Part shown: one piece after another, positions 1 to 64,000 of the stretch
How the letters are laid out: the number at the start of each line of letters is the position of its first letter
Position numbering within the stretch: the stretch's first letter is position 1
From: a virus
Length of the DNA stretch: 64,000 bases
Direction: 5' to 3' (one strand)
Virus record (IMG/VR): IMGVR_UViG_3300017987_000006
Location: 32,001-96,000 of that record
Position numbers and translations under genes: made by a program
Notes under the pieces: generated by a model
What the model was told of the DNA's origin: nothing
Seen by the model: the letters and a program-made list of their open reading frames with translations, nothing else
The model's database searches: none

Positions 1-102
1 TGCGGGCTTCGTGTTGACTCCCGCTGATGTCAGGCTTCTGGCCCAAAACATCTGCAGTGGGCTCTGGAAAGCAGTGATGGAGCCCTTTGAGGAGGAAGAG
101 GA

Positions 103-936
103 ATGGCCGACGTTAGAGGACTAGGCGATGATGCACCGGCTGGTTGGGTGCTCGAGGAGTACACCACGCCGATGCCGAAGGGCCGCAAGGCGATCTTGGA
201 GGAGGTTGGCAAGATCTTCCTGCTGGGTAAGGTGCAGTCCATTCGTCTCGAGGTGGGAAAACCCATCGCATACACGATGTTCATCAAGGAGGACGAGGCA
301 ACTCAGCGTCGCTTTGAGGAGCAGGCTGGCGGGATGACCGTCGGGGAAGTGGCGCGAAACATCGAGATGATCGAATACGAGGGAGATCTTGGCGAGGCTC
401 GTCTGCACAGCGTGGCCTTGATCAGGATGTTCCTCTCCATTTCCGCCAGGGGTCTTTTTTTAACTCACATCGGCGTAGGCATGGAGAGCCGGTTCTTCGA
501 CTGGATTGACATGGACAAGCTGATGTTCGGCGGCATCGAGAGTTTCGCTGGAGCGCGATTGATCTACGACAAGAACCTACCAGACGATGCGTTGATCCTT
601 TTTGGTGGTCCACACCCAGGCGGCCGGACGGACCAAATCACTTTCGCAGTCAAGTGCCATTTGTTCTCCGAGGAGGACATTGAGGAGGTAACCGATGAGC
701 AAGATCACAAACAAGCTGCTGGAAGCGGGGATCGTCCCGGAGAACGGAGTGAAGCAGATGGAGCAGTGGAGGACGATTCCCCAGGGCTCGTCAAAGAAAA
801 TCGGCGAGTTCAGCCGCGAAAAGGTCGACGCCCTGCGCGAGGACCTCGAGCTGCAGCAGCTCCCTCAGCTTCACGAGACAGTGATGGACGCGGACAAGAT
901 CGTCGAGAAGGGAAGAGTGGTGACGCTTCTACGTGA
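103..936 (+). CDS. hypothetical protein; C-terminal ~80 aa overlap the next gene
   Basis: 277-aa ORF, purine-rich RBS (GAGGAAGAGGA) before ATG; globular-looking N-terminal ~195 aa. Confidence 0.6.
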   Translation: MADVRGLGDDAPAGWVLEEYTTPMPKGRKAILEEVGKIFLLGKVQSIRLEVGKPIAYTMFIKEDEATQRRFEEQAGGMTVGEVARNIEMIEYEGDLGEARLHSVALIRMFLSISARGLFLTHIGVGMESRFFDWIDMDKLMFGGIESFAGARLIYDKNLPDDALILFGGPHPGGRTDQITFAVKCHLFSEEDIEEVTDEQDHKQAAGSGDRPGERSEADGAVEDDSPGLVKENRRVQPRKGRRPARGPRAAAAPSASRDSDGRGQDRREGKSGDAST

Positions 937-1210
937 GCCCTTCAAGGTCGGGGTCCATGTAGGGGTCGATCGTATCGGTCGGTACATCGTTCCCATCCCG
1001 CGCGATCCAGACGACTACAAGGCAGTGGCCCCGCTCATGTCTCCGCTGACCAAGTTGTACGACGGGGCCTTGCCGGAGCCGCGTGATGCGCGGATGATCA
1101 CCGCAGTTTCGGTCTTGTACGAAACGAAAGCTCGGGACGTATCGGTCCCCGCCTATTGGTTTTGCGAGACCGAGGCCGAGGGCGAAGAGAACGTCGTGAG
1201 GTACGGGTGA
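695..1210 (+). CDS. hypothetical protein
   Basis: 171-aa ORF with strong GAGGAGG RBS; TGA overlaps next ATG. Confidence 0.65.
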   Translation: MSKITNKLLEAGIVPENGVKQMEQWRTIPQGSSKKIGEFSREKVDALREDLELQQLPQLHETVMDADKIVEKGRVVTLLREPFKVGVHVGVDRIGRYIVPIPRDPDDYKAVAPLMSPLTKLYDGALPEPRDARMITAVSVLYETKARDVSVPAYWFCETEAEGEENVVRYG

Positions 1211-1581
1211 TGCCCAGGTGCTTCGTGTGCAACAAGAGAACCCCGCCGCCCCAGCTGCGAACCATCGGCTGGAACAACAGGGGCGTACCTGAAGATGAAC
1301 TCGCCTGCCCGACCTGCAGGCGCAAACGACTGACCCATGTGGTCAGCAAACAGGAGGTAACAGTCATGGCCAAGAACGAACAACCCAAGCCGATCTTCAC
1401 GCTCGAGGTCTTCGAGAACGGCAAGGACGACTACCGTGTCGTGATCAACGCCAAGGTAGGCGGTCTACGCCTCGAGGTGGACAAGACCGTGGAAGAGATC
1501 AGGGACTTCTTCACCAAGCGCAAGGAGCGCAGGTTGAAGGGCAAGGACGCTGAAGTTCGCAAGTTGAAGTCTGTGGAGTAG
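1210..1581 (+). CDS. small protein with N-terminal CxxC..CxxC Zn finger; possible second in-frame start at 1366
   Basis: CFVC...CPTC; start coupled to upstream TGA (TGATG); internal CAGGAGG RBS + ATG at 1366. Confidence 0.55.
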   Translation: MPRCFVCNKRTPPPQLRTIGWNNRGVPEDELACPTCRRKRLTHVVSKQEVTVMAKNEQPKPIFTLEVFENGKDDYRVVINAKVGGLRLEVDKTVEEIRDFFTKRKERRLKGKDAEVRKLKSVE

Positions 1582-1584
1582 CCG

Positions 1585-1869
1585 ATGAGCTATCTGGTAT
1601 GTGGTATCTACGACAAACGTCCGGAGGTGTGCCGGCAATATCCGAACCGCTACAGCTACATGCCAGATAGCTGTGGTTACTTCTTCAGCGACAAGCGGGA
1701 GGGGTGTTGCTATCTGGAGTGTCAGGCGGCTTGTTGTATGGAGCCGCGGGAGGGCGGAGAGCCGGGAGGGGCACCTCTGCCCGACATCGCCGGGGGCGAG
1801 CCATGCAAGTATCTCATTTCCGTGGATGAGCCGCCAGAGGGCGCTATAATCGAGAGGCCAGAGGAGTGA
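1585..1869 (+). CDS. YkgJ-like cysteine-cluster (Fe-S/Zn) protein
   Basis: CGIYDKRPEVCRQYP motif plus further Cys clusters. Confidence 0.65.
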   Translation: MSYLVCGIYDKRPEVCRQYPNRYSYMPDSCGYFFSDKREGCCYLECQAACCMEPREGGEPGGAPLPDIAGGEPCKYLISVDEPPEGAIIERPEE

Positions 1870-2510
1870 TGGGACGCAAGCTCAGGAAGTTGTCCGAGGG
1901 TGAAGAAGTTGAGGTTCCTGCTTTCCTGCAGGACGCGCGGGTCGTGGTAGTAGACACTGAGACGACGGGGTTCGACAGTAAGAGGGACAGGATCATTGAG
2001 ATTGGAGCAATTTGGATCAACCGCGGTAGGGTCGTCACCGAGTTCGGTCGCATCTTGAATCCTGGACGAAGGCTGCCGCTGGACATCATGAAGCTGACGG
2101 GGATCACACAGAGCGAGGTGGATGCGGCAGACCCTTTCTGGAAGATCTCCAGTTTCGTGGTAGATCTTCTCGAGGCTCCATCCGTCATTGTGGCGTACAA
2201 CAGTCCATTCGACATGGGTTTTTTGAAGAGCGAGATCGAAAGGGCTGGGCGGGAAGTTCCACGCTTCGGTCCCGTTATCGATCCACTCAAGTGGACGCGG
2301 CACGAAGATCGAGGTAAGAGTTGCAAGCTGGGCGTTGCTGCGGCGAGGCGCGGCATCGAGGTAGAAGGAGCTCACCGGGCGGTGGACGACTGTAGGATCA
2401 CTTTGGCGTTGATGAACACGCTCAAGTTCCCGAGCACCTTGTCTCAGACCATCGAAAATCAGAAGCACTTGAAGACCAACAACTATCGCAGACGCGGTGG
2501 TATAAGGTAG
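1866..2510 (+). CDS. DEDDh 3'-5' exonuclease (DnaQ/Pol III epsilon-like)
   Basis: ExoI VVVDTETTG, IIEIGA, ExoII AYNSPFD, ExoIII HRAVDD. Confidence 0.9.
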   Translation: MMGRKLRKLSEGEEVEVPAFLQDARVVVVDTETTGFDSKRDRIIEIGAIWINRGRVVTEFGRILNPGRRLPLDIMKLTGITQSEVDAADPFWKISSFVVDLLEAPSVIVAYNSPFDMGFLKSEIERAGREVPRFGPVIDPLKWTRHEDRGKSCKLGVAAARRGIEVEGAHRAVDDCRITLALMNTLKFPSTLSQTIENQKHLKTNNYRRRGGIR

Positions 2511-2539
2511 CCAACCGAAACCACTTAGCGGAGGAAGAA

Positions 2540-3364
2540 ATGCCAGGAGTAACTGAAGAGAACATCAAGCACTGGTTAAGGATGGACATACCGAAGGAGC
2601 TGTTGGAGGCGTTGGACGCATCGAGGAAGCTGGGCGGGTCATACATAGAGGACCTGCTCAAGAAGGGGATCTATAGGTTGGAGGAGATGTACGGCGACCA
2701 GGCGGAGCTCAACCTGGACTCGGTGATCGCAGAGGCGATCCAGAGCTTCACGGAGAAGCAGAGGAAGACCTCCGAGAACAGGTCCTCCCTGGACGACGCG
2801 AAGCGGACGACGGAGACGGTGGACAAGCAGGAGGTCGAGGTCGTCGTGAAACACGAGGTGGACGGGGAATCCTTCGAGCGGCGGTACTTGCTTGATCAGG
2901 CTTCCATCAATCAAAACAGGCAGTACAGCAAGGAGTACGACGAAAATGGCAGATGTGCGGACATCGTGCCGGTCGGAAAGCCATACCTCGTGGTGACTGG
3001 TGTAGTGGTCGGGGGGAGTAACTCCCCGGCTAAAGATCTGCAAGTGTGCGCGGACAAGATCAAAGATCTGCAAGTGTACGCGGACAAGATCGCAGACCGG
3101 CTAAGTCTGGAGGTCACGTGGTGCGGAAGGACCATGGCAACGCTGGAGATAGACGAGAGGACACTGGTAGCGGGAGACAAGCCAGTCGACGAGCTCGTCG
3201 CCGGCTTTTGCGATCGAGCGGCGCGGGAGATCAACATACCGAACGTGTCGGCGAAGGACATCCACAGGGAACTCTCGCTCGCTGTCGGATCGCGCTACGA
3301 AGAAATCGCTGCCCAGTCACCGGTAAACGAGTCCCCAGCGTCAGAAAGATCAAGCGAAAGCTAG
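2540..3364 (+). CDS. hypothetical protein
   Basis: 274-aa ORF, GGAGGAAG RBS. Confidence 0.65.
   Translation: MPGVTEENIKHWLRMDIPKELLEALDASRKLGGSYIEDLLKKGIYRLEEMYGDQAELNLDSVIAEAIQSFTEKQRKTSENRSSLDDAKRTTETVDKQEVEVVVKHEVDGESFERRYLLDQASINQNRQYSKEYDENGRCADIVPVGKPYLVVTGVVVGGSNSPAKDLQVCADKIKDLQVYADKIADRLSLEVTWCGRTMATLEIDERTLVAGDKPVDELVAGFCDRAAREINIPNVSAKDIHRELSLAVGSRYEEIAAQSPVNESPASERSSES
3032..3091 (+). repeat. in-frame 30-nt tandem duplication
   Basis: AAAGATCTGCAAGTGT(G/A)CGCGGACAAGATC x2, 29/30 identical; encodes KDLQVCADKI/KDLQVYADKI. Confidence 0.95.
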
Positions 3365-3384
3365 ACGGGAGGATCAAGGTATGG

Positions 3385-3948
3385 ATGGGGTTCCCACGGG
3401 ACTGGCTTCCGGATGTCGCGCAAGTGATCGCAGAGGTTCTGCACGAGAACGCTCTGCGGCGCGGCATACCGGAGACCGTTCGACGATCGGAAATCGTTCT
3501 GGAGGGAAGGAATCCGTTGTTGATGTCCTCGACACACACGACCACCATGAAAGATGGGGCAAAGATCCCTACGTGGCGGGGCAAGAAGTTCGAGGGCAGG
3601 GAGTCGCTGAAACAAGCGATCTCGGACCTGATGGATGGCGTAGATGAAGATGACGGTAGAGGTGCTTTTGGGAATCCAGCTGGAAGATTCCGGTACGATG
3701 CTTTCGCCAAAGAATTTGCGGCCATCGGGGCGGGTGTACGCAACGAAGATGGCGTTCAAGGCGTTGTGCAAGATTCTGCACGAGAAATACGGGATTGGAC
3801 TGGACGTGGTGAGTCAGTCGGCCGAGGCCGCATCATCGATGTGCAGTATGATCGCCAACGGGGACATGGACTGGGAAGAGAACAACCTGATTCGAAAGAA
3901 GCGCGAGATGCTTCGCAGGAGGACAAGGAAAAATGCAAGCCTGGATAG
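3385..3948 (+). CDS. hypothetical protein (start reassigned to MGFPRDW; long overlap with next ORF)
   Basis: GGGAGG upstream of ATG 3385; protein-like N-terminal ~90 aa. Confidence 0.45.
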   Translation: MGFPRDWLPDVAQVIAEVLHENALRRGIPETVRRSEIVLEGRNPLLMSSTHTTTMKDGAKIPTWRGKKFEGRESLKQAISDLMDGVDEDDGRGAFGNPAGRFRYDAFAKEFAAIGAGVRNEDGVQGVVQDSAREIRDWTGRGESVGRGRIIDVQYDRQRGHGLGREQPDSKEARDASQEDKEKCKPG

Positions 3949-3967
3949 AGATGATCAAACAAAATAA
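3644..3967 (+). CDS. hypothetical protein
   Basis: 107-aa ORF with protein-like composition. Confidence 0.5.
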   Translation: MKMTVEVLLGIQLEDSGTMLSPKNLRPSGRVYATKMAFKALCKILHEKYGIGLDVVSQSAEAASSMCSMIANGDMDWEENNLIRKKREMLRRRTRKNASLDRDDQTK

Positions 3968-4598
3968 GGTCACATTCGTCATTGGTGGGCTGATCGTCAT
4001 TCTGGCCATTGGCGGTGTCATCTACGGCATTGCCACGAAGGCCGGGGATGAAGGGTTTCACGCGGCGGCGGACGGGACAGTCCTGAAGTGGGACCGCTCG
4101 GCCCTGCCGCTGACTTGCTTTCACGACACATTCCCCAATGAGGAGCACCAGGCTGCGCTGAAGGAGGCGATCGGGAAGATCTCCAAGGCTGGGATATCGG
4201 CGTTCATGCCGTGCCAGCCTTGGATGGTCTCCGATCCCTTCCCCACAAAGCACGTCAAAAACACGGTCTTGATCAAGGTTGGCGCTCCGCCGGAGCCAGA
4301 ACGAGAAGTGGTGGTCACTTCTCCGTTCGAACCGAAGCACGGGGCGTCCACATTTTTAGCTCATGTCAAGGGAAAAGGGATCTACGGCGCGATCGTTTAT
4401 ATCATGCCAGACCTTGATAAGAAGCTGTACGGTAGGGTCTACCTGCACGAGCTTTTGCACGCCCTGGGCTTGACACACGACCGTGTTCGCGATTCGATTA
4501 TGTATCCGACAGCAGCAGAGAGGGCCACCGACCTGTCCAGTAAGGACACTAAACTACTGCTGAAAACCTACGGAGAGCGGAACGATGAGCCTAGCTGA
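3933..4598 (+). CDS. membrane-anchored matrixin/M10-like zinc metalloprotease
   Basis: N-terminal hydrophobic helix; HELLHALGLTH (HExxHxxGxxH) and SIMYP Met-turn. Confidence 0.85.
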   Translation: MQAWIEMIKQNKVTFVIGGLIVILAIGGVIYGIATKAGDEGFHAAADGTVLKWDRSALPLTCFHDTFPNEEHQAALKEAIGKISKAGISAFMPCQPWMVSDPFPTKHVKNTVLIKVGAPPEPEREVVVTSPFEPKHGASTFLAHVKGKGIYGAIVYIMPDLDKKLYGRVYLHELLHALGLTHDRVRDSIMYPTAAERATDLSSKDTKLLLKTYGERNDEPS

Positions 4599-5058
4599 TC
4601 AAATCTGCAGCACATTCGGCGCATTGAAGGTCAACCCGACGAGTAAACCCGCGGTGATCAAAGCCGTCCAGGGCGATACCAGGCTGCACGTATCTGTGCG
4701 CGTCGATCCAAAGAAGCTGAAGCCGTGGTTGGCCGCGATGGAGTACGTCTTGAAGAACAAGCAGGGGTGGGATGTTCACCTCTGCAAGCAGTACTTCATT
4801 CGAGGCGGCAAGATCATGTACGCCTGGAACTTCATCGCGCAGTGGGCGTCGGAGGACATTTCAGAGCAGGTTCTCACAAACATGCTCGAGGTGCTCAAGT
4901 TCGCCGCGCGCAATATGCCGAAGGTCGTGCACCAGATAACAGAGTATCCGCTGGCTGGGGCTGGAGACGATCGAAACAAGCCCGAGGGGTCCATGAACCC
5001 AAAGGCCAGCGGATACAAGCAGCGTGGGGCACACCCCATCAGGCTGGGAAGGAAGTGA
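4585..5058 (+). CDS. hypothetical protein
   Basis: 157-aa ORF coupled to neighbours. Confidence 0.65.
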   Translation: MSLADQICSTFGALKVNPTSKPAVIKAVQGDTRLHVSVRVDPKKLKPWLAAMEYVLKNKQGWDVHLCKQYFIRGGKIMYAWNFIAQWASEDISEQVLTNMLEVLKFAARNMPKVVHQITEYPLAGAGDDRNKPEGSMNPKASGYKQRGAHPIRLGRK

Positions 5059-5062
5059 TCTA

Positions 5063-5776
5063 ATGACTGAGTTCGGGCCGGAAACCAGTCTTCAGTATCA
5101 GAAGGACCTCTACGACAGGGAGAAGCGTGGAGAGACCATCGAGCCCCTGAGCGGGGAGGAGCTCGAGCGGGTCCAGAAATCGATTGAGGCAATGTCGAAG
5201 CTCCTCGCTGACGACTCGATTATCGCCAAGTACAAGCTCGAGGTTCAGTTCGGGAAGAATCGGACATCCAAGGGCTTCCCCTTCGCCGGTGTCTTGTCTT
5301 GTTGGGTGTCTGGATCTAAGCTTCACGGCGGTGGGGACGAGAAGATGTACGAGTGCCCCAACAAGCAGTGCAGGGCGTGGATTTTGCCATCAGACTTAGG
5401 ACACAGCGTGGTCAAGGACGAGAAAGGGAACCCCAGTGAGGTTCCTGTGGGGTACTGCGGCGGATGCGGATCGGTCTGGCCGGCAGAGCAGTTGATTGGA
5501 GAGCGATTCCTCAAACTGACGGAGCAGCATTGGGCGCAGGCCATTCTGCAGATCTTCGTGCGCCTGGAGATGAATGCCGACATCTACTTGAAGTACAGCC
5601 CAGAGGACGTGCGCTACAAGGCAATGATGGAGATGGCTCGCAATCGCGGTGGAGAAGAAATCGCCAAGGCTCGACGCCTAAGAGGGCTGAATATCTACCC
5701 ACTCCGCAACATCATCAAAGACACGAAGCACGGAGCTCCGTTGTATGGTAGGATCAGAGCCTTCATCAACGCATGA
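5063..5776 (+). CDS. hypothetical protein with Zn-ribbon (CPNKQC...CGGC)
   Basis: start reassigned to ATG 5063; two Cys pairs. Confidence 0.65.
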   Translation: MTEFGPETSLQYQKDLYDREKRGETIEPLSGEELERVQKSIEAMSKLLADDSIIAKYKLEVQFGKNRTSKGFPFAGVLSCWVSGSKLHGGGDEKMYECPNKQCRAWILPSDLGHSVVKDEKGNPSEVPVGYCGGCGSVWPAEQLIGERFLKLTEQHWAQAILQIFVRLEMNADIYLKYSPEDVRYKAMMEMARNRGGEEIAKARRLRGLNIYPLRNIIKDTKHGAPLYGRIRAFINA

Positions 5777-6144
5777 CCGAACCAAAGACCATAGGAGATC
5801 TCCTGGAGTTGTTCGCTCTCACAGAGCAGGAGAACTCCGTGTGGGGTGAGGTGGAGAGATTCCTTGACACATTTATCTCCACCGATACTTACCAGCCGTC
5901 CAAGGGTATAGCCACCGTTGTTGGAGACGGAGTCGTACCTGAGGACACAATCGTCCTCGTACGCGATAAGGTCCAAGATATCAGGACCGTGTTGAGCAGA
6001 GAGATCGAGCGGACCAAAAAGAAACCCATCAGTGCCTCGCCCAAAAAGAAGGCGACGGGCCGGAAAGCACCGAAGCGGAGCAAGCTAAATGTCAAAAAGA
6101 AAAAGCAAACCAAAAAGAAACGCAAAACCTCTGACCGCGCGTAA
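5773..6144 (+). CDS. hypothetical protein with Lys/Arg-rich C-terminal tail
   Basis: ATGA coupling; basic tail. Confidence 0.6.
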   Translation: MTEPKTIGDLLELFALTEQENSVWGEVERFLDTFISTDTYQPSKGIATVVGDGVVPEDTIVLVRDKVQDIRTVLSREIERTKKKPISASPKKKATGRKAPKRSKLNVKKKKQTKKKRKTSDRA

Positions 6145-7171
6145 GAAGGTTCTGCAGAGTAATGTACACCTCCAGCAGACCATCTCGGAAATGGTGAGGG
6201 ATTTCGACGCCCGGCGGAATGAGACCGAGAAGCGCATTTCTGAAAGCAACCAGCAGCTCTGGCGCAACCAGCAGGAGCAGAACGAGGGCCTGCGCATCGC
6301 TGAGAAACACGCAATGATCCAGCGACGTGTCTTCAATGATGCATTGGCTGGGTGCACGCGCGTCACGAGCATCGAGCGGAAGATCCAGGAGGGATCGGAC
6401 GAGGTGGAAGAGGTCCAGGTCATCGACTGGGACTGGTACGCCGAGCAGTTGATCAACAGCGCCGATTATAACGACTTCATCGTTGGCGTCCTGGTTCCGG
6501 AGGAGACCGTGAAGCAGAAGACCGAGCAGCGGTCTCAGCGCGCTCGTGCGCAGGTCCTGCACTACTGTGTCTCCAAGGCCCTGGCCAAGGATGAGGCAAA
6601 GCTCAGAGAGGCGCTGGAGGGGGATGGCCTGGAAGGTCTGCTCAAGGACTTCATGCCCAACGGCGTGGATTGGACGGACGAGATGAGTCTCGAGATGGAG
6701 GACATTGCCAAGGCCGGTCTGATGCTTTGGGAGCAGAAGAAGCAGGAAGCCATCAAACGGGCCAAGAAGGTCAGGATCCACAGCGCCATCGATAAGCTGG
6801 TCAGGGTTATGCCAGACGAGTCCATCAGGAAGACGGCAGATCGCATCGAGGCTGGAGAGCCCATCCTGAAGGATAAGGATGGGAACGAGATCGAGCTGAG
6901 CGATGAAGAGGCCAAGGAGGCCGCCGAATTGATGCGTTCCAAGATCAACGATCCCGAAGCCATCGAGAAGGCCAAGAATGAGCTGATGGAGGAGACGGCC
7001 GCTGTGGCCAAGATAGCCACAGAGGCCCAGGAAGCCATCGCCAAGGGGGACGCTGAGACGGCCGGTAGGAAGATGGCTGAGCTGGAAGAAAAGGTCGAGG
7101 AGGCCGAGGCCAAGGCCCCTGATGACCCAAACAAGCAGTTCCCGGAAGGGGCTTCGATCTTCGGAGGATAA
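6089..7171 (+). CDS. hypothetical coiled-coil-rich protein
   Basis: 360-aa ORF, E/K/A-rich helical composition. Confidence 0.7.
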   Translation: MSKRKSKPKRNAKPLTARKKVLQSNVHLQQTISEMVRDFDARRNETEKRISESNQQLWRNQQEQNEGLRIAEKHAMIQRRVFNDALAGCTRVTSIERKIQEGSDEVEEVQVIDWDWYAEQLINSADYNDFIVGVLVPEETVKQKTEQRSQRARAQVLHYCVSKALAKDEAKLREALEGDGLEGLLKDFMPNGVDWTDEMSLEMEDIAKAGLMLWEQKKQEAIKRAKKVRIHSAIDKLVRVMPDESIRKTADRIEAGEPILKDKDGNEIELSDEEAKEAAELMRSKINDPEAIEKAKNELMEETAAVAKIATEAQEAIAKGDAETAGRKMAELEEKVEEAEAKAPDDPNKQFPEGASIFGG

Positions 7172-7172
7172 C

Positions 7173-7361
7173 ATGCCGCGTATCATCAGGGGGACAGCCG
7201 AGAAGAAGTACAACATCGTCAAGACCCAACATCGTTCAAACATCAACAAGATGCGTTGCCAGGGCTGCAGGTTGGGTTACGCAGAGCGTGTTCAGACGGC
7301 CGGCGGGTGGGTCTATCGTTGCAACCGGTGCGGCCGGGAGTACACTGTAGACAAGCTGTAG
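7173..7361 (+). CDS. small Zn-ribbon protein
   Basis: GGAGGA RBS, ATG 7173; CQGC...CNRC. Confidence 0.7.
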   Translation: MPRIIRGTAEKKYNIVKTQHRSNINKMRCQGCRLGYAERVQTAGGWVYRCNRCGREYTVDKL

Positions 7362-7389
7362 AACTAAAGAGAGGTCGGTCGTCCTCTCT
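7360..7389 (-). terminator. hairpin with U-rich tail on minus strand
   Basis: AGAGAGG(7368-74)/CCTCTCT(7383-89) 7-bp stem; minus strand continues TTAGTTCT; adjacent hairpin AAACCC-gag-GGGTTT 7390-7404. Confidence 0.45.
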
Positions 7390-7473
7390 AAACCCGAGGG
7401 GTTTGGCTGATTGCGGTCTGGTCTTTACGTCACAGAGCACTCAAGTACCCACCTGATTAATCATTTTGTAGCT

Positions 7474-7500
7474 AAGAAAAGACAGCCCGGCCGGGCTGCC
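7474..7500 (-). terminator. intrinsic terminator for leftward transcription, at the distal end of the pentamer array
   Basis: minus strand GGCAGCCC-GGCC-GGGCTGTC followed by TTTTCTT. Confidence 0.7.
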
Positions 7501-7502
7501 TC

Positions 7503-8589
7503 AGGATGGCATGGATTGAGAAGGAGTGTCAGAGCGATCGGGTCTGGATCAGATCGTCGAACTGGTGGGGACCGGACCGCGTTGGGTTGTCGCCACGATC
7601 AGGTCTGGCAGGATATGGACTGTCGAGTTGGTTAGATAAGGGCTGTCGCGCCGTGACGGACTGCGCCGTGCGGAGGGGGGACGTCGACTAGGCGCGAGCG
7701 GGAGTGGTCAGGCATGGTTCGTCTGATCGCGGGGGACCGGGCAGGAGAAGGCTTGTCAGATCGAGAGGGATTGGCCTGTTCCAGCTCGTCGCGAAGGCTT
7801 GGCTTATCAGTTAGGCCCGGCCAGGTCTGTCAGCTGCGTGGTGCGTGAGGGCCGGATCGGGCATGTCGAATCGGATGACGACGAGGTGCGGGTGGGCCAG
7901 TCAGCTTGGGTGGGGTTGAGGAGCGACGGCATGGGATGTCGGCCGGGGCGGGCGTGAACTGGAGCGGGTTGTCGGCTTTGCCAGCACCGGCTCGCAACGG
8001 CTCGTAATGAATCGGACCGTCGAAGTGGATGGGCTAGGAGGGGAGAGGGGAGGCTTGTCAGCACGGGGTGAGGTGGATAGGTCAGGAATGTCGAGCAGTC
8101 TCGGCTGGTTTAGGGTTGGCTTGTCAGGCAGGAGCGGTCCGGTGTAGATCGGATTGTCCAGTCGGTTGGAACAGGCAAGGCATGTCGAGCAGGGAAGGCG
8201 CGGCTGATCTTGGCCCGTCGATTAGGATGGGTAGGGATTGGCTTGTCGGAATGGATCGAATGGGCTTGTCTATGCGGACGGGGACCGAGCGGACCAGGAG
8301 AGGTGAGTCGATCTGAAGTGGATGGGCGCGAACCGGAAGGGTCTGTCGAAAGGTTTGGGATGGGCGGGGACAAGACAGGTGCGTCAGAATGAGGGGGCTC
8401 GAGTGAGAGCGAGTGGGTGAGTCGACCCGGCTTGGTACGCGGTGGTCCGGCATGTCAGCTCGAGAGGAACCGGCTTGGTCTGTCGGACTGGTGTGGTGTG
8501 TATGGGACTGTCTCGTCGGGATCGGGTTGGTTTGATTTGGCGAGGTGTGTCAGGAGGGTCTAAGGTGGGTGGGACCGTGTTGGCTTGTA
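7503..8589. repeat. non-coding punctuated pentamer array: 33 units of (GR-NNN)k + GTC on plus strand (GAC-[NNN-YC]k on minus); candidate guide-RNA array for the adjacent RAMP
   Basis: 33 delimiters (31 GTC, 1 ATC, 1 GTA) from 7528 to 8587; 27 of 32 spacings equal 5k+3 nt; pentamer before the delimiter starts GG in 31/33; no credible ORF. Confidence 0.9.
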
Positions 8590-8611
8590 CGGGATAGTCT
8601 CAGTGTCTTGT

Positions 8612-9433
8612 CTAGGCCGCCTTGCCCTTTTTGGGAACCTTCGTCTTGGGAGCCTTCGTCTTGGGCTTGGGCAGCGAGCCCTTCTGGAGCTCCTCGACGG
8701 TGAGGAACTTGACGCGGCCGAAGCCCTGGGACCTCGAGCAGCCGAAGCCGTTATCTTGCGCCAGCTGCATGCAGTAGGTCAAGAACTCCTCGCTCATCCG
8801 CTTATCCTTCGGATCGGCAAACCATATCTCGAACTCGATGTAGGTACCGGGTTCCACGTAGTCGTGAAACTTGATCGTACTGCGCGGCCCCTGGGGGCCG
8901 ATGACGTGCGCCACCGTCTCTTCATGCCCGTCCGGCTCCACCAGCCGCTTCCTGTCCGCTTCCTTGTGTCCCTTGTCGTATAGGTAGACGCGGTCTGGGT
9001 GCTCGCAGCCCCGGATGAAGAATGAGTGCTGTAAGATCTGACGAACGCCGCGGTGTACGTTGGTCAGCCCCAGCACCGTTGCGGTCTCCTTGAAGCCGGC
9101 CTTGAGTTGCCGCGTCTCCAGAAAGATGCCATGTCCTTCCGGTTCGATCTTGTCCGGCTCCGCCTTGAACCCCGTCCAGGACTTGAGCTTCGCCTTCTCG
9201 CTCTCCTCTATGTCGTCATCGGACGACATCTCCTGGACGCGGGCTCTGGCCGCCTCCACGGTCTCGTCCTTGACCAGGCCCTTGCGGTGTCGTGCCTCGA
9301 GCATGGCCAGCTCGGATTCCGGATGTTTTGGCCAGCCGCCGAGCAGCCGGTTGGCCGTGACCATTGTCACCTTGTACTTCGTGTAGATGTTGACGTCGTG
9401 TTCGCGAACTAGTTCCTCAAAAGTCCTCTCCAT
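8612..9433 (-). CDS. solitary Cas7-like RAMP-superfamily protein
   Basis: beta1 YKVTMVTANRLLGGWP; LETRQLKAGFKETA (IPGSSLKGxxR-equivalent); HDYVEPGTYIEFEI; C-terminal G-rich loop GFGCSRSQGFGR; strong AAGGAG RBS with A/C-rich leader. Confidence 0.8.
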   Translation of the reverse strand: MERTFEELVREHDVNIYTKYKVTMVTANRLLGGWPKHPESELAMLEARHRKGLVKDETVEAARARVQEMSSDDDIEESEKAKLKSWTGFKAEPDKIEPEGHGIFLETRQLKAGFKETATVLGLTNVHRGVRQILQHSFFIRGCEHPDRVYLYDKGHKEADRKRLVEPDGHEETVAHVIGPQGPRSTIKFHDYVEPGTYIEFEIWFADPKDKRMSEEFLTYCMQLAQDNGFGCSRSQGFGRVKFLTVEELQKGSLPKPKTKAPKTKVPKKGKAA

Positions 9434-9473
9434 TTGAGATCTCCTTGTTATTGAGGTTGTTGTGAAAGGGAGC

Positions 9474-10154
9474 TTAGCGCTCCCAAAGAATTGTGAGTTC
9501 GTCGTCCTGTACGTGGATCCATCCGCCAGACGTCTTGTTCTGGTATACTTGCACTACTTGCTGGCACCAGGGCGGCGGCGGGCCGTTCCACATGGACAAG
9601 GCCCCTTCGAGCCTGACAAACTCTCCGGCGTCAGGCTCGAAACATCCCACAGGTAGCGTGACCCGCGGCTTGGGAGTCCTGGGCGTCCCCCAGGTCTTCG
9701 ATTTCGTCTTCGATTCCAGCAGCGCGATGTAGAAGTTCCTCAATGGGATACAAGCCCCTTTCTCGATCAATGTGACCTGTTTCTCTTTCCACTCGTCCTG
9801 CCACAGCTCCTCATCGATCTCGTGCAGCGTCCCATCCCGTCCGGCTTCTACGATCTTCCCCTCGTGTAGGAAAGCGTAGAGGTTTCCTCCTTTGCACCAA
9901 CCGAGGGCGGGGATCAAATCGCGCGGAACCATCTGTCCGATGTCGTCCCACTCCACCAGGTGCATGTAGAACGTTCTGTCCTCTGCACCACTCGCCCAGA
10001 CCTTGCGCCCATTGACGCTGATCTTCACATGACAGAAGTGTCCCAGCTGCTTGACGCGTCCTGAGCGCTTGATGATGCCGATCATGGGCAAATCCGGTTT
10101 GGGGCCTTCAACCCCAAACCAGATCTGCTTGACGTACCAACTGTACTCACTCAC
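9474..10154 (-). CDS. hypothetical protein immediately upstream of the RAMP gene
   Basis: 226-aa ORF, same strand, 40-nt gap. Confidence 0.7.
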   Translation of the reverse strand: MSEYSWYVKQIWFGVEGPKPDLPMIGIIKRSGRVKQLGHFCHVKISVNGRKVWASGAEDRTFYMHLVEWDDIGQMVPRDLIPALGWCKGGNLYAFLHEGKIVEAGRDGTLHEIDEELWQDEWKEKQVTLIEKGACIPLRNFYIALLESKTKSKTWGTPRTPKPRVTLPVGCFEPDAGEFVRLEGALSMWNGPPPPWCQQVVQVYQNKTSGGWIHVQDDELTILWER

Positions 10155-10399
10155 GATTTTGCTCCGGGCAACCTGAGCGCCTCCAGGCGTTCACATTCAT
10201 CAAGCGTGCTGGCCAGTCCGTGTTCGTTGAAAAAGTCTTGCGCTCTCTCTTGGGCCGACCAAGAAATGGAACAGTGTGTTGACTCCGCGGCGTGGATCGC
10301 ACGCGCAAGCCGCAACGCCGCACGGTCTTCCACACCAGGGTAATGTCCGGCCGGATGCAGCTTCCTGAGATCTGCTTTTCTGAACGGCTTATCACCCAT
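10151..10399 (-). CDS. hypothetical protein
   Basis: start reassigned to MGDKPF; overlaps neighbours. Confidence 0.5.
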   Translation of the reverse strand: MGDKPFRKADLRKLHPAGHYPGVEDRAALRLARAIHAAESTHCSISWSAQERAQDFFNEHGLASTLDECERLEALRLPGAKS

Positions 10400-10949
10400 C
10401 TTTTGCGATCTCCATCTCAACACCAAGCGCCTTACACGCTTCGGCGTAAGCGTCTGCTAGGCCGACCCAAGACTCATCATCTGCGGGCACCAACGATCTT
10501 CTGCCACCACGATCACGAACCCCGCCGATGGCGCTGACGAAGGATTCGAGCGCCGCGTCTTTGGCTACGATCTGTTCTGTCTGCTCCGCTATGATCTTCT
10601 GCAACTCCTCGACATTATCCTTGGCGTAAACCCGCTTCATCGTTCCCTCGAACTCCTCTTGTGTGGGGGGAGCGGGGAGCACCATCTTCGGGGCCACGCC
10701 AAGACTGTTGCAGGCCATCATGTAGGCGTCTCCTAAACCGGTCCATGGCTTACCGTTGGTTCTCATACGGACGCCGCCCTTCAAGTTCACGTAGTCCACG
10801 AGCGTCTTTAGGGCTACCCGTTCAAGCTCGTTGGGTCCTTCGCCATCAAGCGCTTGCGCAATGCGCTTGATGGCCTTGATCAAATCGGGGACATCGACCT
10901 CGAAGAATCGCACCCACATCCGTGTTTGAAAGAACTCCAGTCCACTCAT
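10392..10949 (-). CDS. hypothetical protein with internally duplicated W.GL.DAY..AC..LGV motif
   Basis: GGAGGGG RBS, ATG 10949; KPWTGLGDAYMMACNSLGV and ESWVGLADAYAEACKALGV. Confidence 0.65.
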   Translation of the reverse strand: MSGLEFFQTRMWVRFFEVDVPDLIKAIKRIAQALDGEGPNELERVALKTLVDYVNLKGGVRMRTNGKPWTGLGDAYMMACNSLGVAPKMVLPAPPTQEEFEGTMKRVYAKDNVEELQKIIAEQTEQIVAKDAALESFVSAIGGVRDRGGRRSLVPADDESWVGLADAYAEACKALGVEMEIAKDG

Positions 10950-11299
10950 TGTTTCCCCTCCGTGTAGCGTACCGCCTCTGCGATGCGTTGTCTTAAGATC
11001 TTGTGATAGAACGCTGCATCCTTGTTCCCCTCTTTCTCCATCTTCGCCGCTTGTCGCTCGCATACACCTTGGAGGGCGCGGAGACGACCTTCTATGTTCA
11101 CGTCTTCGTCCTTCACGTCAAACAGGTACATCCTTCCTGCGAAGTCGCAAGCGTTACACACCGTCTCCGTCACTTGTTCTATGTTCTCTGTTGGATCTCG
11201 CGCCTCGTCCACAATCACCCACCGCTTACCATCCACGAGCTGGTAAACCGTGTGGATGGCCGCGCGTAGATCGGTAGAACCGCACTCTGGGCACTTCAC
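10946..11299 (-). CDS. Zn-ribbon protein
   Basis: AAGGAGG RBS + GTG; CPECGS...CNAC. Confidence 0.65.
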   Translation of the reverse strand: MKCPECGSTDLRAAIHTVYQLVDGKRWVIVDEARDPTENIEQVTETVCNACDFAGRMYLFDVKDEDVNIEGRLRALQGVCERQAAKMEKEGNKDAAFYHKILRQRIAEAVRYTEGKQ

Positions 11300-11368
11300 G
11301 AATTGTCCTCCTTTTTGTTGAATGCTTCCGGGCATTCTTATCTGCAACGCTGCGCACTTGTTTATTGG

Positions 11369-11611
11369 CTAGTACTGCCCTTCTTTGTCGTACCAGGCAG
11401 CGTTTCTTGGCTTATCGAGGTCCACAACCAGCAGGTCGTAACCATACTGGTTATGCCTCAGACAGTAGGAAGTTGACTCTATCCGCTCGATCTCCTTCCG
11501 GGCTTCAGAATGCGTCCCAAATAGTAGTGGCTCATTGTTTTCATCTCGCACGATCTCGCTTTTGTTCGAAGACGGCGCGTGGAACTTCATGATGTGTTTG
11601 ATCACGTACAT
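11369..11611 (-). CDS. hypothetical protein
   Basis: start reassigned to MYVIKH. Confidence 0.5.
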   Translation of the reverse strand: MYVIKHIMKFHAPSSNKSEIVRDENNEPLLFGTHSEARKEIERIESTSYCLRHNQYGYDLLVVDLDKPRNAAWYDKEGQY

Positions 11612-11613
11612 TT

Positions 11614-11928
11614 TTATTTGGTTGCCTCGCGGCCCATGAACGCGTGGAGCTGTTCCTCGAACAGATACGCCGCTTGCCTCCAGAAGTCTCGATCCCACCG
11701 CATCATTTCCTCTTTGCTGCGCAGCTCCTTGCAGCTCTCGGCCAGTTCGTTGACCCGGGCCTCGTTCGCCTCTTGGATCTCGATGATGGTCCTGTCTCGC
11801 TCTCCGATAATCCTGTGCGCATCGTCTAATGCCTCGTCCATGTTCTTGATCACTTTGATCAGTCGCGCCTTGTTGCATTTCTCCAGAGGACGGACCTCTG
11901 GATCATTGTCGACGAGTAGCTTGCCCAT
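11614..11928 (-). CDS. coiled-coil hypothetical protein
   Basis: start reassigned to MGKLLV; overlaps upstream TGA. Confidence 0.55.
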   Translation of the reverse strand: MGKLLVDNDPEVRPLEKCNKARLIKVIKNMDEALDDAHRIIGERDRTIIEIQEANEARVNELAESCKELRSKEEMMRWDRDFWRQAAYLFEEQLHAFMGREATK

Positions 11929-12197
11929 CAGTTCAGCGGCCTTTTGCTGATCTTGCCCGCCTTCTCCAGTCCCTCCACCAGCTTCTTGTTCTCCTCCGCT
12001 CCCCGATCTCTCCATCCCGCTTTCAGTTCCCGCTCCGCGTCCTCGCGCTTCTTGTAGTAACCGCTGAGTCTGCTGTAGGGAACGCCGCACGGTTCGAGTT
12101 GACCGATGTAGTAGCCGGCCGCGCTGGAGCACACCTGGATGGGCAGCTCGGCGGGGTCGTACTCCTCATCGGTTAGAGTGTCTTTCAATTTTTCCAC
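11928..12197 (-). CDS. phage hypothetical protein (SAAGYYIG...P.SR.S motif)
   Basis: AAAGGAGG RBS + GTG; motif I recall as recurring in phage/ICE proteins of unknown function. Confidence 0.65.
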   Translation of the reverse strand: MEKLKDTLTDEEYDPAELPIQVCSSAAGYYIGQLEPCGVPYSRLSGYYKKREDAERELKAGWRDRGAEENKKLVEGLEKAGKISKRPLN

Positions 12198-12345
12198 GGA
12201 GCCTCCTTTCTAGTTCCGCTTCGGCTAGGGCGACGTACTCCTCTCCCCCAGCCTTCTTTTCTTTCGCCAGAACCCCGTGCACCTGGGACTCGGTGCAGTT
12301 CTGGAGGTATCCATTGAAGTCCCAAATATCATCCGCGCTGATCAT
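12166..12345 (-). CDS. 59-aa hypothetical protein (not in ORF track)
   Basis: manual translation MISADDIWDFNGYLQNC...HSNR*; GGAG RBS; fills a gap in the leftward block. Confidence 0.45.
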   Translation of the reverse strand: MISADDIWDFNGYLQNCTESQVHGVLAKEKKAGGEEYVALAEAELERRLRGKIERHSNR

Positions 12346-12364
12346 TTCTCATCTCCGGCCAGTT

Positions 12365-12580
12365 TCAGATTGTGCTCTGAGTCTTCGCGCTGCGTTTCAG
12401 AAGCGAGCACATGTACCTGCTCGCCGTGTCTGCATCATCGAATGATTTTCGATCAATCTCGATTTCCACTCCTGTTTCACCCACCTCGATAGCCACTAGA
12501 TCTGCCGGCCCTTCCCAGTAATCAACGTCCGGGGCTTCCAGCTTTCCCGGGCGCACGACGCGCAAGATCATTTGGGGCAT
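12365..12580 (-). CDS. hypothetical protein
   Basis: AAGGAGG RBS, ATG 12580. Confidence 0.5.
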   Translation of the reverse strand: MPQMILRVVRPGKLEAPDVDYWEGPADLVAIEVGETGVEIEIDRKSFDDADTASRYMCSLLKRSAKTQSTI

Positions 12581-12864
12581 GCTTCGTCCTCCTTGATCTC
12601 TCCGGTCTCCAGATCTACCCACCCGACGAAGAGATACCTCCATCCCATCCCCGAGCTGGTGTCGGCGGGATATTTCTCTGGAGCCTCCTTGCAGGTGTTG
12701 TCTGGGCCGACGGCGAGGAATTGAAGGTGGCCGCAGTTTGCGCTGTCGAGGGCGTGGTTCTGGTATGCGGCCCACTCCGTGTTCTCGTGGTTGTATGGCG
12801 ACGAGCGCATTGCCTCCAGCGCTTCCGGGTGCGGTTTCTCATTGCCGATAAGCCTTTTGCTCAT
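12568..12864 (-). CDS. hypothetical protein
   Basis: AAGAGG RBS; 98 aa. Confidence 0.65.
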   Translation of the reverse strand: MSKRLIGNEKPHPEALEAMRSSPYNHENTEWAAYQNHALDSANCGHLQFLAVGPDNTCKEAPEKYPADTSSGMGWRYLFVGWVDLETGEIKEDEACPK

Positions 12865-12867
12865 TGA

Positions 12868-13212
12868 TTACCTCTTTTCATGTTCGTTCGATTTCAGATC
12901 CCACCGGTCGATCAATTTGGCGGCAGTTAGCTCCGCAGCGCTCGCCAGGTTGTGGGCGACGAGACTGAGACTCTCCCCGCTTAGTAGGTGAAGGTCGCCC
13001 GATTCCAGTTCCCGTGCGTTGCAAATCCGCACCGCGAGATTGACTACGTAGTGCGGACCCAGCAGTTGATCCCCTCCGTTGGGCTTCCTCTGAAATATAC
13101 TTGTCCAGGGCCTCAGCTTCTCTGCCGCATGAAGCAGGCTCTGTACTTGATCAGCCGCCTGAGCCTTCATGCTGTAATGATCGGCGAGCTTCTTCGCTTC
13201 ACTCGGATTCAT
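12868..13212 (-). CDS. hypothetical protein
   Basis: 114-aa ORF with RBS. Confidence 0.6.
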   Translation of the reverse strand: MNPSEAKKLADHYSMKAQAADQVQSLLHAAEKLRPWTSIFQRKPNGGDQLLGPHYVVNLAVRICNARELESGDLHLLSGESLSLVAHNLASAAELTAAKLIDRWDLKSNEHEKR

Positions 13213-13435
13213 AGCCTCTCCTCCTTACCCACTCGATGTGGGCCTTCTTGGCGGCCTCGAAGTCTCCAAGCTCTTTGACCAGCTCGGAGAACCTCGAGGC
13301 CGATTTCTCGGTTGCGAACATCTCTCCCGGGGGTGGGTCTGGAAGCACTTCCCCCGTGGCCAGCTTGATCTCGTTCGGCCCATGCACGCGGCCAAGCCGA
13401 ATCGTGCCTTCTCGGCTGACGTAGTAGAAGGCCAT
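13199..13435 (-). CDS. hypothetical protein
   Basis: 78-aa ORF coupled to neighbours. Confidence 0.6.
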   Translation of the reverse strand: MAFYYVSREGTIRLGRVHGPNEIKLATGEVLPDPPPGEMFATEKSASRFSELVKELGDFEAAKKAHIEWVRRRGYESE

Positions 13436-13863
13436 CAGTCTGTCTCCTCCGGCTCAGGGCCGCACTTCTCCTTCGGGCCGTCGAAGTGACCTGGAGGGGA
13501 GTCACTCTCGTCCTCGTCGCCTTGCAGCGCATCGATGATGTCGTGCCCGAGCCTCCATGCCGCCTCGTTGTCCGACTCGAACAGGCGACGCAACAGAACC
13601 GGAAGCGACTCTTTGCTGATGTGGCAGTCCAGCTTCACCGCCAGCACCATGCCCTTCACCATGGTCGTCTTGATCTCGTAGTGGTCTCCGAACTCGGGGA
13701 TGTAGCAGGCCTCCAGGTGTGCGTCGATGCCGATGTTGACCACCTTCTTCACGATCTCCAGCTCCTCACCCACCACCTGCATCACGAATGGCTCCTTCAT
13801 TTTCTTTCGTACGTCGTCGTAGGGGATGGAGCGGCCGAGATCGTCCTCGATGATGTTTGGCAT
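13435..13863 (-). CDS. hypothetical protein
   Basis: 142-aa ORF coupled to neighbours. Confidence 0.65.
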   Translation of the reverse strand: MPNIIEDDLGRSIPYDDVRKKMKEPFVMQVVGEELEIVKKVVNIGIDAHLEACYIPEFGDHYEIKTTMVKGMVLAVKLDCHISKESLPVLLRRLFESDNEAAWRLGHDIIDALQGDEDESDSPPGHFDGPKEKCGPEPEETD

Positions 13864-14393
13864 TAGATGTCTGCTCCATAGTCTCTCAGGAGGCGAACCA
13901 TCCTGAGTCGGTGTTTGGCCACCAACTTGTCGATATCTTTCTGCAGGTCGTTCATGGCCTGCGAGAAGAATCTGGAGAAGGCGTCATCGTCGCTCTGTAA
14001 CTCCTGCTGTTGTTTCGTGGGCGCTTGTTTGGGCCTCGTGGGTGCTTGTTTGGGCAGCTCGAGCTGCTTGTTCCTCCCGTTCTTGAACTCCGGTGCCGCA
14101 GCAGCAGTCTCTCTGGCTGCCTCCTTGCCCTTCTTCTTGAAGACGGCGAGGATCTTACTGGCCTGGGTCTTGGAGACCCGCTTCATGCGCCTGGCAAAGA
14201 TCTTCACGTTCTTCGTGGACGGTTTCTCTGTGATCAGATTGGTCGAGACGATGTACGCCTCATCCCCGGTCTTCCTGGCGGTTCTCACGCTTTGGATGCG
14301 GCAGACGATCACATCTCCGCTGTTCTTGCTGCGGTACTTCGCGGCGTAGTAGTGCCCCTTGATGAAAGGGCTCTGTTTTCGCTTCTTGGTCAT
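13863..14393 (-). CDS. basic hypothetical protein
   Basis: 176-aa Lys-rich ORF; short KQAPT duplication. Confidence 0.65.
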   Translation of the reverse strand: MTKKRKQSPFIKGHYYAAKYRSKNSGDVIVCRIQSVRTARKTGDEAYIVSTNLITEKPSTKNVKIFARRMKRVSKTQASKILAVFKKKGKEAARETAAAAPEFKNGRNKQLELPKQAPTRPKQAPTKQQQELQSDDDAFSRFFSQAMNDLQKDIDKLVAKHRLRMVRLLRDYGADI

Positions 14394-14629
14394 AGTTTCA
14401 ACACCTTCTTGTTTTTATCGAGCAAATCGTCGATGAGGTTGAGCGCGCCCAGGAGGACGCCCGTGTCCAAATCGCTGAGGTCGTCGCTTTTACATGCCGC
14501 TTCGTGCTCCGCCGCGATCAGTTCCCGCACCTTCTTGATCTGCTTGATCTGAACGGGTGCGGGGGACCAGATGCTCCATAGCCTTACGCCTGTTCGGCAG
14601 GTGAGATGCTCGTGCATCTTGTAGTCCAT
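14390..14629 (-). CDS. hypothetical protein
   Basis: 79-aa ORF, GAAAGGAGG upstream. Confidence 0.55.
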   Translation of the reverse strand: MDYKMHEHLTCRTGVRLWSIWSPAPVQIKQIKKVRELIAAEHEAACKSDDLSDLDTGVLLGALNLIDDLLDKNKKVLKL

Positions 14630-14824
14630 TCACAGCCTCCTTTCTGGATCTGATATGGTCTTTCGGGCTTTCATTAACAGTTCCCTGACCTCTCCCGGGA
14701 ACGCTTCCTTCTTGGGGTGATCGCGCATCTCGTTGATGTCTTCGCCACGGGCTGCGACGCAGCAGGTCTCGTAGGTGTACGGTTTGCTCACCTGGTCCCC
14801 GTGTGCATTGGGATCGACGCCCAC
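14630..14824 (-). CDS. hypothetical protein
   Basis: short ORF filling a gap; start uncertain. Confidence 0.4.
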   Translation of the reverse strand: MGVDPNAHGDQVSKPYTYETCCVAARGEDINEMRDHPKKEAFPGEVRELLMKARKTISDPERRL

Positions 14825-15111
14825 ACCTCAGCCCTGGGGCAGTAGCCGCCTGTGGATAGCGGCTCACCCAGTGTCAGCTGATAGTGCTGCGCGGCAGGGT
14901 TGCTCGGCGTCGCTTGCGCCACGCCGTCGTCGCGTGGACCCCCGCAGCATCGTAGCCCAGTGGTCCGCTCCAGCGACCGGACTACAGCATCGATTGACGA
15001 CTCATAGTCGTGGCGTACAGCGTATGCAGCCACGCTCAGACCGTCTATGCCGCGGCCCCAAATGTTGAAATGAACTCTCATTCTTCCGCCTCCCATTCTT
15101 TGCTGTGTCAT
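14788..15111 (-). CDS. hypothetical protein
   Basis: 107-aa ORF; real start may be MRVHF. Confidence 0.5.
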   Translation of the reverse strand: MTQQRMGGGRMRVHFNIWGRGIDGLSVAAYAVRHDYESSIDAVVRSLERTTGLRCCGGPRDDGVAQATPSNPAAQHYQLTLGEPLSTGGYCPRAEVWASIPMHTGTR

Positions 15112-15404
15112 ACGCTCTTGGGTAAGTATCCAAGCTGTGCCTTGGCCTCATCCCGTGCGGCCTTGGCCAGCTCCTTCAGATGTCTGAGCGCCATGGCTGG
15201 TGCGATGGTCACATGGATGCCATCGGAATAGCTGCCAGATCGATTGCGGCTTTTTGGATACACGGATATCCGGTAGCCGGTGAGACCGCTGTCCTTGCTC
15301 GTTCTGGCCAGATAGCGCAGCAGCGTGGTATTGTTGATTGTGTCTACCAGCGCAGTGGCCCGCTTCGCCAACTTGTGTAACTTCTCGGCGTCTGTCTTCT
15401 TCAC
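15108..15404 (-). CDS. hypothetical protein
   Basis: GAGGAGGAG RBS + GTG 15404. Confidence 0.55.
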   Translation of the reverse strand: MKKTDAEKLHKLAKRATALVDTINNTTLLRYLARTSKDSGLTGYRISVYPKSRNRSGSYSDGIHVTIAPAMALRHLKELAKAARDEAKAQLGYLPKSV

Positions 15405-15466
15405 TTCAGCTCCTCCTCTTGGCGTTCGGCTGCCTCCAAATTCAGTTTGTTGATAATAGCCTGCAT

Positions 15467-16954
15467 TTACAACTCCTCGTTGATGCACTCGTTGAGATCT
15501 TTGTTCCTCCTGAAGCTGAGAACCTTGGGGAAGGTGAGTGCGTTGCTATCCTGCCCCTTGGATATGTAGCTTCGGTCCTGGTATCCCACTTGCAGGACAC
15601 CGATCCACATCCCTTCATCAGCGATGCGCTTGCGTTGGGCGTCCGTCAGGCCGCCGCTCACCTCGCCGATGTAATGCTTCACCCCATCCTTGTCGTACTG
15701 GTACAAACTGATCGATCCGACCCGCTTCATGTTCTTGCCGGTGCCGTAGGCTCCGTTCGTCTTCAACCGCTTGCCGCATACGGCACACTTACCGCTGCTC
15801 GTCTGCTTCTGCAGCGCGCCATGGTCAGGGACATGACATTTCGTGGTGCAGTGCTCGCGCATGCCGTCAGGTTCCCAGATCCCGATGAAGTCGTCCTCCA
15901 GGGCGTTCTTGACCTTCCAGCAGACGTTCGGCCGATCTGGCTGACCAAGGAAGCTGAGATGCTTCTCGCCCAGCGATCCCCAACAGTCGTACACCACCCA
16001 TCCCTCGTACCCGTACTTCCTCATCTCTGAGATCATGTCGTCGTAAGGCTCGGCAGCAATGTCTGGGCCGTGTACGAACTTGCAGAGATGGAGTCCGGTG
16101 TGACCTCCCCACCCATCGACGAGCTCCATCAACCAGTCGAGCCAGAAGCTACAGCTGTGGTCCTTCTCGAGGTTGTCCCCTTCCCAGAAGGGCATACGGA
16201 ACACGTAGGCGTGGACCAGGCCGAGCTTGCGCTGCATCTCAATCGCCCGCTCCGGCAGAGAGTTGGCGATTTGCTGCATCGCCTTGAATTCTTCTTTCGT
16301 CTTTCCTTCGCCGATGTAGAACTCACAGAGCAAGATCGTCTCGGCGGGGAGCAGGGCCTCGAACTCCTCGACCAGGTGCGGGAACTTGTCGTTCTCGACC
16401 TTCATCTTCCCGCGGGATTGGATCCACACAGATCCGTCTCGGTCTTTGGAGACCACGAAGCACATCCCGTTCTTCTTCACGGTCCAGGCCAGCGGGGGAC
16501 CTCCTACACTCCTCCCAGACTTCCGTGATTCGAGCTTCCGCAGCTTCTCCTCCTTGATCGAGTTGACGGGCTTCGAGAAGGCCACGTTGTTGGGCAGCGG
16601 GCCATCGAAAGAGATCTGCTGGGAGCGGGTAACGCCGCCGAGCTCCTCTTCCAACATCGTCGCGAACTTGCCCTTGCTCGGCTTCACAATGATCTCGTAC
16701 CCCGCCTGCGCTTTCTTCTTGACGTCGCGGACAAGCTGCTCAAGCGCGGAACGTTCTGGAGAGATCCAGGCTTTCGTGCCCTTCTTTCCCTTCTCACCAG
16801 GAATGTCCACCGTCTCCTGGATCTTCCCGTCCAACACGCCCCACTGGGTGATGACCTCGTCCCCGTCTACCCATCCAGCCCAGACCTGCGTGTTCTTCTT
16901 GGCCTCCCGCTGCATGCTGCAGTAGGTCTTCTTACTCCTGGGTGTCTTTCTCAT
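15467..16954 (-). CDS. ATP-dependent DNA ligase with N-terminal WGR-like domain
   Basis: motif I TVKKNGM, III LLCEFY, IV YEGWVV, V WKVKNALEDDF, OB-fold ending FPKVLSFRRNK; N-terminal QWGVLDGKIQ...KKKAQAGY. Confidence 0.8.
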   Translation of the reverse strand: MRKTPRSKKTYCSMQREAKKNTQVWAGWVDGDEVITQWGVLDGKIQETVDIPGEKGKKGTKAWISPERSALEQLVRDVKKKAQAGYEIIVKPSKGKFATMLEEELGGVTRSQQISFDGPLPNNVAFSKPVNSIKEEKLRKLESRKSGRSVGGPPLAWTVKKNGMCFVVSKDRDGSVWIQSRGKMKVENDKFPHLVEEFEALLPAETILLCEFYIGEGKTKEEFKAMQQIANSLPERAIEMQRKLGLVHAYVFRMPFWEGDNLEKDHSCSFWLDWLMELVDGWGGHTGLHLCKFVHGPDIAAEPYDDMISEMRKYGYEGWVVYDCWGSLGEKHLSFLGQPDRPNVCWKVKNALEDDFIGIWEPDGMREHCTTKCHVPDHGALQKQTSSGKCAVCGKRLKTNGAYGTGKNMKRVGSISLYQYDKDGVKHYIGEVSGGLTDAQRKRIADEGMWIGVLQVGYQDRSYISKGQDSNALTFPKVLSFRRNKDLNECINEEL

Positions 16955-17510
16955 CGTCCTCTTCCTTTTCCATCGGGAGGTACACGTTGCGTCGCTTATC
17001 GCTGTTGTCCTTCTCGGATCGTATGAGCCCGAGCTTTCGTAGTACCCCAATATGTCTGGAGACTGTCTGTGCTGTGGTGAAAACTCCGACCTCGTCCAGC
17101 CCTCGATGAATATCGCGCAACGCTTTTCTACCCTCGCGAATCAGCTCTAGCACCAACAAGACATCTTCTTTTATACGATGGCCGGCCACAACGAACGGCT
17201 GTCTTTGAGCTGTGAATGGGGCGGACTCCATGATGGCATCGGTTAGAACCAAGAACTGTTCTATGTCGTGTAGGCTTTTCGTCTTGATCCAGACGTGGGC
17301 CTGGTCTGTCTTGCCTGGGGTCACGCACAGGTTGAAGCTCTCAGATTGCCGTTTCATAAACTCCTTCACCTGGGCGAATTTGGAGAACCATTCGAACGAA
17401 ACTCCCTTCGGCGCGTTTTCCTTATCCCTCCTCCAAAGCGCGTTGATGTGGTTCCAGTAATTCAGAACCTCGGAGTCGCTAAGGGGCTTGTCAGATCTTC
17501 GCTGAGTCAT
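16932..17510 (-). CDS. protein with C-terminal winged helix-turn-helix (MarR/ArsR-like)
   Basis: TAQTVSRHIGVLRKLGLIRSEKDNSDKRRNVYL. Confidence 0.7.
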   Translation of the reverse strand: MTQRRSDKPLSDSEVLNYWNHINALWRRDKENAPKGVSFEWFSKFAQVKEFMKRQSESFNLCVTPGKTDQAHVWIKTKSLHDIEQFLVLTDAIMESAPFTAQRQPFVVAGHRIKEDVLLVLELIREGRKALRDIHRGLDEVGVFTTAQTVSRHIGVLRKLGLIRSEKDNSDKRRNVYLPMEKEEDDEKDTQE

Positions 17511-18214
17511 AAGACTCCCCTCAGTTCTTGCCAGAACGGCGACTCCTCTACGAGCTGTTGGTACTCAGGCGCTCTGTCCACCGGCTCGAACAGGTTGTCC
17601 TCGCTGATGGCATGGCACATTCCGCGAGGCTCGATGTCCTCGTCATAAAAGATCATGGGTCGATAGTTGGGGAGGCCGGTGGAATTGATCGGCCTGAAGA
17701 TGACAGGCACAACCTTTCCAAGCACGTCCTCCGCAATGTCAAAGTACCCCTCGCGTACGAAGTAGCGCATACCTCTGATCGTCCGAAATGGCAGGACGGA
17801 CCATTCCCGTCCGCTCAATGCTCGTCGCTCTTTTGGCTTCAGCTGAGTCAGCTCGACGTCTTGTTGCAGGCCGTTGCCGGCGAACATGTCGAACCATCCG
17901 CGCTGTGTGATGTGATGAACGATCGATTCCTTGGTCTCGTCCTCGCAGATCTTGTCTGTCTGCTCGAGCAGCCGGAACAGCGCGGGGCAGTTCACGACCT
18001 CGTCAAACTGCATTCCGAAGACCCAGTTCGTGACGAAGATCGACTCTCCGTGCCTTACGGCGAAGAATGGAGCGTCCCCGTGCTGTTCCGCTGCTCTCTC
18101 AAGACGCCTTATCAGCTGAGGCGTCAGCATCGCCAACCCAGCCGTTGTAGGCATCTCGCGTGTTGATCTGCATGGCGGCCATTTCGCAGAGCTGGCGCAG
18201 GGCAGAGTCATCAC
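17507..18214 (-). CDS. hypothetical protein (start uncertain)
   Basis: ~220-aa protein-like ORF. Confidence 0.55.
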   Translation of the reverse strand: MMTLPCASSAKWPPCRSTREMPTTAGLAMLTPQLIRRLERAAEQHGDAPFFAVRHGESIFVTNWVFGMQFDEVVNCPALFRLLEQTDKICEDETKESIVHHITQRGWFDMFAGNGLQQDVELTQLKPKERRALSGREWSVLPFRTIRGMRYFVREGYFDIAEDVLGKVVPVIFRPINSTGLPNYRPMIFYDEDIEPRGMCHAISEDNLFEPVDRAPEYQQLVEESPFWQELRGVL

Positions 18215-18485
18215 AGTGTGCTTGGTACATCATCTCTTCGATCAGCGTCATCCGCTCTTCTCGGTTGAAGTGGACGATGCGCTCGAACTCCGCGGTGGGA
18301 TCGTCCATTGGTTCCCAGTCTGGGTTGGTGGCGATGACGTAGAAATCTGTGCTGTCGGCATCCCAGACGTCGTAGTAGATCGGCTGGTTGTTGGCTGCCC
18401 TCTCTCGTTCTCTGGCCTTCTTCACCGCCTCTTCTGGGGAAGCTGCGACGTGTAATCCTTTGATTCGTGGCTCCACGACAAACAT
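18099..18485 (-). CDS. hypothetical protein, first gene of the leftward block
   Basis: AAGGAGG RBS + ATG. Confidence 0.65.
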   Translation of the reverse strand: MFVVEPRIKGLHVAASPEEAVKKARERERAANNQPIYYDVWDADSTDFYVIATNPDWEPMDDPTAEFERIVHFNREERMTLIEEMMYQAHCDDSALRQLCEMAAMQINTRDAYNGWVGDADASADKAS

Positions 18486-18517
18486 AAGTCCTCCTTCTGG
18501 TTTGTTTGCGCATAACC

Positions 18518-18571
18518 CTTATACCGAAGAATCGGTAGTTCTTGAAATCTAGGAAAAGATGTCGGATAACT
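18518..18571. promoter_or_regulatory. divergent overlapping sigma70-like promoters
   Basis: minus: TTCAAG(18546-41)-17-TATAAG(18523-18); plus: TTGAAA(18542-47)-17-GATAAC. Confidence 0.5.
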
Positions 18572-18589
18572 GGAAGCAGGAGGAAGCCC

Positions 18590-18820
18590 ATGTTGATCCA
18601 GACGATCGAGATCGAGACGAAGGTAGATCGAAGGGAGTTTCTGGAGCTCGCCAAGGAAGATCCGAAGAAGGCCGCTGAGGCTATAGAGCCGGAGATCGAG
18701 AAGTTCAACAAGGAGTGGATGTCGAGTCGTGGCGGACCTTTGTCTACATTCGAACACCAGATCTTACGGGAGTATTTGGCCTGGAAGATGATCGGAAACC
18801 CATCAGGATCAAACGGGTAA
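18590..18820 (+). CDS. hypothetical protein
   Basis: GGAGGAAG RBS, ATG 18590. Confidence 0.65.
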   Translation: MLIQTIEIETKVDRREFLELAKEDPKKAAEAIEPEIEKFNKEWMSSRGGPLSTFEHQILREYLAWKMIGNPSGSNG

Positions 18821-18991
18821 TCGTTTTTGATCTTGACTTTTTGATTGTTTGGATCACTATGTAAGCAGAGCATCATGGCTTTTGGGAAGACACACATTCA
18901 TCGCCACAGTCCCGGATGGGATCCGGTGATGGGTGTGAACAAGAGCTAGGCCCGCCGACATTCGACGGGCCGCAACCGAAGGAGGCCCGTC

Positions 18992-19198
18992 ATGCTGCGT
19001 TGTACAAAGTGTGGAGGGCTGGCGCATCCTGGGCTGGCCCACTTTCATGGCAACCCGAACGCACCACTTTGCAAGTCCTGCACGGACGAGGTGATGAAGA
19101 GGAAGGCACGTGGCCTGGACCATCAGGTCTATCGGATTAGGCGAGCTCGTGAGTTCGCACGCCAACTCTTCAGCGGGGAGATCAAAGACGCCGCTTGA
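18992..19198 (+). CDS. Zn-finger protein
   Basis: AAGGAGG RBS; CTKC...CKSC. Confidence 0.65.
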   Translation: MLRCTKCGGLAHPGLAHFHGNPNAPLCKSCTDEVMKRKARGLDHQVYRIRRAREFARQLFSGEIKDAA

Positions 19199-19223
19199 CG
19201 GGCGTTTTGATCGTGGGTATCTT
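19195..19223 (+). promoter_or_regulatory. sigma70-like promoter upstream of the tRNA locus
   Basis: TTGACG-17-TATCTT. Confidence 0.55.
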
Positions 19224-19411
19224 GTTTCCTAGTTGGGGCGCTGAACGCCCCTAGAGGGAACGTTCTCGCCGATGGGCTCTCTAAATACACCAACGTATAA
19301 GAGATCATGTTCTGGGGAGTACGGTAAAGGGACGGGGCTGGGCGAGCGGCCTGTTATCGGAACCGACCGGAAAGCTGGCCCGTCGGCCGCCCGGGTACAG
19401 GCGGTCATTAT

Positions 19412-19482
19412 CGCGGTGAGGGCAAACGGAAAGCCACTGGTTTCATAATCCAGGGAATCGGGTTCGATTCCCGGCACCGCAA
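19412..19482 (+). tRNA. tRNA-Met(CAT), initiator-like; CCA not encoded
   Basis: manual cloverleaf: C1:A72 mismatch + 6-bp acceptor stem, anticodon loop TTCATAA (CAT 19444-46), T arm TCGGG-TTCGATT-CCCGG, discriminator A. Confidence 0.85.
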
Positions 19483-19570
19483 TAGATGGATCGATGGGGC
19501 GGGGCTTGTTTTTCTTGACGGCCTAAACGGTGGTGTGAGACTTTACACGTTCTACACCTCCTTGCAGCGG

Positions 19571-19602
19571 CCCCGCGTTCTTCTTCGCGGGGTTTTGTTT
19601 TT
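19571..19602 (+). terminator. intrinsic terminator
   Basis: CCCCGCG-ttcttctt-CGCGGGG followed by TTTTGTTTTT. Confidence 0.85.
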
Positions 19603-19769
19603 GATCTAAAAAATTCGAGCGCCCTTCGCGTGCCCCTGGATCGTCTTGGTCGCAGACGGCGACTGCGTCTCTGGACACAGGCACTCACGAGCCCGTACCC
19701 CGGTTTCCCGGGACATGGTTCTTATACTAACAAATGGGCCTGTTTTTCAGGCCCTGCCCGGCGGGACCG

Positions 19770-20132
19770 CTAGACGCGGCGGCGTGGGCTGCTGGCGATC
19801 TCGGCCAGCCTTTTGCGCGCGAGCTTGGCGAGAACCCGCTGCGCATGCTCGGTGGGCTGAAGCCCCGCATCAAGCAGGACTTCAGTGTTTATCGCCCGCA
19901 GAAGGATTTCCTTCTCCGCCCGGGATAGGGCGAACCTTATCCCATCGATTTCCCACAGGGCAGGCTCGCCTCCGATGTCGGAGACGATGGAGACCGTCTC
20001 GCCGTCGATCTCCATCTCGATTCTCTCTTTCGTGAAATGGGCCACTAGTTTCTTTGCGGCCCACAGCTTGGTGGGTCCGCCAACCACTTTCGCGATCAAC
20101 AGACCAGCAAACATTGCCTCTACAACAGGCAT
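19770..20132 (-). CDS. hypothetical protein
   Basis: AGGAGG upstream; 120 aa. Confidence 0.55.
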   Translation of the reverse strand: MPVVEAMFAGLLIAKVVGGPTKLWAAKKLVAHFTKERIEMEIDGETVSIVSDIGGEPALWEIDGIRFALSRAEKEILLRAINTEVLLDAGLQPTEHAQRVLAKLARKRLAEIASSPRRRV

Positions 20133-20226
20133 ATGAACCTCCTTCCTAGTTTTCTTATAACCTCAAATGCTGGTGGAATTGCGGCTCGTTGTGGTAGGCT
20201 CTTGGAATACCAGCGTGGAAGCCTAA

Positions 20227-23200
20227 ATGCCCATCACCAGCGCTCAAGCAGCAGGTTTAATCGGCGGTCAGAACGCCATGTTTGGGAACATGGCGACCTT
20301 CGCGCAGCAAATCAATCCTTTTAATCCACAGCGGGGGATGCCTACATACGTCAACCCGATGGCCGGAACGAACATGGGCCCAATGTCTGCTCCTGGGGCG
20401 GCATCGTTCAATCAGGTGATGGGGGCTATGTCAGGCATCACGAACGCTGCGGTGAGCTACGGCGTTCCGATCATGGCTGGTGCGGGCATGATGATGGGGG
20501 GTCCCCTGGGAGGGATGCTTGATCCATTCACGGGGGCTGGGAGGGCGTTTGGACGTTCGATCGGGTGGCAGCGGGGTGCTGGATTGATGTCCAACTTGGG
20601 AAGAATCCCTGCCGCCGGGCTGGGGGGATTGACGCGGGGGATTGGCGCAGCAGCTATGGGGGCGCTTCCGGCCATGGCTCTGGCGCAGGGGATTCAGTAT
20701 GTGGGCGGGCAAGCCATCAACACGATGCAGTTCCAGAATCAGACTTCCGCTTTTCTGCAGAACGCTTTTCGGTTCAACAATCCCATGAGCAGGACCGGGA
20801 TGGGTTTTTCCCAGACTCAGCAGCAGGGTATTGCCGATATGCTGCGCACGATGGGATCGCGTGACGTGATGACGACGCCCCAGGAGTTGTTGCAGATCAC
20901 CAAGCAGGGAACGCAGATGGGGATGTTCCGCGGCGTTGAGGACGCCCGGGCATTCAAGCGTCGCTTCATCGAGATGAAGAACACGTTGAAGGAGATCGCC
21001 TCGACATTCAACACGACGCTTGGTGAGGCGATGCCATTCCTTAGCGAGGCACGCAGGATGGGTTTTTGGACGGCAAACGACATCACGAAGCACGCCAGGG
21101 ACGTGAGGAGTGTACAGTCTGTGACTGGGATGAGTGCCCAGCAGGTGCAGCAGACGATGGCGATGGGGGCGCAAATGTCCCGCGGCATCGGTGGGACTGG
21201 AGCTCAAGGGGCCAGGATGATGGCTGCGGCCCAGAGGATGACGGGCTCCGCGTTATACGGCGGTGTTATCAACAGCCAACAGTTGGCGGATGCAGGCTTG
21301 GGAACTGGGGAAGAGGGGGCAAGGAATCTTGGACAGCTGCTGGCGGGGGCCTCTGCCCGCTTTGCTCGAAGCAGGGTTGGTCGTTGGGTGTTGGCCGCTT
21401 CTATGAACCGCGAGGGAACTGGTCTTGATCCACGCAGGCTTCAGGAGCTGATGGCTGGTGGCATGTCGGTGAGGGAGATTGGGGGGATGGCGCGGAGAAA
21501 CGTCGCTGGAGGGCGAGCTTATGGATTTGTAGAAAACGAAGAGGATATGAGAGGGGAGTTGGCACAGATGGGTCCGCGCGGGATGATGGGTTTCACTCGC
21601 GGAATCTTGGGTAGGCGGCTTTACGGGGGGACGTCCAGAGATCGACTCATCACACGCAGGATCATCCGCAGATTCATGGGGGGCACGCGCCGCCAGGCCG
21701 ATATGATCGCCAAGATGATGCGGGACATGCCACGCCTCATGGAGATCCAAACCGCGAAGACGGAGACCTCGCTAGACCTACAGCAGCGCCAGCGCGACGA
21801 GGTGATGAACAACGAGTGGGAGCAGATGAAGCGGGGCATCGGGCAGTGGTGGCGTAGAAACATCGATGAGCCCATCGGTGAGGCGACATCGAACGTCAGC
21901 TATTCGATCAGCAAAGCCTTTCAGCGGTTCAACGATAAGCTGTTCGGCACCGGTGGTGGATCTGTACGATTAAGCGATCTTGCTGTACGGGGTCTGGTAC
22001 GGGCGGCCGAAACAGGAAACGTCAAACACCTTGAGGAGGTATTCGGACCAGCAGGGATGATGGAGCGGTTCCAAGCCGGGGAAATGGGAGGAGGCGGTCG
22101 TCGTGGGATATGGGGTGCTTTGTCGGGGGTAGATCAAGGCGCGCTGATGTTCGGTCAGCGGCGCGGTGCCATGCGTTTGGGGATGGGCGGAATGGTGACG
22201 ACGGGTACGGCGGAGGCGTTGGGGTTTGGGACGCCGGAACAAATGCAGGGGGCGATGACTGGTGCTGGGGCCAAGCAGATCCAAAAATTCTTACGTTCTG
22301 CTGAGGCCGTCACTTTGCGTGGTCGCATAGGCGGGACGGGGGAGCTTTCGGAGCAACAAAATCTGCGTTATGCCGGGGATATCCTACGGATGGTGCGCTC
22401 CGGCCGAGCTGGAGAGGCGGCTCGAGGTTTGGTGGAGGGAGGAAGAACGGGTGGTCAAAGACTCGCCAGGCTCATCGCTGCCCAGGGCGGTGCCAGAGGA
22501 GGATTTACTGGAATAGCTCCCGTAGGCGGAAGGGGGGCTGGTGCTGGTGTACAAGCGACGAGGGCACAGATTGAAGAGATGCGCAATGAGGCCATAAAGG
22601 GCCTTCAAGGAGCATTGGCCGGAATTGGGGCTGGGGAGGGTAAGTTGAGCGAGTCTATGGTAACTGCTGCTTTCTCGCCTGGAAAAACGAGGAGAGGTAT
22701 TGAGGAGTTAAGGCAAGATCCGAGAGGACAGCTAGCATTCAATTTACTGGCCAGGGCCAAACAGATCGAAGAAAAAGATCCAGACAAGGCCGCATCGTTG
22801 CGCTCTGAAGCCAGAGATCAAATACGTTTAGTAGCAGAGGACGCGAATGCTCCAAAGGCTTCGAGAGACGTAGCTTTATCTATGCAGGACCCGGCGGACC
22901 CGCGGGCAAAAACAATTAATGAGTGGGGCGCTAAGATTGGCGAGTCCGATATGCTGGGCAACACTCTGTCATATAGGGAGAAGATTAAGGGTAGAAGGGA
23001 GAGGCTCAACAAGGCCTTGGGACCAAAGGGACAAGACCGGCTCAGGCAGATCACCGGAGGATCGGAGACTGAGCTTGGTCGTGTCGTGATGTCCATGACG
23101 GACCCGACACAGGTCGGGTCTGCTCAGAATATATTGGGCGGGACGCGCAAGATGGCCAGGGAGCTATTGAGGGACCCGGAGAAGGCGCGAGAGATCATGG

Positions 23201-23772
23201 GTCTGTTGGAACAGGAAGGAGCTGCGGGGACGGAGTTCGGTGGGTACGTTGAGCAAGCCATCATGATGAGTCAAATGTCGCATAGCCTGGGGTTGAAGAA
23301 GGATATTGGTCCGCGGGCTGGAGTGCGGGCCAGGAAAGCTGCCAGTAAGGGTATTGGGGCCATGCTGAATCGCATTGGACTGCGTGGTAAAGTAGACGCT
23401 GAGGGATTGATCTCCGGCAAGAAGGGTGCACAGGAAAAGCTGGCGGAGATGCTGCGTACTCAGCGCGGTTGGAGTAACGAGGACATCAAGGGCTTTTTGG
23501 AGAGGACCAAGGGCGGGCTGACCGAGGCGGAGTGGGTCAAGCAATCTGAACTTATCATTGCTCGTTCGGGTCCGATGGGATTGAGCCAGACAGTAGCTAA
23601 GGAATCTGGCTTGAAAGAATCTGAGATTGGAAGGATAACCGGGAGGGAGGGGAGCCCACAGTATCGCGGGGTGCAGCTGAAGATAGCAAACGTGCATCTA
23701 GCTAAGTTGAACACGACGATGGAAGCGATAGCCAGGGAGCAAGGCGTGAAAATAAGACGCACCAAGGAGTAG
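20227..23772 (+). CDS. tape measure-like protein
   Basis: 1181 aa, Gly/Ala/Met-rich and helical, first gene of a tail/baseplate block; preceded by extended -10 TGgTAGGCT. Confidence 0.7.
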   Translation: MPITSAQAAGLIGGQNAMFGNMATFAQQINPFNPQRGMPTYVNPMAGTNMGPMSAPGAASFNQVMGAMSGITNAAVSYGVPIMAGAGMMMGGPLGGMLDPFTGAGRAFGRSIGWQRGAGLMSNLGRIPAAGLGGLTRGIGAAAMGALPAMALAQGIQYVGGQAINTMQFQNQTSAFLQNAFRFNNPMSRTGMGFSQTQQQGIADMLRTMGSRDVMTTPQELLQITKQGTQMGMFRGVEDARAFKRRFIEMKNTLKEIASTFNTTLGEAMPFLSEARRMGFWTANDITKHARDVRSVQSVTGMSAQQVQQTMAMGAQMSRGIGGTGAQGARMMAAAQRMTGSALYGGVINSQQLADAGLGTGEEGARNLGQLLAGASARFARSRVGRWVLAASMNREGTGLDPRRLQELMAGGMSVREIGGMARRNVAGGRAYGFVENEEDMRGELAQMGPRGMMGFTRGILGRRLYGGTSRDRLITRRIIRRFMGGTRRQADMIAKMMRDMPRLMEIQTAKTETSLDLQQRQRDEVMNNEWEQMKRGIGQWWRRNIDEPIGEATSNVSYSISKAFQRFNDKLFGTGGGSVRLSDLAVRGLVRAAETGNVKHLEEVFGPAGMMERFQAGEMGGGGRRGIWGALSGVDQGALMFGQRRGAMRLGMGGMVTTGTAEALGFGTPEQMQGAMTGAGAKQIQKFLRSAEAVTLRGRIGGTGELSEQQNLRYAGDILRMVRSGRAGEAARGLVEGGRTGGQRLARLIAAQGGARGGFTGIAPVGGRGAGAGVQATRAQIEEMRNEAIKGLQGALAGIGAGEGKLSESMVTAAFSPGKTRRGIEELRQDPRGQLAFNLLARAKQIEEKDPDKAASLRSEARDQIRLVAEDANAPKASRDVALSMQDPADPRAKTINEWGAKIGESDMLGNTLSYREKIKGRRERLNKALGPKGQDRLRQITGGSETELGRVVMSMTDPTQVGSAQNILGGTRKMARELLRDPEKAREIMGLLEQEGAAGTEFGGYVEQAIMMSQMSHSLGLKKDIGPRAGVRARKAASKGIGAMLNRIGLRGKVDAEGLISGKKGAQEKLAEMLRTQRGWSNEDIKGFLERTKGGLTEAEWVKQSELIIARSGPMGLSQTVAKESGLKESEIGRITGREGSPQYRGVQLKIANVHLAKLNTTMEAIAREQGVKIRRTKE

Positions 23773-23775
23773 CGG

Positions 23776-24021
23776 ATGCCAGTCAAGCCGAGATACGGAA
23801 CGAATCAGATCGCCGTCCGGAACGAGATGTTTTTCCGTATCCCGCTCAAGAACGGGCAGATCAGAACTTTCGTCATGCGGGACGAGCTCGCGGTTGAAGA
23901 TCCATACCTACAGCTTGTGCGCGCGAAGCTCTCTACCATCTTGACCGGTGCGGAGTTCGGGGCCAACTTGACAGATCGATCCATCAAGGATGATCTGATC
24001 AAGGTAAACATCCAAATCTAA
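23776..24021 (+). CDS. hypothetical protein
   Basis: 81-aa ORF in operon. Confidence 0.55.
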   Translation: MPVKPRYGTNQIAVRNEMFFRIPLKNGQIRTFVMRDELAVEDPYLQLVRAKLSTILTGAEFGANLTDRSIKDDLIKVNIQI

Positions 24022-24027
24022 GGAGCG

Positions 24028-25464
24028 TTGATGTCGACCTACGTGGAAATGCGAACCGATTCGTTCTCCAGGAATTTGGAGGACGTGGCCAGCGGGAGGT
24101 ATCTCGACTTCAACAACGTTCGGAGACCGATGCGCGGCATCGAGATCAAAGACGACACCTACGCCATTATCAAAGTGATCAGATCTAACGGTCGGGAGAT
24201 TCCTTTGGTGGATGCGGGGTCTAGGATCAGCGCCCCGACAGCTACAACCGCTGGAGGGGCTGGAGCGGACCCGGTATATGGCAGGGGTCTATTGCATTAT
24301 CCAGATGAGGGCACGACGTTCAACTTCTCCAACTTCATTGCCCAGCGCATCACGGACGCCAGGCAAGAGAAGAGCCAGATCGTAGAGAACTTTGGCGAGC
24401 CGTACATCTTCTTCTACGGTGAGAAGCCCAGGATCTTGAACATCCAGGGGCTGCTGATGAACACCCTGGACTTCAACTGGAAGAACGAGTTTTGGCGCAA
24501 CTACGAGCGATATTTCCGCGGCACGAAACTGGTAGAGCTGGATGCCCGCGTCTACTTCTACTTCGACGATCAGATCGTAGAGGGGTACGTGTTGGAGGCT
24601 CAGGCTGTTCACGAGTCCTCGCTTCCATACCACGTCCCGTTCAACCTTACGATCTTCGTGACGGCCCACACATATCTTGGGACGCTGGATAGCACCGGGA
24701 TGTATCCGGTCTCGGCCAACGTGCAGATCCCCGCGGACAACCTGCGGGACATCCAGAACGTTAACGAGACCATCAGACAGCTCCGCCAACGCGCCGACGA
24801 TCTCCGGCCAGACGAGCTCGTTAGCACGGTGGTAGACGTCCGCATCGCGGCTTTTAACGCCGCCAACGGTATTGTGGGGAAGGACGCCATCGTGGGGGCG
24901 ATCATTAGAGGATTGTCAGACTTCGATGCGAAGGTCGAAGCGTTTTACTCCAACGTGAAGACCTACTTCTACGGGAGGCGAACAGTAGTTCCGGCAGGTA
25001 TAGCCGGGGCCGAGGAGTACGTGGGACCGGAGGTCCATGCAGGAAATGCCATCGCCATCGGAGAGCCCCCCAATCGGACGCTTCCGATCAGGTCCGCTAT
25101 AGCGGACAACTATGATGAGTACATCGGCGGCGGCGGACCCCCCCTGCCACAAAACGCGATGGAAGAACTGGCCAAGGCGGCAGAAGTCTCGCCGGAGTTC
25201 TACGAGAGTATGCTGCTGGTTGAGCTCGCATCCTACGGTGTCGACATTACGGACCCGACTCCCCTGAACAATTGGCGAAGCACCCTGACTCACTCATTGA
25301 CGAAGACGGCGGACAGTCTGGATTATATCGCCGGGACGGCTCGAGGTCTTGGGAACCTGAAGACCAAGGGCGAGCAGATGTACCAGACACTGAAGGGCGT
25401 TGGCAGGATGACGGTCGAGACGCTCGGATATCTTAAGTCCAACGTCCCTGTTCCGATACCGTGA
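24028..25464 (+). CDS. putative tail/baseplate protein (tube initiator-like position)
   Basis: 478 aa directly after tape measure; beta-rich N-terminal half. Confidence 0.5.
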   Translation: MMSTYVEMRTDSFSRNLEDVASGRYLDFNNVRRPMRGIEIKDDTYAIIKVIRSNGREIPLVDAGSRISAPTATTAGGAGADPVYGRGLLHYPDEGTTFNFSNFIAQRITDARQEKSQIVENFGEPYIFFYGEKPRILNIQGLLMNTLDFNWKNEFWRNYERYFRGTKLVELDARVYFYFDDQIVEGYVLEAQAVHESSLPYHVPFNLTIFVTAHTYLGTLDSTGMYPVSANVQIPADNLRDIQNVNETIRQLRQRADDLRPDELVSTVVDVRIAAFNAANGIVGKDAIVGAIIRGLSDFDAKVEAFYSNVKTYFYGRRTVVPAGIAGAEEYVGPEVHAGNAIAIGEPPNRTLPIRSAIADNYDEYIGGGGPPLPQNAMEELAKAAEVSPEFYESMLLVELASYGVDITDPTPLNNWRSTLTHSLTKTADSLDYIAGTARGLGNLKTKGEQMYQTLKGVGRMTVETLGYLKSNVPVPIP

Positions 25465-25469
25465 TCTGA

Positions 25470-28400
25470 ATGGCGCAGGCAGCCCATCTCGATCTGAGGC
25501 TGTTCCTAGAGGGCGTGGAAGTCCCGGTGATCTCCGCGTCTATCCAGATAGCAGCCAATGCCCCCGCCTCGGCGTCTATCCAGGTCATTGCCACGGATAA
25601 GATCTTAGATCTGCTTCCACGTACCGTAGTACATCTGTTCTTCTACGACTACATCGGTGCTGGCCATGTAGCGATAGATCAGAAACGCGCACAGCTGTCG
25701 CAGATATCCTTTCAGGACTGGATCAATGAGAAGTACAAGCTGCTCTTTATGGGCGAGCTGGTGACGATCAAGTTCCAGAAGTCTCACGACCAGCGCGCAG
25801 TGATCTTGGAGTGCGCAGATTTCTCGAACTACTGGGACACGACGTTCCAGTACAACTTCGGCGGCAGCCTGTTTGCTGGGAGGCGGAAGGCAGCCTTCAT
25901 CGGAGCCAACTCGAACTTCTTCACCAGCATTCTTGGACATGGCGTTGGAACGGTCTCCAACCTTCTCAACGGGAAGTCTGTCAACTACCCGAACCTGAAG
26001 GGTCTGCTGGCGGGTGTGGTACGGATGTTGGAGGCTATCGGCGGGAGCTACTATGGAACTAATGTGTTCCGCGGGTGCAACGACTTCACGTCCATCGCCG
26101 AGCTCCGTTTGAAAATCTTGCAACAGATCACTGCGGCAGAGGCCGACACCAGCACATCACGCCTTTTCGCACGCAAGGCGTTTAACATGTGGATGAATCG
26201 GGCAACCCAGGGATTGGGTAAGCTGATATCATTCCGTGGCCTGGTGAAGACGTGTTTCAAGTTCATCTTCCACGAGGTGTACCCGTGCCCCGTAGCCAAG
26301 TACGTCCCTTCCAGTTCTGAGACGGTTAGAAGGCGTAGATATCTGAGCCCGCCAGAGGTGATCGTAAAGGGTGCCAACGATATCATCGAGAGGATAGACA
26401 GGACGAACAACATCTTGTCACGCTTTAGTTCGACAGCTCCGTTCGGGGAGCAGGTGGAGGTTGCCAAGGCATATCACACGTCGCACGAGAACTTGTACAA
26501 GGAGTTCAAGACATTTTACGCTTCTGCTGGAGCGGGGATAAGCGGGCCGACCACAAAGCGCATCGCTCAAGATCTGTCGAACGCGTTTGGTCCGCTGCGC
26601 CTCACGCACAAGATCATAAGGAGCGGAGACTTTCTTCAGGTCTTGAACGCCAAGCACTCCGAGCTGCAGCGGCACTACAACAGCGCCAAATCCGCCCTGC
26701 GTCGTCTAGTCAATCAGCGGCACCGAGTTACAGAGACACGTGTACGGGAGCACCAGGCCCGCGTAAACAACCAGATCTTCCGTCCGGACATCTGGTACTC
26801 CGCGCCGCCGCGTTGCAACGTGCTGTTCCCAGATCTGTACGATTCGTTCTCTTGGGCCAGGCAGTACCTCAGAGAGGTCAGTCGGTTGGAATTACAGACG
26901 CACAATGAGATCTTGGGGAACGATGCACTGTTCAATGGGCGCTATTATGCCCCGAACGTGGAGGACGTTCGGCGTGGGACAAAGCTCTCGAGCCGGCGTT
27001 TCGCACGGACGATCATGGATCACGAGCTATTCACAGGCATAATCCCTATGTTCGAGAGCATGACGGAGGCCAACCTCTTCGCGATGCGATCTAGTGCGGT
27101 GCAGAAGCAGGGATCTCCAGTGCCCTATGCGCAGCGCGCCGTCAACTTTCAGTATTTCAAGTACAAGTTTGAGTCACGCATGATGTCTGCGTCAGGCCGT
27201 TTCAACCCGATGTTCGTGGCCGGGTTTCCTGCGTTGATCATCGATCGACCAATGACTGAAGAGAACCTGCAAATCTCGTCCCTGCCTGTAGGAGATCAGA
27301 TCAGAGCATTGAATATCACGGCTGAGGAAGAGCCGACGAGATCAGATCTACTGCGGAGTCTTGTCGGCCCACAATATCTCGGGGTGCCGGCTTCTCTTTC
27401 GCACAATGTTTCTCAAGGAGGGGGGCGAACCGACTACCAGTTCATTCACGCTAGGGTACATCGGGAAAGCACAGAGTTTCTGGGGGTAGATCAAGTGGAG
27501 TGGTACAAGGTGGTCGGGACGCGGGACAAAAAGAAGGTCGTTGCCTATCCGATCACATTTCCGCCAAGGCGCGGCCAGCTCGGGCCCAGTGGGGGTACAA
27601 TCTCCAGGGTTGTCGATGTGACGAGCAGCAAGTCGGGGAAGACGTTGCCGGTGCTGGGGACCAACATCAAGGCGCGGGTGGGGACTGATATCCCGCCGTT
27701 TCTTATCAAGGAGATTACAACACAGATCAAGCGATCTATTCCAGCATATGCGAACTCGCCATTCTTCAAGCAACTTATCGGGCTAGACGATTTTTTGGAG
27801 GATTCGTCCCTGCGCCTGGGGGCATTCGAGGTGCATGAGTCTGTCCCATACAGGAAGAAGCAAAATGCCGATCTTCCTATCGAGGAGGCGATCAGACCGC
27901 CATGGATTTGGGATGGGTGGGCCGTACCCAAAATCACCGAGACCTACGATCAGCTGTTCGGCACGGGTGCCATCACAGACATTGATGGGTACGGGATCTT
28001 GGCGGATGCGAGTGGATCATCTAGCAGGACGCAATACCTCACAGTTGAGGAGCGTCTTGCGGCCGAGCAGCAAAACCGAGCTGCTAGCTCAGGCTCGACT
28101 AGGCGCTCGCCGGCAGCGGGCAGGAGCGAGCGGGATGTGGAGATCACAAGGGCTTCGAGGTATCAGGCCGCCCTTCTCCTGCTGGAGACGGAGAAGACCA
28201 TCGAGAACTCGATCGACTTCCTGGTCAGGTCCTACAGCTTTGTCAAGGTCAACAACATGGACGTGGGGGAGTTCCTCAAGGCTTACAACTGGCGTCCGGT
28301 GGCGACGATGGTGGACATCCTCGGCGGGGCAGATCTAAGCATCAAGCAGACCGAAGTCAAGGCCACGAAGATGGTCAGGAGGAAGTACGTCAAGCGGAAG

Positions 28401-28724
28401 GGGCGTACCGTGGTGTACAGGGATGCAAATGGGGCGATCACTGATACCGCCGAGGAGTATCCGGTGTATGGCACGAGATACGTTGAGAAGCCCATCAAGC
28501 GGATCGGATATGTTGTTGACGGGACGGAGGGGTTTCACAGCAGGGCTTTTGGGGATGTGGAAGATCTATTCGGGTTGGTGAGCCCTACCGTCACACGTGT
28601 TCTGGGCTTATCGAGTAACTCGAGCAGAAAGATCGCCGCCAGGATGGATGTGAGGAAGCGGCGTCGTGCGGTCGTCAAGACCTATGTCGCTGAATTGACG
28701 GGGTCTAAGGGACTCGTGGGGTGA
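25470..28724 (+). CDS. putative baseplate hub (gp27/late control D-like)
   Basis: 1084 aa; N-terminal LRLFLEGVEVPVISASIQ...ASASIQV...L..RTVVHLF resembles hub N-termini; synteny. Confidence 0.55.
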   Translation: MAQAAHLDLRLFLEGVEVPVISASIQIAANAPASASIQVIATDKILDLLPRTVVHLFFYDYIGAGHVAIDQKRAQLSQISFQDWINEKYKLLFMGELVTIKFQKSHDQRAVILECADFSNYWDTTFQYNFGGSLFAGRRKAAFIGANSNFFTSILGHGVGTVSNLLNGKSVNYPNLKGLLAGVVRMLEAIGGSYYGTNVFRGCNDFTSIAELRLKILQQITAAEADTSTSRLFARKAFNMWMNRATQGLGKLISFRGLVKTCFKFIFHEVYPCPVAKYVPSSSETVRRRRYLSPPEVIVKGANDIIERIDRTNNILSRFSSTAPFGEQVEVAKAYHTSHENLYKEFKTFYASAGAGISGPTTKRIAQDLSNAFGPLRLTHKIIRSGDFLQVLNAKHSELQRHYNSAKSALRRLVNQRHRVTETRVREHQARVNNQIFRPDIWYSAPPRCNVLFPDLYDSFSWARQYLREVSRLELQTHNEILGNDALFNGRYYAPNVEDVRRGTKLSSRRFARTIMDHELFTGIIPMFESMTEANLFAMRSSAVQKQGSPVPYAQRAVNFQYFKYKFESRMMSASGRFNPMFVAGFPALIIDRPMTEENLQISSLPVGDQIRALNITAEEEPTRSDLLRSLVGPQYLGVPASLSHNVSQGGGRTDYQFIHARVHRESTEFLGVDQVEWYKVVGTRDKKKVVAYPITFPPRRGQLGPSGGTISRVVDVTSSKSGKTLPVLGTNIKARVGTDIPPFLIKEITTQIKRSIPAYANSPFFKQLIGLDDFLEDSSLRLGAFEVHESVPYRKKQNADLPIEEAIRPPWIWDGWAVPKITETYDQLFGTGAITDIDGYGILADASGSSSRTQYLTVEERLAAEQQNRAASSGSTRRSPAAGRSERDVEITRASRYQAALLLLETEKTIENSIDFLVRSYSFVKVNNMDVGEFLKAYNWRPVATMVDILGGADLSIKQTEVKATKMVRRKYVKRKGRTVVYRDANGAITDTAEEYPVYGTRYVEKPIKRIGYVVDGTEGFHSRAFGDVEDLFGLVSPTVTRVLGLSSNSSRKIAARMDVRKRRRAVVKTYVAELTGSKGLVG

Positions 28725-28728
28725 TCTC

Positions 28729-28760
28729 TTGTCATCCGGCGCGCGGAAGGAGTATAAATA
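28729..28760 (+). promoter_or_regulatory. candidate promoter
   Basis: TTGTCA-18-TATAAA; contains TATAAATA. Confidence 0.4.
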
Positions 28761-28763
28761 AGC

Positions 28764-29219
28764 ATGGAAATTACCAGGCTAGAAGGTCTGATGGACGAGC
28801 TGGAAAAGATCGCCGCTTCTCGCGTGGCAGCTCCGTTCATGCAGCGACGTGAAGGTATCCGCCCCATCCGCGTGCACAATCTCCTTGGGCGCGACACGGT
28901 AACGCAAGATCCGGAGATGGAGCCTGCCGAACCACCAGAGGCAGATCAAGCTGTAGATGGTGGTGCGGAAAAGACCGCGCGGGAAAAGCCCTTCAAGGAA
29001 AAAGCTCTGGAGACCTTTGCGAAGGCCCGTCCATATGTGGCTAGTGGCGTGAAGGCCGGGCTTCCGATGGCTGCGATCGGGAATCTCACCGTAGGACGTA
29101 AGACCGGAATCGTGGCCGGGACTGTGGGAACGGCCGCTGGTGTGGTCAACGAAGCGCTGAAACAGTGGGCCGAGAAGAACAAGCGCAAGAGTGTCGCCAA
29201 GAAGATCTTGGAGGATTGA
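28764..29219 (+). CDS. hypothetical protein with DELEKIA motif
   Basis: LEGLMDELEKIAAS. Confidence 0.65.
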   Translation: MEITRLEGLMDELEKIAASRVAAPFMQRREGIRPIRVHNLLGRDTVTQDPEMEPAEPPEADQAVDGGAEKTAREKPFKEKALETFAKARPYVASGVKAGLPMAAIGNLTVGRKTGIVAGTVGTAAGVVNEALKQWAEKNKRKSVAKKILED

Positions 29220-29221
29220 TC

Positions 29222-29893
29222 ATGCCCGGTCGAGGTTCATATGGTCCTGCGGGGAAGTGGGTCTACGAGCGAGCAAAAAAGATCCGCTCGAAGAATCCCG
29301 ACATGGAAGAGAGCACCTCCTTCGCCATCGCCACACAACAGGCTCATAAGCTCGGTAAGAGCCCCAAGAAGTTCCGCACCGCAGAGGGTGTCAGGGCAGC
29401 CAAGGCCAAGTACAGCTTGCCGCGTGGAGAGTACCAGAAGACAGCAGGTGCAGAGGAGCTCATCGCCAAACGGGAAGCTGGAGAAGGAACAGCGGCGGAT
29501 GAGAAGCAGATCAGATACCTCCGCGACCAGCTCGGGGAAGGGGGAGCGATCAAGACTGCCAGTCCATCGTTCGTCAAGATCGCCGGCTTTGTGGATGAGC
29601 TGGCAAAGATCGTCGGAGGGTCTCCGGGGGCCAAGTTTATGATCGGTGCTCTGCTAAATTCCCTGGCATATGGACTGGGGGAGAAAGCCACCACGGACGA
29701 GGTGGAGAAGAATTCGGCCATGGGTATGGACCTACGCCTCAAGGACCCCGCCGGGGTCAGGCGTCCACCATTCCCCACTGAGGGGAGTGTGGAGCTGGCG
29801 TCCAAGCGGCTCAACAAGTCCATGAGGACGGGACAGCTCGGAACGTCGCAAGCGTCCCACAGTCCTAACCCTCGAGCAGTGACAACTTTGTGA
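29222..29893 (+). CDS. hypothetical protein with DELAKI motif
   Basis: start MPGRGSYG; KTASPSFVKIAGFVDELAKIV. Confidence 0.65.
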   Translation: MPGRGSYGPAGKWVYERAKKIRSKNPDMEESTSFAIATQQAHKLGKSPKKFRTAEGVRAAKAKYSLPRGEYQKTAGAEELIAKREAGEGTAADEKQIRYLRDQLGEGGAIKTASPSFVKIAGFVDELAKIVGGSPGAKFMIGALLNSLAYGLGEKATTDEVEKNSAMGMDLRLKDPAGVRRPPFPTEGSVELASKRLNKSMRTGQLGTSQASHSPNPRAVTTL

Positions 29894-30318
29894 GGAGAAG
29901 CATGAGTTACCACAGCGTAGAAGTTTTGAAGCGTGCCCTTGTCAAGATGGCTCAGGACACACAGACTGGGGACGACGAGGGCAACCTCATCCAGGGGTCC
30001 CAAGGCGAGATGGTTCCGGAGTTGCTGCAACCCGACAAGGGGCCCGGACGTGGCCCTCGTGGGGAAGAGGAGACCATGACGGCGGGGTCTGAGGACGAGG
30101 CCGAGAAAAACCGGATGGGATATCTGAAGGACGCCTTCACCCAGTTCGATCCAGACGCCAAGAAGACGGGAAACGAGCTGAGGGGGCTGCTGGACGGTTT
30201 TGGTCCCAAGGCCATCGTCTCCAAGGCCCAGGCGGAGGACGCTGCTACAAAGACAGGGTCTGCACGCCTTGGCGCATTCTCTGACGAGCTGAAGAAGATC
30301 TACGCCGCAGCGCAGTGA
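29890..30318 (+). CDS. hypothetical protein with DELKKI motif
   Basis: GAFSDELKKIYAAAQ; likely start ATG 29902. Confidence 0.65.
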   Translation: MRRSMSYHSVEVLKRALVKMAQDTQTGDDEGNLIQGSQGEMVPELLQPDKGPGRGPRGEEETMTAGSEDEAEKNRMGYLKDAFTQFDPDAKKTGNELRGLLDGFGPKAIVSKAQAEDAATKTGSARLGAFSDELKKIYAAAQ

Positions 30319-30321
30319 TCT

Positions 30322-31113
30322 GTGAACCCGCTCGACGATGTCATAGAGGCTCTCGACATCCAGGAGGAGATGGAGAAGGAGAGCTTCGCCTTTCGGCCAA
30401 AGAAGCCGTTTAGTCAGCGGGAGCACGACGAGCTCCAGATGTGGCAGACTTGGAATTCCAAGGGGAGGAAGCCGAACCACTTGAGGCCCCTGGTCAAGTC
30501 GCTCCAACCGCTGGTACAACATCGCGCAAAGATCTTCCAGAACAAGCTGCGGGACATCCCACCCGCAGCGATCGAGGCGGAGTTCGACGATCGGTTGCTG
30601 GACGCCCTGTCCACGTTCAACCCAGAAAAGGGCCGGATGAAGACGTGGGTGACACGGAATCTGATGAAGGCCAACCGGTTCATCAACACCTACCAGAACC
30701 CGGGCCGCATCGGTGAGAAGCGGATATACGACATCTCGAAGTTTCAGAACGCTGAGGGATTCCTAAGAGATCAACTTGGTAGATCGCCAACGGTTCACGA
30801 GATCGCAGATCATGCCAAGATGCCGGTACGCGAGGCCGAGCTGTTGCGTTCAGAGGTCCGTAAGGCGATGCCCATCGGCCAGCTTGAGGTAGACCCAACC
30901 ATCGTCAGGCCATCCAGGACAAAGGAGGTCATGCGGCTTCTTCCATACGATTTGACTCCTGATGAGAACGCGGTGTTTGAGTATGTGCATGGGGTGGCTG
31001 GAAAGCCTAAACTTGGGACAAACGACATAGCGAAGAAGATGGGACTCAGTGCCCCAAAAGTCTCCAGGATCAAAAGCCAGATAGCAACGAAGTGGCGCAA
31101 GTACGATGGCTGA
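30322..31113 (+). CDS. sigma-70 family (FliA/SigF-like) RNA polymerase sigma factor
   Basis: region 2 ALSTFNPEKGRMKTWV; region 3 LGRSPTVHEIA; region 4 HTH LGTNDIAKKMGLSAPKVSRIK. Confidence 0.8.
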   Translation: MNPLDDVIEALDIQEEMEKESFAFRPKKPFSQREHDELQMWQTWNSKGRKPNHLRPLVKSLQPLVQHRAKIFQNKLRDIPPAAIEAEFDDRLLDALSTFNPEKGRMKTWVTRNLMKANRFINTYQNPGRIGEKRIYDISKFQNAEGFLRDQLGRSPTVHEIADHAKMPVREAELLRSEVRKAMPIGQLEVDPTIVRPSRTKEVMRLLPYDLTPDENAVFEYVHGVAGKPKLGTNDIAKKMGLSAPKVSRIKSQIATKWRKYDG

Positions 31114-31330
31114 TAGTCAAAAGAAGATCGCCAGAGATCGAAGGCTCGAACAGCTCGAGCAAGCAGTGCAGCAGTACGCGCTACGGAAGAAGGAGCGTTT
31201 GGAGGCGGACGTGGCATTTATGCAGTCCGTCATCGATAGCAGGACTGGGGCCGGACAGCTCTCTAGTCAATCGGTGTTCGACGCATCAAACCTTTTGGCT
31301 GAGAGCATTAACAGATTCTTGGAGGGGTAA
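31106..31330 (+). CDS. hypothetical protein
   Basis: 74-aa ORF. Confidence 0.55.
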   Translation: MADSQKKIARDRRLEQLEQAVQQYALRKKERLEADVAFMQSVIDSRTGAGQLSSQSVFDASNLLAESINRFLEG

Positions 31331-31615
31331 ATGAGTGGAGAAAAGACGGGCGTGTTGGAGCTGGAGCCGGATGAGATTATGGCTGTGGAGTTAGTCATGA
31401 CCAAGAGCCTTCTGGCATCGTACAAAGAGAAGTCGGCCTCGTTGCAGATCGAGCTGTTGAAACATCAGCTCCAGCAGGTACGTGATGAGGCGGCCAAGGC
31501 AGCACGTGATGAGGCAATCCTGCTGGCCAAGCTGGGGACAGCACGAGGTTTGGGGGGTAGGATAGTGTCGGCAAAGTCGATAGGTGGGGGCCGTCTGGCC
31601 TACGAAGTAGAGTAA
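31331..31615 (+). CDS. coiled-coil hypothetical protein
   Basis: GGAGGGG RBS; 94 aa. Confidence 0.6.
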   Translation: MSGEKTGVLELEPDEIMAVELVMTKSLLASYKEKSASLQIELLKHQLQQVRDEAAKAARDEAILLAKLGTARGLGGRIVSAKSIGGGRLAYEVE

Positions 31616-31620
31616 GATAT

Positions 31621-31653
31621 TTCCCATCGGGGCGGCGTTGTTGTAGAATCGGA
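31621..31653 (+). promoter_or_regulatory. candidate promoter
   Basis: TTCCCA-17-TAGAAT; GTAGAATCGGA shared with 63104-63114. Confidence 0.4.
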
Positions 31654-31661
31654 GCAACGAA

Positions 31662-31952
31662 ATGGCAGTAGTTGCCAGAAAGAGAGACCCACTCTCGGAA
31701 CGGATAAGGGAGCGAGTCGAACTGACTGGCGCTCTGGATGGGGTGAACAGGACTTACTCGATTCCGGATGTGCAGGGAGCAATCCACGTGCCACCAAAAA
31801 GACAGGTGAAGGTCTGGCATGGGACGAGAATGGTTCAGCCATCTGAGTTTGACGTTACGGAGGCGTCGCCTGGGGTCGTTACAGCGGTGACTTTGATCTT
31901 CGCGCCGCACAGCACGGGAAAAGTCTACGCGGACTATGTGACCGCAAGCTAA
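31662..31952 (+). CDS. small beta-rich structural protein
   Basis: LTGALDGVNRTYSI...LIFAP. Confidence 0.6.
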   Translation: MAVVARKRDPLSERIRERVELTGALDGVNRTYSIPDVQGAIHVPPKRQVKVWHGTRMVQPSEFDVTEASPGVVTAVTLIFAPHSTGKVYADYVTAS

Positions 31953-31976
31953 CAATTCTGGAAGGAGTGCACGAAA

Positions 31977-33971
31977 ATGACAGTACGACCAGGTCTGATC
32001 GACCCCGAACTCGACGTACAAGGTCGAGACACTATCAACAACGCCAGGGACCTGGCGGACGAGGCCGCCGAGCGCGGTCTTCAGGATGGGAGTCAGGCAA
32101 CAGGTAACGGTACCACGGATGGTATTACCGCCCCAGTCAGCAACGTTCAGACGGCGACTGTTGCGGGCGCGTCGTTCGCCGCAAGCATGATCGGAAAGTT
32201 CGTGACTGTGGCCAGTGCGACCAATCCGGCCAACAACGGCACCTTCCTGGTCACCGCTGTCCCAGGCGCGACGCAGATCTCCTACGTCAACTCCAGCGGC
32301 GTTGTGGAGGCCAACACCTCGGCGACCTTTGATGTCTTCGCACCATATTCGGCGGCGGACAACGTGGATTTCACCGCCACCGATCGAAAGAACATCAAGG
32401 GCACGGCCAGCCACACCACGGACGTTCCGACCTATGTCCGGCCAAGCGCGATCGGGACCAACGTCCCGGCCAACCTGACCAACATCGCCGGCAACACCCT
32501 GGACGCGAAGGCGAAGGTCATCGACGTCAAGCAGGCCGGCATCAAGCTGCGCCCCTCGATCACTGACGGCGATCTGACGCTGGCGATTGGGGATGAGACG
32601 GCCGAGTTCACCGGCTACCATTTCACCTCGGACGACCTGAACTCGTTCATCACGATCTCCGGGTCGACCGACGCCGATGGCACCTACCGCATCAAGGCGG
32701 TCACCGACGGTAACACGCTGGAGTTGGATGGTCTGAACTCGGCCACGGCCGAGGGTACCATCACATGGGTGCTCGAGGGTGATCTCAAGGGGTATCTCAG
32801 CTCCCGCAGCTATGCTGACGCGGTGGACCGTCGGGGCATTCCCATCGCGGATAGTGGAGCGGAGGACGAGACCGTATACGAAGCTACCTTTTGTGACATC
32901 GTGGACCCGACGTCCGGTGGTCGTCCATCCGAGGAGGATGGAGACGCAATCTACGGCCGGAGCTTCGGTGATGAGAAGGATCCGAACAACACGGCCACCA
33001 ACGAGGGCACCCGCGCCTTCGTGCAGCTGATTACCGGGACCAACAACGGCTCGGCTGTGGACAGCAGCCTGGAGCCCATCTCCGGCCGTAGCGGCTCGGC
33101 AGCGTCCATCACGGGTGGCAACACGAACATCACCGGCTTGACCGGTATGAGCGACGAGGACATTGGTCGCTGGCTCACCATCTGGAACCTGGCTGCCGAT
33201 GAGGCGGGTCACTACCAGATCGCCACCATCGTGTCCGCCACTGAGGTCACGGTCACCCGCGGCTCGAACTTCACTGCCGACGCCTCCGGAGCTGTCAACT
33301 GGCAGGTTAGCCGACACCCGGGCACCTGGGATTTCTACACCCCCGACCGCTACCGCAAGGACGAGCTTTCAGAGACGGCGGACCGCACCACGCTCATCGG
33401 CGGGATCGTATCGGACGCCGAGCTGACGCTCGACATCGCGCAGATCCGCGAGTATATCGGCGCGGCGGATGGAGACACAACCCCAGACCTGGACAACACC
33501 GGGAACTACTTTCCTTTCTCAGATCTGTCGAACCCGGCCGACACCAGCCTGGAGGAGACGGTCAACATCCTCAACCAGGAGGTCGGCAACCGGGACTACT
33601 CTGCTGGCGCTTTGGCGGCCGTCAGCGGCCTGGCGGATGGACAGACCATTACGGCCAGCATCGAGGCCCTGGCGCTTGCGATCAGCAGCTCCAGTGTTAC
33701 CAGGACCATCGAGCGGCTCTCGGCGGCAATCCCCAAAAATACCGTGCACGATCTGCCGGCTGGCGTTTCTTACACGGTGGACGCGACAAACAACGGGCTG
33801 TATATGGACGTCTACTGGCGCAAGCAGCTTCGTGATCCTGGTCCCAACACTGTGTCCAGCAACGACTATGAGGAGACAAGCGGCAACGGTGGCGCTGGTG
33901 GTGTTGGACAGATCACTCCATATGAGCTGATCAAGTCCGGCGATTCGGTCAACTACTTCGTCCGGGCATAG
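31977..33971 (+). CDS. acidic Thr/Asp-rich virion structural protein with repeated beta modules
   Basis: 664 aa; AAGGAG RBS; strong C/G third-position bias; three G.Y/F.I..V modules. Confidence 0.7.
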   Translation: MTVRPGLIDPELDVQGRDTINNARDLADEAAERGLQDGSQATGNGTTDGITAPVSNVQTATVAGASFAASMIGKFVTVASATNPANNGTFLVTAVPGATQISYVNSSGVVEANTSATFDVFAPYSAADNVDFTATDRKNIKGTASHTTDVPTYVRPSAIGTNVPANLTNIAGNTLDAKAKVIDVKQAGIKLRPSITDGDLTLAIGDETAEFTGYHFTSDDLNSFITISGSTDADGTYRIKAVTDGNTLELDGLNSATAEGTITWVLEGDLKGYLSSRSYADAVDRRGIPIADSGAEDETVYEATFCDIVDPTSGGRPSEEDGDAIYGRSFGDEKDPNNTATNEGTRAFVQLITGTNNGSAVDSSLEPISGRSGSAASITGGNTNITGLTGMSDEDIGRWLTIWNLAADEAGHYQIATIVSATEVTVTRGSNFTADASGAVNWQVSRHPGTWDFYTPDRYRKDELSETADRTTLIGGIVSDAELTLDIAQIREYIGAADGDTTPDLDNTGNYFPFSDLSNPADTSLEETVNILNQEVGNRDYSAGALAAVSGLADGQTITASIEALALAISSSSVTRTIERLSAAIPKNTVHDLPAGVSYTVDATNNGLYMDVYWRKQLRDPGPNTVSSNDYEETSGNGGAGGVGQITPYELIKSGDSVNYFVRA

Positions 33972-33981
33972 GGTGTCGTGA

Positions 33982-34353
33982 GTGCTAAAACCCACGTTGT
34001 CGATCGGGGAGATTCCTAGATTCTCTTGCGGGTGCCGCAGGGATAAGCAGGGGAATATCGTCCGACGTCCAGGATGTGGGTGCTTGTGCCACGAGACGGA
34101 CGGCCCCTGCGACGTTCCCAACCCCCAGTTTCCGCACGATGGTAAATGCTCCTCCGGGCATTATGCACCGGAGGGCACTCGATTTTTTGCTGTAAGTGGG
34201 GAGACATTAGAAGCGTCTAGGACGGGCATCTACTGTGAGCCTTGCTTGATCGTAGCCAACAAGCTAGCAGCCTTGAAAAAGGAGGGCCTCGGACATACGA
34301 TAGACCCCGAAGTAGAGCTGAACAAACTTCTCGCGGAGGGAAACAATGAGTGA
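33982..34353 (+). CDS. Cys/His-rich metal-binding protein
   Basis: CGC...CGCLCH...C...HDGKC...YCEPC. Confidence 0.55.
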   Translation: MLKPTLSIGEIPRFSCGCRRDKQGNIVRRPGCGCLCHETDGPCDVPNPQFPHDGKCSSGHYAPEGTRFFAVSGETLEASRTGIYCEPCLIVANKLAALKKEGLGHTIDPEVELNKLLAEGNNE

Positions 34354-34918
34354 TGGCAGCACCGGAACCGATCAAAAGAGGCATGGGTCTCATAAGGAGC
34401 ACTACGCTAAGCTGATCGACTCTTTTAAGGAGTTGGAGGCGCTGGCTGCGGCAGACGGAGCTCGGTTCAAGACGCTGGTCTTTACGCTGCTCAAGGCGTA
34501 CGAGACCATGAGGATTGAGCAGGAAGCTACAATCGCTCGCCTGGAGCGCCAGATCGAGTATTGCCGCGCCAAGCAGAAGAGCTGCTCTGAGTTCTCAGAC
34601 CTTTTGGTGGGGATGGTCGCGGTCCAGGTCCAGGAGGCCAAGACAGCGATTCCACCCGCTCCGGCTCCATCGATTGATCGTGCGCCATCTGATAAGGAAG
34701 TCCTAAAGACAATCTGCATATGCGGCTGTCAGGACGATGAAGATGCGGCAAATTGCGATTGTAGGTGTCACACAGAGGGGTACTGCGATGACGAGCGGTG
34801 TGCTGTCTGCGCAGCCAAGAAGTTGGCGCTGGAGCAGGAAACCTCCAAACGTCGAAAGCCACCAGCTCCGACGAAGAAGAAATCCAAGAAGAAGGCTAAG
34901 AAGAAGGCTAAGAAGTGA
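34346..34918 (+). CDS. coiled-coil protein with Cys cluster and Lys-rich tail
   Basis: CICGC...CDCRCH...C...CAVC; KKKA repeats. Confidence 0.65.
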   Translation: MSDGSTGTDQKRHGSHKEHYAKLIDSFKELEALAAADGARFKTLVFTLLKAYETMRIEQEATIARLERQIEYCRAKQKSCSEFSDLLVGMVAVQVQEAKTAIPPAPAPSIDRAPSDKEVLKTICICGCQDDEDAANCDCRCHTEGYCDDERCAVCAAKKLALEQETSKRRKPPAPTKKKSKKKAKKKAKK

Positions 34919-35640
34919 GCCTGAACGATGAAGAATGGATCGGAGCCGAGGAGCTTGCCGCTGACGGCTCCGATGCCATCTTCGCGGGTGCCACAGTAGT
35001 CAGCACTACGTCTGGCACCAAGACGATCGTTCTGTCAGGAGTAGACCTATTTCGCCCACCGGAAGAGCTGGAGGAGAACGACAAGGTTATCCTCACAGGC
35101 ACATCGGGTGGCCTGGCTGATGGCACCTATACGGTCGATTCGATTACGGCTATCGCTACCCTGGTGGTCAAGGAGGCCATCGCTGACTCCACCGGCGGGA
35201 GTTGCGATGCCAGGCATCCGTCTGGTGCGGCCAAGGTCGGGCTTGATCCAACTGGCATGGGAAACGTCACGGCCACCGATGTCCAGGGGGCGATGGAGGA
35301 ACTTGACGGAGCCATTTCTACAAGCGGTCTCACGGAGCCTCAACACGAGGCCCTCGATGAGACGCTCGTCCATGAAATGGTTAGAGATGTTTGGGGCACC
35401 ATCTTGTACGGTTTGGGCGACGCTCGGCCTACCTCCCATACGATGTATCGCAATTTGGGGAAGACCACAAAGGACAGGGAGGTCACGATCACTTACAACG
35501 GTCCAGGTGGACGACCAGATACAGTAGTTATCGAGCAATTTGATACATCAGGCAATTCTATTACAGGTCAAACACTGACAGTAAGTTTATCGTATAATGC
35601 AGACTTGCTGCCCGATGACTACACAGTGGTGAAGAGCTAA
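34915..35640 (+). CDS. putative virion structural protein
   Basis: 241 aa, acidic, beta-rich. Confidence 0.6.
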   Translation: MSLNDEEWIGAEELAADGSDAIFAGATVVSTTSGTKTIVLSGVDLFRPPEELEENDKVILTGTSGGLADGTYTVDSITAIATLVVKEAIADSTGGSCDARHPSGAAKVGLDPTGMGNVTATDVQGAMEELDGAISTSGLTEPQHEALDETLVHEMVRDVWGTILYGLGDARPTSHTMYRNLGKTTKDREVTITYNGPGGRPDTVVIEQFDTSGNSITGQTLTVSLSYNADLLPDDYTVVKS

Positions 35641-36467
35641 TGGGACTGATCAACTTCATATCGGCTGTCATTGACCGAACGACGCCGTTCAGTATCACAG
35701 GACGGTACGATTGGGTCCGATCTGCGACCGACCAATCTGGGGCTATGCTCCCTCCGAGAGGCACCTCGTTTCCAACAACCCCCGTGACAAACGAAGTGTT
35801 TTATCGGACAGACCTGGAGCGTTGGTATCGATGGGATGGGTCTGCGTGGCAAGTGGCATCGGCTAGTGGTGACGTAGTAGGCCCTGCAAGCTCGCTGGAC
35901 AACGCTTTAGTGCGATTCGACGGTACGACAGGTAAACTCATCCAGCAGGCTACGAACAACCCGCCGACGATGGATGACAATGGGCGCGTTCAGGGTACGT
36001 ACACCTACGCTCCCGCCGCGACGAACCCCACAGCAAATCCGACACCGGCTGATGGAGACAGGTACTACAACACTTCCCTACGGCAATGGATGCAATACGA
36101 CGGTGGGCGGTCCAAGTGGCTCAGCGTGGACACGTTCACGGTGCAGATGGGGAGGAATGGTTCTGTAGCATCTCCAGGGGCGCTGCGAGCAATCAACGGC
36201 ATGGCTCTGTCATCTGGAAGAGGCATCCCCACACCGAAGTCGACCATCGTTTACGTCGGTATCGCCAGGACAGACACCGACGCGAGCCAGATAGTGATCG
36301 GGCTGAATGACTCCTCGATTCACACAGTGAACACGAGCGCCACCTTCACTGAGGAGACGACCACGAATGTAGATGTCTCTGGAGGCAGGTTGCAGGGAGG
36401 CGTGCCCAGCGGGCAGAACGCCATCGATAACTGCCAAGTTCTGCTCCTCTTGAAAAGGAGAGCGTGA
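35640..36467 (+). CDS. putative tail fibre/appendage protein
   Basis: FPTTPVTNEVFYRTDL and GDVVGPASSLDNALVRFDGTTG shaft motifs. Confidence 0.6.
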   Translation: MGLINFISAVIDRTTPFSITGRYDWVRSATDQSGAMLPPRGTSFPTTPVTNEVFYRTDLERWYRWDGSAWQVASASGDVVGPASSLDNALVRFDGTTGKLIQQATNNPPTMDDNGRVQGTYTYAPAATNPTANPTPADGDRYYNTSLRQWMQYDGGRSKWLSVDTFTVQMGRNGSVASPGALRAINGMALSSGRGIPTPKSTIVYVGIARTDTDASQIVIGLNDSSIHTVNTSATFTEETTTNVDVSGGRLQGGVPSGQNAIDNCQVLLLLKRRA

Positions 36468-38809
36468 TGGCGAACCAGACGATCATAGCCAACAACCAGA
36501 CTGGCGCGGCTATTGAGTTGCTGGCGCTCGGTGTGACCATTCCTGCGTCTGGTGATCTTGAGCTGACGTTGTACGCATCGACGTTCGACATCCTGGACGA
36601 TGCCCAACTGTTCGGTCTCGTAGACACCGATGAGATGCTGCTGACGTTGAACGGTACGCCATTGAGCAAAGCCGATTCGCTGGCATTGATGACGCCTCCG
36701 GTGACAGGAGATTTGGCACACAGTGATCTGACAGGAATCGCAGCAACAGATCACCACAGCAACGCCAACGATCCCACATCGGACCAGAAGGATGCGCTGA
36801 CGGGTGCGGGAGCGATCACCTCGTTGAATCCGTTGGTGTCCCAGGGGACACTTGATACACATACTGGAGACACATCGAATCCGCATAGTGTCACAGCCGC
36901 GCAGGCCGGTGCGCCCACGACTGGCGATTTGACGAGTCATACTGGGAACACGTCAAACCCGCACAGTGTCACGGCGGCACAAGCCAGCGCCATCCCGACG
37001 TCAGAGAAGGGTGCGGCCAATGGAGTGTGCGAGCTGGATTCCGGCGGCAAGGTGCCGGCCACGAAGATTCCAGCGGTAGCTTTACCGGAGGTGCATGTTG
37101 TTGCAGATGAAACCGCTCGCCTGGCACTTACTGTTCAAGAAGGCGACGAAGCGATCCAGACGGACGATGGTTCGCACTGGATCTATGACGGGTCAACTTG
37201 GCACCAGCGCACAGGTGGTACAGGGGATGTGGCTGGACCTTCGTCTGCTACTGATAACGCGGTTGCTCGCTTTGATGAATCGACTGGAAAGGTCATCCAG
37301 AACAGCGCCGTCACCGTTGACGATTCTGGTAACATCGCAACATCCGGCACTGTGGATGGACGCGATGTATCAGCAGACGGTTCCACGCTCGACTCGCATG
37401 TTGCTTCGACGGCGAATCCGCACTCTGTTACGAAGACACAGGTAGGTCTTGGCAACGTTGAGAACTTGAAGGTCAATCTGACTGCCACAGTAGACCCGAC
37501 AGCTGGTGACGATTCAGGCGACGGTTACGCGGTGGGTTCACGTTGGGTCAACGTCACGGATGATAGAGAGTGGACCTGTCTCGACGCAGCGTTGACGGCT
37601 GCGGTGTGGCAGCAAGTCACGGCTAACGACACAGTGCCCGCCCAGTTCTTTGACGGCTACGACGCAACCGGTGGGGTAGACATTTCTTTTGGTTGGACCG
37701 ACGTACCACTGGATACGGAGCGCAAGAAGGATGCACCGTTCCTGCACATAGGTTCTTCGGCCGAGGTAGAGATCGACGAGACTGATACCTATCTGGTGTT
37801 GGGTCGTATGGGTTGGGAACAGACTGGCAACAACAGTCGATCTGCAGTCAAGGTGAGACTCGTATTGGATACTGGTGGTGGCTATGTTGAGGTGCCGGGT
37901 ACTTTGAGTGTTGGCTACTCGCGTCAGATATCTCAGGGTGAGGATTCAGTCAGTTTCAGCGCGGTCATGGCACTATCCGATGGGAATAAGATCAAGCTGC
38001 AAGGCTCCAGGCACAGCGGGAATGGCATAATTGAGACTCTTGCAGATGGGTCTTCGCTTGTCATCGTGCGTATCAAGGGAGAGAAGGGCGACCAAGGTCC
38101 GCCTGGGTCTGGCACCACGTTGACGATGAAGGACGCCTCGGGCGACCTGGCGAACACGCCACATTCAGCGCTGAAGGTTACCGGTGCTGGTGCGACGTTC
38201 GTAGATGAGGGAAGCGGTGTTGCAGCGCTGAACATTCCCGGTGCGCCAGAGATCGATGAGCCGGAGAACTTCGAGGACTGGATCGCAGCTGTCGGCCCTC
38301 GTTGGTATCATAACGGTGCGATTCTCGAAGAACCGGGCGGCGTCGTTCGCCTCACGACGAGTGGAGCGAGTGGCGACAACAAGGACTTCGGGGAGTCTGC
38401 TCGTAGCTGGAAGGCAGCCAACAAGTTTCATTTCAGGTGCAAAACGAAGTTGGGACAGACTGCCAATTGCTATGTAGAAATTGGATTCGCTAATTTCTCT
38501 ACAGGGCACTACGCATTTTTCAGCAACGATGGTACAGCGGGTGCTTGGCGTTCTAGAACGCGAGACGGTTCGACTTACGAGAACACAGACAGCGTAGGTA
38601 CGCCTGACACGAGTTATCATCTGTTCGAGATCATCGCGGATGGGTCGGAGATTGTGTTCAAGATCGACAATGTGACAGTGGCCACGCACACGACTAACCT
38701 GCCGTCTGATGCGATGCTGGGATACAACTACATCGAGGCAACTGCCGCAGTGGTGGTGACCTTGGACAACGACTATATGCGGATCACATGTGAAGATAGG
38801 GTGAGCTGA
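36464..38809 (+). CDS. tail fibre-like protein with H..NPHSVT repeats, short collagen segment and C-terminal ConA/LamG-like domain
   Basis: three NPHSVT repeats; KGEKGDQGPPG; C-terminal YHLFEIIADGSEIVFKIDNVTVATH. Confidence 0.7.
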   Translation: MMANQTIIANNQTGAAIELLALGVTIPASGDLELTLYASTFDILDDAQLFGLVDTDEMLLTLNGTPLSKADSLALMTPPVTGDLAHSDLTGIAATDHHSNANDPTSDQKDALTGAGAITSLNPLVSQGTLDTHTGDTSNPHSVTAAQAGAPTTGDLTSHTGNTSNPHSVTAAQASAIPTSEKGAANGVCELDSGGKVPATKIPAVALPEVHVVADETARLALTVQEGDEAIQTDDGSHWIYDGSTWHQRTGGTGDVAGPSSATDNAVARFDESTGKVIQNSAVTVDDSGNIATSGTVDGRDVSADGSTLDSHVASTANPHSVTKTQVGLGNVENLKVNLTATVDPTAGDDSGDGYAVGSRWVNVTDDREWTCLDAALTAAVWQQVTANDTVPAQFFDGYDATGGVDISFGWTDVPLDTERKKDAPFLHIGSSAEVEIDETDTYLVLGRMGWEQTGNNSRSAVKVRLVLDTGGGYVEVPGTLSVGYSRQISQGEDSVSFSAVMALSDGNKIKLQGSRHSGNGIIETLADGSSLVIVRIKGEKGDQGPPGSGTTLTMKDASGDLANTPHSALKVTGAGATFVDEGSGVAALNIPGAPEIDEPENFEDWIAAVGPRWYHNGAILEEPGGVVRLTTSGASGDNKDFGESARSWKAANKFHFRCKTKLGQTANCYVEIGFANFSTGHYAFFSNDGTAGAWRSRTRDGSTYENTDSVGTPDTSYHLFEIIADGSEIVFKIDNVTVATHTTNLPSDAMLGYNYIEATAAVVVTLDNDYMRITCEDRVS

Positions 38810-38810
38810 T

Positions 38811-39989
38811 ATGGCCATCATCATCAAGAACAACGGCGACAATCAGTGGAAGTTGCTGGACACCAATCCGAGGGTGACCATCAACGCAGACAATCAGAAG
38901 GACCTGGAACTGATCGTCCCACGGATGCAGATCACCTACTCCCAACAACTGTTGAACGATTTGAAGAACGACGATCTGGCGTTGGTGGTCAACGACGGCT
39001 CAAAGGACCTTACCTTCGCCCAAGCCATCTGGCATATCTTCGGCTACGGCCAGCAGCTGCCGGTCAACGCCAGCGGGCGCATCCCCATCGACTCCTACAA
39101 GCCGGACGGCATCGGGATGATCGTCTGCTCCCACGACTTCGCTCGGCCAGAGTCGTGGTATGGAAACTCGGTTGAGGTAGTCGAAGAAGAGCTGACCAAT
39201 CCCTCACAGGATGGCATCACCTGGCGCAGCGAGTACAAATGGTGGATCGACCTGATGCACGGCTACGTGCCTCGGGAGGGAAACATCAACACCGACTATG
39301 CCATCAAGGTCGAGGTCAACATCAACGATGCAGGATGGGTGAAGAAGCTCGAGGGGCATGACTTTCTTGCCGACTACAAGCATGGAGAAATCCTCACTGC
39401 ATTCCTGAACCCTTACCTGTCCGACAGCGCCTACCGTGACCCGCAGAATCAGCCGCCCAAGTTGGGCATGGGGGCCTTGAATCCGGTGCAGGACAAACTG
39501 CGAGCCACCTATCATCACGCTAACGGTGCAGGGGCCTCGACGTGGATCATGGCCCCGACGCCTGGGAAGATTCGGCGCATCATCAAGACCGAGGTCAACC
39601 ACACCAACGACGTCATGATCCACTCGGCTGTGATCTTCTGCCCATTCCTGACCAATCCCGCTGACCCTGATGGTCCAAAGGTGCCGTACATGCCAGAGAT
39701 GGCAGTGTACAAAGGCGGTCAGTGCTTCGTGTCCGAGGGCAACCTTGGCACCGGGGTCATCCCGCCATTCGGTGGCGGCGCGGAGCGTGTGGGCTTCACC
39801 AAGCGTGGGCTTCGGCATGACACCTCGGTCAAGCCCTTCGACTACGTCTACGCCAAGGGGCTAGCCAGCAGCGTCGGCATGGAGCTGAGGGTGTGGATCT
39901 TGAACGACGTTCCTGTTGACGGGGAGTACGCCAACGTGACGTGCTACTGCTCCGAAGAAGACGATCCCAACTGGGTGGATCCGGAGTAG
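38811..39989 (+). CDS. putative virion protein
   Basis: 392-aa ORF in structural block. Confidence 0.55.
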   Translation: MAIIIKNNGDNQWKLLDTNPRVTINADNQKDLELIVPRMQITYSQQLLNDLKNDDLALVVNDGSKDLTFAQAIWHIFGYGQQLPVNASGRIPIDSYKPDGIGMIVCSHDFARPESWYGNSVEVVEEELTNPSQDGITWRSEYKWWIDLMHGYVPREGNINTDYAIKVEVNINDAGWVKKLEGHDFLADYKHGEILTAFLNPYLSDSAYRDPQNQPPKLGMGALNPVQDKLRATYHHANGAGASTWIMAPTPGKIRRIIKTEVNHTNDVMIHSAVIFCPFLTNPADPDGPKVPYMPEMAVYKGGQCFVSEGNLGTGVIPPFGGGAERVGFTKRGLRHDTSVKPFDYVYAKGLASSVGMELRVWILNDVPVDGEYANVTCYCSEEDDPNWVDPE

Positions 39990-39992
39990 CGC

Positions 39993-40571
39993 GTGGCGCT
40001 CAAGAAGGTCATAGTCGGTGGCAGCGTCGGAGACAGTTGGTTGTCCCGAGCCATACAGTACTTCCAGCGCCTGATGCCACGGCGCAGAAAGGACTTGGGC
40101 GATGTTCCCTCTCACGCTTGGGCGGCTGGGTATTCGGAAGAGTTCGGCTGTGTGCTTGTGCTTGAGAGCACTCGGCATGGCTATCGTCCAACGGAGTGGT
40201 CGCGCTGGCTTGCGCACAGCCGCGTGGTTCGGGCGTACCATCTGCGGGACATCGACATGTCCCCCGCAATCAAGTGGGCGGGCAAGCAGACGGGGGTAAA
40301 GTACGAGTTTTCGTCCATCGCCCGGTACGTCTGGACAGTGCTGGTCTACTGGTTCACGTTGCGCTGGACTCATCGCCCGGAGAACACCCCCAACGCCATG
40401 ATCTGTAGCGAGGCAGCGACACGCTTCGTGCAGCAGGTGGGCGTGCTGGAGATCAGCAGGCCGGAGCAGATGACACCGCTGGAGTTCATCCAGGCCATCG
40501 AGCATGTGCCCGCTGCCGCAGACGTGACCAAGCAGGTCCAGGATGGATCTTGGTGGTCGGAGTTTGAGTGA
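39993..40571 (+). CDS. permuted papain-like (YiiX/YebB-type NlpC/P60) enzyme
   Basis: SHA (His) N-terminal, VLES, Y.F, C-terminal MICSEA (Cys), ..TP. Confidence 0.75.
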   Translation: MALKKVIVGGSVGDSWLSRAIQYFQRLMPRRRKDLGDVPSHAWAAGYSEEFGCVLVLESTRHGYRPTEWSRWLAHSRVVRAYHLRDIDMSPAIKWAGKQTGVKYEFSSIARYVWTVLVYWFTLRWTHRPENTPNAMICSEAATRFVQQVGVLEISRPEQMTPLEFIQAIEHVPAAADVTKQVQDGSWWSEFE

Positions 40572-40777
40572 TGACGCCGATCAAATGTGAAAAGCATCAG
40601 GAGTGGCATGTGCCAGATGTGGGGTGTCCGAAATGCCTAGCTGAAAAGCAGGGCTTCGTGCGTTGCGTGTGGTGTCGGCGAAAGATGCCGGCGGACAAGA
40701 TCGTCTGGCAGGATGGTAAGGGGCGGTGTCGCAACTTTGTCGAGTGCGACACGGCGAAGATGGAAGGTGAGAAATGA
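40568..40777 (+). CDS. small Zn-finger protein
   Basis: CEKH..CPKC, CVWC..C..C. Confidence 0.55.
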   Translation: MMTPIKCEKHQEWHVPDVGCPKCLAEKQGFVRCVWCRRKMPADKIVWQDGKGRCRNFVECDTAKMEGEK

Positions 40778-41070
40778 GTCCGATATTCGATTGGTGGATC
40801 TTGCCGCACATGGCCTTCTTCTTGTGGCTCGCCTCGGCCATCCACAGCAAGTGGGAGCCTCGTTGGCGAGCCCACGTGCTGTTGTGGTTGGCGTGCTCCT
40901 TTGCCTGGGAGATCCCAGAACATTTCCTGCAAAGAATGTACCCCGAGACCTGGGTTGTGGTAGAACAGCCCATTAACGCATGGGTCGTTGACCCGTTGTC
41001 CAATGGGGCGGGGTGGTTAGTAGGTGCTCTAGTGGGACGTTGGTCGAAGAAAAGGAAGGCCAGGGCGTGA
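40774..41070 (+). CDS. small integral membrane protein
   Basis: three hydrophobic segments, H...WE..E motif. Confidence 0.65.
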   Translation: MSPIFDWWILPHMAFFLWLASAIHSKWEPRWRAHVLLWLACSFAWEIPEHFLQRMYPETWVVVEQPINAWVVDPLSNGAGWLVGALVGRWSKKRKARA

Positions 41071-41378
41071 GCTACGAAAACTGCGCATTGAGTCTCGTTC
41101 CGGGTTTTGCTCCAGAAGTTAGACCGGAGGCACCACATGAACCTACTTTGGAAGACACCATCTGCTATCTCCGTTGGGCGTACCCGGAAATGATTGAGAC
41201 TCTCGACCAGAGGATGGAGCGCCAAAAAGCCATGGTAGATCGGCTCCTTAGAGACCGTGGCATCGATCCGGACGAGCTCGTCGAAAGGACGCCCAGTGAA
41301 GTACCGGACGACGAAATTGTCCGTTTCTGTTATCATGTTCTGAGGGACATCGAGTACATAGATGGGCTGCGCTGTTGA
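41067..41378 (+). CDS. hypothetical protein
   Basis: GTG coupled to upstream TGA. Confidence 0.5.
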   Translation: MSYENCALSLVPGFAPEVRPEAPHEPTLEDTICYLRWAYPEMIETLDQRMERQKAMVDRLLRDRGIDPDELVERTPSEVPDDEIVRFCYHVLRDIEYIDGLRC

Positions 41379-41638
41379 TGGAAACACTCGCGATCAAGTC
41401 ATTGCTCCAACTTGGTGGTGGCTATGTTTTGGCCGCCATCGGTTTTGTCCTGTTCTTTTTGGAACGTAGGCGTAACAACCAGCTTCAAGAATCGAAAGAC
41501 CAGCTCTACGATCGACTGTTCGACTCGTCTGAAAGCGTGACCACGGCAATCACAGAGATTGGGGGAGTTTTAAGGGAGCATGATAGGATGCTTGACAACG
41601 TGGTAGAGACTACAAAGATGTTATCGGGGAGGCGCTGA
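41375..41638 (+). CDS. holin-like single-TM protein
   Basis: N-terminal TM followed by charged/coiled tail. Confidence 0.45.
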   Translation: MMETLAIKSLLQLGGGYVLAAIGFVLFFLERRRNNQLQESKDQLYDRLFDSSESVTTAITEIGGVLREHDRMLDNVVETTKMLSGRR

Positions 41639-42015
41639 TGTCACCACCGACATTGCCGGAGCTCCTGGTTCGTCTGGGGTATATCACCAAAGATCAGATG
41701 AACAACGTCATTGATAAGATCACGATGTCCACCGAGGAAGATCGGATCGCCATGATGTTTGTTGCTCTCGATCTTGTGACGAACAAGCAGCTCGAGGAGG
41801 CGCGTGAGCTGCTGAAGAAGATGAACAGCACGAACCGCGTGGAGCGTGCGGAGGCGGCCCACGACTTTTCACAGAAGCGCGTTGCCACTATCACCTCCTT
41901 AGCCTGCAGGCTAAGGGCGAGGGCTGGAACGGTGAGGGGAATGACGGATGAGGCTCGTAAGGTTACGGGCGAGCAAGCCGCCATACCAATGTTGGCAAAG
42001 CCTACTGATTCTTAG
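41638..42015 (+). CDS. degenerate MshEN/T2SSE_N-like protein
   Basis: TLPELLVRLGYITKDQM and RIAMMFVALDLVTNKQLEEA tandem motifs. Confidence 0.5.
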   Translation: MSPPTLPELLVRLGYITKDQMNNVIDKITMSTEEDRIAMMFVALDLVTNKQLEEARELLKKMNSTNRVERAEAAHDFSQKRVATITSLACRLRARAGTVRGMTDEARKVTGEQAAIPMLAKPTDS

Positions 42016-42030
42016 TAGTATGGCTGGGCG

Positions 42031-42588
42031 ATGACGCTCCCAGCCAAAGTAGGCGAGCCGGTCCCCATAGTTGTTGTCCTAGAAGACGGCAACGAGACGC
42101 AGTACCCGCAGACCAAGATCTATGCCGCAGGATCTGGAACTCCCGCCGCCACGATCGATGTTGCCCACATTGTGGCCGGGCGTTATGAGGATTCCTGGAC
42201 TCCCACCTCAGTTGGAGTTTACACGGCTCACACCATCATCTACTCGGACGCGGCAAGGACGGTAGAGAATATCGTCTACACGCGTGAGGCGGAGCAGATC
42301 GTAGCAACGGAAACGAACGTTGATGATCTGGCATCGGGCATCGTGCGGCTGCTGGGGCTGACACACGAGAACGTCTTCATAGATAACACCACGTTCGACG
42401 TTGCTGGGCAGCTCATCACATCCAGGATCAGACTTTACGACTCGAAGGCCAACGTGGAGAACGCCACGGACGGTGGTGATGAGACCATCCTTCCGGAGTC
42501 CGCCGGTTTGGTCGCGGTATACGAGATGGAGGCGGTGCATGAGGCGACGGGTCGGTTGCAGACGTACCGAATGAAGAGGACGGCATGA
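42031..42588 (+). CDS. putative structural protein
   Basis: 185 aa, beta-rich. Confidence 0.6.
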   Translation: MTLPAKVGEPVPIVVVLEDGNETQYPQTKIYAAGSGTPAATIDVAHIVAGRYEDSWTPTSVGVYTAHTIIYSDAARTVENIVYTREAEQIVATETNVDDLASGIVRLLGLTHENVFIDNTTFDVAGQLITSRIRLYDSKANVENATDGGDETILPESAGLVAVYEMEAVHEATGRLQTYRMKRTA

Positions 42589-42884
42589 GCTCCACCAGCC
42601 TCGTCACGCGTGGGATGATTTGTTACAGCCAGATCTTGGGGGACAAGCTGATGAGCTGCGCACACCCGGATACGACCAGTGTCCTGGAGGTTCGGCCCAA
42701 GATCAGACGTGCTGCGGCAGAGGACCCAGTATCTGTTGGACCTCCGTCCATTTTATCTGCACGGGAAGTGAAGCCGCGGACCAGTGCCCAGGCGGAGCAA
42801 GTTCCGTCTGCTCCGGAGCCGCCTACGATCTTGTCAGGTCAAGAGATGAAGCCTAAGATCGTCAAGATCGAAGAGGAGGACTAA
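42585..42884 (+). CDS. hypothetical protein
   Basis: 99 aa; repeated P.ILS..E.KP. Confidence 0.55.
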   Translation: MSSTSLVTRGMICYSQILGDKLMSCAHPDTTSVLEVRPKIRRAAAEDPVSVGPPSILSAREVKPRTSAQAEQVPSAPEPPTILSGQEMKPKIVKIEEED

Positions 42885-43835
42885 GTGGCGACCATCAAAT
42901 TGAAGCTCTTCGTGTCCGAGCTGGCCAACGTCATGTCATTGTTCGATGTGATCCAGGTCCAGCGTTCGGCCACTGCTCCTCCTACCGTCACCGCTGTCGA
43001 TCTCACGGAGGACACAGCTCAGCCGGCCGAGCTGACGGGAACTATCGAGGGGCCATACGCGCTCAACGGTAAGATCTTCACGTTCAAGGTCAACGGCACC
43101 GAGCTCTCCGTCACCTTCACCTCGCCAGATCCAATCGCCATCCCAGATGTGGTGGATGAGATCAACACGGCGCTGACTGGGGCTGGGTTGGATGCCACGG
43201 CATCAGACTCGAGCGGTTTGTTGAAACTCGAGACAGATGATTCTGGGACGCAGTTCACGTTGGAGATCATCAGTGGGACGGCGCTGGCGGTTCTGGGCTT
43301 TACGGCCGGCGACAAGGACAACGGCGAGGCCGTCCACACACTCCTGATTGCGGATGTGACCGAGTACGTTTTTGATGATGGGAGTGGGGAGGCTTCTTAC
43401 TACTACCGGACGCGCTTTTACAACACGGCCAACGGGACCTACAGCGCCTGGTCGGACTGGGAACAGGGGACGACGAGCGCCGCGGTGGACTCGGCCGAGC
43501 TCATCGTGGGGAAGGTCCAGCTCGCCAAGCTCGATGGCACGGCCTGGTCGGGGGCGAAGGTGGTCATCGCCAACGTGTTCGAACCCTCCAAGGCGGATGG
43601 GTACGGTATCTTCGGGAAATCAATAGAGATTGAGACAGACGGTACGGGAATGGCTGAGACAACCCTTGTGAAGGGCTCGCTGGTAGATGTAATATTCGCG
43701 GGCACTTCCATCATCCGGCGGATCCAGGTCCCGGATACTGGAACGGAGTTTGACCTGCTGGACGACAGCTTGGTAGTGAACGACAGGTTCGAGATTCAGA
43801 CGCCGGATATTCCGTATGCCCCACGTCGCACATAG
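42885..43835 (+). CDS. putative structural protein
   Basis: 316 aa, acidic, beta-rich. Confidence 0.65.
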   Translation: MATIKLKLFVSELANVMSLFDVIQVQRSATAPPTVTAVDLTEDTAQPAELTGTIEGPYALNGKIFTFKVNGTELSVTFTSPDPIAIPDVVDEINTALTGAGLDATASDSSGLLKLETDDSGTQFTLEIISGTALAVLGFTAGDKDNGEAVHTLLIADVTEYVFDDGSGEASYYYRTRFYNTANGTYSAWSDWEQGTTSAAVDSAELIVGKVQLAKLDGTAWSGAKVVIANVFEPSKADGYGIFGKSIEIETDGTGMAETTLVKGSLVDVIFAGTSIIRRIQVPDTGTEFDLLDDSLVVNDRFEIQTPDIPYAPRRT

Positions 43836-44036
43836 AGCCTCTGAGAGGCCCGTGGCGGGCCCGGCATTTCGGGCGGTGCTGCGGGGCGACCCGGGTAGCT
43901 CAGGCCCAAATTTGAGCTGCTCAGGCCCGTTCTCGAGCACGTTAGCTTGTTGGCCGCGGGCCTGTTGGACAGCGGCACGCTGGACGTGGAGTGGGGCATG
44001 TGTTTTGGTAACCCAACTTACAAAAAAAGGTGCGTC

Positions 44037-44759
44037 GTGAACACAGAGTCATTCTTCGACGAGTTGGAGAAGATAGCGTTCGACTGGGCGGATATGAATC
44101 GGGTGCTGCGTTTGAGTAGAGCTCGGACGCTTCGACTTCCACAACGTCTACTTCCGGTAGGGCCGATGTCTGTCCCCGCGGCCTCCAAACCTTACCAACT
44201 AGCTGCCGCTAGGGAAGCCGTTGAAACTGGACAGATTCCTGCGGCACTAGGCGACGCATCGATGCGGTTTGTCGGGCAGACGAGCGGCAAGGCCCTAATG
44301 CCGAAGGGAGGCGTGGTCCGGCAACTGGAGCAGCGTGGGATGCCGTCTGGAGTGGTCAAAGGCAGGGAGCGCAAGGCCATGGAGTCTCTGTTACGGGGAC
44401 ATGAACTCGATGAGGTCACCTTGGGTGCGAAGAAGTTCGACCCGGAGTACACCATAAAGACGACGCACGTTAGTCCCGACGTGGTTCTGAGGGAGAGAAA
44501 CAGGCTTCTGACGATGCCGCCTGAGGTGCGTCCGGCTGTCACAGAGGCTATGTCACCTATCCGCTCGGTGCTTGATACACCTGCTCTGGAGCGGGCGACC
44601 AGAACCGTTTCTGGGAAGGGGCTAGATTATGGCAGTGGCCCGCGGTTGAGCCGTCACGCGCGCAAACGGATCTCCAAAAGGATGAAGGAGATCACGAAGA
44701 GCCCAGATACTCCGTCAGCCACAGAGATGATCAGAGAGGCAATGGAAGGGGCAGCGTAG
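44037..44759 (+). CDS. hypothetical protein with N-terminal FFDELEKIA motif
   Basis: start reassigned to GTG 44037 (AAAGGTG RBS). Confidence 0.6.
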   Translation: MNTESFFDELEKIAFDWADMNRVLRLSRARTLRLPQRLLPVGPMSVPAASKPYQLAAAREAVETGQIPAALGDASMRFVGQTSGKALMPKGGVVRQLEQRGMPSGVVKGRERKAMESLLRGHELDEVTLGAKKFDPEYTIKTTHVSPDVVLRERNRLLTMPPEVRPAVTEAMSPIRSVLDTPALERATRTVSGKGLDYGSGPRLSRHARKRISKRMKEITKSPDTPSATEMIREAMEGAA

Positions 44760-45692
44760 ATGGCTAGCGAGACAGTACGAGTCTTCGTAGTAGACGAGCA
44801 GACGCCCACGCCAGATCCGATCGAGAGTGTGCTGGTACGGGTCTTCGATGCGACTGGGACCACCTTTATCACGGAGGACTACACTGATGCGCTCGGTATT
44901 GCAGATTTCACGCTCGATGGGGACGACCCACCCAACGAATACCAGATCCGGCTGTCAAAGACGGGTGTCGCGTTCGATGGCAGTTTGGGCGACGACTCGA
45001 AGTCACCTCAGCTCATCGAGGTCTGGACTCCGGCCGCCTCCTCGCCCAGCGGCACCAACGACTTTGAGGTTCAGGGACAGACCTTCAGTCGTCCTGTCGC
45101 GACAGATCCTCGGCTGTGTCGTGCGAGCGGTTTCTTCCGTCGGGCTGATGGTTCTGCGTATCCGCACCTAGATCTGATCTTCAAGCCCCTCTTCAGACCG
45201 GCCATCGTAGACGGGGACAGCGTGATGTGGACATCTATCAACACGCGAACCGATGAAGACGGATACCTCGAGATCGATCTGTATCGTGGCGGCGAGTACA
45301 GCGTGGTGGTGGAGTCCCTCGAAGATGATCCACGCAGCGTGGTCGTCCCGGATGCGTCATCCGTCAGCTTGATCGATCTGCTGTTTCCGGTCGTCGCCCA
45401 GGTCGTCTTCGATCCTACTTCGCTGGCCATGTCCGAGGGGGATTCCGAGGAAGTCACTCCGACCGTCACGGCCAGCGATCTCCAGGAGCTTACAGGTACC
45501 GCTCCCGATGACGTGGAGTACACCTCGTCGGACGAGGACGTCGCGACTGTTAGCGTTCGTGACGATGTCATTATTGTCACTGCTGTCGGGGCCGGGTCGG
45601 CGCAGATTGACGTGGCGCGCAAGGACGAGTCGATCGTCATCGTCCCTGATTCTGGAATCACCTACACTGCTCTGTCTATCACGGTGACGTAG
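44760..45692 (+). CDS. structural protein with C-terminal Ig-like (Big_2-type) domain
   Basis: VEYTSSDEDVATVS...IVTAVGAGSAQIDV. Confidence 0.7.
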   Translation: MASETVRVFVVDEQTPTPDPIESVLVRVFDATGTTFITEDYTDALGIADFTLDGDDPPNEYQIRLSKTGVAFDGSLGDDSKSPQLIEVWTPAASSPSGTNDFEVQGQTFSRPVATDPRLCRASGFFRRADGSAYPHLDLIFKPLFRPAIVDGDSVMWTSINTRTDEDGYLEIDLYRGGEYSVVVESLEDDPRSVVVPDASSVSLIDLLFPVVAQVVFDPTSLAMSEGDSEEVTPTVTASDLQELTGTAPDDVEYTSSDEDVATVSVRDDVIIVTAVGAGSAQIDVARKDESIVIVPDSGITYTALSITVT

Positions 45693-45693
45693 C

Positions 45694-46014
45694 GTGTGGC
45701 CGTCATTCCTCGTTGTGCGTCGGATTTATCCAGAAGATGGAGGGGTTAAGCTCCTCCTCGCAGCGATCATTCGCCGTGCCGCCTTCGACATCGCGTTGTA
45801 CTCAAACGATCGACGTTTGGCCAACAGGAAGATTGCTGTGGGCGCATACAATTGGATGTTCTCTGACACAGACCCTGAGCATCAAGAAGATCGGTTTACA
45901 TCGTTCCTCAACATCTGTGAGGTCCTGGATATAGATCCGGGATGGATCAGAGATAGAACGATGAAGCTGAAGAGGGTCGATGTGAAGAAGTTCAACCTTG
46001 TGGGTCCGGCATGA
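45694..46014 (+). CDS. hypothetical phage protein
   Basis: AYNWMFS...SFLNICEVLDIDP motif. Confidence 0.55.
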   Translation: MWPSFLVVRRIYPEDGGVKLLLAAIIRRAAFDIALYSNDRRLANRKIAVGAYNWMFSDTDPEHQEDRFTSFLNICEVLDIDPGWIRDRTMKLKRVDVKKFNLVGPA

Positions 46015-48884
46015 GCAACTTCACCGAGCAAGAGGTACAGAACGCCGTTTCACAGTTCGTTCGTGAGGGGGTGAAGCTCCAAAGGAGTCAGCTGGGGCCA
46101 CTGGATACAAACAACACGTTCTCGGAAGTATTGGAGTATGCGGCGGGGACACTTGTCTTCAATCCGAGCTCCATCTTCTATTTGATCTCCCTAGCGGCCA
46201 ATCGTGTGAATCAAGACGTGGAGCTCGCGCTGGAGTACCTGGACGATATCCTGATTGGTATCAACGAGGTGGGGCGCGACACGGTGAAGGTCACCAGAAC
46301 ATCCCTGCTTGAGGACGCTGCCGCGGCTCTGCTCGAAGCAGAGCGGATCTTGACCGAATCATCCGCCATCACCGAGCGACAGTTTTCCAGGTATGAGGCT
46401 TCTCTGAACAAGTTCACAGAGGCCTCCCTGACGCCCAACATCCGCGAGTCCACAGGGCAGCCGTTTCCCAACACGTACCAGATCTCCAGGCCGCCGCAAA
46501 AAGCACAATCGGCGATCAAAACATCTGTCGCATCCCTCAGCACGCTGCACACCACGTTGCTGAGTGAGGTTTCCCAGCTGCGGAGCACCTTCAGCGAGTT
46601 CCTGGCATTGAATCTCCCGCTGCTATCCATCCAGGGAACGGTAGAGAAGGCCAGGACGGACCTGAGAACACTGAAGCGTGAGTTTGACGCCGCCACGACG
46701 GATGATGCGATCGGTATGACGCGGGACGCATTTTTACGCATCGAAGCCGGTAAGGCCGTCGTCCTGAATCTGACAAGTATCTCAGACCCGACAGAGGCGC
46801 GGATGGAGGGGACAACCTCCAACACGATACGAGCTCGCGTGTCTTCGTCTCCGGCGTCTGGAACGGCGGCCAGCATTGCCTTGACCAGGTCAGCGCCCTA
46901 CGAGGTAATCCCCGGAACGCAGGATTCTATCCAGCTCGCCGTGGATGGTGGAGGAACGCAAACAGCCACCATCATCCCGGCAGATCCCGCCTTCCTGGTG
47001 GGAACTCAGGGAGAGACGTTCGATATTCATGCGTCATCGGCCGCGAATTTAACAAGTGTGGGGGTTGGGCCGTATACTGTTCCAGCGTCTCCGAACAACG
47101 TCTTCGATGTGTTTGTGGACGGGATAGGGTATCGGGCGACTCTGACCTCGGGTTCCAGGACGGCGGCGCAGGTAGCTGCCAAGATCGATGCGGCAACACG
47201 CATCGATGGATCTCCAGGGACGTTCTCGGCCGTGGCCACGGCCTCAGATAGTGGCGGAAGTCTCCGGCTGCAGCACGACATCGCAGGTGAGAATACCATT
47301 ACGATCGGAGACCAAACGACGCTCAACACGGCACTTGGATTCACCTCCGGTCAATCTTCCACCGGACAGGCCGATAACAGAGAGATCAGATTCTTGGTGG
47401 ATGATGTGGTGGTTGTGGCCGCAACGCTAACCACAGGAACCAGGACAGCCGCACAGGTGGCGGCTGACATAGCTGGGGCTTCTGCCTCGATCGACGCTTC
47501 TGCGATCACTGTTGAAGCTCTGCCATCGAACCTGGAGGCGGTGAAGGTTCGATCTACAAGCTACGGGGACGGCTCCTCGATCGCGATTAAGCCGATAACA
47601 GACGTTCACCGAGAGGCGATGGAGACGTTAGGGTTCCTGGAAGATCAAACCGCTCGCAGCGAATCTACCAGCCTCGATACCCTGCACGAGGCAATCAATG
47701 CATTATCGGGTATCACTGCGGAGCAGAGCCGGGAGACGCTCCAGGAGGGAGACGGAGGGGAAACTATTCTGGATGGAGCTGACTACAAGTTACGCCTCGC
47801 CTCTGGTACAATCAACGCAACACCTGCCAGCGGCGATGTAATCAGGATCGTCGGCGGATCGAATGTTGGACACTACCGCATCACAGCTGTTTCATTGGGC
47901 GGAACGTTCGACGACGTCACGGTAGATCGCCCATTCCCAATTGTCACAGGCACAGAATCCCAGAACCAGTCCTGGGAGCTGCTGCGCGACGTGCTGATCA
48001 TTTCGTCAGACACGATCTCCTCGTCCTCTAGCCTGGAGGTAGTCGGTGGGACGCTGATCGCCGAGGTCGGTCTGACGGCGGGCACTGTCCGGGGCACCGT
48101 CTCCGGTGTTCGTGTCTCGTCCTCTGGGGTCGATCAGAGCTTCTCCGGCAACGATGTGCGGATCGGAGACCTGTTGACGTTAGCCGGGCCGACGTACTCC
48201 ACGACGCACACGGTGACGGATGTCACGGACGGAGGGTATCAAATCGAGGTGACGCCTGAAATCTCAAACGATATGTCGGCGCATCTATTCTCCATTCAGG
48301 GGTCAGCTTACGTCGAGTATCGGGAATTTGAAGATCAGATCTCCTATTGGGACTCAAACGTCCTCGGCCCATCATCTTTCAGCGAAAATATCTTGGAGCT
48401 CGAGCGGTTGCTGAACCCACTCCTCGTGAACAAGAATCCATCCGCAGCGCTGGTTAGCGGAGCGAGAACGGCGGCACAGAACCTCCAATCGATATACGAA
48501 GACCTGAGCACGATATTGGAGGATTTCAGCGTATCGGCCGTGACGCGGATCGACGCCCTGCTGGATATGCTGCTCGAGCGCGGATTAGACCGAGCGCATG
48601 AGCTTCTCCTTCTCGGCCAGGTATCGGAGTTTTTTAGCATGACCCGAGACAGCGCATCGTACAGCGGGAATCTTCTGGAGAAAATGCGAGAGATGGCTCA
48701 GAATGATGTACCACTGGGACGGGGCGCGGAGATGGGTCACACGGAGGAGAGGCTTCTCGGTAGTTATGAGGATACTGATTTCAACTGGGACTTCTCTGAT
48801 GCTGACGCAGAGTTGGACATTCCGGAGATCGACGATACGGTCTTGGAAGAGGAAGAGGATGACTTCTTGACAAAGGTTTACTAG
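46011..48884 (+). CDS. large putative tail/baseplate structural protein
   Basis: 957 aa; helical termini with beta-repeat core. Confidence 0.6.
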   Translation: MSNFTEQEVQNAVSQFVREGVKLQRSQLGPLDTNNTFSEVLEYAAGTLVFNPSSIFYLISLAANRVNQDVELALEYLDDILIGINEVGRDTVKVTRTSLLEDAAAALLEAERILTESSAITERQFSRYEASLNKFTEASLTPNIRESTGQPFPNTYQISRPPQKAQSAIKTSVASLSTLHTTLLSEVSQLRSTFSEFLALNLPLLSIQGTVEKARTDLRTLKREFDAATTDDAIGMTRDAFLRIEAGKAVVLNLTSISDPTEARMEGTTSNTIRARVSSSPASGTAASIALTRSAPYEVIPGTQDSIQLAVDGGGTQTATIIPADPAFLVGTQGETFDIHASSAANLTSVGVGPYTVPASPNNVFDVFVDGIGYRATLTSGSRTAAQVAAKIDAATRIDGSPGTFSAVATASDSGGSLRLQHDIAGENTITIGDQTTLNTALGFTSGQSSTGQADNREIRFLVDDVVVVAATLTTGTRTAAQVAADIAGASASIDASAITVEALPSNLEAVKVRSTSYGDGSSIAIKPITDVHREAMETLGFLEDQTARSESTSLDTLHEAINALSGITAEQSRETLQEGDGGETILDGADYKLRLASGTINATPASGDVIRIVGGSNVGHYRITAVSLGGTFDDVTVDRPFPIVTGTESQNQSWELLRDVLIISSDTISSSSSLEVVGGTLIAEVGLTAGTVRGTVSGVRVSSSGVDQSFSGNDVRIGDLLTLAGPTYSTTHTVTDVTDGGYQIEVTPEISNDMSAHLFSIQGSAYVEYREFEDQISYWDSNVLGPSSFSENILELERLLNPLLVNKNPSAALVSGARTAAQNLQSIYEDLSTILEDFSVSAVTRIDALLDMLLERGLDRAHELLLLGQVSEFFSMTRDSASYSGNLLEKMREMAQNDVPLGRGAEMGHTEERLLGSYEDTDFNWDFSDADAELDIPEIDDTVLEEEEDDFLTKVY

Positions 48885-48887
48885 CCA

Positions 48888-49241
48888 GTGCCGCCGAGAA
48901 ACGAGAGAGCGGTCTCACCAGAGGCCCAGCAGACTCAGTTGAATCTCCAGATCAGAACTGTTCTGGGGGAAGCATACGCATTTCTGGTAGGGGAGCAGTA
49001 TGCTGAGAGCATCGCTGCAGTCTCGCTTGAAACATTGATGCGGGAACAGATAGATCAGATCCAGGGGACGTCGGGCCGTACCTCCATCCGCCTGAATCAG
49101 ATCGATCGTATTGATAGGATGTTGGCGCAGCTGAGTCAGGTTGTGGATGCCGTGACAGCCCTGCCTCCAGAGGCGTTCCAAATCGAGGCCAGTGAAGAAA
49201 CCCAGAACGTTAATTCTCCATTAGACGGGATACCGGAGTAA
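48888..49241 (+). CDS. hypothetical protein
   Basis: 117-aa ORF. Confidence 0.5.
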   Translation: MPPRNERAVSPEAQQTQLNLQIRTVLGEAYAFLVGEQYAESIAAVSLETLMREQIDQIQGTSGRTSIRLNQIDRIDRMLAQLSQVVDAVTALPPEAFQIEASEETQNVNSPLDGIPE

Positions 49242-49891
49242 TGGACATCCAGGTTGTATATCTGCGCGACGTTCTCAATGTCACTTCCGTGACCAACGTT
49301 CCCGACATGGTTCCACGGACATTAGACGTGCGGGGTCCTGATTTTCGGAGCGTGGATCGCGTGGAGGTGAACGAGGAGGATTCTCCGAGCTTCATCGTGA
49401 TGAGCAGTAAGCGGATTTTAGCCCAGGTTCCGCCATCGCAAGAACAGCAGGCTATTCGATCCATCTCCGTTCTCAGCAGCAGGTTCACCAAGACCGATCG
49501 CAGCCAGGTAAAGTTCGAGTTTACGAACCACCCGAAGAGGGCGACCGGGCTCATCAAATTGATCCAGACTTTCCTCCTCTACTTGATGCGGACCCCAGGA
49601 ACAGATGCCTGGTATCCAAACTCCGGCGGGGGCGTCATGCGTTTGATCGGATCAACATTTTCCAGGAACCAGACAGGTGGTGTGGCGGCCGATTTCACCA
49701 CCGCGGTCAGCCGTACCAGGACCCAGATCATGGCCTTGCAGGCATCACGCCCGCGTTTGGCATCATCGGAAAAGCTGGCCGGTGCCCAGGTCCTGCAAGC
49801 CATCTTCAGCCCGGAGCAAACAGCGTTGCTCGCGCGGGTGGAGCTGTCGAACCAGTCTGGTGAGCGGGCCATCGTAGGCTTGGAGCTCTAA
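49241..49891 (+). CDS. baseplate wedge gp25-like protein (C-terminal)
   Basis: KLIQTFLLYLMRTPGTDAWYPNSGGG...SEKLAGAQV; directly before baseplate J-like gene. Confidence 0.6.
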   Translation: MDIQVVYLRDVLNVTSVTNVPDMVPRTLDVRGPDFRSVDRVEVNEEDSPSFIVMSSKRILAQVPPSQEQQAIRSISVLSSRFTKTDRSQVKFEFTNHPKRATGLIKLIQTFLLYLMRTPGTDAWYPNSGGGVMRLIGSTFSRNQTGGVAADFTTAVSRTRTQIMALQASRPRLASSEKLAGAQVLQAIFSPEQTALLARVELSNQSGERAIVGLEL

Positions 49892-49893
49892 AA

Positions 49894-52800
49894 ATGGCAG
49901 GAACAGAAGACCTTCGCGAGTTCATTGAAGAGCGTCTACTCATTTACGATCCGGACATGGACATCTCAGATGGATCTCCAGCGGATGTGGAGATTATCGA
50001 TCCGATCGTGCGGCGCTACACCCCAGACCCGTTCGAGACAGACATTCGCTCGTTTATCCAGACCAGGCTGGAGCAGGAATACCCCGATCTGGACAAGGAA
50101 GAGGGCGATGTTTTGATGGACCTCCTGGTAAAGCCGGGAGAGGTCCTTCTTGATCCGATCATCCGTGAGGTGGAGTTCCTTCGCAAGAATAAGTCCCTCA
50201 ACGATCCAGATCTACTGTCTCCGTCAGAGGCGGACTCGTTGATGGGGAACATCTTTGTTTCGCGCTCGCGGGGGACGTTGTCTGTTGGACAAGTCCGGGT
50301 GTACTTCAACGCCCCCATCGCCGTTTCGTTGTCTATCAGCAATGTGGCGTCTACTGCAACCGGCCTAAACTTCATCCCGTCCTCGACGCAGGAGATTTCC
50401 GCTGAGGCGATGTTGTTCAACCAGGACGGCAGCCTGTTCTACTTCGATGCGTTTTACCAGGCCGAGCAGGAGGGGACGGAGTACAACATTGAGGCTGGAG
50501 AGATCATTTCGATCTCTAACGTGCAAGCATCGGTGAAGATTACGAACCTTTCTAGGTTCCGTGATGGATCTCCAGAAGAGAGCACGTTGAACTTCATCGG
50601 CCGCGGAGAGGACAGCGTGACTGAGCGATCTCTCGTCATCCCGCGTGGGACGATCGCTCGTCTGTTTGATCAGTTTCAGGACCTTCAGCACCTTCAAATC
50701 GTCGGGTTCAAAGATCCGGAAATGGAGCGGGACGTCGTCACTGGCGGAGGCCTTGGTCCCATCGTTCTCTACGGGACGGACGGTCAGACCTCGGACGATG
50801 GGGACGGAGATGGGTACGCCACGTTGGTAGAAAGTCCGGCCGGGGGCTTCGTCGCCAATGTCGGAGCGATAGGACCTGTCGAGGGTTACTCCATAACCAT
50901 CGCTGGAGAAGACTATCCAATCGTGGAGGTGGTGAGTGACGAGATCATCAGGATAACGGCGTCGGGCGGCGGGATCCCAGATCTAGCGGACACACTTTCT
51001 GGAGAGCAGTTTTATGTCCGGAAGAACGTCATCACCTTATCTGGAATCCCAGGCGGTATTATTGGGGAGTCTATCAATGGCGAAGTGGAGATTAACGATA
51101 ATGAGATCCACATCGGAGGCTGCACGGACTTCCACATTCGAGGTACATCTCTGGAGGACTCGACACAGACCATCGAGGCGGTAACAGACGAAGATCCGAT
51201 CACGGAGGGGACGGGGCTCCGAACTAAGCAAGCCACGCTCCCCGATGACGTCGTCGAAGATCCCACGCTTTTGGCTGCAAACGATTTCGTCGCCATGGAA
51301 GTCCAGGTGGGTCAGACACTGGTAATCGAGACTGACGCTGGAAACGCCGGGCCGTACCAGATCATTAAAGTGGCTCCTGGAGGAAACGGGCAGCGGCTAC
51401 AGGTAGATCCGGCCCCAGGATCTACCGTAAGCGATCAAAAATACAAGATCGTAGATACGATCGATGTGAATTTGAACGAGCCAAAGACTGTGCGCGGGTC
51501 CGGAACCGATCTGAAGACTATCTTAGGCAGCACGCAGGTCAGCACTGTCGCCGAAGTCGACTTTGATCAGCTTGGCGTGGAGGAGGGAGACGTCCTTCGT
51601 ATTGGCGGTAACACGTTGAACGCGGGGGACTACACGGTGGTATCCATCAGCGGCACCGGGAACAAGTTGCTGACAGTTGATTCACAGATGCGGAAGACAA
51701 GCAGCTCCGAGACGTGGCAGGTCTACAAAGCGCAGGAGGGGATGAGCCCCCCTGTCCTTCGCATCACCAGCATCGACATTCTAGACTCGTCGAAGCAGCC
51801 AACGGGGAACACTATTCCCTACGCAGATCCCATCGATATCCGTTCTACGGCATTCTCCAACATCGGTATCGGGGAGAAGCTGGAAGTGACGGATGCCCGG
51901 ATTGGGATCTTGGGGTTGACTGACCTGTCTGGTGCAATCGCGACCATCAACACCAAACAGTTGAAGGTCCGCATCAACAACGGTGCAGTCAATACCATTA
52001 CCTTCTCCGGTGTGGTCGCCGTTCAGGATATTATCGATCAGATCAATGCCGGGATATCAGGATTCAATGTCGCCGATATCGTAGAGGTGAATGGGGTCTC
52101 CAGACTTTCGATGCGTTCGCGCAACAACTGGATTTGGATTGATCGTACGGGAACAGCGAATACGGACCTTGGTTTATCCACGTCGTTCGACGAGGACAAC
52201 CGTCAGGTAATCAGCTCGTCGATCTCCGATTGGACATCATCCCTTTACGGGTTGGTCTCGGAGCGTGATTCAGTTTACGTACTGACGGGCGATAACATCG
52301 AGTTCTGGTTCTTGCAGGAAGTCGTAGCCGATCGACTACTGATTGTGCGAGTGCAGGATGGGAAGGCCGTGTTTCCGCTGACCGATGAGAGCGCAACAGT
52401 GCGTCTAGGGTCTCGTTCCTTCGGCAAGGTACGCTGCTACTTCCTCGAACCCACCTCGTTCGAGGTCCGGGGGGCTTACCGTCGGGCGGCATTGAGTGAG
52501 ACGAACCACGACCCGAACGTCGTGTTGGGCGTTCAGAGTGATGAGCCTCCGCGGGCGGAGTTTTCCTTCGATGTCTTCGGTGATGAGTCAGCGTTCTACA
52601 GGTACTTCCCAGATCCGGCCCTGGAACACCAGCTCCTCCCTGTGACAGACGAAGACGTCCCGGACAACCTTTACATCGCTAACATCGGCGACGTCTATGT
52701 GGAGAGCGAGAAGGACCCACCCTTAGGTCCCGGTCAATTTTCCAGGGATGCGGAAATAGATTTTCTGCTGCGAGAGGCGCAGCCGGGAGATATTTTGGAA

Positions 52801-53994
52801 GTAACGTACCATCCGGTCCAGGGGACGGCCGATATCCGTGCTGTTGGATCGGGCGGCACTGTGGACTATGCTTTAGTCCCCTCTAAGACGTTGATCTTCT
52901 CGCTCGAGAACGGCCCAGATAGAACCGTCACCTTTTCTGCTCAGGTGAGCAGCCCAGAGCGGGTCGTGAGCGAAATCAACAACCAGCTGGGAGAGACGGT
53001 AGCTTATATTGAAGAGGATACGGGCACGAACGCCAAGTATCTCCGCCTTGAGGCTGACTTTTCATTCATCCTGCGCTCGCCCGGGACGGCAATGGCGCTC
53101 CTGGGAATGACGAGCGTGGCCGGGAACAACGACGCTCCGGCCAAGGGCAAGTACATCATCTCAGATGTGGGGTACATCTCCGGGACGACATCGAACCATA
53201 TGCGAATGACGATTGGGAGCAAGGTTGGTGATGCTGGGTGGACGTCGTTCACTGCTGGGGAAATCGGACCATCGCAGCACTTCACCATCGTTCGTCCGGG
53301 ATTGCAGCGTGTGAGCGCGACGGATATGCAGGACAACGTTGAGGGCTCACTCTATTACGCCGACATCGAGCTGGTCTCGTTCGGTCCAGGAGACGAGTTC
53401 AACGTGGGTGCGGATGAGCGATTCTTGGTGCAAGATCACTACTCGGAGGGATACCGTATCGCGAACGACGATGAGAACCTGGCCTTCTCGACAGAGGAGG
53501 AGTTGTCGATGACCATCAGCCGTCGTGTGCTGCTTCCGGGCGGGACAGACTCTCCCGAGAACATGACGCAGATCTCTCAGCAAAACCTGCAGATCAATTA
53601 TGAGAGATCTCCGCTGGTCGAGCAGATTCAAAACTTCGCGTCCAGCGAGTTGGACCGAGTGCTCGTGGCCAGCATTTTGGTCCGCCATCTTATCCCACAC
53701 TTTGTTCGATTTGAGCTGGATTATGTGGGCGGCTCAAAGGTCTCTGTGGTTCGGGCAGACATCGAAGATCTGTTGGACAGCCTCCTGCCAGACGACGAAC
53801 TCGAGGCTACCGCCGTCACGGAGCTCCCACGCAAGCGTGGGGCCACGAGCGTAGAGGCTCCACTCACATTGATCGGAGTGGTTCACAATGTGGACAGGAC
53901 CATCGAGGCGGACCGATCACAGAACGCCATCAGCACCGGCAGGCTGGCGACGTTTATCGAGGATATTATCACAATCACTCGGGTTCAGAGTTGA
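49894..53994 (+). CDS. baseplate J/gp6-like wedge protein with inserted beta domains
   Basis: N-terminal D.SDGS....DLLV...GNIFVSRSRGTLSVGQVRVYF...FDAFYQAEQEGTEYNI...ITNLSRFRDGSPEES. Confidence 0.75.
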   Translation: MAGTEDLREFIEERLLIYDPDMDISDGSPADVEIIDPIVRRYTPDPFETDIRSFIQTRLEQEYPDLDKEEGDVLMDLLVKPGEVLLDPIIREVEFLRKNKSLNDPDLLSPSEADSLMGNIFVSRSRGTLSVGQVRVYFNAPIAVSLSISNVASTATGLNFIPSSTQEISAEAMLFNQDGSLFYFDAFYQAEQEGTEYNIEAGEIISISNVQASVKITNLSRFRDGSPEESTLNFIGRGEDSVTERSLVIPRGTIARLFDQFQDLQHLQIVGFKDPEMERDVVTGGGLGPIVLYGTDGQTSDDGDGDGYATLVESPAGGFVANVGAIGPVEGYSITIAGEDYPIVEVVSDEIIRITASGGGIPDLADTLSGEQFYVRKNVITLSGIPGGIIGESINGEVEINDNEIHIGGCTDFHIRGTSLEDSTQTIEAVTDEDPITEGTGLRTKQATLPDDVVEDPTLLAANDFVAMEVQVGQTLVIETDAGNAGPYQIIKVAPGGNGQRLQVDPAPGSTVSDQKYKIVDTIDVNLNEPKTVRGSGTDLKTILGSTQVSTVAEVDFDQLGVEEGDVLRIGGNTLNAGDYTVVSISGTGNKLLTVDSQMRKTSSSETWQVYKAQEGMSPPVLRITSIDILDSSKQPTGNTIPYADPIDIRSTAFSNIGIGEKLEVTDARIGILGLTDLSGAIATINTKQLKVRINNGAVNTITFSGVVAVQDIIDQINAGISGFNVADIVEVNGVSRLSMRSRNNWIWIDRTGTANTDLGLSTSFDEDNRQVISSSISDWTSSLYGLVSERDSVYVLTGDNIEFWFLQEVVADRLLIVRVQDGKAVFPLTDESATVRLGSRSFGKVRCYFLEPTSFEVRGAYRRAALSETNHDPNVVLGVQSDEPPRAEFSFDVFGDESAFYRYFPDPALEHQLLPVTDEDVPDNLYIANIGDVYVESEKDPPLGPGQFSRDAEIDFLLREAQPGDILEVTYHPVQGTADIRAVGSGGTVDYALVPSKTLIFSLENGPDRTVTFSAQVSSPERVVSEINNQLGETVAYIEEDTGTNAKYLRLEADFSFILRSPGTAMALLGMTSVAGNNDAPAKGKYIISDVGYISGTTSNHMRMTIGSKVGDAGWTSFTAGEIGPSQHFTIVRPGLQRVSATDMQDNVEGSLYYADIELVSFGPGDEFNVGADERFLVQDHYSEGYRIANDDENLAFSTEEELSMTISRRVLLPGGTDSPENMTQISQQNLQINYERSPLVEQIQNFASSELDRVLVASILVRHLIPHFVRFELDYVGGSKVSVVRADIEDLLDSLLPDDELEATAVTELPRKRGATSVEAPLTLIGVVHNVDRTIEADRSQNAISTGRLATFIEDIITITRVQS

Positions 53995-54385
53995 TGATAG
54001 GTGTGGTTGGCTCGACGGCTTTGGCGACGTTCCCGATCCGAATAATCATACCAGTGTGAGGATCGAACTGTTCTCCGCAGGCCAGACACTCCAGGTAAAA
54101 CTTCGGCAGGGGAGCGTCGCCGTTGAACATGGTCCTATGGTCTGCCAGCTTTTTGCAACTTCCGCCGCAGCGAGGACAAGCCTGGGACGCGTAGTACTTT
54201 TCGTTTTCTCTTGCCAGAGGCGACAGTACGTCCTCGTGACCTTCGATCAATTTTTGTATAATTTCGGGGTCCAGAAATTTCAGAGACATGGGATTATATT
54301 GCCTCACGTGAGGTGTCAATACAAGATTTGACCTAAGACTACCGAAAGCTGTAGAATTTTCCATCCATCGGAAGGAGATCCACAC
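53975..54385 (-). CDS. Zn-ribbon protein, antisense within the tail operon (real start probably MSLKFLDPE)
   Basis: CPRCGG...CLACG. Confidence 0.6.
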   Translation of the reverse strand: MWISFRWMENSTAFGSLRSNLVLTPHVRQYNPMSLKFLDPEIIQKLIEGHEDVLSPLARENEKYYASQACPRCGGSCKKLADHRTMFNGDAPLPKFYLECLACGEQFDPHTGMIIRIGNVAKAVEPTTPIINSEPE

Positions 54386-54386
54386 A

Positions 54387-54554
54387 ATGTCATTTCAGGT
54401 GAAATGTGATACTTGTGAAACAACGGTTGACTGCCCAACAGTGCAGCCAAGACCGCCCCACATTCCACGCGAGCCGGACGGTTGGCAAGTGAAGATCTAC
54501 GCTAACGGTACCATAGAAACCCTCTGCCCCGATTGCAAAGACGAGCCGGAGTAA
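54387..54554 (+). CDS. 55-aa Zn-ribbon protein (not in ORF track)
   Basis: manual translation MSFQVKCDTC...LCPDCKDEPE*; AAGGAG RBS; upstream TTGACC-18-TAGAAT. Confidence 0.6.
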   Translation: MSFQVKCDTCETTVDCPTVQPRPPHIPREPDGWQVKIYANGTIETLCPDCKDEPE

Positions 54555-54557
54555 GAC

Positions 54558-55925
54558 ATGACTCTCAGATATTTAAACGGGGTAGTTGTTGGTGGCCCAC
54601 GCAGTGTGATTGGAAGCGGCTATGGCCATGCGCACCAGCAATTTTTGCGTTTGATGTACAACTGGTTGATCGACGAGTGCGGGTGGACCAAGATCGAGGA
54701 CAATGAGAATGCTCGTTGGACACACACAGTCGCCGAGGATACAGCCGACGGCGCGACCGACACGACAGGTGGCGGAGATGTGGAAAAGTTCACGTCCACG
54801 TCTACCGACTTCTCTACACTGGGTATAGATCCGTCAACCACTCGCTACTACCTGTACGTTACTGGTTTTTCCACTGACGGCGAATACCGAAACGGATTCT
54901 ATCTGGTAGACAGGATTGACAGGACGAACGGGAAGATCTTGTACATCAGGAAGCGCTACTCTCATCGAACGGATGGCTTTCTTCTTGACGAGACTGGCCT
55001 CGATTGGAAGCTGTTTGATTTTTATTCTACAGACCGCGATCTCTGCGTTAGTCAAACATCTGTTTATGCAGTGCTGCAAGGAACTGGAACCGGTGGGGAT
55101 TTCCATCTGTTCATGGAGGCATTCAAGGGCCAGAACTTTATGAAGGATAGATTTGCCATCTCTCCATACGCCGACTGGGACGATCCGGGCAGTGATCCGT
55201 ATTCTGGTGGAGATGGATCATGGACACCCACCTCAGGTTGGGCTGCGCCACTCAGAGCAACAGATCTACAGGGCTACAACCAGGGCCATGGTTCCGCCGA
55301 TGCGTACAGAGATAGCGCAGTCGTGTTCGGTTTCGCTGACGCGGATGTGGCTTTTTTCTGGGTACGGCATTACCAGTACGACATGTTGTGGAGTTCCACG
55401 GCCAGTGCTCTCGTACATACAGCATACTATTTCGGGGACCTCGACATTCCTGCCGTACGGCAAGCCGTCGATCCAAATCCGGTTGTGTGCATGCCTTTGA
55501 AATTGGACCTGACAACCATGCGCCTGCATTATGTGGCTAGTTCCGGAATAGCACGCAATAATCCTGGGCATGTGGGGATGTTGGACGGAAGCGACGTGTC
55601 TACTCAAGGACGTTGCGCATGGTGGTCTGAAAACGGAGCTGGTAACAGTGCTACGTCCTCCGTCTTAGAAAACGGAAACCAGCTTAGAGACAGATCTTTC
55701 CATTCCGGGAACAAGTTCAGACTCCCAATTCCAGTATTGAATGATGCTTCCGGAAAGGTCGAGTTGAGGGGATTCTTAAAATATCTCAACTTTACTCACC
55801 TGTTTGGGTCTAATATGACGCTTACTCCATTCGGAAATGCCCCCGGAGACCCCAGAGACAGATTCGTTCTAGCAGGTGTAGAAATGCCCTGGAACCGCTC
55901 GGGCATGTACATCAACGTTTTCTAA
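54558..55925 (+). CDS. putative tail fibre/receptor-binding-associated protein
   Basis: 455 aa, Trp/Gly/Asp-rich. Confidence 0.55.
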   Translation: MTLRYLNGVVVGGPRSVIGSGYGHAHQQFLRLMYNWLIDECGWTKIEDNENARWTHTVAEDTADGATDTTGGGDVEKFTSTSTDFSTLGIDPSTTRYYLYVTGFSTDGEYRNGFYLVDRIDRTNGKILYIRKRYSHRTDGFLLDETGLDWKLFDFYSTDRDLCVSQTSVYAVLQGTGTGGDFHLFMEAFKGQNFMKDRFAISPYADWDDPGSDPYSGGDGSWTPTSGWAAPLRATDLQGYNQGHGSADAYRDSAVVFGFADADVAFFWVRHYQYDMLWSSTASALVHTAYYFGDLDIPAVRQAVDPNPVVCMPLKLDLTTMRLHYVASSGIARNNPGHVGMLDGSDVSTQGRCAWWSENGAGNSATSSVLENGNQLRDRSFHSGNKFRLPIPVLNDASGKVELRGFLKYLNFTHLFGSNMTLTPFGNAPGDPRDRFVLAGVEMPWNRSGMYINVF

Positions 55926-55937
55926 GGAGCCTAGCAG

Positions 55938-57188
55938 ATGGCTAATTATTGGTTGAGAGGTTGCATTCCGCCGAGCGCTGGAGGCAGTAACCATATGCAG
56001 TACACCCGTGCTGCGTTTTGTGTGTACTACTACTTTTTCAAAAAAATTCTCGGTTGGAGTGTGTTGGATGAATCGGCCGATATAGAATCGGTTGTCGGGA
56101 TCGGATCTGGAAGCGACGGGGCCCTATCCAGCTCCAACCAGATCTTTTCATCGTCCGGATATTCTTTCAGTGGTGCAGATCAAGACAGAATGATCGCCAT
56201 TCTGGACTCAGGGAATCCGGAAAATTCAGGTGTCTATAGACTGGGCTCAAATGTGGACTCGGATAATCAAAACTTTGATTTTCTATCCTCCGACAATCCC
56301 ACCTCTGCCACGGGTCTTGCTTTTTGGATCTTCGATGTGACTAATGCCTCGGGGCTGGGAGAAAACTATGCAGTGTTCAACGTAGCGCACCCGACTTCAC
56401 CATATCAGATCAAGCTCTCGATGACCGGTTTGGCGACTGGAAATCAAGTAGTCACATTTGAGATCTGTCCGGACAATGGTACAGATGGGTGGGACGCTAC
56501 CGGTCACGACTGGTATTCTGGGTCTCCGCACCACGATAGATTGTTGCGAATCTATTGTGGGTATCCTGCTCTCGTGTGGCCGAATGGTCCTCCCAGATGT
56601 TTGGCTTACGGATCTACAGACGGAGAAACAGTCATCGTCTGTAGTTGGGGAGATGCCGGGAACCAAGCAAAAAATATGGTCTGTTGGGGATTTATTGATC
56701 CTATTGAAACCTCTCCAGCGCACGATGCAACAGAGAAAATAGTCTCGTTTGGTGGGACCAACCAGGGAACGGGTGCCCAGTCTGATTTCCGTGACGGAAA
56801 CGCCATAAACGGAATTGATGTTGGTGTTTGGTACAGTGCGCTCAGAGCTCCTGGTCTCAAAACTGCCTATATGGTATCGCTAAATTACATACGTACTTTG
56901 AGCAACGCCGTTTATGACGTTTTCAAAAACAACGACGCCAATGAGCCAGATCATAGGGATGGGACAAATCACGGTGCTATGCCGATTCCGGTTCAGGTAG
57001 ACGTGAATTCTGCTTCTGGGGCCAATCCGGCTTGGAGTATTCTAGGCTTTTTAAATTCAGATTACATATACTATGGTCATCAGGTGATAGGTTATGGTGC
57101 ATACGAGACCTTCGGGGCTAGTAATGAGGAATTTCATGCTATAGATGGCGTTTGTTTTCCATGGCCCGAGTTGGACACAGACTGGTAA
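55938..57188 (+). CDS. putative tail fibre/receptor-binding-associated protein (low GC)
   Basis: 416 aa; similar organisation to the preceding gene. Confidence 0.55.
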   Translation: MANYWLRGCIPPSAGGSNHMQYTRAAFCVYYYFFKKILGWSVLDESADIESVVGIGSGSDGALSSSNQIFSSSGYSFSGADQDRMIAILDSGNPENSGVYRLGSNVDSDNQNFDFLSSDNPTSATGLAFWIFDVTNASGLGENYAVFNVAHPTSPYQIKLSMTGLATGNQVVTFEICPDNGTDGWDATGHDWYSGSPHHDRLLRIYCGYPALVWPNGPPRCLAYGSTDGETVIVCSWGDAGNQAKNMVCWGFIDPIETSPAHDATEKIVSFGGTNQGTGAQSDFRDGNAINGIDVGVWYSALRAPGLKTAYMVSLNYIRTLSNAVYDVFKNNDANEPDHRDGTNHGAMPIPVQVDVNSASGANPAWSILGFLNSDYIYYGHQVIGYGAYETFGASNEEFHAIDGVCFPWPELDTDW

Positions 57189-57192
57189 GTAG

Positions 57193-57300
57193 ATGTTGTT
57201 ACTGCCGGTAACATTTGAGACAAGTGCTAACGCACCATCGCAAAACGAAGATGGTGTTACTAAAATACCATTGACCTCTGAGCAACAGGACCCTGATTAG
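57193..57300 (+). CDS. 35-aa mini-ORF resembling the N-terminus of the next gene
   Basis: MLLLPVTFETSANAPS vs MSLLLPLDFNLTGNAPS. Confidence 0.35.
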   Translation: MLLLPVTFETSANAPSQNEDGVTKIPLTSEQQDPD

Positions 57301-58130
57301 TGTCGTTATTGCTCCCTCTGGATTTTAATCTGACGGGCAATGCGCCGAGTTATTACTATGACGGTGCGTTATCAACGTTTGATGTGGATGCTGATGTAGA
57401 TCTTGAGCCCACTATTCAGGATTATCCTCGGCCATGGACTTTGATCAAGTCCGATTTCAACATCCCGATAATAGATTCTCAATTTCCTACCGGTATTGAT
57501 GTTCCGCTAGACACACTCATCTCTTTTTCTACTAAAGACACCGGGGGGATGGGAATAGATCTTAGCACACTGGATGTGACGGTTGGTGGGGTGCAGGCAA
57601 TCGCTGGTGGTGTATTTCAATCTGGATGGGATGGTCCTTCTAGCGCGGCGGTTGGGAACGGCTACGATGGTTACGATGTAGTAGTCGATCCAACATCAGA
57701 CCTGGATGCCTTTGATAGTTTGGAGGTGGTGGTATCAGTAAAGGATAATGGGGGAGCGCGTGTTATTCTCAACTGGTCCTTTACCACAGAGGACGTATTG
57801 GGAGTTCTTGTTACTCCCATAGATCCAACCAACGGCGAAATTGATGTTCCGTTCGGATCAAATATTGAAGTCCAGCTCAGTGATGAAGATGTGGTCTTGG
57901 AAGACTGGATCAAAGTTGAGGTGGATACCGGATCTGGGTTTCAAGATGCTTTCGTCTTTTCTGACACCCCGAAGTTCAAGTCTGGGTGGGATGGACCTGG
58001 ATCTACGTGGGATAATACAGGAGGTGTCTACACTATTACGATCGATCGTACTTCGAATTTCCCTTCCGGGGCGACCGTCCAGGTGCGGGTAACGGCATCA
58101 GATCCAACAGGCAATTCGACGAGATTGTAG
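57300..58130 (+). CDS. Ig-like repeat (Big_5/SbsA-like) protein
   Basis: two P..G..DVP.D..I domains; paralogous to the next gene. Confidence 0.65.
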   Translation: MSLLLPLDFNLTGNAPSYYYDGALSTFDVDADVDLEPTIQDYPRPWTLIKSDFNIPIIDSQFPTGIDVPLDTLISFSTKDTGGMGIDLSTLDVTVGGVQAIAGGVFQSGWDGPSSAAVGNGYDGYDVVVDPTSDLDAFDSLEVVVSVKDNGGARVILNWSFTTEDVLGVLVTPIDPTNGEIDVPFGSNIEVQLSDEDVVLEDWIKVEVDTGSGFQDAFVFSDTPKFKSGWDGPGSTWDNTGGVYTITIDRTSNFPSGATVQVRVTASDPTGNSTRL

Positions 58131-58131
58131 G

Positions 58132-59520
58132 ATGGCTCCTTTCTTAGACAACCTCGACCCAGCATCTGGATCTCCAGGAAATCTGGCAACTACAAACGTG
58201 TATCTGGAGATTAAGGATACTGGTAGTGGGGTCGATCTGGATTCTGTTGTCCTGAAGATTGACTCTGTGATCTGTTGGAGCGGTGACTCTCAGCAAGGCG
58301 CGTTCGTAGTAACAAAGACCTCCGTGACCAATGGTTATGGTTATGAGATCAATCCAAACGCAAGGTTTGATATTGCTGCCACGGTGACGGTCGAAGTCTA
58401 CGCGGAAGATCAGACGACTCCCACTCCTGGGGTATTAGACACATCATACACGTTCGATATCGCCGAGGCTTCATCTGTAACCTACTCATTCGATGTGGAA
58501 ACAGATCTCTCCGGCCCGTTGATCACCAACAAAGACCCAGCTCCATTTACTACCGGGGTCGATAGAGATAAGGCGGTGTCGTTCCATATTGAAGACACCC
58601 CGGCTGGAGTCGATCTAAATAGTACATATATCTACGTCGATGCGGTCTTGGTGTATGATGGGTCTACATCTTCGTGGCATGCGGACTTCGATCCTGGATC
58701 TAGCATAACAGGAGATTCATCAGACTACACCGTTGAGCTCGTAAAAGACGTGGATTGGGACTCAAATGCGACAGTTCAGATCCATGTAGTGACAGAAGAT
58801 GCGGTGGGGAATCCCACCGATGAATCATGGTCCTTTGAGATCGAGGACTATGAAGGGCCGACCATCTCCGCAAATTCTCCTACGGGGACCGGGGTGGCTC
58901 ACGACACGAACATTTCTTTTGTCACAGAAGATGATGGATCGGGAGTAGATTTGGCGACACTGGAGGTGGTGGTTGGTGGGTCCTCCGCAATTTCTGGTGG
59001 TGTTCCGCAGGCAGGGTGGGATGGTCCGGGGACCAGTATCACCCCCAATGCAGGCAATGGGTATGACGTCGTAATAGATCCAACGTCAGATCTCCCGTCC
59101 TACTCATTGATCAGCGTGACGGTGGATGTGGATGATAATGACGGCAACTCCGCCAACTTTGGGTGGTCGTTTGAGACGGAGGACTACGAGGGAGTTCACG
59201 TACAGCCGCAGAGTCCGACGAACGGAGAAATGAACGTCGACGTTGATACAAATATTGTCATCCTCTTGGAGGATGACGACGAGGTAGTCGCCACCTCGAT
59301 TTTGGTGGAGGTGGATCGAGGCTCTGGATTTGAGACGGCTTTTGATTATAATCAGACCCCAAAGTTCAGACTCGGGTACAATGGAGCGGCGTCGCTGCTG
59401 GAGGTGGTAGGAGGGGCCTATACAATAACGATAGATCCAGAAACAGCATTCTCGCTAGGCACAACGATCCAGGTTAGAGTGACAGCGGAAGATCCAGAAG
59501 GCAACCCAGAGAGACTTTGA
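58132..59520 (+). CDS. Ig-like repeat protein (four domains)
   Basis: repeated I.D...GVDL.S/T...V.G motifs; C-terminus matches 57300-58130. Confidence 0.7.
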   Translation: MAPFLDNLDPASGSPGNLATTNVYLEIKDTGSGVDLDSVVLKIDSVICWSGDSQQGAFVVTKTSVTNGYGYEINPNARFDIAATVTVEVYAEDQTTPTPGVLDTSYTFDIAEASSVTYSFDVETDLSGPLITNKDPAPFTTGVDRDKAVSFHIEDTPAGVDLNSTYIYVDAVLVYDGSTSSWHADFDPGSSITGDSSDYTVELVKDVDWDSNATVQIHVVTEDAVGNPTDESWSFEIEDYEGPTISANSPTGTGVAHDTNISFVTEDDGSGVDLATLEVVVGGSSAISGGVPQAGWDGPGTSITPNAGNGYDVVIDPTSDLPSYSLISVTVDVDDNDGNSANFGWSFETEDYEGVHVQPQSPTNGEMNVDVDTNIVILLEDDDEVVATSILVEVDRGSGFETAFDYNQTPKFRLGYNGAASLLEVVGGAYTITIDPETAFSLGTTIQVRVTAEDPEGNPERL

Positions 59521-59524
59521 TCCC

Positions 59525-62500
59525 ATGCCAATTACCTACAGCTTTACAACCACGCTGCAGCTGCCTACGTCTAGTTCGTGGCCCTGCATGGACGTGGGCG
59601 AGCTGTCGATGCCGAACATCCTCCTCTTTCCGGCGGTGTCGGCAAGCAGGGGAACTCCATGGATCTACACGGACGGAAATAACGATCTGGTCCTGTTAAG
59701 CAATGACGGAATACCCTCCGTCGTTACGATCTCTCTTCCCATCGGACAGAAGTTCACCTTTGAGACCGATTTCATCCCGTCTCAGCTCCCGCAGAACCTG
59801 GACGATCTGGCAAATTCACACCTTTTCATCTCCGTGTTCAACGCCCAGGACGACGCTGGCGGGGTGCTGCTGTCCAAGTCCGGCCTGGCCATCGTCTCCT
59901 CTTATGGCAACACGGTCATGCCGGTGGGCGGAAGTCAGGATATCTTGCCCGAGAGCAACGACTACTACACCCTGCGGATGGTCGTCGACGGCGAGAACAA
60001 CGTGATGGACTTGTACATCACCAAAACATCGGATCTCGCGAGTATTGGCCACCAGCTCCGGTACACCACCGCTGCACCGATTACTCCCTCCGGGACACCG
60101 GACAGTGTGCGCCTCGAGGTCCTGGGAAATGGAACTGTTCAGGTCGAAGGTAAGTTCTCTACTCTCCGCTGTAACTGTAACGGTTTGAACATCCCGAACA
60201 AGCGGCCCATCGCCGAGGCCGGCCGGGACCAAACAGCTGTCATCGGCTCTATTCTCCGCTTCGATGGTTCCGACAGTTACGATCCGGAAGGGGCAACACT
60301 GACTTACAAGTGGACGCTGGCCCTGGCCCCGGAGAACTCGGGCTTCCGACTCTCGGGTACCAACGGGTTCACACAGGACGATGGAGACGGGGACGGATGG
60401 ACAGACGTGTTTGAGAGCACGGTTGATGCGTGGAATGTGGCGAATGCGCCCGGATTACAACCAGGTGATCTCCTGGTCGTGGGGGATGGGGAGTATGAAG
60501 TAGCGACTACCGATTGGACTTACAACTCGACCACCGGTGAGTGGGAACGTGGAGGAACGTTCGATCCGAAGAAGCTGCGCGTCACCACGGAATCAATCTC
60601 AGATAACCTTTCCTCAGCTTCGTGGGAAGTCTTCCACCAGTCGTCATTTTGGGATGATCGGACATCCCCGCAGCCGACATGTGTGCCGGATGTGCACGGT
60701 GTCTACGTGCAACGGTTGGTGGTGAATGATGGCTCGTTGGACAGCCTGCCCGATGAGGTTTTGTCCAACATCTCTGAGTCCAATGTTGCAATGGGGGTGA
60801 TCCCAGATGTCAACTTCATCTGGGACTATCTCTCGGACGCGTGGGGATTCTACGACGACCGCGGTCCCGTGACGACGATCTGGTCCGGCTTCGCTCAGGT
60901 TGCGGCTAATATCTTGTTGACGGCCTGGCAGCTGGACTACGCCAAGAGCCTTGTGGATATCCAGCGGACTTTTCAACGCAGATGGTTGGACTATCGACCG
61001 CTGTTCAGCGAACCAGCAGACGATCGAGACGATGCGGAGATCAAGATCGTACGGGGAACGATTTACAGTGATGAGATTCCGGGAGGCGGTCTGGTCTTCG
61101 GCACTAGCGATACCCTTCTCATCTCCAGGGATGACGAGAGCCAGGTAACGGTGACGCTGAGCGGGACAATGACCGCGCAAGAAACTGTTGATGCGATCAA
61201 CGAGGCGCTGGGTGAGAAGAACGCCACCAACAAGACTGCCAGCGTTGTAACTGTCGCTACCAAGGACTACTTGGCCCTGGACTACGCCACGTTGCTAGTC
61301 CTCGATAAGGACGGTACTGCGAACGCCGTGTTGGGTTTCAGCACAACGGAGGACACGGAGAATATCTACGGTGGGTCTGACGGGTCCATCGGCAGTGTGG
61401 CCACCGCGTTTCAAGTCGGCGCGGCAGACCTGGAAGTCAATTTCCTGACAAAGGGCATCTTGCGGGAGGACCTGTTTGTGTTTACGGGAGTCGGGTATGA
61501 GGTCCAGAAGGTGGCCGACCAGACGCAGCTCACGTCTATTCAGGACATGGCTGCTGTTGGGACCAGGACGGATTGGCAGTTGAGCTCCTACATAAAGGCG
61601 GCGAACACGAATTTCACGGATGAGCTGGTAGGAGAGGGGGACATCCTCATTATGGAGGTGCGGGAGCTCGGGGCCGTTACAGTTCGGGAGGTGTTGTGTG
61701 AGGTGACGGGGGCCCGGAATCAGCATGTCGGATTCAACCCGCGTCCGTTGTTCGAGCTGGTGGGGGCGGACCTTGATAACTATGAGATCTCATTGATTGG
61801 GGTACGAAGAACAAGCGCAATCCCTGTAGACGAGCTCGTGCAGCGCATACCGCGTTTGCAAGAGGTCATCGTGGACCCGACCACCATCTATACCGAGAAC
61901 CGAGATTTCATCATTGAGGAGGACGAGAACGAGATTAACGGAGTGCGGTTTTCGGACGGGCTATTCAGTTTCGAGAATCCACCGCCGGATATCTTATGGG
62001 CTGAAGTCACGTTCTTAGATAATCGGCCGATGATCGAGGACAACTTCGGTAAGGCTGTAGACTTCACAGTTGAGGACCTCGAGGCCCGCACCGACGATCT
62101 GGACTACCTCTCCGCCGTGCGGGGGTTATGGTATGCGTTCTTCAACGGCCCATCTCTTTGGAGCGTGCGAATCGGTACGCAGATCTTGCTGGGGCTGCCG
62201 TTCGCCGAGGTGGACGGCACCATTGAGGACATCAATCTGACCTTCAACGCGAACAGCATTCGGATCTTGGTACGAGATAAGATCGACACGGCCGTCATCA
62301 GGACGTACTTCATACCTCGGAGCACGTACTTCGAGGAGAACGGCCTCTCGATGGTGGCGGTCAACCCGGACACGGACACGGAGTACGTTATCGGAGATGA
62401 GGTCTCACAGTTCTATCCGTTGTCTAAGGGTGTGGACATTTTGGACTGGGTGAAAGATCCTGACTGGTGGCGGGGATACCAGGGGCAGGGTGTATTCATC

Positions 62501-63085
62501 GAGATTGAGAAGTACTTTCGCTACATGCTGCAAGCTGACATTGACGTTTTCAATATCACGAACTTGGTATTTGCGATCGACTTCGCCAAGAAGATCGATC
62601 CGCACTTCACCTATCCATGGTGGGTCGTACTCAAGCGTGTGCCTGCGGCGGAGATCAGCGTCACGGACGAGTTCATGATGAGTGGCACACTATACCTTTA
62701 CGACCACCCGGCCTGTGCCAAGCAGATAACGGACGCGGGGACTGGAGGAGCGTACCGGTTCGATGATACGGATGAGTCAGGCAACTACAATTGGGCCTTC
62801 GATGGAGCGCCCCACAGTGGGAGTCCGAAGCCCGAGTTCTTGTACGACCGGAAGTTCCTGTGTCCCAGTCAGCAACTTCTCCTGCTGATGAGAGGGGTCC
62901 ACGGTGGCAGCTATTTCCCGTTCGATTGGTTTTGGGCGTTTGATGATGGGGGAGGGACTGACAACCCAGCACTTAGCGGCCCGGACTCTTCGCCTCCGGC
63001 TCCGTACGGACCCCTTGTCGGTACAGTTAAGTTCGACACGACGTACCCAGCGGGAACTTATACACGCGGCAAGGTGATAACTTGA
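59525..63085 (+). CDS. large baseplate/tail protein with PKD/REJ-like domain
   Basis: NKRPIAEAGRDQT...FDGSDSYDPEGATLTYKWTL. Confidence 0.65.
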   Translation: MPITYSFTTTLQLPTSSSWPCMDVGELSMPNILLFPAVSASRGTPWIYTDGNNDLVLLSNDGIPSVVTISLPIGQKFTFETDFIPSQLPQNLDDLANSHLFISVFNAQDDAGGVLLSKSGLAIVSSYGNTVMPVGGSQDILPESNDYYTLRMVVDGENNVMDLYITKTSDLASIGHQLRYTTAAPITPSGTPDSVRLEVLGNGTVQVEGKFSTLRCNCNGLNIPNKRPIAEAGRDQTAVIGSILRFDGSDSYDPEGATLTYKWTLALAPENSGFRLSGTNGFTQDDGDGDGWTDVFESTVDAWNVANAPGLQPGDLLVVGDGEYEVATTDWTYNSTTGEWERGGTFDPKKLRVTTESISDNLSSASWEVFHQSSFWDDRTSPQPTCVPDVHGVYVQRLVVNDGSLDSLPDEVLSNISESNVAMGVIPDVNFIWDYLSDAWGFYDDRGPVTTIWSGFAQVAANILLTAWQLDYAKSLVDIQRTFQRRWLDYRPLFSEPADDRDDAEIKIVRGTIYSDEIPGGGLVFGTSDTLLISRDDESQVTVTLSGTMTAQETVDAINEALGEKNATNKTASVVTVATKDYLALDYATLLVLDKDGTANAVLGFSTTEDTENIYGGSDGSIGSVATAFQVGAADLEVNFLTKGILREDLFVFTGVGYEVQKVADQTQLTSIQDMAAVGTRTDWQLSSYIKAANTNFTDELVGEGDILIMEVRELGAVTVREVLCEVTGARNQHVGFNPRPLFELVGADLDNYEISLIGVRRTSAIPVDELVQRIPRLQEVIVDPTTIYTENRDFIIEEDENEINGVRFSDGLFSFENPPPDILWAEVTFLDNRPMIEDNFGKAVDFTVEDLEARTDDLDYLSAVRGLWYAFFNGPSLWSVRIGTQILLGLPFAEVDGTIEDINLTFNANSIRILVRDKIDTAVIRTYFIPRSTYFEENGLSMVAVNPDTDTEYVIGDEVSQFYPLSKGVDILDWVKDPDWWRGYQGQGVFIEIEKYFRYMLQADIDVFNITNLVFAIDFAKKIDPHFTYPWWVVLKRVPAAEISVTDEFMMSGTLYLYDHPACAKQITDAGTGGAYRFDDTDESGNYNWAFDGAPHSGSPKPEFLYDRKFLCPSQQLLLLMRGVHGGSYFPFDWFWAFDDGGGTDNPALSGPDSSPPAPYGPLVGTVKFDTTYPAGTYTRGKVIT

Positions 63086-63114
63086 TTTGCTAGGCAAGCC
63101 CTCGTAGAATCGGA
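63082..63114 (+). promoter_or_regulatory. candidate promoter
   Basis: TTGATT-17-TAGAAT; GTAGAATCGGA shared with 31643-31653. Confidence 0.45.
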
Positions 63115-63125
63115 CCGGAGGATTT

Positions 63126-63833
63126 ATGCAGCTACGTGATTATCCACTGAAACCGAAGGGGATCTTGATCCCTGCAAACGTCAAGATCACAGTTCGGGAG
63201 CGCGGGAAGAGGGTCCCGCAGCACTGCCGCGAGGACCACAACATCTGGGTCAACCTGGGGCGCGAGTATCTGCCGCGGGTCATCGCGCCGAACGCCGCCT
63301 TCACCGACCACTACGCGGAGAATCCTCCCACGAACCCGCGGGAGTTCATTCGCTATATGGGTGTTGGTATCGGAGGGGGCAGCCAGGTTCATCCGGCTGC
63401 GTACACGACACCGCTGTCCACTGACTATCCCCCTGCGGCGTCGAGCGGCCTCCCAGGCTCGGTGGGGAATCAGCAGTCTGACGAGGACCTGACGGTCACC
63501 CAGCTCGAGAGGCCGGTGAAGATCGACGCGACGGACTGGCTCAAGGACATCGTCACGCCCGTCGTTTTCCCCAACACCACCACGTTGCGGTGTGACCACC
63601 TCTTCGACGTCACCGATATCAACTCGGTTGGACCGTACACGACTGTGCCTTTATCGGAGATCGCTCTGTTCTTATCGACACAAGATCCGGACGCGGCAAA
63701 TGTGTACGACACCGGCAATCCCCCGACCATGGTCGGTGCGGGTCGTCAGACAGTCGTTGCTTACAACACGTTTGATCCGATCCCGAAAACCATCTCGTTC
63801 TCGCTGGAAGCACAGTGGGAGCTTCGCTTCTGA
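63126..63833 (+). CDS. putative baseplate/tail-fibre attachment protein
   Basis: HNIWVNLGREYL...YMGVGIGG...SEIALF...K..SFSLEAQWELRF. Confidence 0.55.
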   Translation: MQLRDYPLKPKGILIPANVKITVRERGKRVPQHCREDHNIWVNLGREYLPRVIAPNAAFTDHYAENPPTNPREFIRYMGVGIGGGSQVHPAAYTTPLSTDYPPAASSGLPGSVGNQQSDEDLTVTQLERPVKIDATDWLKDIVTPVVFPNTTTLRCDHLFDVTDINSVGPYTTVPLSEIALFLSTQDPDAANVYDTGNPPTMVGAGRQTVVAYNTFDPIPKTISFSLEAQWELRF

Positions 63834-63846
63834 TTAGGAGACCCCC

Positions 63847-64000
63847 ATGTCGAACCTGCCACATCCCCTCGGTGATTCCTCCGCTGGAGATATGTTTTAC
63901 CCGGGCTCGCCGTCTGTCATCGCGACTGACACGCCCGGAGCGGCCGGTAGTCGAGCGGTCGAGTTTGGCGAGGATGGGTTGTCATCGGCGGTTAATCGTA
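63847..64000 (+). CDS. 5' part of a gene truncated by the window edge
   Basis: AGGAG RBS, ATG 63847, open to the end. Confidence 0.55.
   Translation, partial: MSNLPHPLGDSSAGDMFYPGSPSVIATDTPGAAGSRAVEFGEDGLSSAVNR

What the first reader, a model, noticed from the sequence alone, without database searches (positions are those of the whole stretch)
7503..9433. Solitary Cas7/RAMP gene coupled to a non-CRISPR punctuated RNA array: candidate phage-encoded RNA-guided system
Seen: a 273-aa protein with RAMP hallmarks (beta1 followed by GG.P, an IPGSSLKG-like segment, and the C-terminal G-rich loop GFGCSRSQGFG). Its stop codon lies 22 nt from a 1.1-kb array of strictly phased 5-nt modules. There is no cas1/2/3/5/6/8/10 and no repeat-spacer CRISPR in the window. 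Established: Cas7-family RAMPs oligomerise along guide RNA with a fixed nucleotide step per subunit. Inference: each pentamer is one RAMP footprint (fixed dinucleotide gripped by protein, variable bases displayed for target reading), and each delimiter-bounded unit is one guide, giving ~32 guides. This recalls the VIPR systems as I remember them (solo RAMP plus GGY/NN RNA acting against competing phages; unverified recall). Here the fixed part is only G-R, three positions vary, and units carry a 3-nt delimiter, so it may be a distinct subtype or code.
Basis: partly seen in the sequence, partly recalled or inferred. Interest (0 to 1): 0.97.

Follow-up and report, generated by a model that had tools for sequence, protein, structure and literature searches.

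The report
Phage VIPR-like RAMP plus guide array
A complete 178-kb phage genome carries a lone Cas7-like protein gene followed directly by a 1.1-kb string of about 32 short, five-base-phased units. It is a divergent relative of the VIPR RNA-guided systems described in 2026, and its guide RNA is probably read from the C-rich strand rather than the G-rich one.

Summary
ORF 8612-9433 (-) folds as a single-RRM Cas7/Csm3-like RAMP (VIA Z 13.8). Region 7503-8600 holds 199 pentamers in about 32 units of 5n+3 nt, far beyond chance.

The pairing is conserved. About 28 non-redundant homologous phage loci (22-68% identity) carry the same grammar next to the gene, with no shared unit content.

The family is a remote homologue of the published Vipr proteins (hhalign 95%, E 4e-8, against the SUSP1 clade). 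It is therefore a VIPR-type system (bioRxiv 10.64898/2026.04.26.720920), not a categorically new one.

It differs from the characterised type II:
- Units are short (4-7 repeats).
- Units are separated only by a 3-nt punctuation, with no structured tail.
- Three positions vary per pentamer.
- There is no conserved accessory gene.
- The arrays are always C-rich on the gene's strand and abut its stop codon or ribosome-binding site.

I infer that gene and array are co-transcribed as (NNNYC)n-GAC, a CC-scaffold guide. One locus carries a canonical Vipr with GGC/NN RNAs beside this type on the same strand.

No targets were found, so the reading rule and function remain inferred. This scan has noted VIPR-like loci before in many other genomes, including a similar jumbo-phage array.

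The parts
8612..9433 (-). Vipr-like solo RAMP gene (273 aa). It has a single RRM core, a beta-hairpin thumb tipped by the invariant QGPRS (181-185), the G-loop NGFGCSRSQGFG (228-239) and a Lys-rich C-terminal tail.
   Evidence: ORF. 20 homologues with these invariant motifs. AF2 pLDDT 84. Csm3 6ae2_B Z 13.8, rmsd 3.9 over 164 residues; Cmr4, Csf2 and type VII Cas7 at Z 11-13. Profile against PDB Csm3 E 1e-5. hhalign against SUSP1-type Vipr 95%, E 3.7e-8.
9434..9473 (-). Short leader between the upstream 226-aa ORF and the RAMP gene. It holds the RBS AAGGAG (9441-9446) and a small hairpin.
   Evidence: Read directly from the sequence. No sigma-70-like promoter was found in 7000-9800.
7503..8600 (-). 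Guide array: about 32 units, 199 pentamers. It reads GTC-(GRNNN)n on the + strand, which is (NNNYC)n-GAC on the - strand, the strand inferred to be transcribed.
   Evidence: The same grammar lies beside homologues. Strand inference.
8019..8056 (-). Example of a clean 38-nt unit: delimiter plus 7 pentamers.
   Evidence: HMM parse.
8184..8216 (-). Example of a clean 33-nt unit: delimiter plus 6 pentamers.
   Evidence: HMM parse.
7470..7502 (-). Intrinsic terminator on the - strand that abuts the last pentamer of the array. It is a 10-bp GC-rich stem with a GGCC loop, followed by a UUUUCUU tract.
   Evidence: dG -19.3 kcal/mol, z -2.4. My own terminator scan gave -14.3. On the + strand no U tract follows it.

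Best explanation
This is a VIPR-type, phage-encoded RNA-guided system of a divergent clade.

Proposed mechanism:
1. The RAMP gene and the array are transcribed together on the - strand and terminate at the hairpin at 7470-7502.
2. The RNA is a string of about 32 guides, each (NNNYC)4-7 and closed by GAC.
3. By analogy with the solved SUSP1 Vipr filament, one RAMP protomer binds one pentamer. It sequesters the constant dinucleotide (here Y-C, mostly CC) with the G-loop and thumb, and displays the variable bases.
4. The 3-nt punctuation throws the next unit out of register. Filaments therefore stop there, giving discrete complexes of 5-7 protomers, about one turn of the six-subunit helix seen for SUSP1. 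The exposed junction may then be cut.
5. Each complex would recognise a short gapped sequence in foreign DNA, most likely in rival phages or mobile elements, and block it.

Shown here: the RAMP fold, remote homology to Vipr, a conserved gene-array pairing with hypervariable content, and a tight same-strand coupling of array and gene.

Inferred: which strand is the RNA, one protomer per pentamer, register-break processing, DNA targeting, and the anti-competitor role.
For: Fold: AF2 pLDDT 84. Csm3, Cmr4, Csf2 and Cas7 score Z 10-13.8.

Homology to Vipr: hhalign of 164 family members against 120 SUSP1-type Viprs gives 95%, E 3.7e-8, over 140 columns. It aligns helix 1, the thumb Arg (R184 to R138) and the G-loop Arg (R234 to R179).

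Gene-array pairing: 5-nt arrays with GTC-type punctuation and runs of 4-8 pentamers lie next to the gene in about 28 non-redundant loci down to about 23% identity. Unit contents are never shared between loci.

Strand:
- Arrays of this type were C-rich on the gene strand in every locus where one was detected.
- Upstream arrays end 12-55 nt before the start codon, with only an RBS between, in 7 loci.
- Downstream arrays start 4-62 nt after the stop in 14 other loci, and about 11-22 nt after it in the window.
- The window has a strong - strand terminator exactly at the distal end of the array. L006, L010 and L015 have the same arrangement.
- L016 has a canonical Vipr (E 7e-12 to the SUSP1-type HMM) with same-strand GGC/NN RNAs, and this family's RAMP followed by a GAC-(NNNCC)n mini-array. 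All are on one strand.

Known mechanism of VIPR.
Against: - There is no RNA evidence for either strand.
- G-strand terminator-like hairpins sit between gene and array in L001, L027 and L039.
- The canonical vrRNA constant part is GG. The G-rich strand here would fit the published NNNGG variant without any change of protein specificity.
- No natural target was found under any rule tried.
- Direct HMM searches do not connect this family to SUSP1 Vipr. Only profile-profile comparison does.
- The Vipr residues that read the two guanines (D177, W178) are not conserved. That fits a changed specificity but also weakens the analogy.
Confidence: 0.68

Rival explanations
1. It is the same VIPR-type system, but the guide RNA is the G-rich + strand, GUC-(GRNNN)n. 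That is the published NNNGG-type vrRNA consensus, transcribed antisense or convergent to the RAMP gene.
For: Canonical vrRNAs carry GG as the protein-bound constant part, and NNNGG variants are reported. In the window a + strand gene block (5024-7361) runs towards the array with only a weak + terminator. L001, L027 and L039 have G-strand hairpin plus T-run sites at the G-strand 3' end of the array.
Against: In 7 loci the array abuts the RBS of the RAMP gene (12-55 nt). A G-strand promoter would then have to lie inside the coding sequence. The antisense orientation would have to be conserved in about 28 loci with gaps as small as 4-22 nt. In L016 and L017 canonical G-type RNAs are co-oriented with the genes while this array type is inverted. 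Several G-strand 'terminators' are artefacts of Lys-codon runs.
Confidence: 0.2
2. The array is not a store of guides. It is a cis-acting or scaffold element for the RAMP, for example an RNA or DNA platform on which the RAMP polymerises for autoregulation, genome compaction or protection, with no sequence-specific targets.
For: No targets were found (and the eight exact collection scans). The variable positions are close to maximal entropy, with no detectable coding-like signal.
Against: The variable positions turn over completely between loci while the grammar, including discrete units of 4-8 repeats, is kept. That is the signature of a programmable specificity store. The homologous VIPR systems are shown to be programmable guides.
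Confidence: 0.08
3. It is an orphan fragment of a type III/IV CRISPR-Cas system captured by a phage (a Csm3/Csf2-like Cas7), and the adjacent G/C-skewed region is unrelated.
For: The best solved structural matches are Csm3, Cmr4 and Csf2. The family profile hits Csm3 at E 1e-5.
Against: The genome has no Cas1, no other RAMP and no CRISPR repeats. The family has 1,506 clusters. In every one of the roughly 40 loci fetched here the gene is a lone RAMP, and about 28 non-redundant ones carry the 5-nt array. Pfam RAMP models do not match.
Confidence: 0.02

Closest known systems
VIPR type II (Escherichia phage SUSP1; Pseudomonas fulva prophage). Vipr plus vap1 plus vrRNA. bioRxiv 10.64898/2026.04.26.720920 and .720927
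   Same: It is phage-encoded. It has a small single-RRM RAMP with G-loop and thumb and no cas genes or CRISPR array. The flanking non-coding arrays have a strict 5-nt period, in which a constant part alternates with hypervariable bases. The proteins are remote homologues.
   Different: In SUSP1 the vrRNAs have 9-16 YNNGG repeats followed by an invariant structured tail, and the G-rich strand is the gene's strand. Here units have 4-7 repeats and are separated only by 3 nt. There is no tail, three variable positions, and a constant dinucleotide that is C-rich on the gene strand. The protein is 273 aa against 195 aa. The residues equivalent to the G-contacting D177/W178 are C/A and S. There is no conserved vap gene.
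Other VIPR architectures named in the same preprint: 'staggered' arrays (fig. S18) and NNNGG / YNNNG / NNNNG repeat variants. Also the non-canonical period-5 clusters of 10.64898/2026.10.21.760802
   Same: Back-to-back units, in which the end of one marks the start of the next, and relaxed constant parts are both reported.
   Different: The figures and data tables are not available to me, so I cannot tell whether this clade is among the seven types. The text does not mention 3-nt punctuation, 4-7-repeat units, a C-rich RNA strand or arrays of 30-100 units. The Evo-PIN paper's non-canonical motifs are fixed trinucleotides repeated about 10 times.
Cas7 backbone subunits of class 1 CRISPR effectors (Csm3, Cmr4, Csf2, type VII Cas7)
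   Same: The fold is the same (Z 10-13.8), with G-loop sequence similarity. In these complexes Cas7 subunits polymerise along the guide with a fixed step.
   Different: Those use a 6-nt step on a repeat-spacer crRNA, need Cas5/Cas6/large subunits, and are encoded in cas operons. None of that is present here.

Membership tests
VIPR (Vipr + vrRNA) | Vipr protein: a minimal single-RRM RAMP with a glycine-rich loop and a thumb | tested here: met
   AF2 model with pLDDT 84. It has one RRM core, a beta-hairpin at 169-193 and the G-loop at 228-239. Cas7-type matches reach Z 13.8.
VIPR (Vipr + vrRNA) | Sequence homology to the published Vipr clade (SUSP1 / X1U2U4 group) | tested here: met
   Profile-profile hhalign gives 95%, E 3.7e-8, over 140 columns. 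Single-sequence hhalign and HMM searches give no hit, so the relationship is remote.
VIPR (Vipr + vrRNA) | Encoded mainly in viruses, in a minimal locus without cas genes or a CRISPR array | tested here: met
   Complete 178-kb virus record with terminal repeats. No Cas1, no Pfam RAMP, no CRISPR-like repeats. The homologues are on viral contigs.
VIPR (Vipr + vrRNA) | Non-coding array of tandem 5-nt units in which a constant part alternates with hypervariable bases | tested here: met
   199 pentamers. Two constrained and three near-maximal-entropy positions. Conserved beside homologues.
VIPR (Vipr + vrRNA) | The constant part is GGY on the RNA (canonical GGY/NN) | tested here: not met
   No pyrimidine preference at the third position (A .31, C .27, G .23, T .20). 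The GG-like dinucleotide lies on the strand opposite to the gene, and the inferred RNA carries Y-C. The preprint allows 'a related consensus' such as NNNGG.
VIPR type II | vrRNA of 9-16 repeats capped by an invariant structured 3' tail | tested here: not met
   Units have 4-7 repeats bounded by 3 nt. No conserved tail, no Rfam match and no excess structure.
VIPR (Vipr + vrRNA) | An accessory vap gene beside vipr (six of the seven types) | tested here: not met
   The neighbours differ between loci. The upstream 226-aa ORF has no Pfam match.
VIPR (Vipr + vrRNA) | Guides match DNA of competing mobile elements by the 1-nt skip rule | tested here: inconclusive
   No matches above decoys in the own genome plus about 40 loci under 5-7 rules. 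Eight exact 21-base scans of IMG/VR, metagenome and GTDB collections returned nothing. The canonical 2-of-5 rule gives too few specified bases to scan at that scale.
VIPR (Vipr + vrRNA) | The array RNA is expressed and co-purifies with the protein | not testable with these tools
   Needs sRNA-seq and a pull-down.
VIPR 'staggered' arrays (fig. S18 of the preprint) | Consecutive vrRNAs abut, the end of one marking the start of the next, with a 1-nt overlap | tested here: inconclusive
   Units abut with only a 3-nt (in some loci 4- or 8-nt) junction. The figure is not available and processed ends are unknown.
Class 1 CRISPR-Cas (type III/IV) | cas operon (Cas10/Csf1, Cas5, Cas6, adaptation genes) and a repeat-spacer array | tested here: not met
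   Only one RAMP gene in the genome (C1 hit).

The most novel reading that the evidence does not exclude
This is a large, mostly metagenomic sister family of Vipr (about 1,500 clusters at 50% identity) that uses a different guide chemistry and layout from the published GGY/NN code. The guide is a C-rich RNA co-transcribed with the RAMP. Its constant part is a Y-C dinucleotide, and three bases per 5-nt step are available for reading, possibly a triplet code. Dozens of one-turn guides are strung together and separated only by register-breaking 3-nt punctuation. The family is orthogonal to canonical Vipr, since the two coexist in one locus.
Probability: 0.45. Interest if true: 0.8.

Novelty: new variant of a known kind. 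Interest (0 to 1): 0.62.

Why it matters
VIPR systems are a months-old discovery. They are a programmable, PAM-free, non-contiguous way of recognising DNA, and they are proposed as the ancestor of CRISPR effectors.

A widespread sister clade would show that the Vipr scaffold can be re-tuned to other RNA codes if it has these features:
- a different constant dinucleotide;
- three variable bases per step;
- short, punctuated guides that need no structured handle.

It would offer orthogonal parts for multiplexed silencing: about 32 guides in 1.1 kb from one transcript. It would also give a natural test of how filament register defines guide length.

If the published seven types already contain this clade, the value here is smaller. 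What remains is a new member, plus an argument from locus anatomy about which strand is the RNA.

Tried and rejected
Searches that returned nothing:
- Pfam, PHROGs and Rfam gave nothing useful for the protein or the array.
- Single-sequence hhalign and a 164-sequence HMM did not reach SUSP1 Vipr.
- Pfam on the neighbours found only a zinc ribbon.
- Relatives of the genome cannot be drawn for a virus record.

Signals that were weak, confounded or ambiguous:
- Stop-codon depletion in the variable triplets was tested as a sign of codon-aligned guides. It was weak and is confounded by TA avoidance.
- Dinucleotide dependence between variable positions was tested as a way to decode which bases are adjacent in the target. 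It is confounded because the same bases are adjacent in the array DNA itself.
- Counts of terminators on the two strands across 35 arrays were ambiguous: 4 on the C strand against 6 on the G strand. Several G-strand calls lie in Lys-codon runs.
- Orientation of far-side neighbour genes was 18 co-directional against 10 opposite, which is only suggestive.

Target searches:
- The window's guides (7 rules) and 315 guides from all arrays (5 rules) were searched against the own genome and all fetched loci. They did no better than shuffled decoys.
- Exact scans were run for four units, with variable triplets placed at steps of 3, 4 or 5. All returned zero hits in IMG/VR, JGI metagenomes and GTDB genomes.

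Array variants:
- Three other contigs from other samples are identical over the gene and array.

Rejected readings:
- An ordinary tandem repeat: TRF reports none spanning the array, and units are unrelated in content.
- A coding region: a 5-nt period, with only short spurious ORFs.
- A CRISPR array.
Full report
**What is there**

The window is part of a complete 178,259-bp virus record with direct terminal repeats. ORF 8612-9433 on the - strand encodes a 273-aa protein with a good RBS. The region 7503-8600 follows its stop codon after a gap of 11-22 nt. That region is G-rich on the + strand and has a strong 5-nt period with regular phase slips: autocorrelation is 0.40 at lag 5 and 0.38 at lags 28, 33 and 38.

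A small HMM parses the region into 199 pentamers and 32 three-base delimiters, with 8 nt left over. On the + strand each unit reads GTC followed by GRNNN pentamers (P1 G 0.89; P2 G 0.67 / A 0.20; P3-P5 at 1.93-1.98 bits). Most units have 6 or 7 pentamers.

Started from random emissions, the model recovers the same grammar. It prefers a 3-nt delimiter by more than 100 log units over 1, 2, 4 or 5 nt, and by about 240 over shuffled sequence. TRF reports no tandem repeat covering the array, and unit contents are as unlike each other as shuffles. The array therefore has a conserved grammar without repeated sequence. The genome has only this one array, no Cas1 and no Pfam RAMP match, and the window has no CRISPR-like repeats.

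**The protein**

Pfam and PHROGs do not recognise the protein, apart from weak Cas6_C G-loop hits. With an alignment of 20 homologues, AlphaFold2 gives a confident model (pLDDT 84, pTM 0.75). The model has one RRM core, a long beta-hairpin at 169-193 whose tip is the invariant QGPRS, and a C-terminal glycine-rich loop.

A Foldseek-independent search of the PDB puts Cas7-type RAMPs on top:
- Csm3 6ae2_B: Z 13.8, rmsd 3.9 over 164 residues
- Csm3 9g9a_D: Z 13.2
- Cmr 6s6b_I: Z 12.7
- Csf2 7jhy_e: Z 12.0
- type VII Cas7: Z 11.9

Foldseek agrees, with E about 1e-6. At the sequence level the family profile hits Csm3 at E 1e-5 over the G-loop region. BFVD holds similar solo viral RAMPs. The family is large: 1,506 clusters at 50% identity match the profile at E <= 1e-3, and 904 at E <= 1e-10.

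**Relation to VIPR**

VIPR systems were described in 2026. They consist of a minimal RAMP (Vipr), usually an accessory gene, and vrRNAs made of 5-nt repeats whose GGY part is buried by the protein. The NN part reads double-stranded DNA with one base skipped per repeat. They are mostly phage-encoded and aimed at rival mobile elements. Seven types, relaxed repeat consensuses (NNNGG, YNNNG, NNNNG), 'staggered' arrays and ribozyme-interspersed arrays are mentioned.

I located the SUSP1 locus in KT454805. vipr is at 28474-29061 (-) and vap at 28031-28471 (-). The YNNGG repeats are on the same strand as vipr.

A search with SUSP1 Vipr gave 529 relatives. Profile-profile comparison of 120 of them with 164 members of the present family gives 95% probability, E 3.7e-8, over 140 columns. 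It aligns helix 1, the thumb arginine (R184 with R138) and the G-loop arginine (R234 with R179). The two residues that contact the guanines in SUSP1 Vipr, D177 and W178, align with C/A232 and S233. Ordinary HMM searches do not cross between the two families. They are distinct but homologous.

**The pairing is conserved**

I fetched the loci of nine close homologues, one cultured phage (Microcystis phage Mae-JY09, 29% identity) and 30 IMG/VR loci at 22-45% identity. A 5-nt periodic array lies next to the gene in about 28 non-redundant loci.

The grammar is the same in all of them: runs of 4-8 pentamers separated by GTC. Lineage variants of the junction are GTCG, GTC followed by a GC pentamer, and GTTGCAA. 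Arrays reach 2.9 kb (L001). No unit is shared between arrays of different loci, even at 65% protein identity. Three further contigs from other samples are identical to the window over the gene and array. Conserved grammar with freely changing content is what a store of programmable guides looks like.

**Which strand is the RNA**

In every locus where this array type was detected, it is C-rich on the coding strand of the RAMP gene. This is the opposite of SUSP1. Locus anatomy argues that the C-rich strand is transcribed with the gene.

- In seven loci the array lies upstream and ends 12-55 nt before the start codon, with only a Shine-Dalgarno sequence between: L020, L021, L024, L035, L036, L037 and L039. 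There is no room for a promoter for the gene or for a divergent promoter for a G-rich RNA.
- In 14 other loci the array starts 4-62 nt after the stop codon, and in the window about 11-22 nt after it.
- In the window a strong - strand terminator (dG -19.3, z -2.4) abuts the last pentamer. L006, L010 and L015 have C-strand terminators at the same place.
- L016 is the most telling. It holds a canonical Vipr (E 7e-12 to the SUSP1-type HMM) with GGC/NN vrRNAs on the gene strand. Right beside it is a member of the present family (E 6.5e-76), followed 4 nt after its stop by a GAC-(NNNCC)n mini-array. Everything is on one strand.
- L017 also has a canonical G-type RNA co-oriented with the genes.

Against this, L001, L027 and L039 have hairpin plus T-run sites that would end a G-rich transcript. 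In the window a + strand gene block points into the array. There is no RNA data. I put the C-rich reading at about 0.75-0.8 given that this is a guide array. The C-rich RNA is also intrinsically unstructured (-57 against -107 kcal/mol per 300 nt).

**Mechanism**

This part is inferred. By analogy with the SUSP1 filament (one protomer per repeat, constant bases buried, variable bases displayed, six subunits per turn), each pentamer would be one RAMP footprint. The 3-nt insertion, which is 4 or 8 nt in some lineages, shifts the register. A cooperative filament therefore cannot continue across it. This would define guides of 4-7 protomers, about one helical turn, without any structured handle.

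The substitutions at the two G-reading positions fit a changed constant dinucleotide. The residue aligned with W178 differs (N or D instead of S) in the three loci whose junction is GTCGC. Those loci may simply be related, so this is a lead only.

**Targets**

None were found. The window's guides and 315 guides from all arrays were searched against the own genome and all fetched loci under five to seven spacing rules. They do no better than shuffled decoys. The system does not obviously target its own genome or the vipr neighbourhoods of relatives.

Eight exact scans of large collections were run with the 21 variable bases of four units, at steps of 3, 4 or 5. All returned nothing. The canonical two-base rule leaves only 10-14 specified bases per unit, too few for collection-scale scanning with the tools at hand. 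The reading rule, the nature of the target (DNA or RNA) and the biological role therefore rest on analogy.

**Verdict**

It is not categorically new, because VIPR is described, and this scan has already noted VIPR-like loci in at least 213 genomes, including a similar jumbo-phage array.

Relative to what the preprints state in text, this clade differs in:
- unit length;
- punctuation;
- the number of variable positions;
- the lack of a tail and of a vap gene;
- the strand, and hence probably the chemistry of the constant dinucleotide.

I cannot see the preprint's figures or tables. I estimate about even odds that the clade is already inside one of the seven types, perhaps drawn as NNNGG on the opposite strand.

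Noticed in passing
L016:3370-5890: One IMG/VR contig carries two RAMP systems side by side on one strand. One is a canonical SUSP1-type Vipr (ORF 4161-4736) with five short GGC/NN vrRNAs that end in a conserved AAG.CAAGG tail. The other is a member of the present family (4974-5636) with its own GAC-(NNNCC)n mini-array. This suggests the two are orthogonal.
   Followed up: partly
L017:1-165: A canonical GGC/NN-type pentamer RNA lies at the contig start, on the same strand as and 2 kb upstream of a RAMP of the present family. That RAMP has a 1.9-kb C-rich array. No canonical vipr gene is seen on the fetched piece.
   Followed up: no
window 9225-9433 and family alignment A1 (protein residues 1-70 and 250-273): The RAMP has a helical insertion between beta1 and the next strand, and a Lys-rich C-terminal tail that is kept as a basic tail across the family. 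Invariant H136, H176, K188 and near-invariant H190 could form a nuclease-like site. Their positions in the model were not examined.
   Followed up: no
L008, L015, L017 against the other loci: The three loci whose unit junction is GTCGC have N or D instead of S at the G-loop position that aligns with Vipr W178. This may be protein-RNA co-variation or simply shared ancestry.
   Followed up: partly
window 7122-7361 (+): A 79-aa zinc-ribbon protein (two CxxC pairs; Pfam Zn_ribbon_4, below cut-off) is the last gene of the + strand block that converges on the array. The same gene is present in all identical contigs.
   Followed up: no
L003:6001-10576: This ENA contig contains a perfect inverted duplication of the RAMP gene and its neighbours around position 8300. 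It looks like an assembly artefact rather than biology. No array was detected there.
   Followed up: no
L001:811-1185; L002:1863-2306; L006:1960-2400: Related phages carry an Acb2/Tad1-hairpin protein (an anti-CBASS/Thoeris sponge family) or a 'Lockin' domain protein within 5 kb of the RAMP. This hints that the neighbourhood collects counter-defence genes.
   Followed up: no
window 8631-8665: A 15-nt tandem repeat (2.3 copies) lies inside the 3' end of the RAMP gene. It encodes the repeated KPKTKAPKTKVPK tail.
   Followed up: no

What the first reader, a model, noticed from the sequence alone, without database searches (positions are those of the whole stretch)
7503..8589. Array grammar: (GR-NNN)k + GTC with 5k+3 spacing
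Hand parsing gives 33 delimiters (GTC; ATC at 7806, GTA at 8587). Spacings are 33 nt (9x), 38 (8x), 28 (5x), 23 (3x), 18 and 48 (1x each), so 27 of 32 are exactly 5k+3. The other five are 34, 35, 36, 39 and 39. Examples: 8022-8059 GAAGT GGATG GGCTA GGAGG GGAGA GGGGA GGCTT GTC; 7941-7973 GGCCG GGGCG GGCGT GAACT GGAGC GGGTT GTC; 8126-8158 AGGCA GGAGC GGTCC GGTGT AGATC GGATT GTC. The last pentamer starts GG in 31/33 and ends in a pyrimidine in 30/33. The first pentamer usually starts GA/AG. The variable triplets differ between units and I saw no duplicated unit. A conserved phase with free variable positions is the signature of an information-carrying code rather than a satellite. Standard CRISPR and tandem-repeat finders would likely miss it.
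Basis: seen in the sequence. Interest (0 to 1): 0.9.

Follow-up and report, generated by a model that had tools for sequence, protein, structure and literature searches.

The report
Phage VIPR-type guide RNA array
The 1.1 kb five-base rhythm is real and is most likely the guide-RNA array of a VIPR-type system (a lone Cas7-like protein plus five-base-repeat guides, first described in 2026 preprints), here in a divergent form with three free letters per unit, 3-base punctuation and probably a C-rich rather than a G-rich RNA.

Summary
Positions 7503-8589 are non-coding and follow (G-R-N-N-N)k + GTC: the lag-5 G autocorrelation is z 8.6 against shuffles, and 25-27 of 32-33 units are 5k+3 long.

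The array starts 22 nt after the stop of a 273-aa gene (8612-9433, minus strand). That protein folds like Cas7/Csm3 and is a remote homologue of the published Vipr protein (HHalign 90.5%, E 1.4e-6). Relatives down to about 25% identity, in at least 35 other viral loci including cultured Microcystis phage Mae-JY09, carry the same grammar beside the gene, with no sequence conservation.

This is therefore a VIPR-type system (bioRxiv 10.64898/2026.04.26.720920), not a new class. It differs from the characterised type in five ways:
- It has two fixed and three free bases per pentamer.
- Its units hold 3-9 pentamers.
- It has a 3-nt delimiter instead of a structured tail.
- It holds 33 units.
- The published guanine-reading G-loop residues are replaced.

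Operon layout and terminators point to the C-rich strand, GAC-(NNNYC)k, as the RNA. I put that at about 70%; it is untested.

No targets were found. This scan has noted VIPR-type arrays before on other DNA (196 notes, at least 152 genomes).

The parts
7503..8589 (-). Array of 33 head-to-tail units. On the minus (gene-sense) strand each reads GAC-(N-N-N-Y-C)k with k = 3-9, mostly 5-7; the first delimiter is TAC and one is GAT. On the plus strand this is (G-R-N-N-N)k-GTC. These are candidate guide RNAs (vrRNA-like).
   Evidence: for grammar and statistics. for uniqueness in the genome. for the same grammar next to homologous genes elsewhere.
8612..9433 (-). Gene for a 273-aa Vipr-like RAMP with a Cas7/Csm3-like fold. 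It has a G-loop G229-F-G-C-S-R-S-Q-G-F-G239, a long beta-hairpin 'thumb' (residues 169-193) with invariant QGPR at its tip, and a Lys/Pro-rich tail.
   Evidence: No Pfam hit. AF2 model with pLDDT 84. Best folds are Csm3 6ae2_B (Z 13.8, rmsd 3.9, 164 aligned), Cmr4, type IV Csf2 and type VII Cas7. HHalign to the SUSP1 Vipr family gives Prob 90.5%, E 1.4e-6 over 143 columns. The family has 1506 representative clusters. A homotrimer model has a head-to-tail interface with score 0.63 against best control 0.00.
7470..7498 (-). Intrinsic-terminator-like element on the minus strand, directly after the last unit. It is the hairpin CAGCCCGG/CCGGGCTG (7483-7498) followed by TCTTTTCTT. No T-run follows the hairpin on the plus strand.
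   Evidence: Read from the sequence. The simple scanner did not list it. Analogous sense-strand terminators follow the arrays in L003 and L013.
8590..8611 (-). A 22-nt junction between the stop codon of the RAMP gene and the first unit. It leaves no room for a separate promoter, so gene and array are probably co-transcribed.
   Evidence: No promoter-like site was found in 6900-9600.

Best explanation
The array and the adjacent 273-aa gene form a VIPR-type RNA-guided system in a 178 kb uncultured phage.

Shown here:
- The protein is a Cas7-fold RAMP remotely homologous to Vipr.
- The pentamer grammar is conserved next to this gene family, while the sequence is free to vary.

Inferred by homology with the solved SUSP1 system:
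- One protomer binds one pentamer and holds the two fixed bases.
- The variable bases are presented to a DNA target, so each unit is one guide, and binding silences genes of rival mobile elements.

Inferred from layout:
- The RNA is the gene-sense, C-rich strand, 5'-GAC-(NNNYC)k-3', made as one transcript with the gene and ended by the terminator at 7470-7498. I put this at about 70%.
- GAC marks the unit boundary, as a processing or capping site. I put this at about 50%.
- Units of 5-7 pentamers would each take about one turn of a Vipr-like filament.
- With three free bases per pentamer, a unit carries 15-21 nt of specificity.
For: 1. Grammar and periodicity are confirmed.
2. The protein has a Cas7/Csm3 fold. 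The profile-profile match to the SUSP1 Vipr family has Prob 90.5%, E 1.4e-6, and covers helix-1 and the G-loop.
3. Homologues at 65% to about 25% identity carry the same kind of array directly up- or downstream. These are L002 (2.8 kb), L003, L006, L007, Microcystis phage Mae-JY09 and about 30 IMG/VR or MAG loci. No other neighbouring gene is conserved.
4. The published VIPR description fits: a phage-encoded lone RAMP, pentamer-repeat vrRNAs, alternative NNNGG/YNNNG/NNNNG repeats, and 'staggered' head-to-tail arrays. Non-canonical fixed motifs are also in print.
5. Strand evidence:
- In every locus the C-periodic strand is the gene's sense strand.
- Arrays abut the gene's RBS and the upstream gene's stop codon in L013, L018, L037 and L044.
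- Sense-strand terminators follow the arrays in the window, L003 and L013.
- In L014 a canonical Vipr with G-type vrRNAs and a window-family gene with a C-type array lie on one strand.
- In SUSP1 the vrRNAs lie on the vipr sense strand.
6. The published guanine readers D177/W178 are replaced by [A/C/S]-[S/D/N] in this family, which fits a changed base specificity.
7. A homotrimer model supports head-to-tail self-association: score 0.63, best control 0.00, at least 72% contact agreement, partner pLDDT at least 69. In the tool's calibration, 20 of 30 solved pairs and 1 of 23 single chains reached the mark. Cas7 and Vipr filaments are solved, so this pass may reflect likeness to them.
Against: There are no RNA data, so neither expression, strand nor processing has been observed.

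All experimentally characterised vrRNAs carry guanines in the fixed positions, and the preprint lists 'NNNGG' repeats. That is what this array looks like if the plus strand is the RNA.

A C-rich, G-poor untranslated RNA of 1-3 kb would be an ideal Rho loading site. That is awkward for loci where the array precedes the gene (L037).

The HHalign match to Vipr is remote (16% identity) and does not cover the N-terminal third.

No vap-like accessory gene is conserved.
Confidence: 0.8

Rival explanations
1. It is the same VIPR-type system, but the functional RNA is the G-rich plus strand, (GRNNN)k-GTC. That would make it an 'NNNGG-type' vrRNA as listed in the preprint, transcribed convergently and antisense to the RAMP gene.
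For: All vrRNAs confirmed by sRNA-seq have G in the fixed positions, and the preprint names NNNGG repeats among the alternatives. A G-rich RNA would not be a Rho substrate. The conserved GGCTTGTC end of each unit could be a short 3' handle.
Against: In SUSP1 and in L014 the G-type vrRNAs lie on the vipr sense strand. In this family the sense strand is always the C-rich one.

Arrays are wedged between a stop codon and an RBS with no space for antisense promoters.

Clear terminators follow the arrays on the sense strand only.

The guanine-reading Asp-Trp of the G-loop is absent.
Confidence: 0.2
2. The array is a decoy or sponge RNA rather than a set of guides. One version is a C-rich antisense mimic that titrates the G-rich vrRNAs of rival VIPR systems. 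Another is a scaffold that sequesters a host RNA-binding protein such as Rho, which binds YC dinucleotides. In either case the RAMP would only protect or package the RNA.
For: YC recurs every 5 nt and the RNA is unstructured and G-poor. Published work shows satellites using solo vrRNAs as decoys in VIPR conflicts. L014 carries G-type and C-type arrays together.
Against: The variable positions are near-uniform and differ between units. A sponge would not need that.

The array is tied to one RAMP family whose G-loop differs from G-reading Viprs.

The Rho idea rests on my general knowledge only and was not tested.
Confidence: 0.05
3. It is a DNA-level element: a protein-binding lattice, an origin or packaging site, or a G-quadruplex-prone tract, and it does not act through RNA.
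For: GG recurs every half helical turn on one strand, with 53 overlapping two-tetrad G4 motifs. The tract is intergenic between convergent genes.
Against: In other phages the arrays sit inside same-strand operons, on either side of the RAMP gene, and range from 0.35 to 3 kb. The partner protein has an RNA-binding RAMP fold. The published relatives act through RNA.
Confidence: 0.03

Closest known systems
VIPR systems (Vipr protein + vrRNA): type II of Escherichia phage SUSP1 and the Pseudomonas fulva prophage. Sources: bioRxiv 10.64898/2026.04.26.720920, 10.64898/2026.04.26.720927 and 10.64898/2026.10.15.759431.
   Same: It is phage-encoded, with a single small RAMP and no other cas genes. The non-coding tandem pentamers have fixed and hypervariable positions, and the array lies beside the gene on its sense strand. 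The protein is a remote homologue, with the RRM, G-loop and thumb layout and predicted head-to-tail self-association.
   Different: - The fixed part is 2 bases (Y-C on the sense strand, G-R on the other) rather than GGY, and 3 bases are free rather than 2.
- Units hold 3-9 pentamers rather than 9-16.
- There is a 3-nt GAC/GTC delimiter instead of a roughly 40-60 nt pseudoknot tail and a leader for each vrRNA.
- There are 33 units here, and up to about 70-80 in relatives, rather than 1-4.
- The protein is 273 aa rather than 195.
- The G-loop reads G-x-G-[ACS]-[SDN]-R-S-Q-G-x-G rather than G-x-G-D-W-R-P-R-F-G.
- No vap gene is conserved.
- The sense strand is C-rich.
Non-type-II VIPR variants in print: 'staggered' vrRNA arrays and NNNGG/YNNNG/NNNNG repeats (10.64898/2026.04.26.720920, methods and fig. 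S18), and non-canonical GAC/NN, CAC/NN, WGT/NN and TGH/NN arrays (10.64898/2026.10.21.760802).
   Same: These are head-to-tail units without tails, pentamers with fewer or different fixed bases, and a Vipr-like fold next door. This array may belong to one of these groups.
   Different: I could not see the figures or tables, so I cannot say whether this clade is among the seven types. The text says staggered arrays were not confirmed by sRNA-seq. It mentions no 2-4 nt phase-shifting delimiter, no 5k+3 rule and no C-rich sense strand.
Cas7 backbone subunits of class 1 CRISPR-Cas (Csm3/Cmr4 of type III, Csf2 of type IV, Cas7 of type VII).
   Same: These are the best structural matches (Z 11-13.8). 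They share a G-rich loop and a thumb hairpin, and they bind guide RNA as a filament with a fixed number of nucleotides per subunit.
   Different: The rhythm is 5 nt rather than 6. There are no 25-40 nt CRISPR repeats, no Cas1/2, Cas10, Cas5, Cas6 or Cas11 nearby, and no conserved Asp at the Csm3 catalytic loop. The guides are germline-encoded rather than acquired.

Membership tests
VIPR system | A Vipr-family RAMP protein with an RRM core, G-loop and thumb, homologous to published Vipr. | tested here: met
   The fold matches Cas7/Csm3 at Z 13.8. HHalign of 56 family members against 25 SUSP1-Vipr relatives gives Prob 90.5%, E 1.4e-6 over 143 columns including the G-loop. The relationship is remote, at 16% identity.
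VIPR system | Non-coding tandem pentanucleotide repeats, with fixed and hypervariable positions, beside the gene. | tested here: met
   for the window. for more than 35 related loci.
VIPR system | The canonical repeat motif GGY/NN (YNNGG). | tested here: not met
   The fixed positions are G 0.90 and G/A 0.65/0.22 on the plus strand (C and Y on the minus strand). The third position is not a pyrimidine and is near-uniform. The preprint allows NNNGG-type variants.
VIPR system | Each vrRNA has 9-16 repeats followed by a conserved structured 3' tail. | tested here: not met
   Units have 3-9 pentamers separated only by GAC/GTC. Neither strand folds better than shuffles and there is no Rfam hit. 'Staggered' tail-less arrays are mentioned in the preprint.
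VIPR system | An accessory vap gene in the locus. | tested here: inconclusive
   No neighbouring gene is conserved across six loci by BLASTP. The neighbours have no Pfam hit. Vap families are diverse, and I had no sequences of them except SUSP1 vap1.
VIPR system | A viral or proviral location without CRISPR arrays or other cas genes. | tested here: met
   The window lies in a 178 kb IMG/VR virus record with direct terminal repeats. The window has no CRISPR-like repeats, and no cas families were found among the nine flanking proteins scanned.
VIPR system | Guanine-reading G-loop residues (D177 and W178 of the solved Vipr). | tested here: not met
   The aligned columns are A/C/S and S/D/N in 56 family members, against D (21/25) and W/Y (24/25) in the SUSP1 family.
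VIPR system | The protein oligomerises along the RNA, one protomer per repeat. | tested here: inconclusive
   The homotrimer model passes: score 0.63, best control 0.00, at least 72% contact agreement, partner pLDDT at least 69, with 20 of 30 solved pairs and 1 of 23 single chains reaching the mark in calibration. The model holds no RNA, and similar filaments are solved, so the pass may come from likeness.
VIPR system | vrRNAs are expressed and co-purify with the protein. | not testable with these tools
   No RNA run holds this DNA.
VIPR system | The variable bases decode to natural targets in rival mobile elements by a gapped rule. | tested here: inconclusive
   The searches listed under Tried and rejected cannot settle this. 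A weak period-3 signal exists in the variable columns: z 2.6 in six arrays and 2.3 in 24 arrays.
CRISPR-Cas class 1 (type III/IV-like) | A CRISPR array of 25-40 nt direct repeats with similar-sized spacers, together with further cas genes. | tested here: not met
   No such repeats were found. The only conserved element between units is about 8 nt, GAC + AAGCC-like. No cas families occur in the neighbours. Only the Cas7 fold is shared.

The most novel reading that the evidence does not exclude
This large RAMP clade (about 1500 representative clusters) uses a mirror-image VIPR code. The guide would be the C-rich sense-strand RNA, GAC-(NNNYC)k. The protein would hold Y-C instead of G-G. All three free bases of each pentamer would pair with three consecutive target bases, a triplet code with no skipped base. 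The long transcript would be cut or capped at GAC into guides about one filament turn long, giving a phage a library of 33 to about 80 guides from one operon.
Probability: 0.3. Interest if true: 0.7.

Novelty: new variant of a known kind. Interest (0 to 1): 0.5.

Why it matters
VIPR was published only in 2026 and has been characterised for the GGY/NN type alone.

This clade is large (1506 representative clusters) and is found mostly in environmental phages. It also occurs in one cultured phage, Microcystis phage Mae-JY09, which makes it experimentally reachable.

It combines several features that would widen the known design space of RNA-guided DNA recognition:
- It has a different fixed dinucleotide.
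- It has three informative bases per repeat.
- It has very short guides packed head to tail with a 3-nt delimiter.
- Its G-loop lacks the published guanine readers.

If the RNA is the C-rich strand, base specificity of the scaffold contacts has flipped from G to C, which bears on how reprogrammable the protein-RNA interface is. If instead the G-rich strand is used, this is simply a further example of the NNNGG-type or staggered arrays already mentioned in print.

Tried and rejected
**Translation.** No ORF longer than 109 aa lies in the array, and array sequence is not conserved between relatives. I rejected this reading.

**Known RNA families.** Rfam at E <= 1 on 7000-9000, and at gathering score on 18 related loci (hammerhead included), gave no hits.

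**Cas6-like reading.** I considered a Cas6-like protein because of the GhGxxxxxGhG loop. Cas6 chains score only Z 6-7.5, against 11-13.8 for Cas7-group chains.

**First database searches.**
- The search for related loci with the single protein found nothing in IMG/VR.
- The 56-sequence alignment was too diverse to make patterns.
- The 20-sequence alignment worked.

**RNA evidence.** No RNA holder is listed for the stretch. Four DNA runs (sediment and seawater metagenomes, three studies) hold it and may be its source. I did not lay reads.

**Target search, all null.**
They were indistinguishable from shuffled guides.
- Six exact IMG/VR pattern scans gave nothing. Two were contiguous triplets (21 and 18 nt), two were xNN patterns (22 and 20 specified bases), and two were 5-nt colinear patterns, one of which found only its own array.
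- Two metagenome scans gave nothing.
- One BLAST of a 36-nt decoded guide against 50,697 phage genomes gave only chance-level hits, E >= 1.
- Exact matching and so few guides cannot exclude any rule.

**Codon test.** Co-occurrence of sense and antisense stop triplets within units was as expected by chance: 4 observed, 3.85 expected. It is uninformative.

**Composition.** GC is raised at the third free position in most arrays. The first position is A-rich, unlike codon position 1, so codon structure cannot be inferred from composition.

**Other checks.**
- HHalign of the family against the single SUSP1 sequence gave no match, Prob 0.06%. Only profile against profile worked.
- Three contig look-ups gave short contigs or no DNA.
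- L005 (the P0013 clade) shows no array within 2.3 kb, but that contig is a fold-back chimera.

Full report
**1. The observation**

There are 33 delimiters: 31 GTC, ATC at 7806 and GTA at 8587. Of the 32 spacings, 27 are 5k+3, and the pentamers between delimiters begin G-R.

G autocorrelation peaks at lags 5 and 10 (z 8.6 and 6.1 against 1000 dinucleotide shuffles). Beyond one unit length it peaks at 23, 28, 33, 38 and 43, which is the signature of a 3-nt phase reset. A parse that chooses GAC sites only by how well C falls every fifth base downstream, with no condition on unit length, still puts 25 of 33 units at 5k+3; shuffles give about a fifth.

The aligned profile on the minus strand is ...Y-C N-N-N Y-C | G-A-C | A-n-n C-C N-N-N Y-C.... 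C reaches 0.88-0.94 at the fixed position and the three free positions are near-uniform.

The longest repeated word in the array is 13 nt.

The stretch has no long ORF, no Rfam match and only two trivial TRF rows. It is the only period-5 tract in the 178 kb genome.

**2. Context**

The window is part of an IMG/VR virus record of 178,259 bp with direct terminal repeats. Almost none of its proteins match Pfam.

The array lies between convergent genes. On the minus strand it begins 22 nt after the stop of a 273-aa gene (8612-9433). It ends at a GC hairpin (7483-7498) followed by TCTTTTCTT on that strand.

**3. The neighbouring protein**

The protein has no Pfam family, but a confident AlphaFold model (pLDDT 84). 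Its best structural matches are all Cas7-group RAMPs: Csm3 6ae2_B (Z 13.8, rmsd 3.9, 164 residues), Cmr4, type IV Csf2, type VII Cas7 and the Cas7 domains of gRAMP. Cas6 chains score only Z 6-7.5.

It carries a G-loop (GFGCSRSQGFG) and a long beta-hairpin with invariant QGPR at its tip.

The family is large: 1506 representative clusters at E <= 1e-3 in a 1.84-billion-protein library.

A homotrimer prediction supports a head-to-tail interface. The score is 0.63 against a best control of 0.00, with at least 72% contact agreement and partner pLDDT of at least 69. In the tool's calibration, 20 of 30 solved pairs and 1 of 23 single chains reached the mark. Solved Cas7 and Vipr filaments may explain this pass.

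**4. The gene-array pair is conserved, the array sequence is not**

Homologues carry the same grammar directly beside the gene:

| Locus | Identity to the window protein | Array |
|---|---|---|
| L002 | 65% | about 2.8 kb |
| L003 | 50% | about 0.35 kb, then two sense-strand terminators |
| L007 | 40% | about 1.5 kb |
| L006 | 34% | 1.85 kb, with 46 of 56 units 5k+3 |
| Microcystis phage Mae-JY09 (cultured) | 29% | about 0.4 kb |

Thirty IMG/VR loci and five MAG contigs found with the family alignment mostly show the same thing, upstream and/or downstream of the gene.

Across 796 parsed units, lengths fall at 5k+3 (42%), 5k+4 (24%) and 5k+2 (19%). The delimiter is therefore 2-4 nt and clade-specific, and one clade uses TTGCAAC. 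No other neighbouring gene is conserved.

**5. What is known**

A full-text search led to three 2026 preprints on VIPR systems. The discovery paper (10.64898/2026.04.26.720920) describes:
- a phage-encoded lone RAMP (Vipr, about 20 kDa);
- vrRNAs of 9-16 YNNGG pentamers plus a structured 3' tail;
- recognition of dsDNA by the NN bases, with one target base skipped per repeat;
- seven types;
- alternative NNNGG, YNNNG and NNNNG repeats;
- 'staggered' arrays in which one vrRNA ends where the next begins, and hammerhead-interspersed arrays.

The structural paper (10.64898/2026.04.26.720927) shows one protomer per repeat in a helical filament of 5-6 subunits per turn. G1 is read by H17 and D177, G2 sits between R138 and W178, and Y3 lies in a purine-excluding pocket.

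A language-model survey (10.64898/2026.10.21.760802) reports 21 clusters with non-canonical fixed motifs such as GAC/NN and CAC/NN.

This scan itself holds 196 notes on VIPR-type arrays in at least 152 genomes.

**6. Membership**

I fetched phage SUSP1 (KT454805.2) and located its locus. It holds vipr (195 aa), vap1, and YNNGG vrRNAs with leaders and tails, all on one strand.

A profile of 56 members of the window's family against a profile of 25 SUSP1-Vipr relatives gives HHalign Prob 90.5%, E 1.4e-6, over 143 columns from helix-1 to the G-loop. The single-sequence comparison had failed.

So the protein is a remote Vipr homologue and the pair is a VIPR-type system. It is not the characterised type. 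The repeat has two fixed and three free bases. Units are 3-9 repeats. There is no tail and no leader for each unit. The array holds 33 units. No vap is recognisable.

The G-loop also differs. It reads G-[LF]-G-[ACS]-[SDN]-R-S-Q-G-x-G-[KR]-F, where the SUSP1 family has G-x-G-D-[WY]-R-P-R-F-G-R-F. The two published guanine readers are therefore not conserved.

**7. Which strand is the RNA?**

This is the one point where my reading may depart from the literature. Five observations favour the C-rich, gene-sense strand:
- In SUSP1 the vrRNAs are on the vipr sense strand. In every locus of this family the sense strand is the C-periodic one.
- In L013, L018, L037 and L044 the array fills the space between the stop codon of the preceding gene and the RBS of the RAMP gene. 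L013 continues array-gene-array-terminator on one strand. This leaves no room for antisense promoters.
- Clear intrinsic terminators follow the arrays on the sense strand in the window, L003 and L013. The antisense candidates are weak.
- L014 holds, on one strand, a canonical Vipr (HHalign 97.7% to the SUSP1 family) with G-type vrRNAs, and a window-family gene followed by a C-type GAC array.
- The loss of Asp-Trp in the G-loop fits a change of the bases held.

Three points count against it. No C-based vrRNA has been shown experimentally. The preprint's 'NNNGG' may be this same array read on the other strand. A long C-rich, G-poor leader should attract Rho (my general knowledge, not tested).

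I put the C-rich strand at about 70%. No RNA run holds this DNA, and neither strand folds better than shuffles.

**8. Mechanism proposed**

Shown: the grammar, the RAMP fold, the homology, the conserved pairing and the co-orientation.

Inferred from the solved relative: protomers polymerise one per pentamer, clamp the two fixed bases and present the free ones to DNA, and binding silences genes of competitors.

Inferred from anatomy: gene and array are one transcript, GAC sets the register and marks unit ends, and units of 5-7 pentamers match about one filament turn.

Open: who cuts, if anyone does. His136 and His176 are invariant in the close family but not family-wide.

**9. The code and the targets**

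Within units, the three free columns keep unit-specific composition, consistent with a 3-bp target period. The period-3 test gives z 2.6 in six arrays and 2.3 in 24 arrays, while periods 4 and 5 give -1.5/-1.7 and 0.5/1.4. All three free columns are overdispersed and the fixed ones are not. This is weak.

It fits either 'three bases read, none skipped' or the published two-plus-skip rule with an unconstrained third base.

Every target search was null, as listed under Tried and rejected. With exact matching and a handful of guides, these results decide nothing.

**10. Verdict**

I rate it a new variant of a known kind: a large, divergent Vipr-like clade with a 2+3 pentamer, a phase-shifting 3-nt delimiter, very many short guides, an altered G-loop and, probably, a C-rich guide strand.

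Noticed in passing
L014:2300-4900 (IMGVR_UViG_3300033150_000513): One locus carries two RAMP systems on one strand. The first is a canonical SUSP1-like Vipr (3161-3736, HHalign 97.7%) with a 167-aa neighbour and at least five G-type YNNGG vrRNAs ending in a CAAGNCAAGACAAGGA-like tail. The second is a window-family gene (3974-4636) followed by a C-type GAC array (4637-4790).
   Followed up: partly
L017:4790-5190 (IMGVR_UViG_3300030104_005128): A related array uses the 7-nt delimiter TTGCAAC instead of GAC between runs of 5-7 NNNYC pentamers.
   Followed up: no
L009:3962-5110 (Microcystis phage Mae-JY09, PP395641.1): A cultured, sequenced phage carries a 29%-identical homologue (WWT39994.1, annotated hypothetical) followed by a 0.4 kb CGAC-delimited C-rich pentamer array. 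This would be a tractable system for RNA-seq.
   Followed up: partly
window:8631-8665: A 15-nt tandem repeat (2.3 copies) inside the 3' end of the RAMP gene encodes the repetitive Lys/Pro tail (PKPKTKAPKTKVPKK). Such basic tails vary in length among homologues.
   Followed up: no
window:7122-7361 (+): A 79-aa protein with two CxxC pairs (zinc-ribbon-like) ends convergently, 140 nt before the array. Its own hairpin at 7368-7389 was flagged as terminator-like on the minus strand.
   Followed up: no
window:3933-4598 (+): A 221-aa protein has a C-terminal match to the matrixin zinc-peptidase family (PF00413, E 1.6e-7). It is one of only three Pfam hits among 19 proteins scanned.
   Followed up: no
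window:19411-19483 (+): A single tRNA-Met (CAT) gene is the only tRNA in the window.
   Followed up: no
L002:9625-9650 and L003:7340-7365: The motif GGAGGTATAAGAGA follows the arrays in two related phages, just upstream of syntenic downstream genes. It may be a shared promoter or leader element.
   Followed up: no
L005:6001-10576 (ena:ERZ27250208 k141_763875): This contig is a fold-back (inverted duplication centred near 8290), probably an assembly artefact. The RAMP homologue there (P0013 clade) is followed by small coding genes and no array within 2.3 kb.
   Followed up: no
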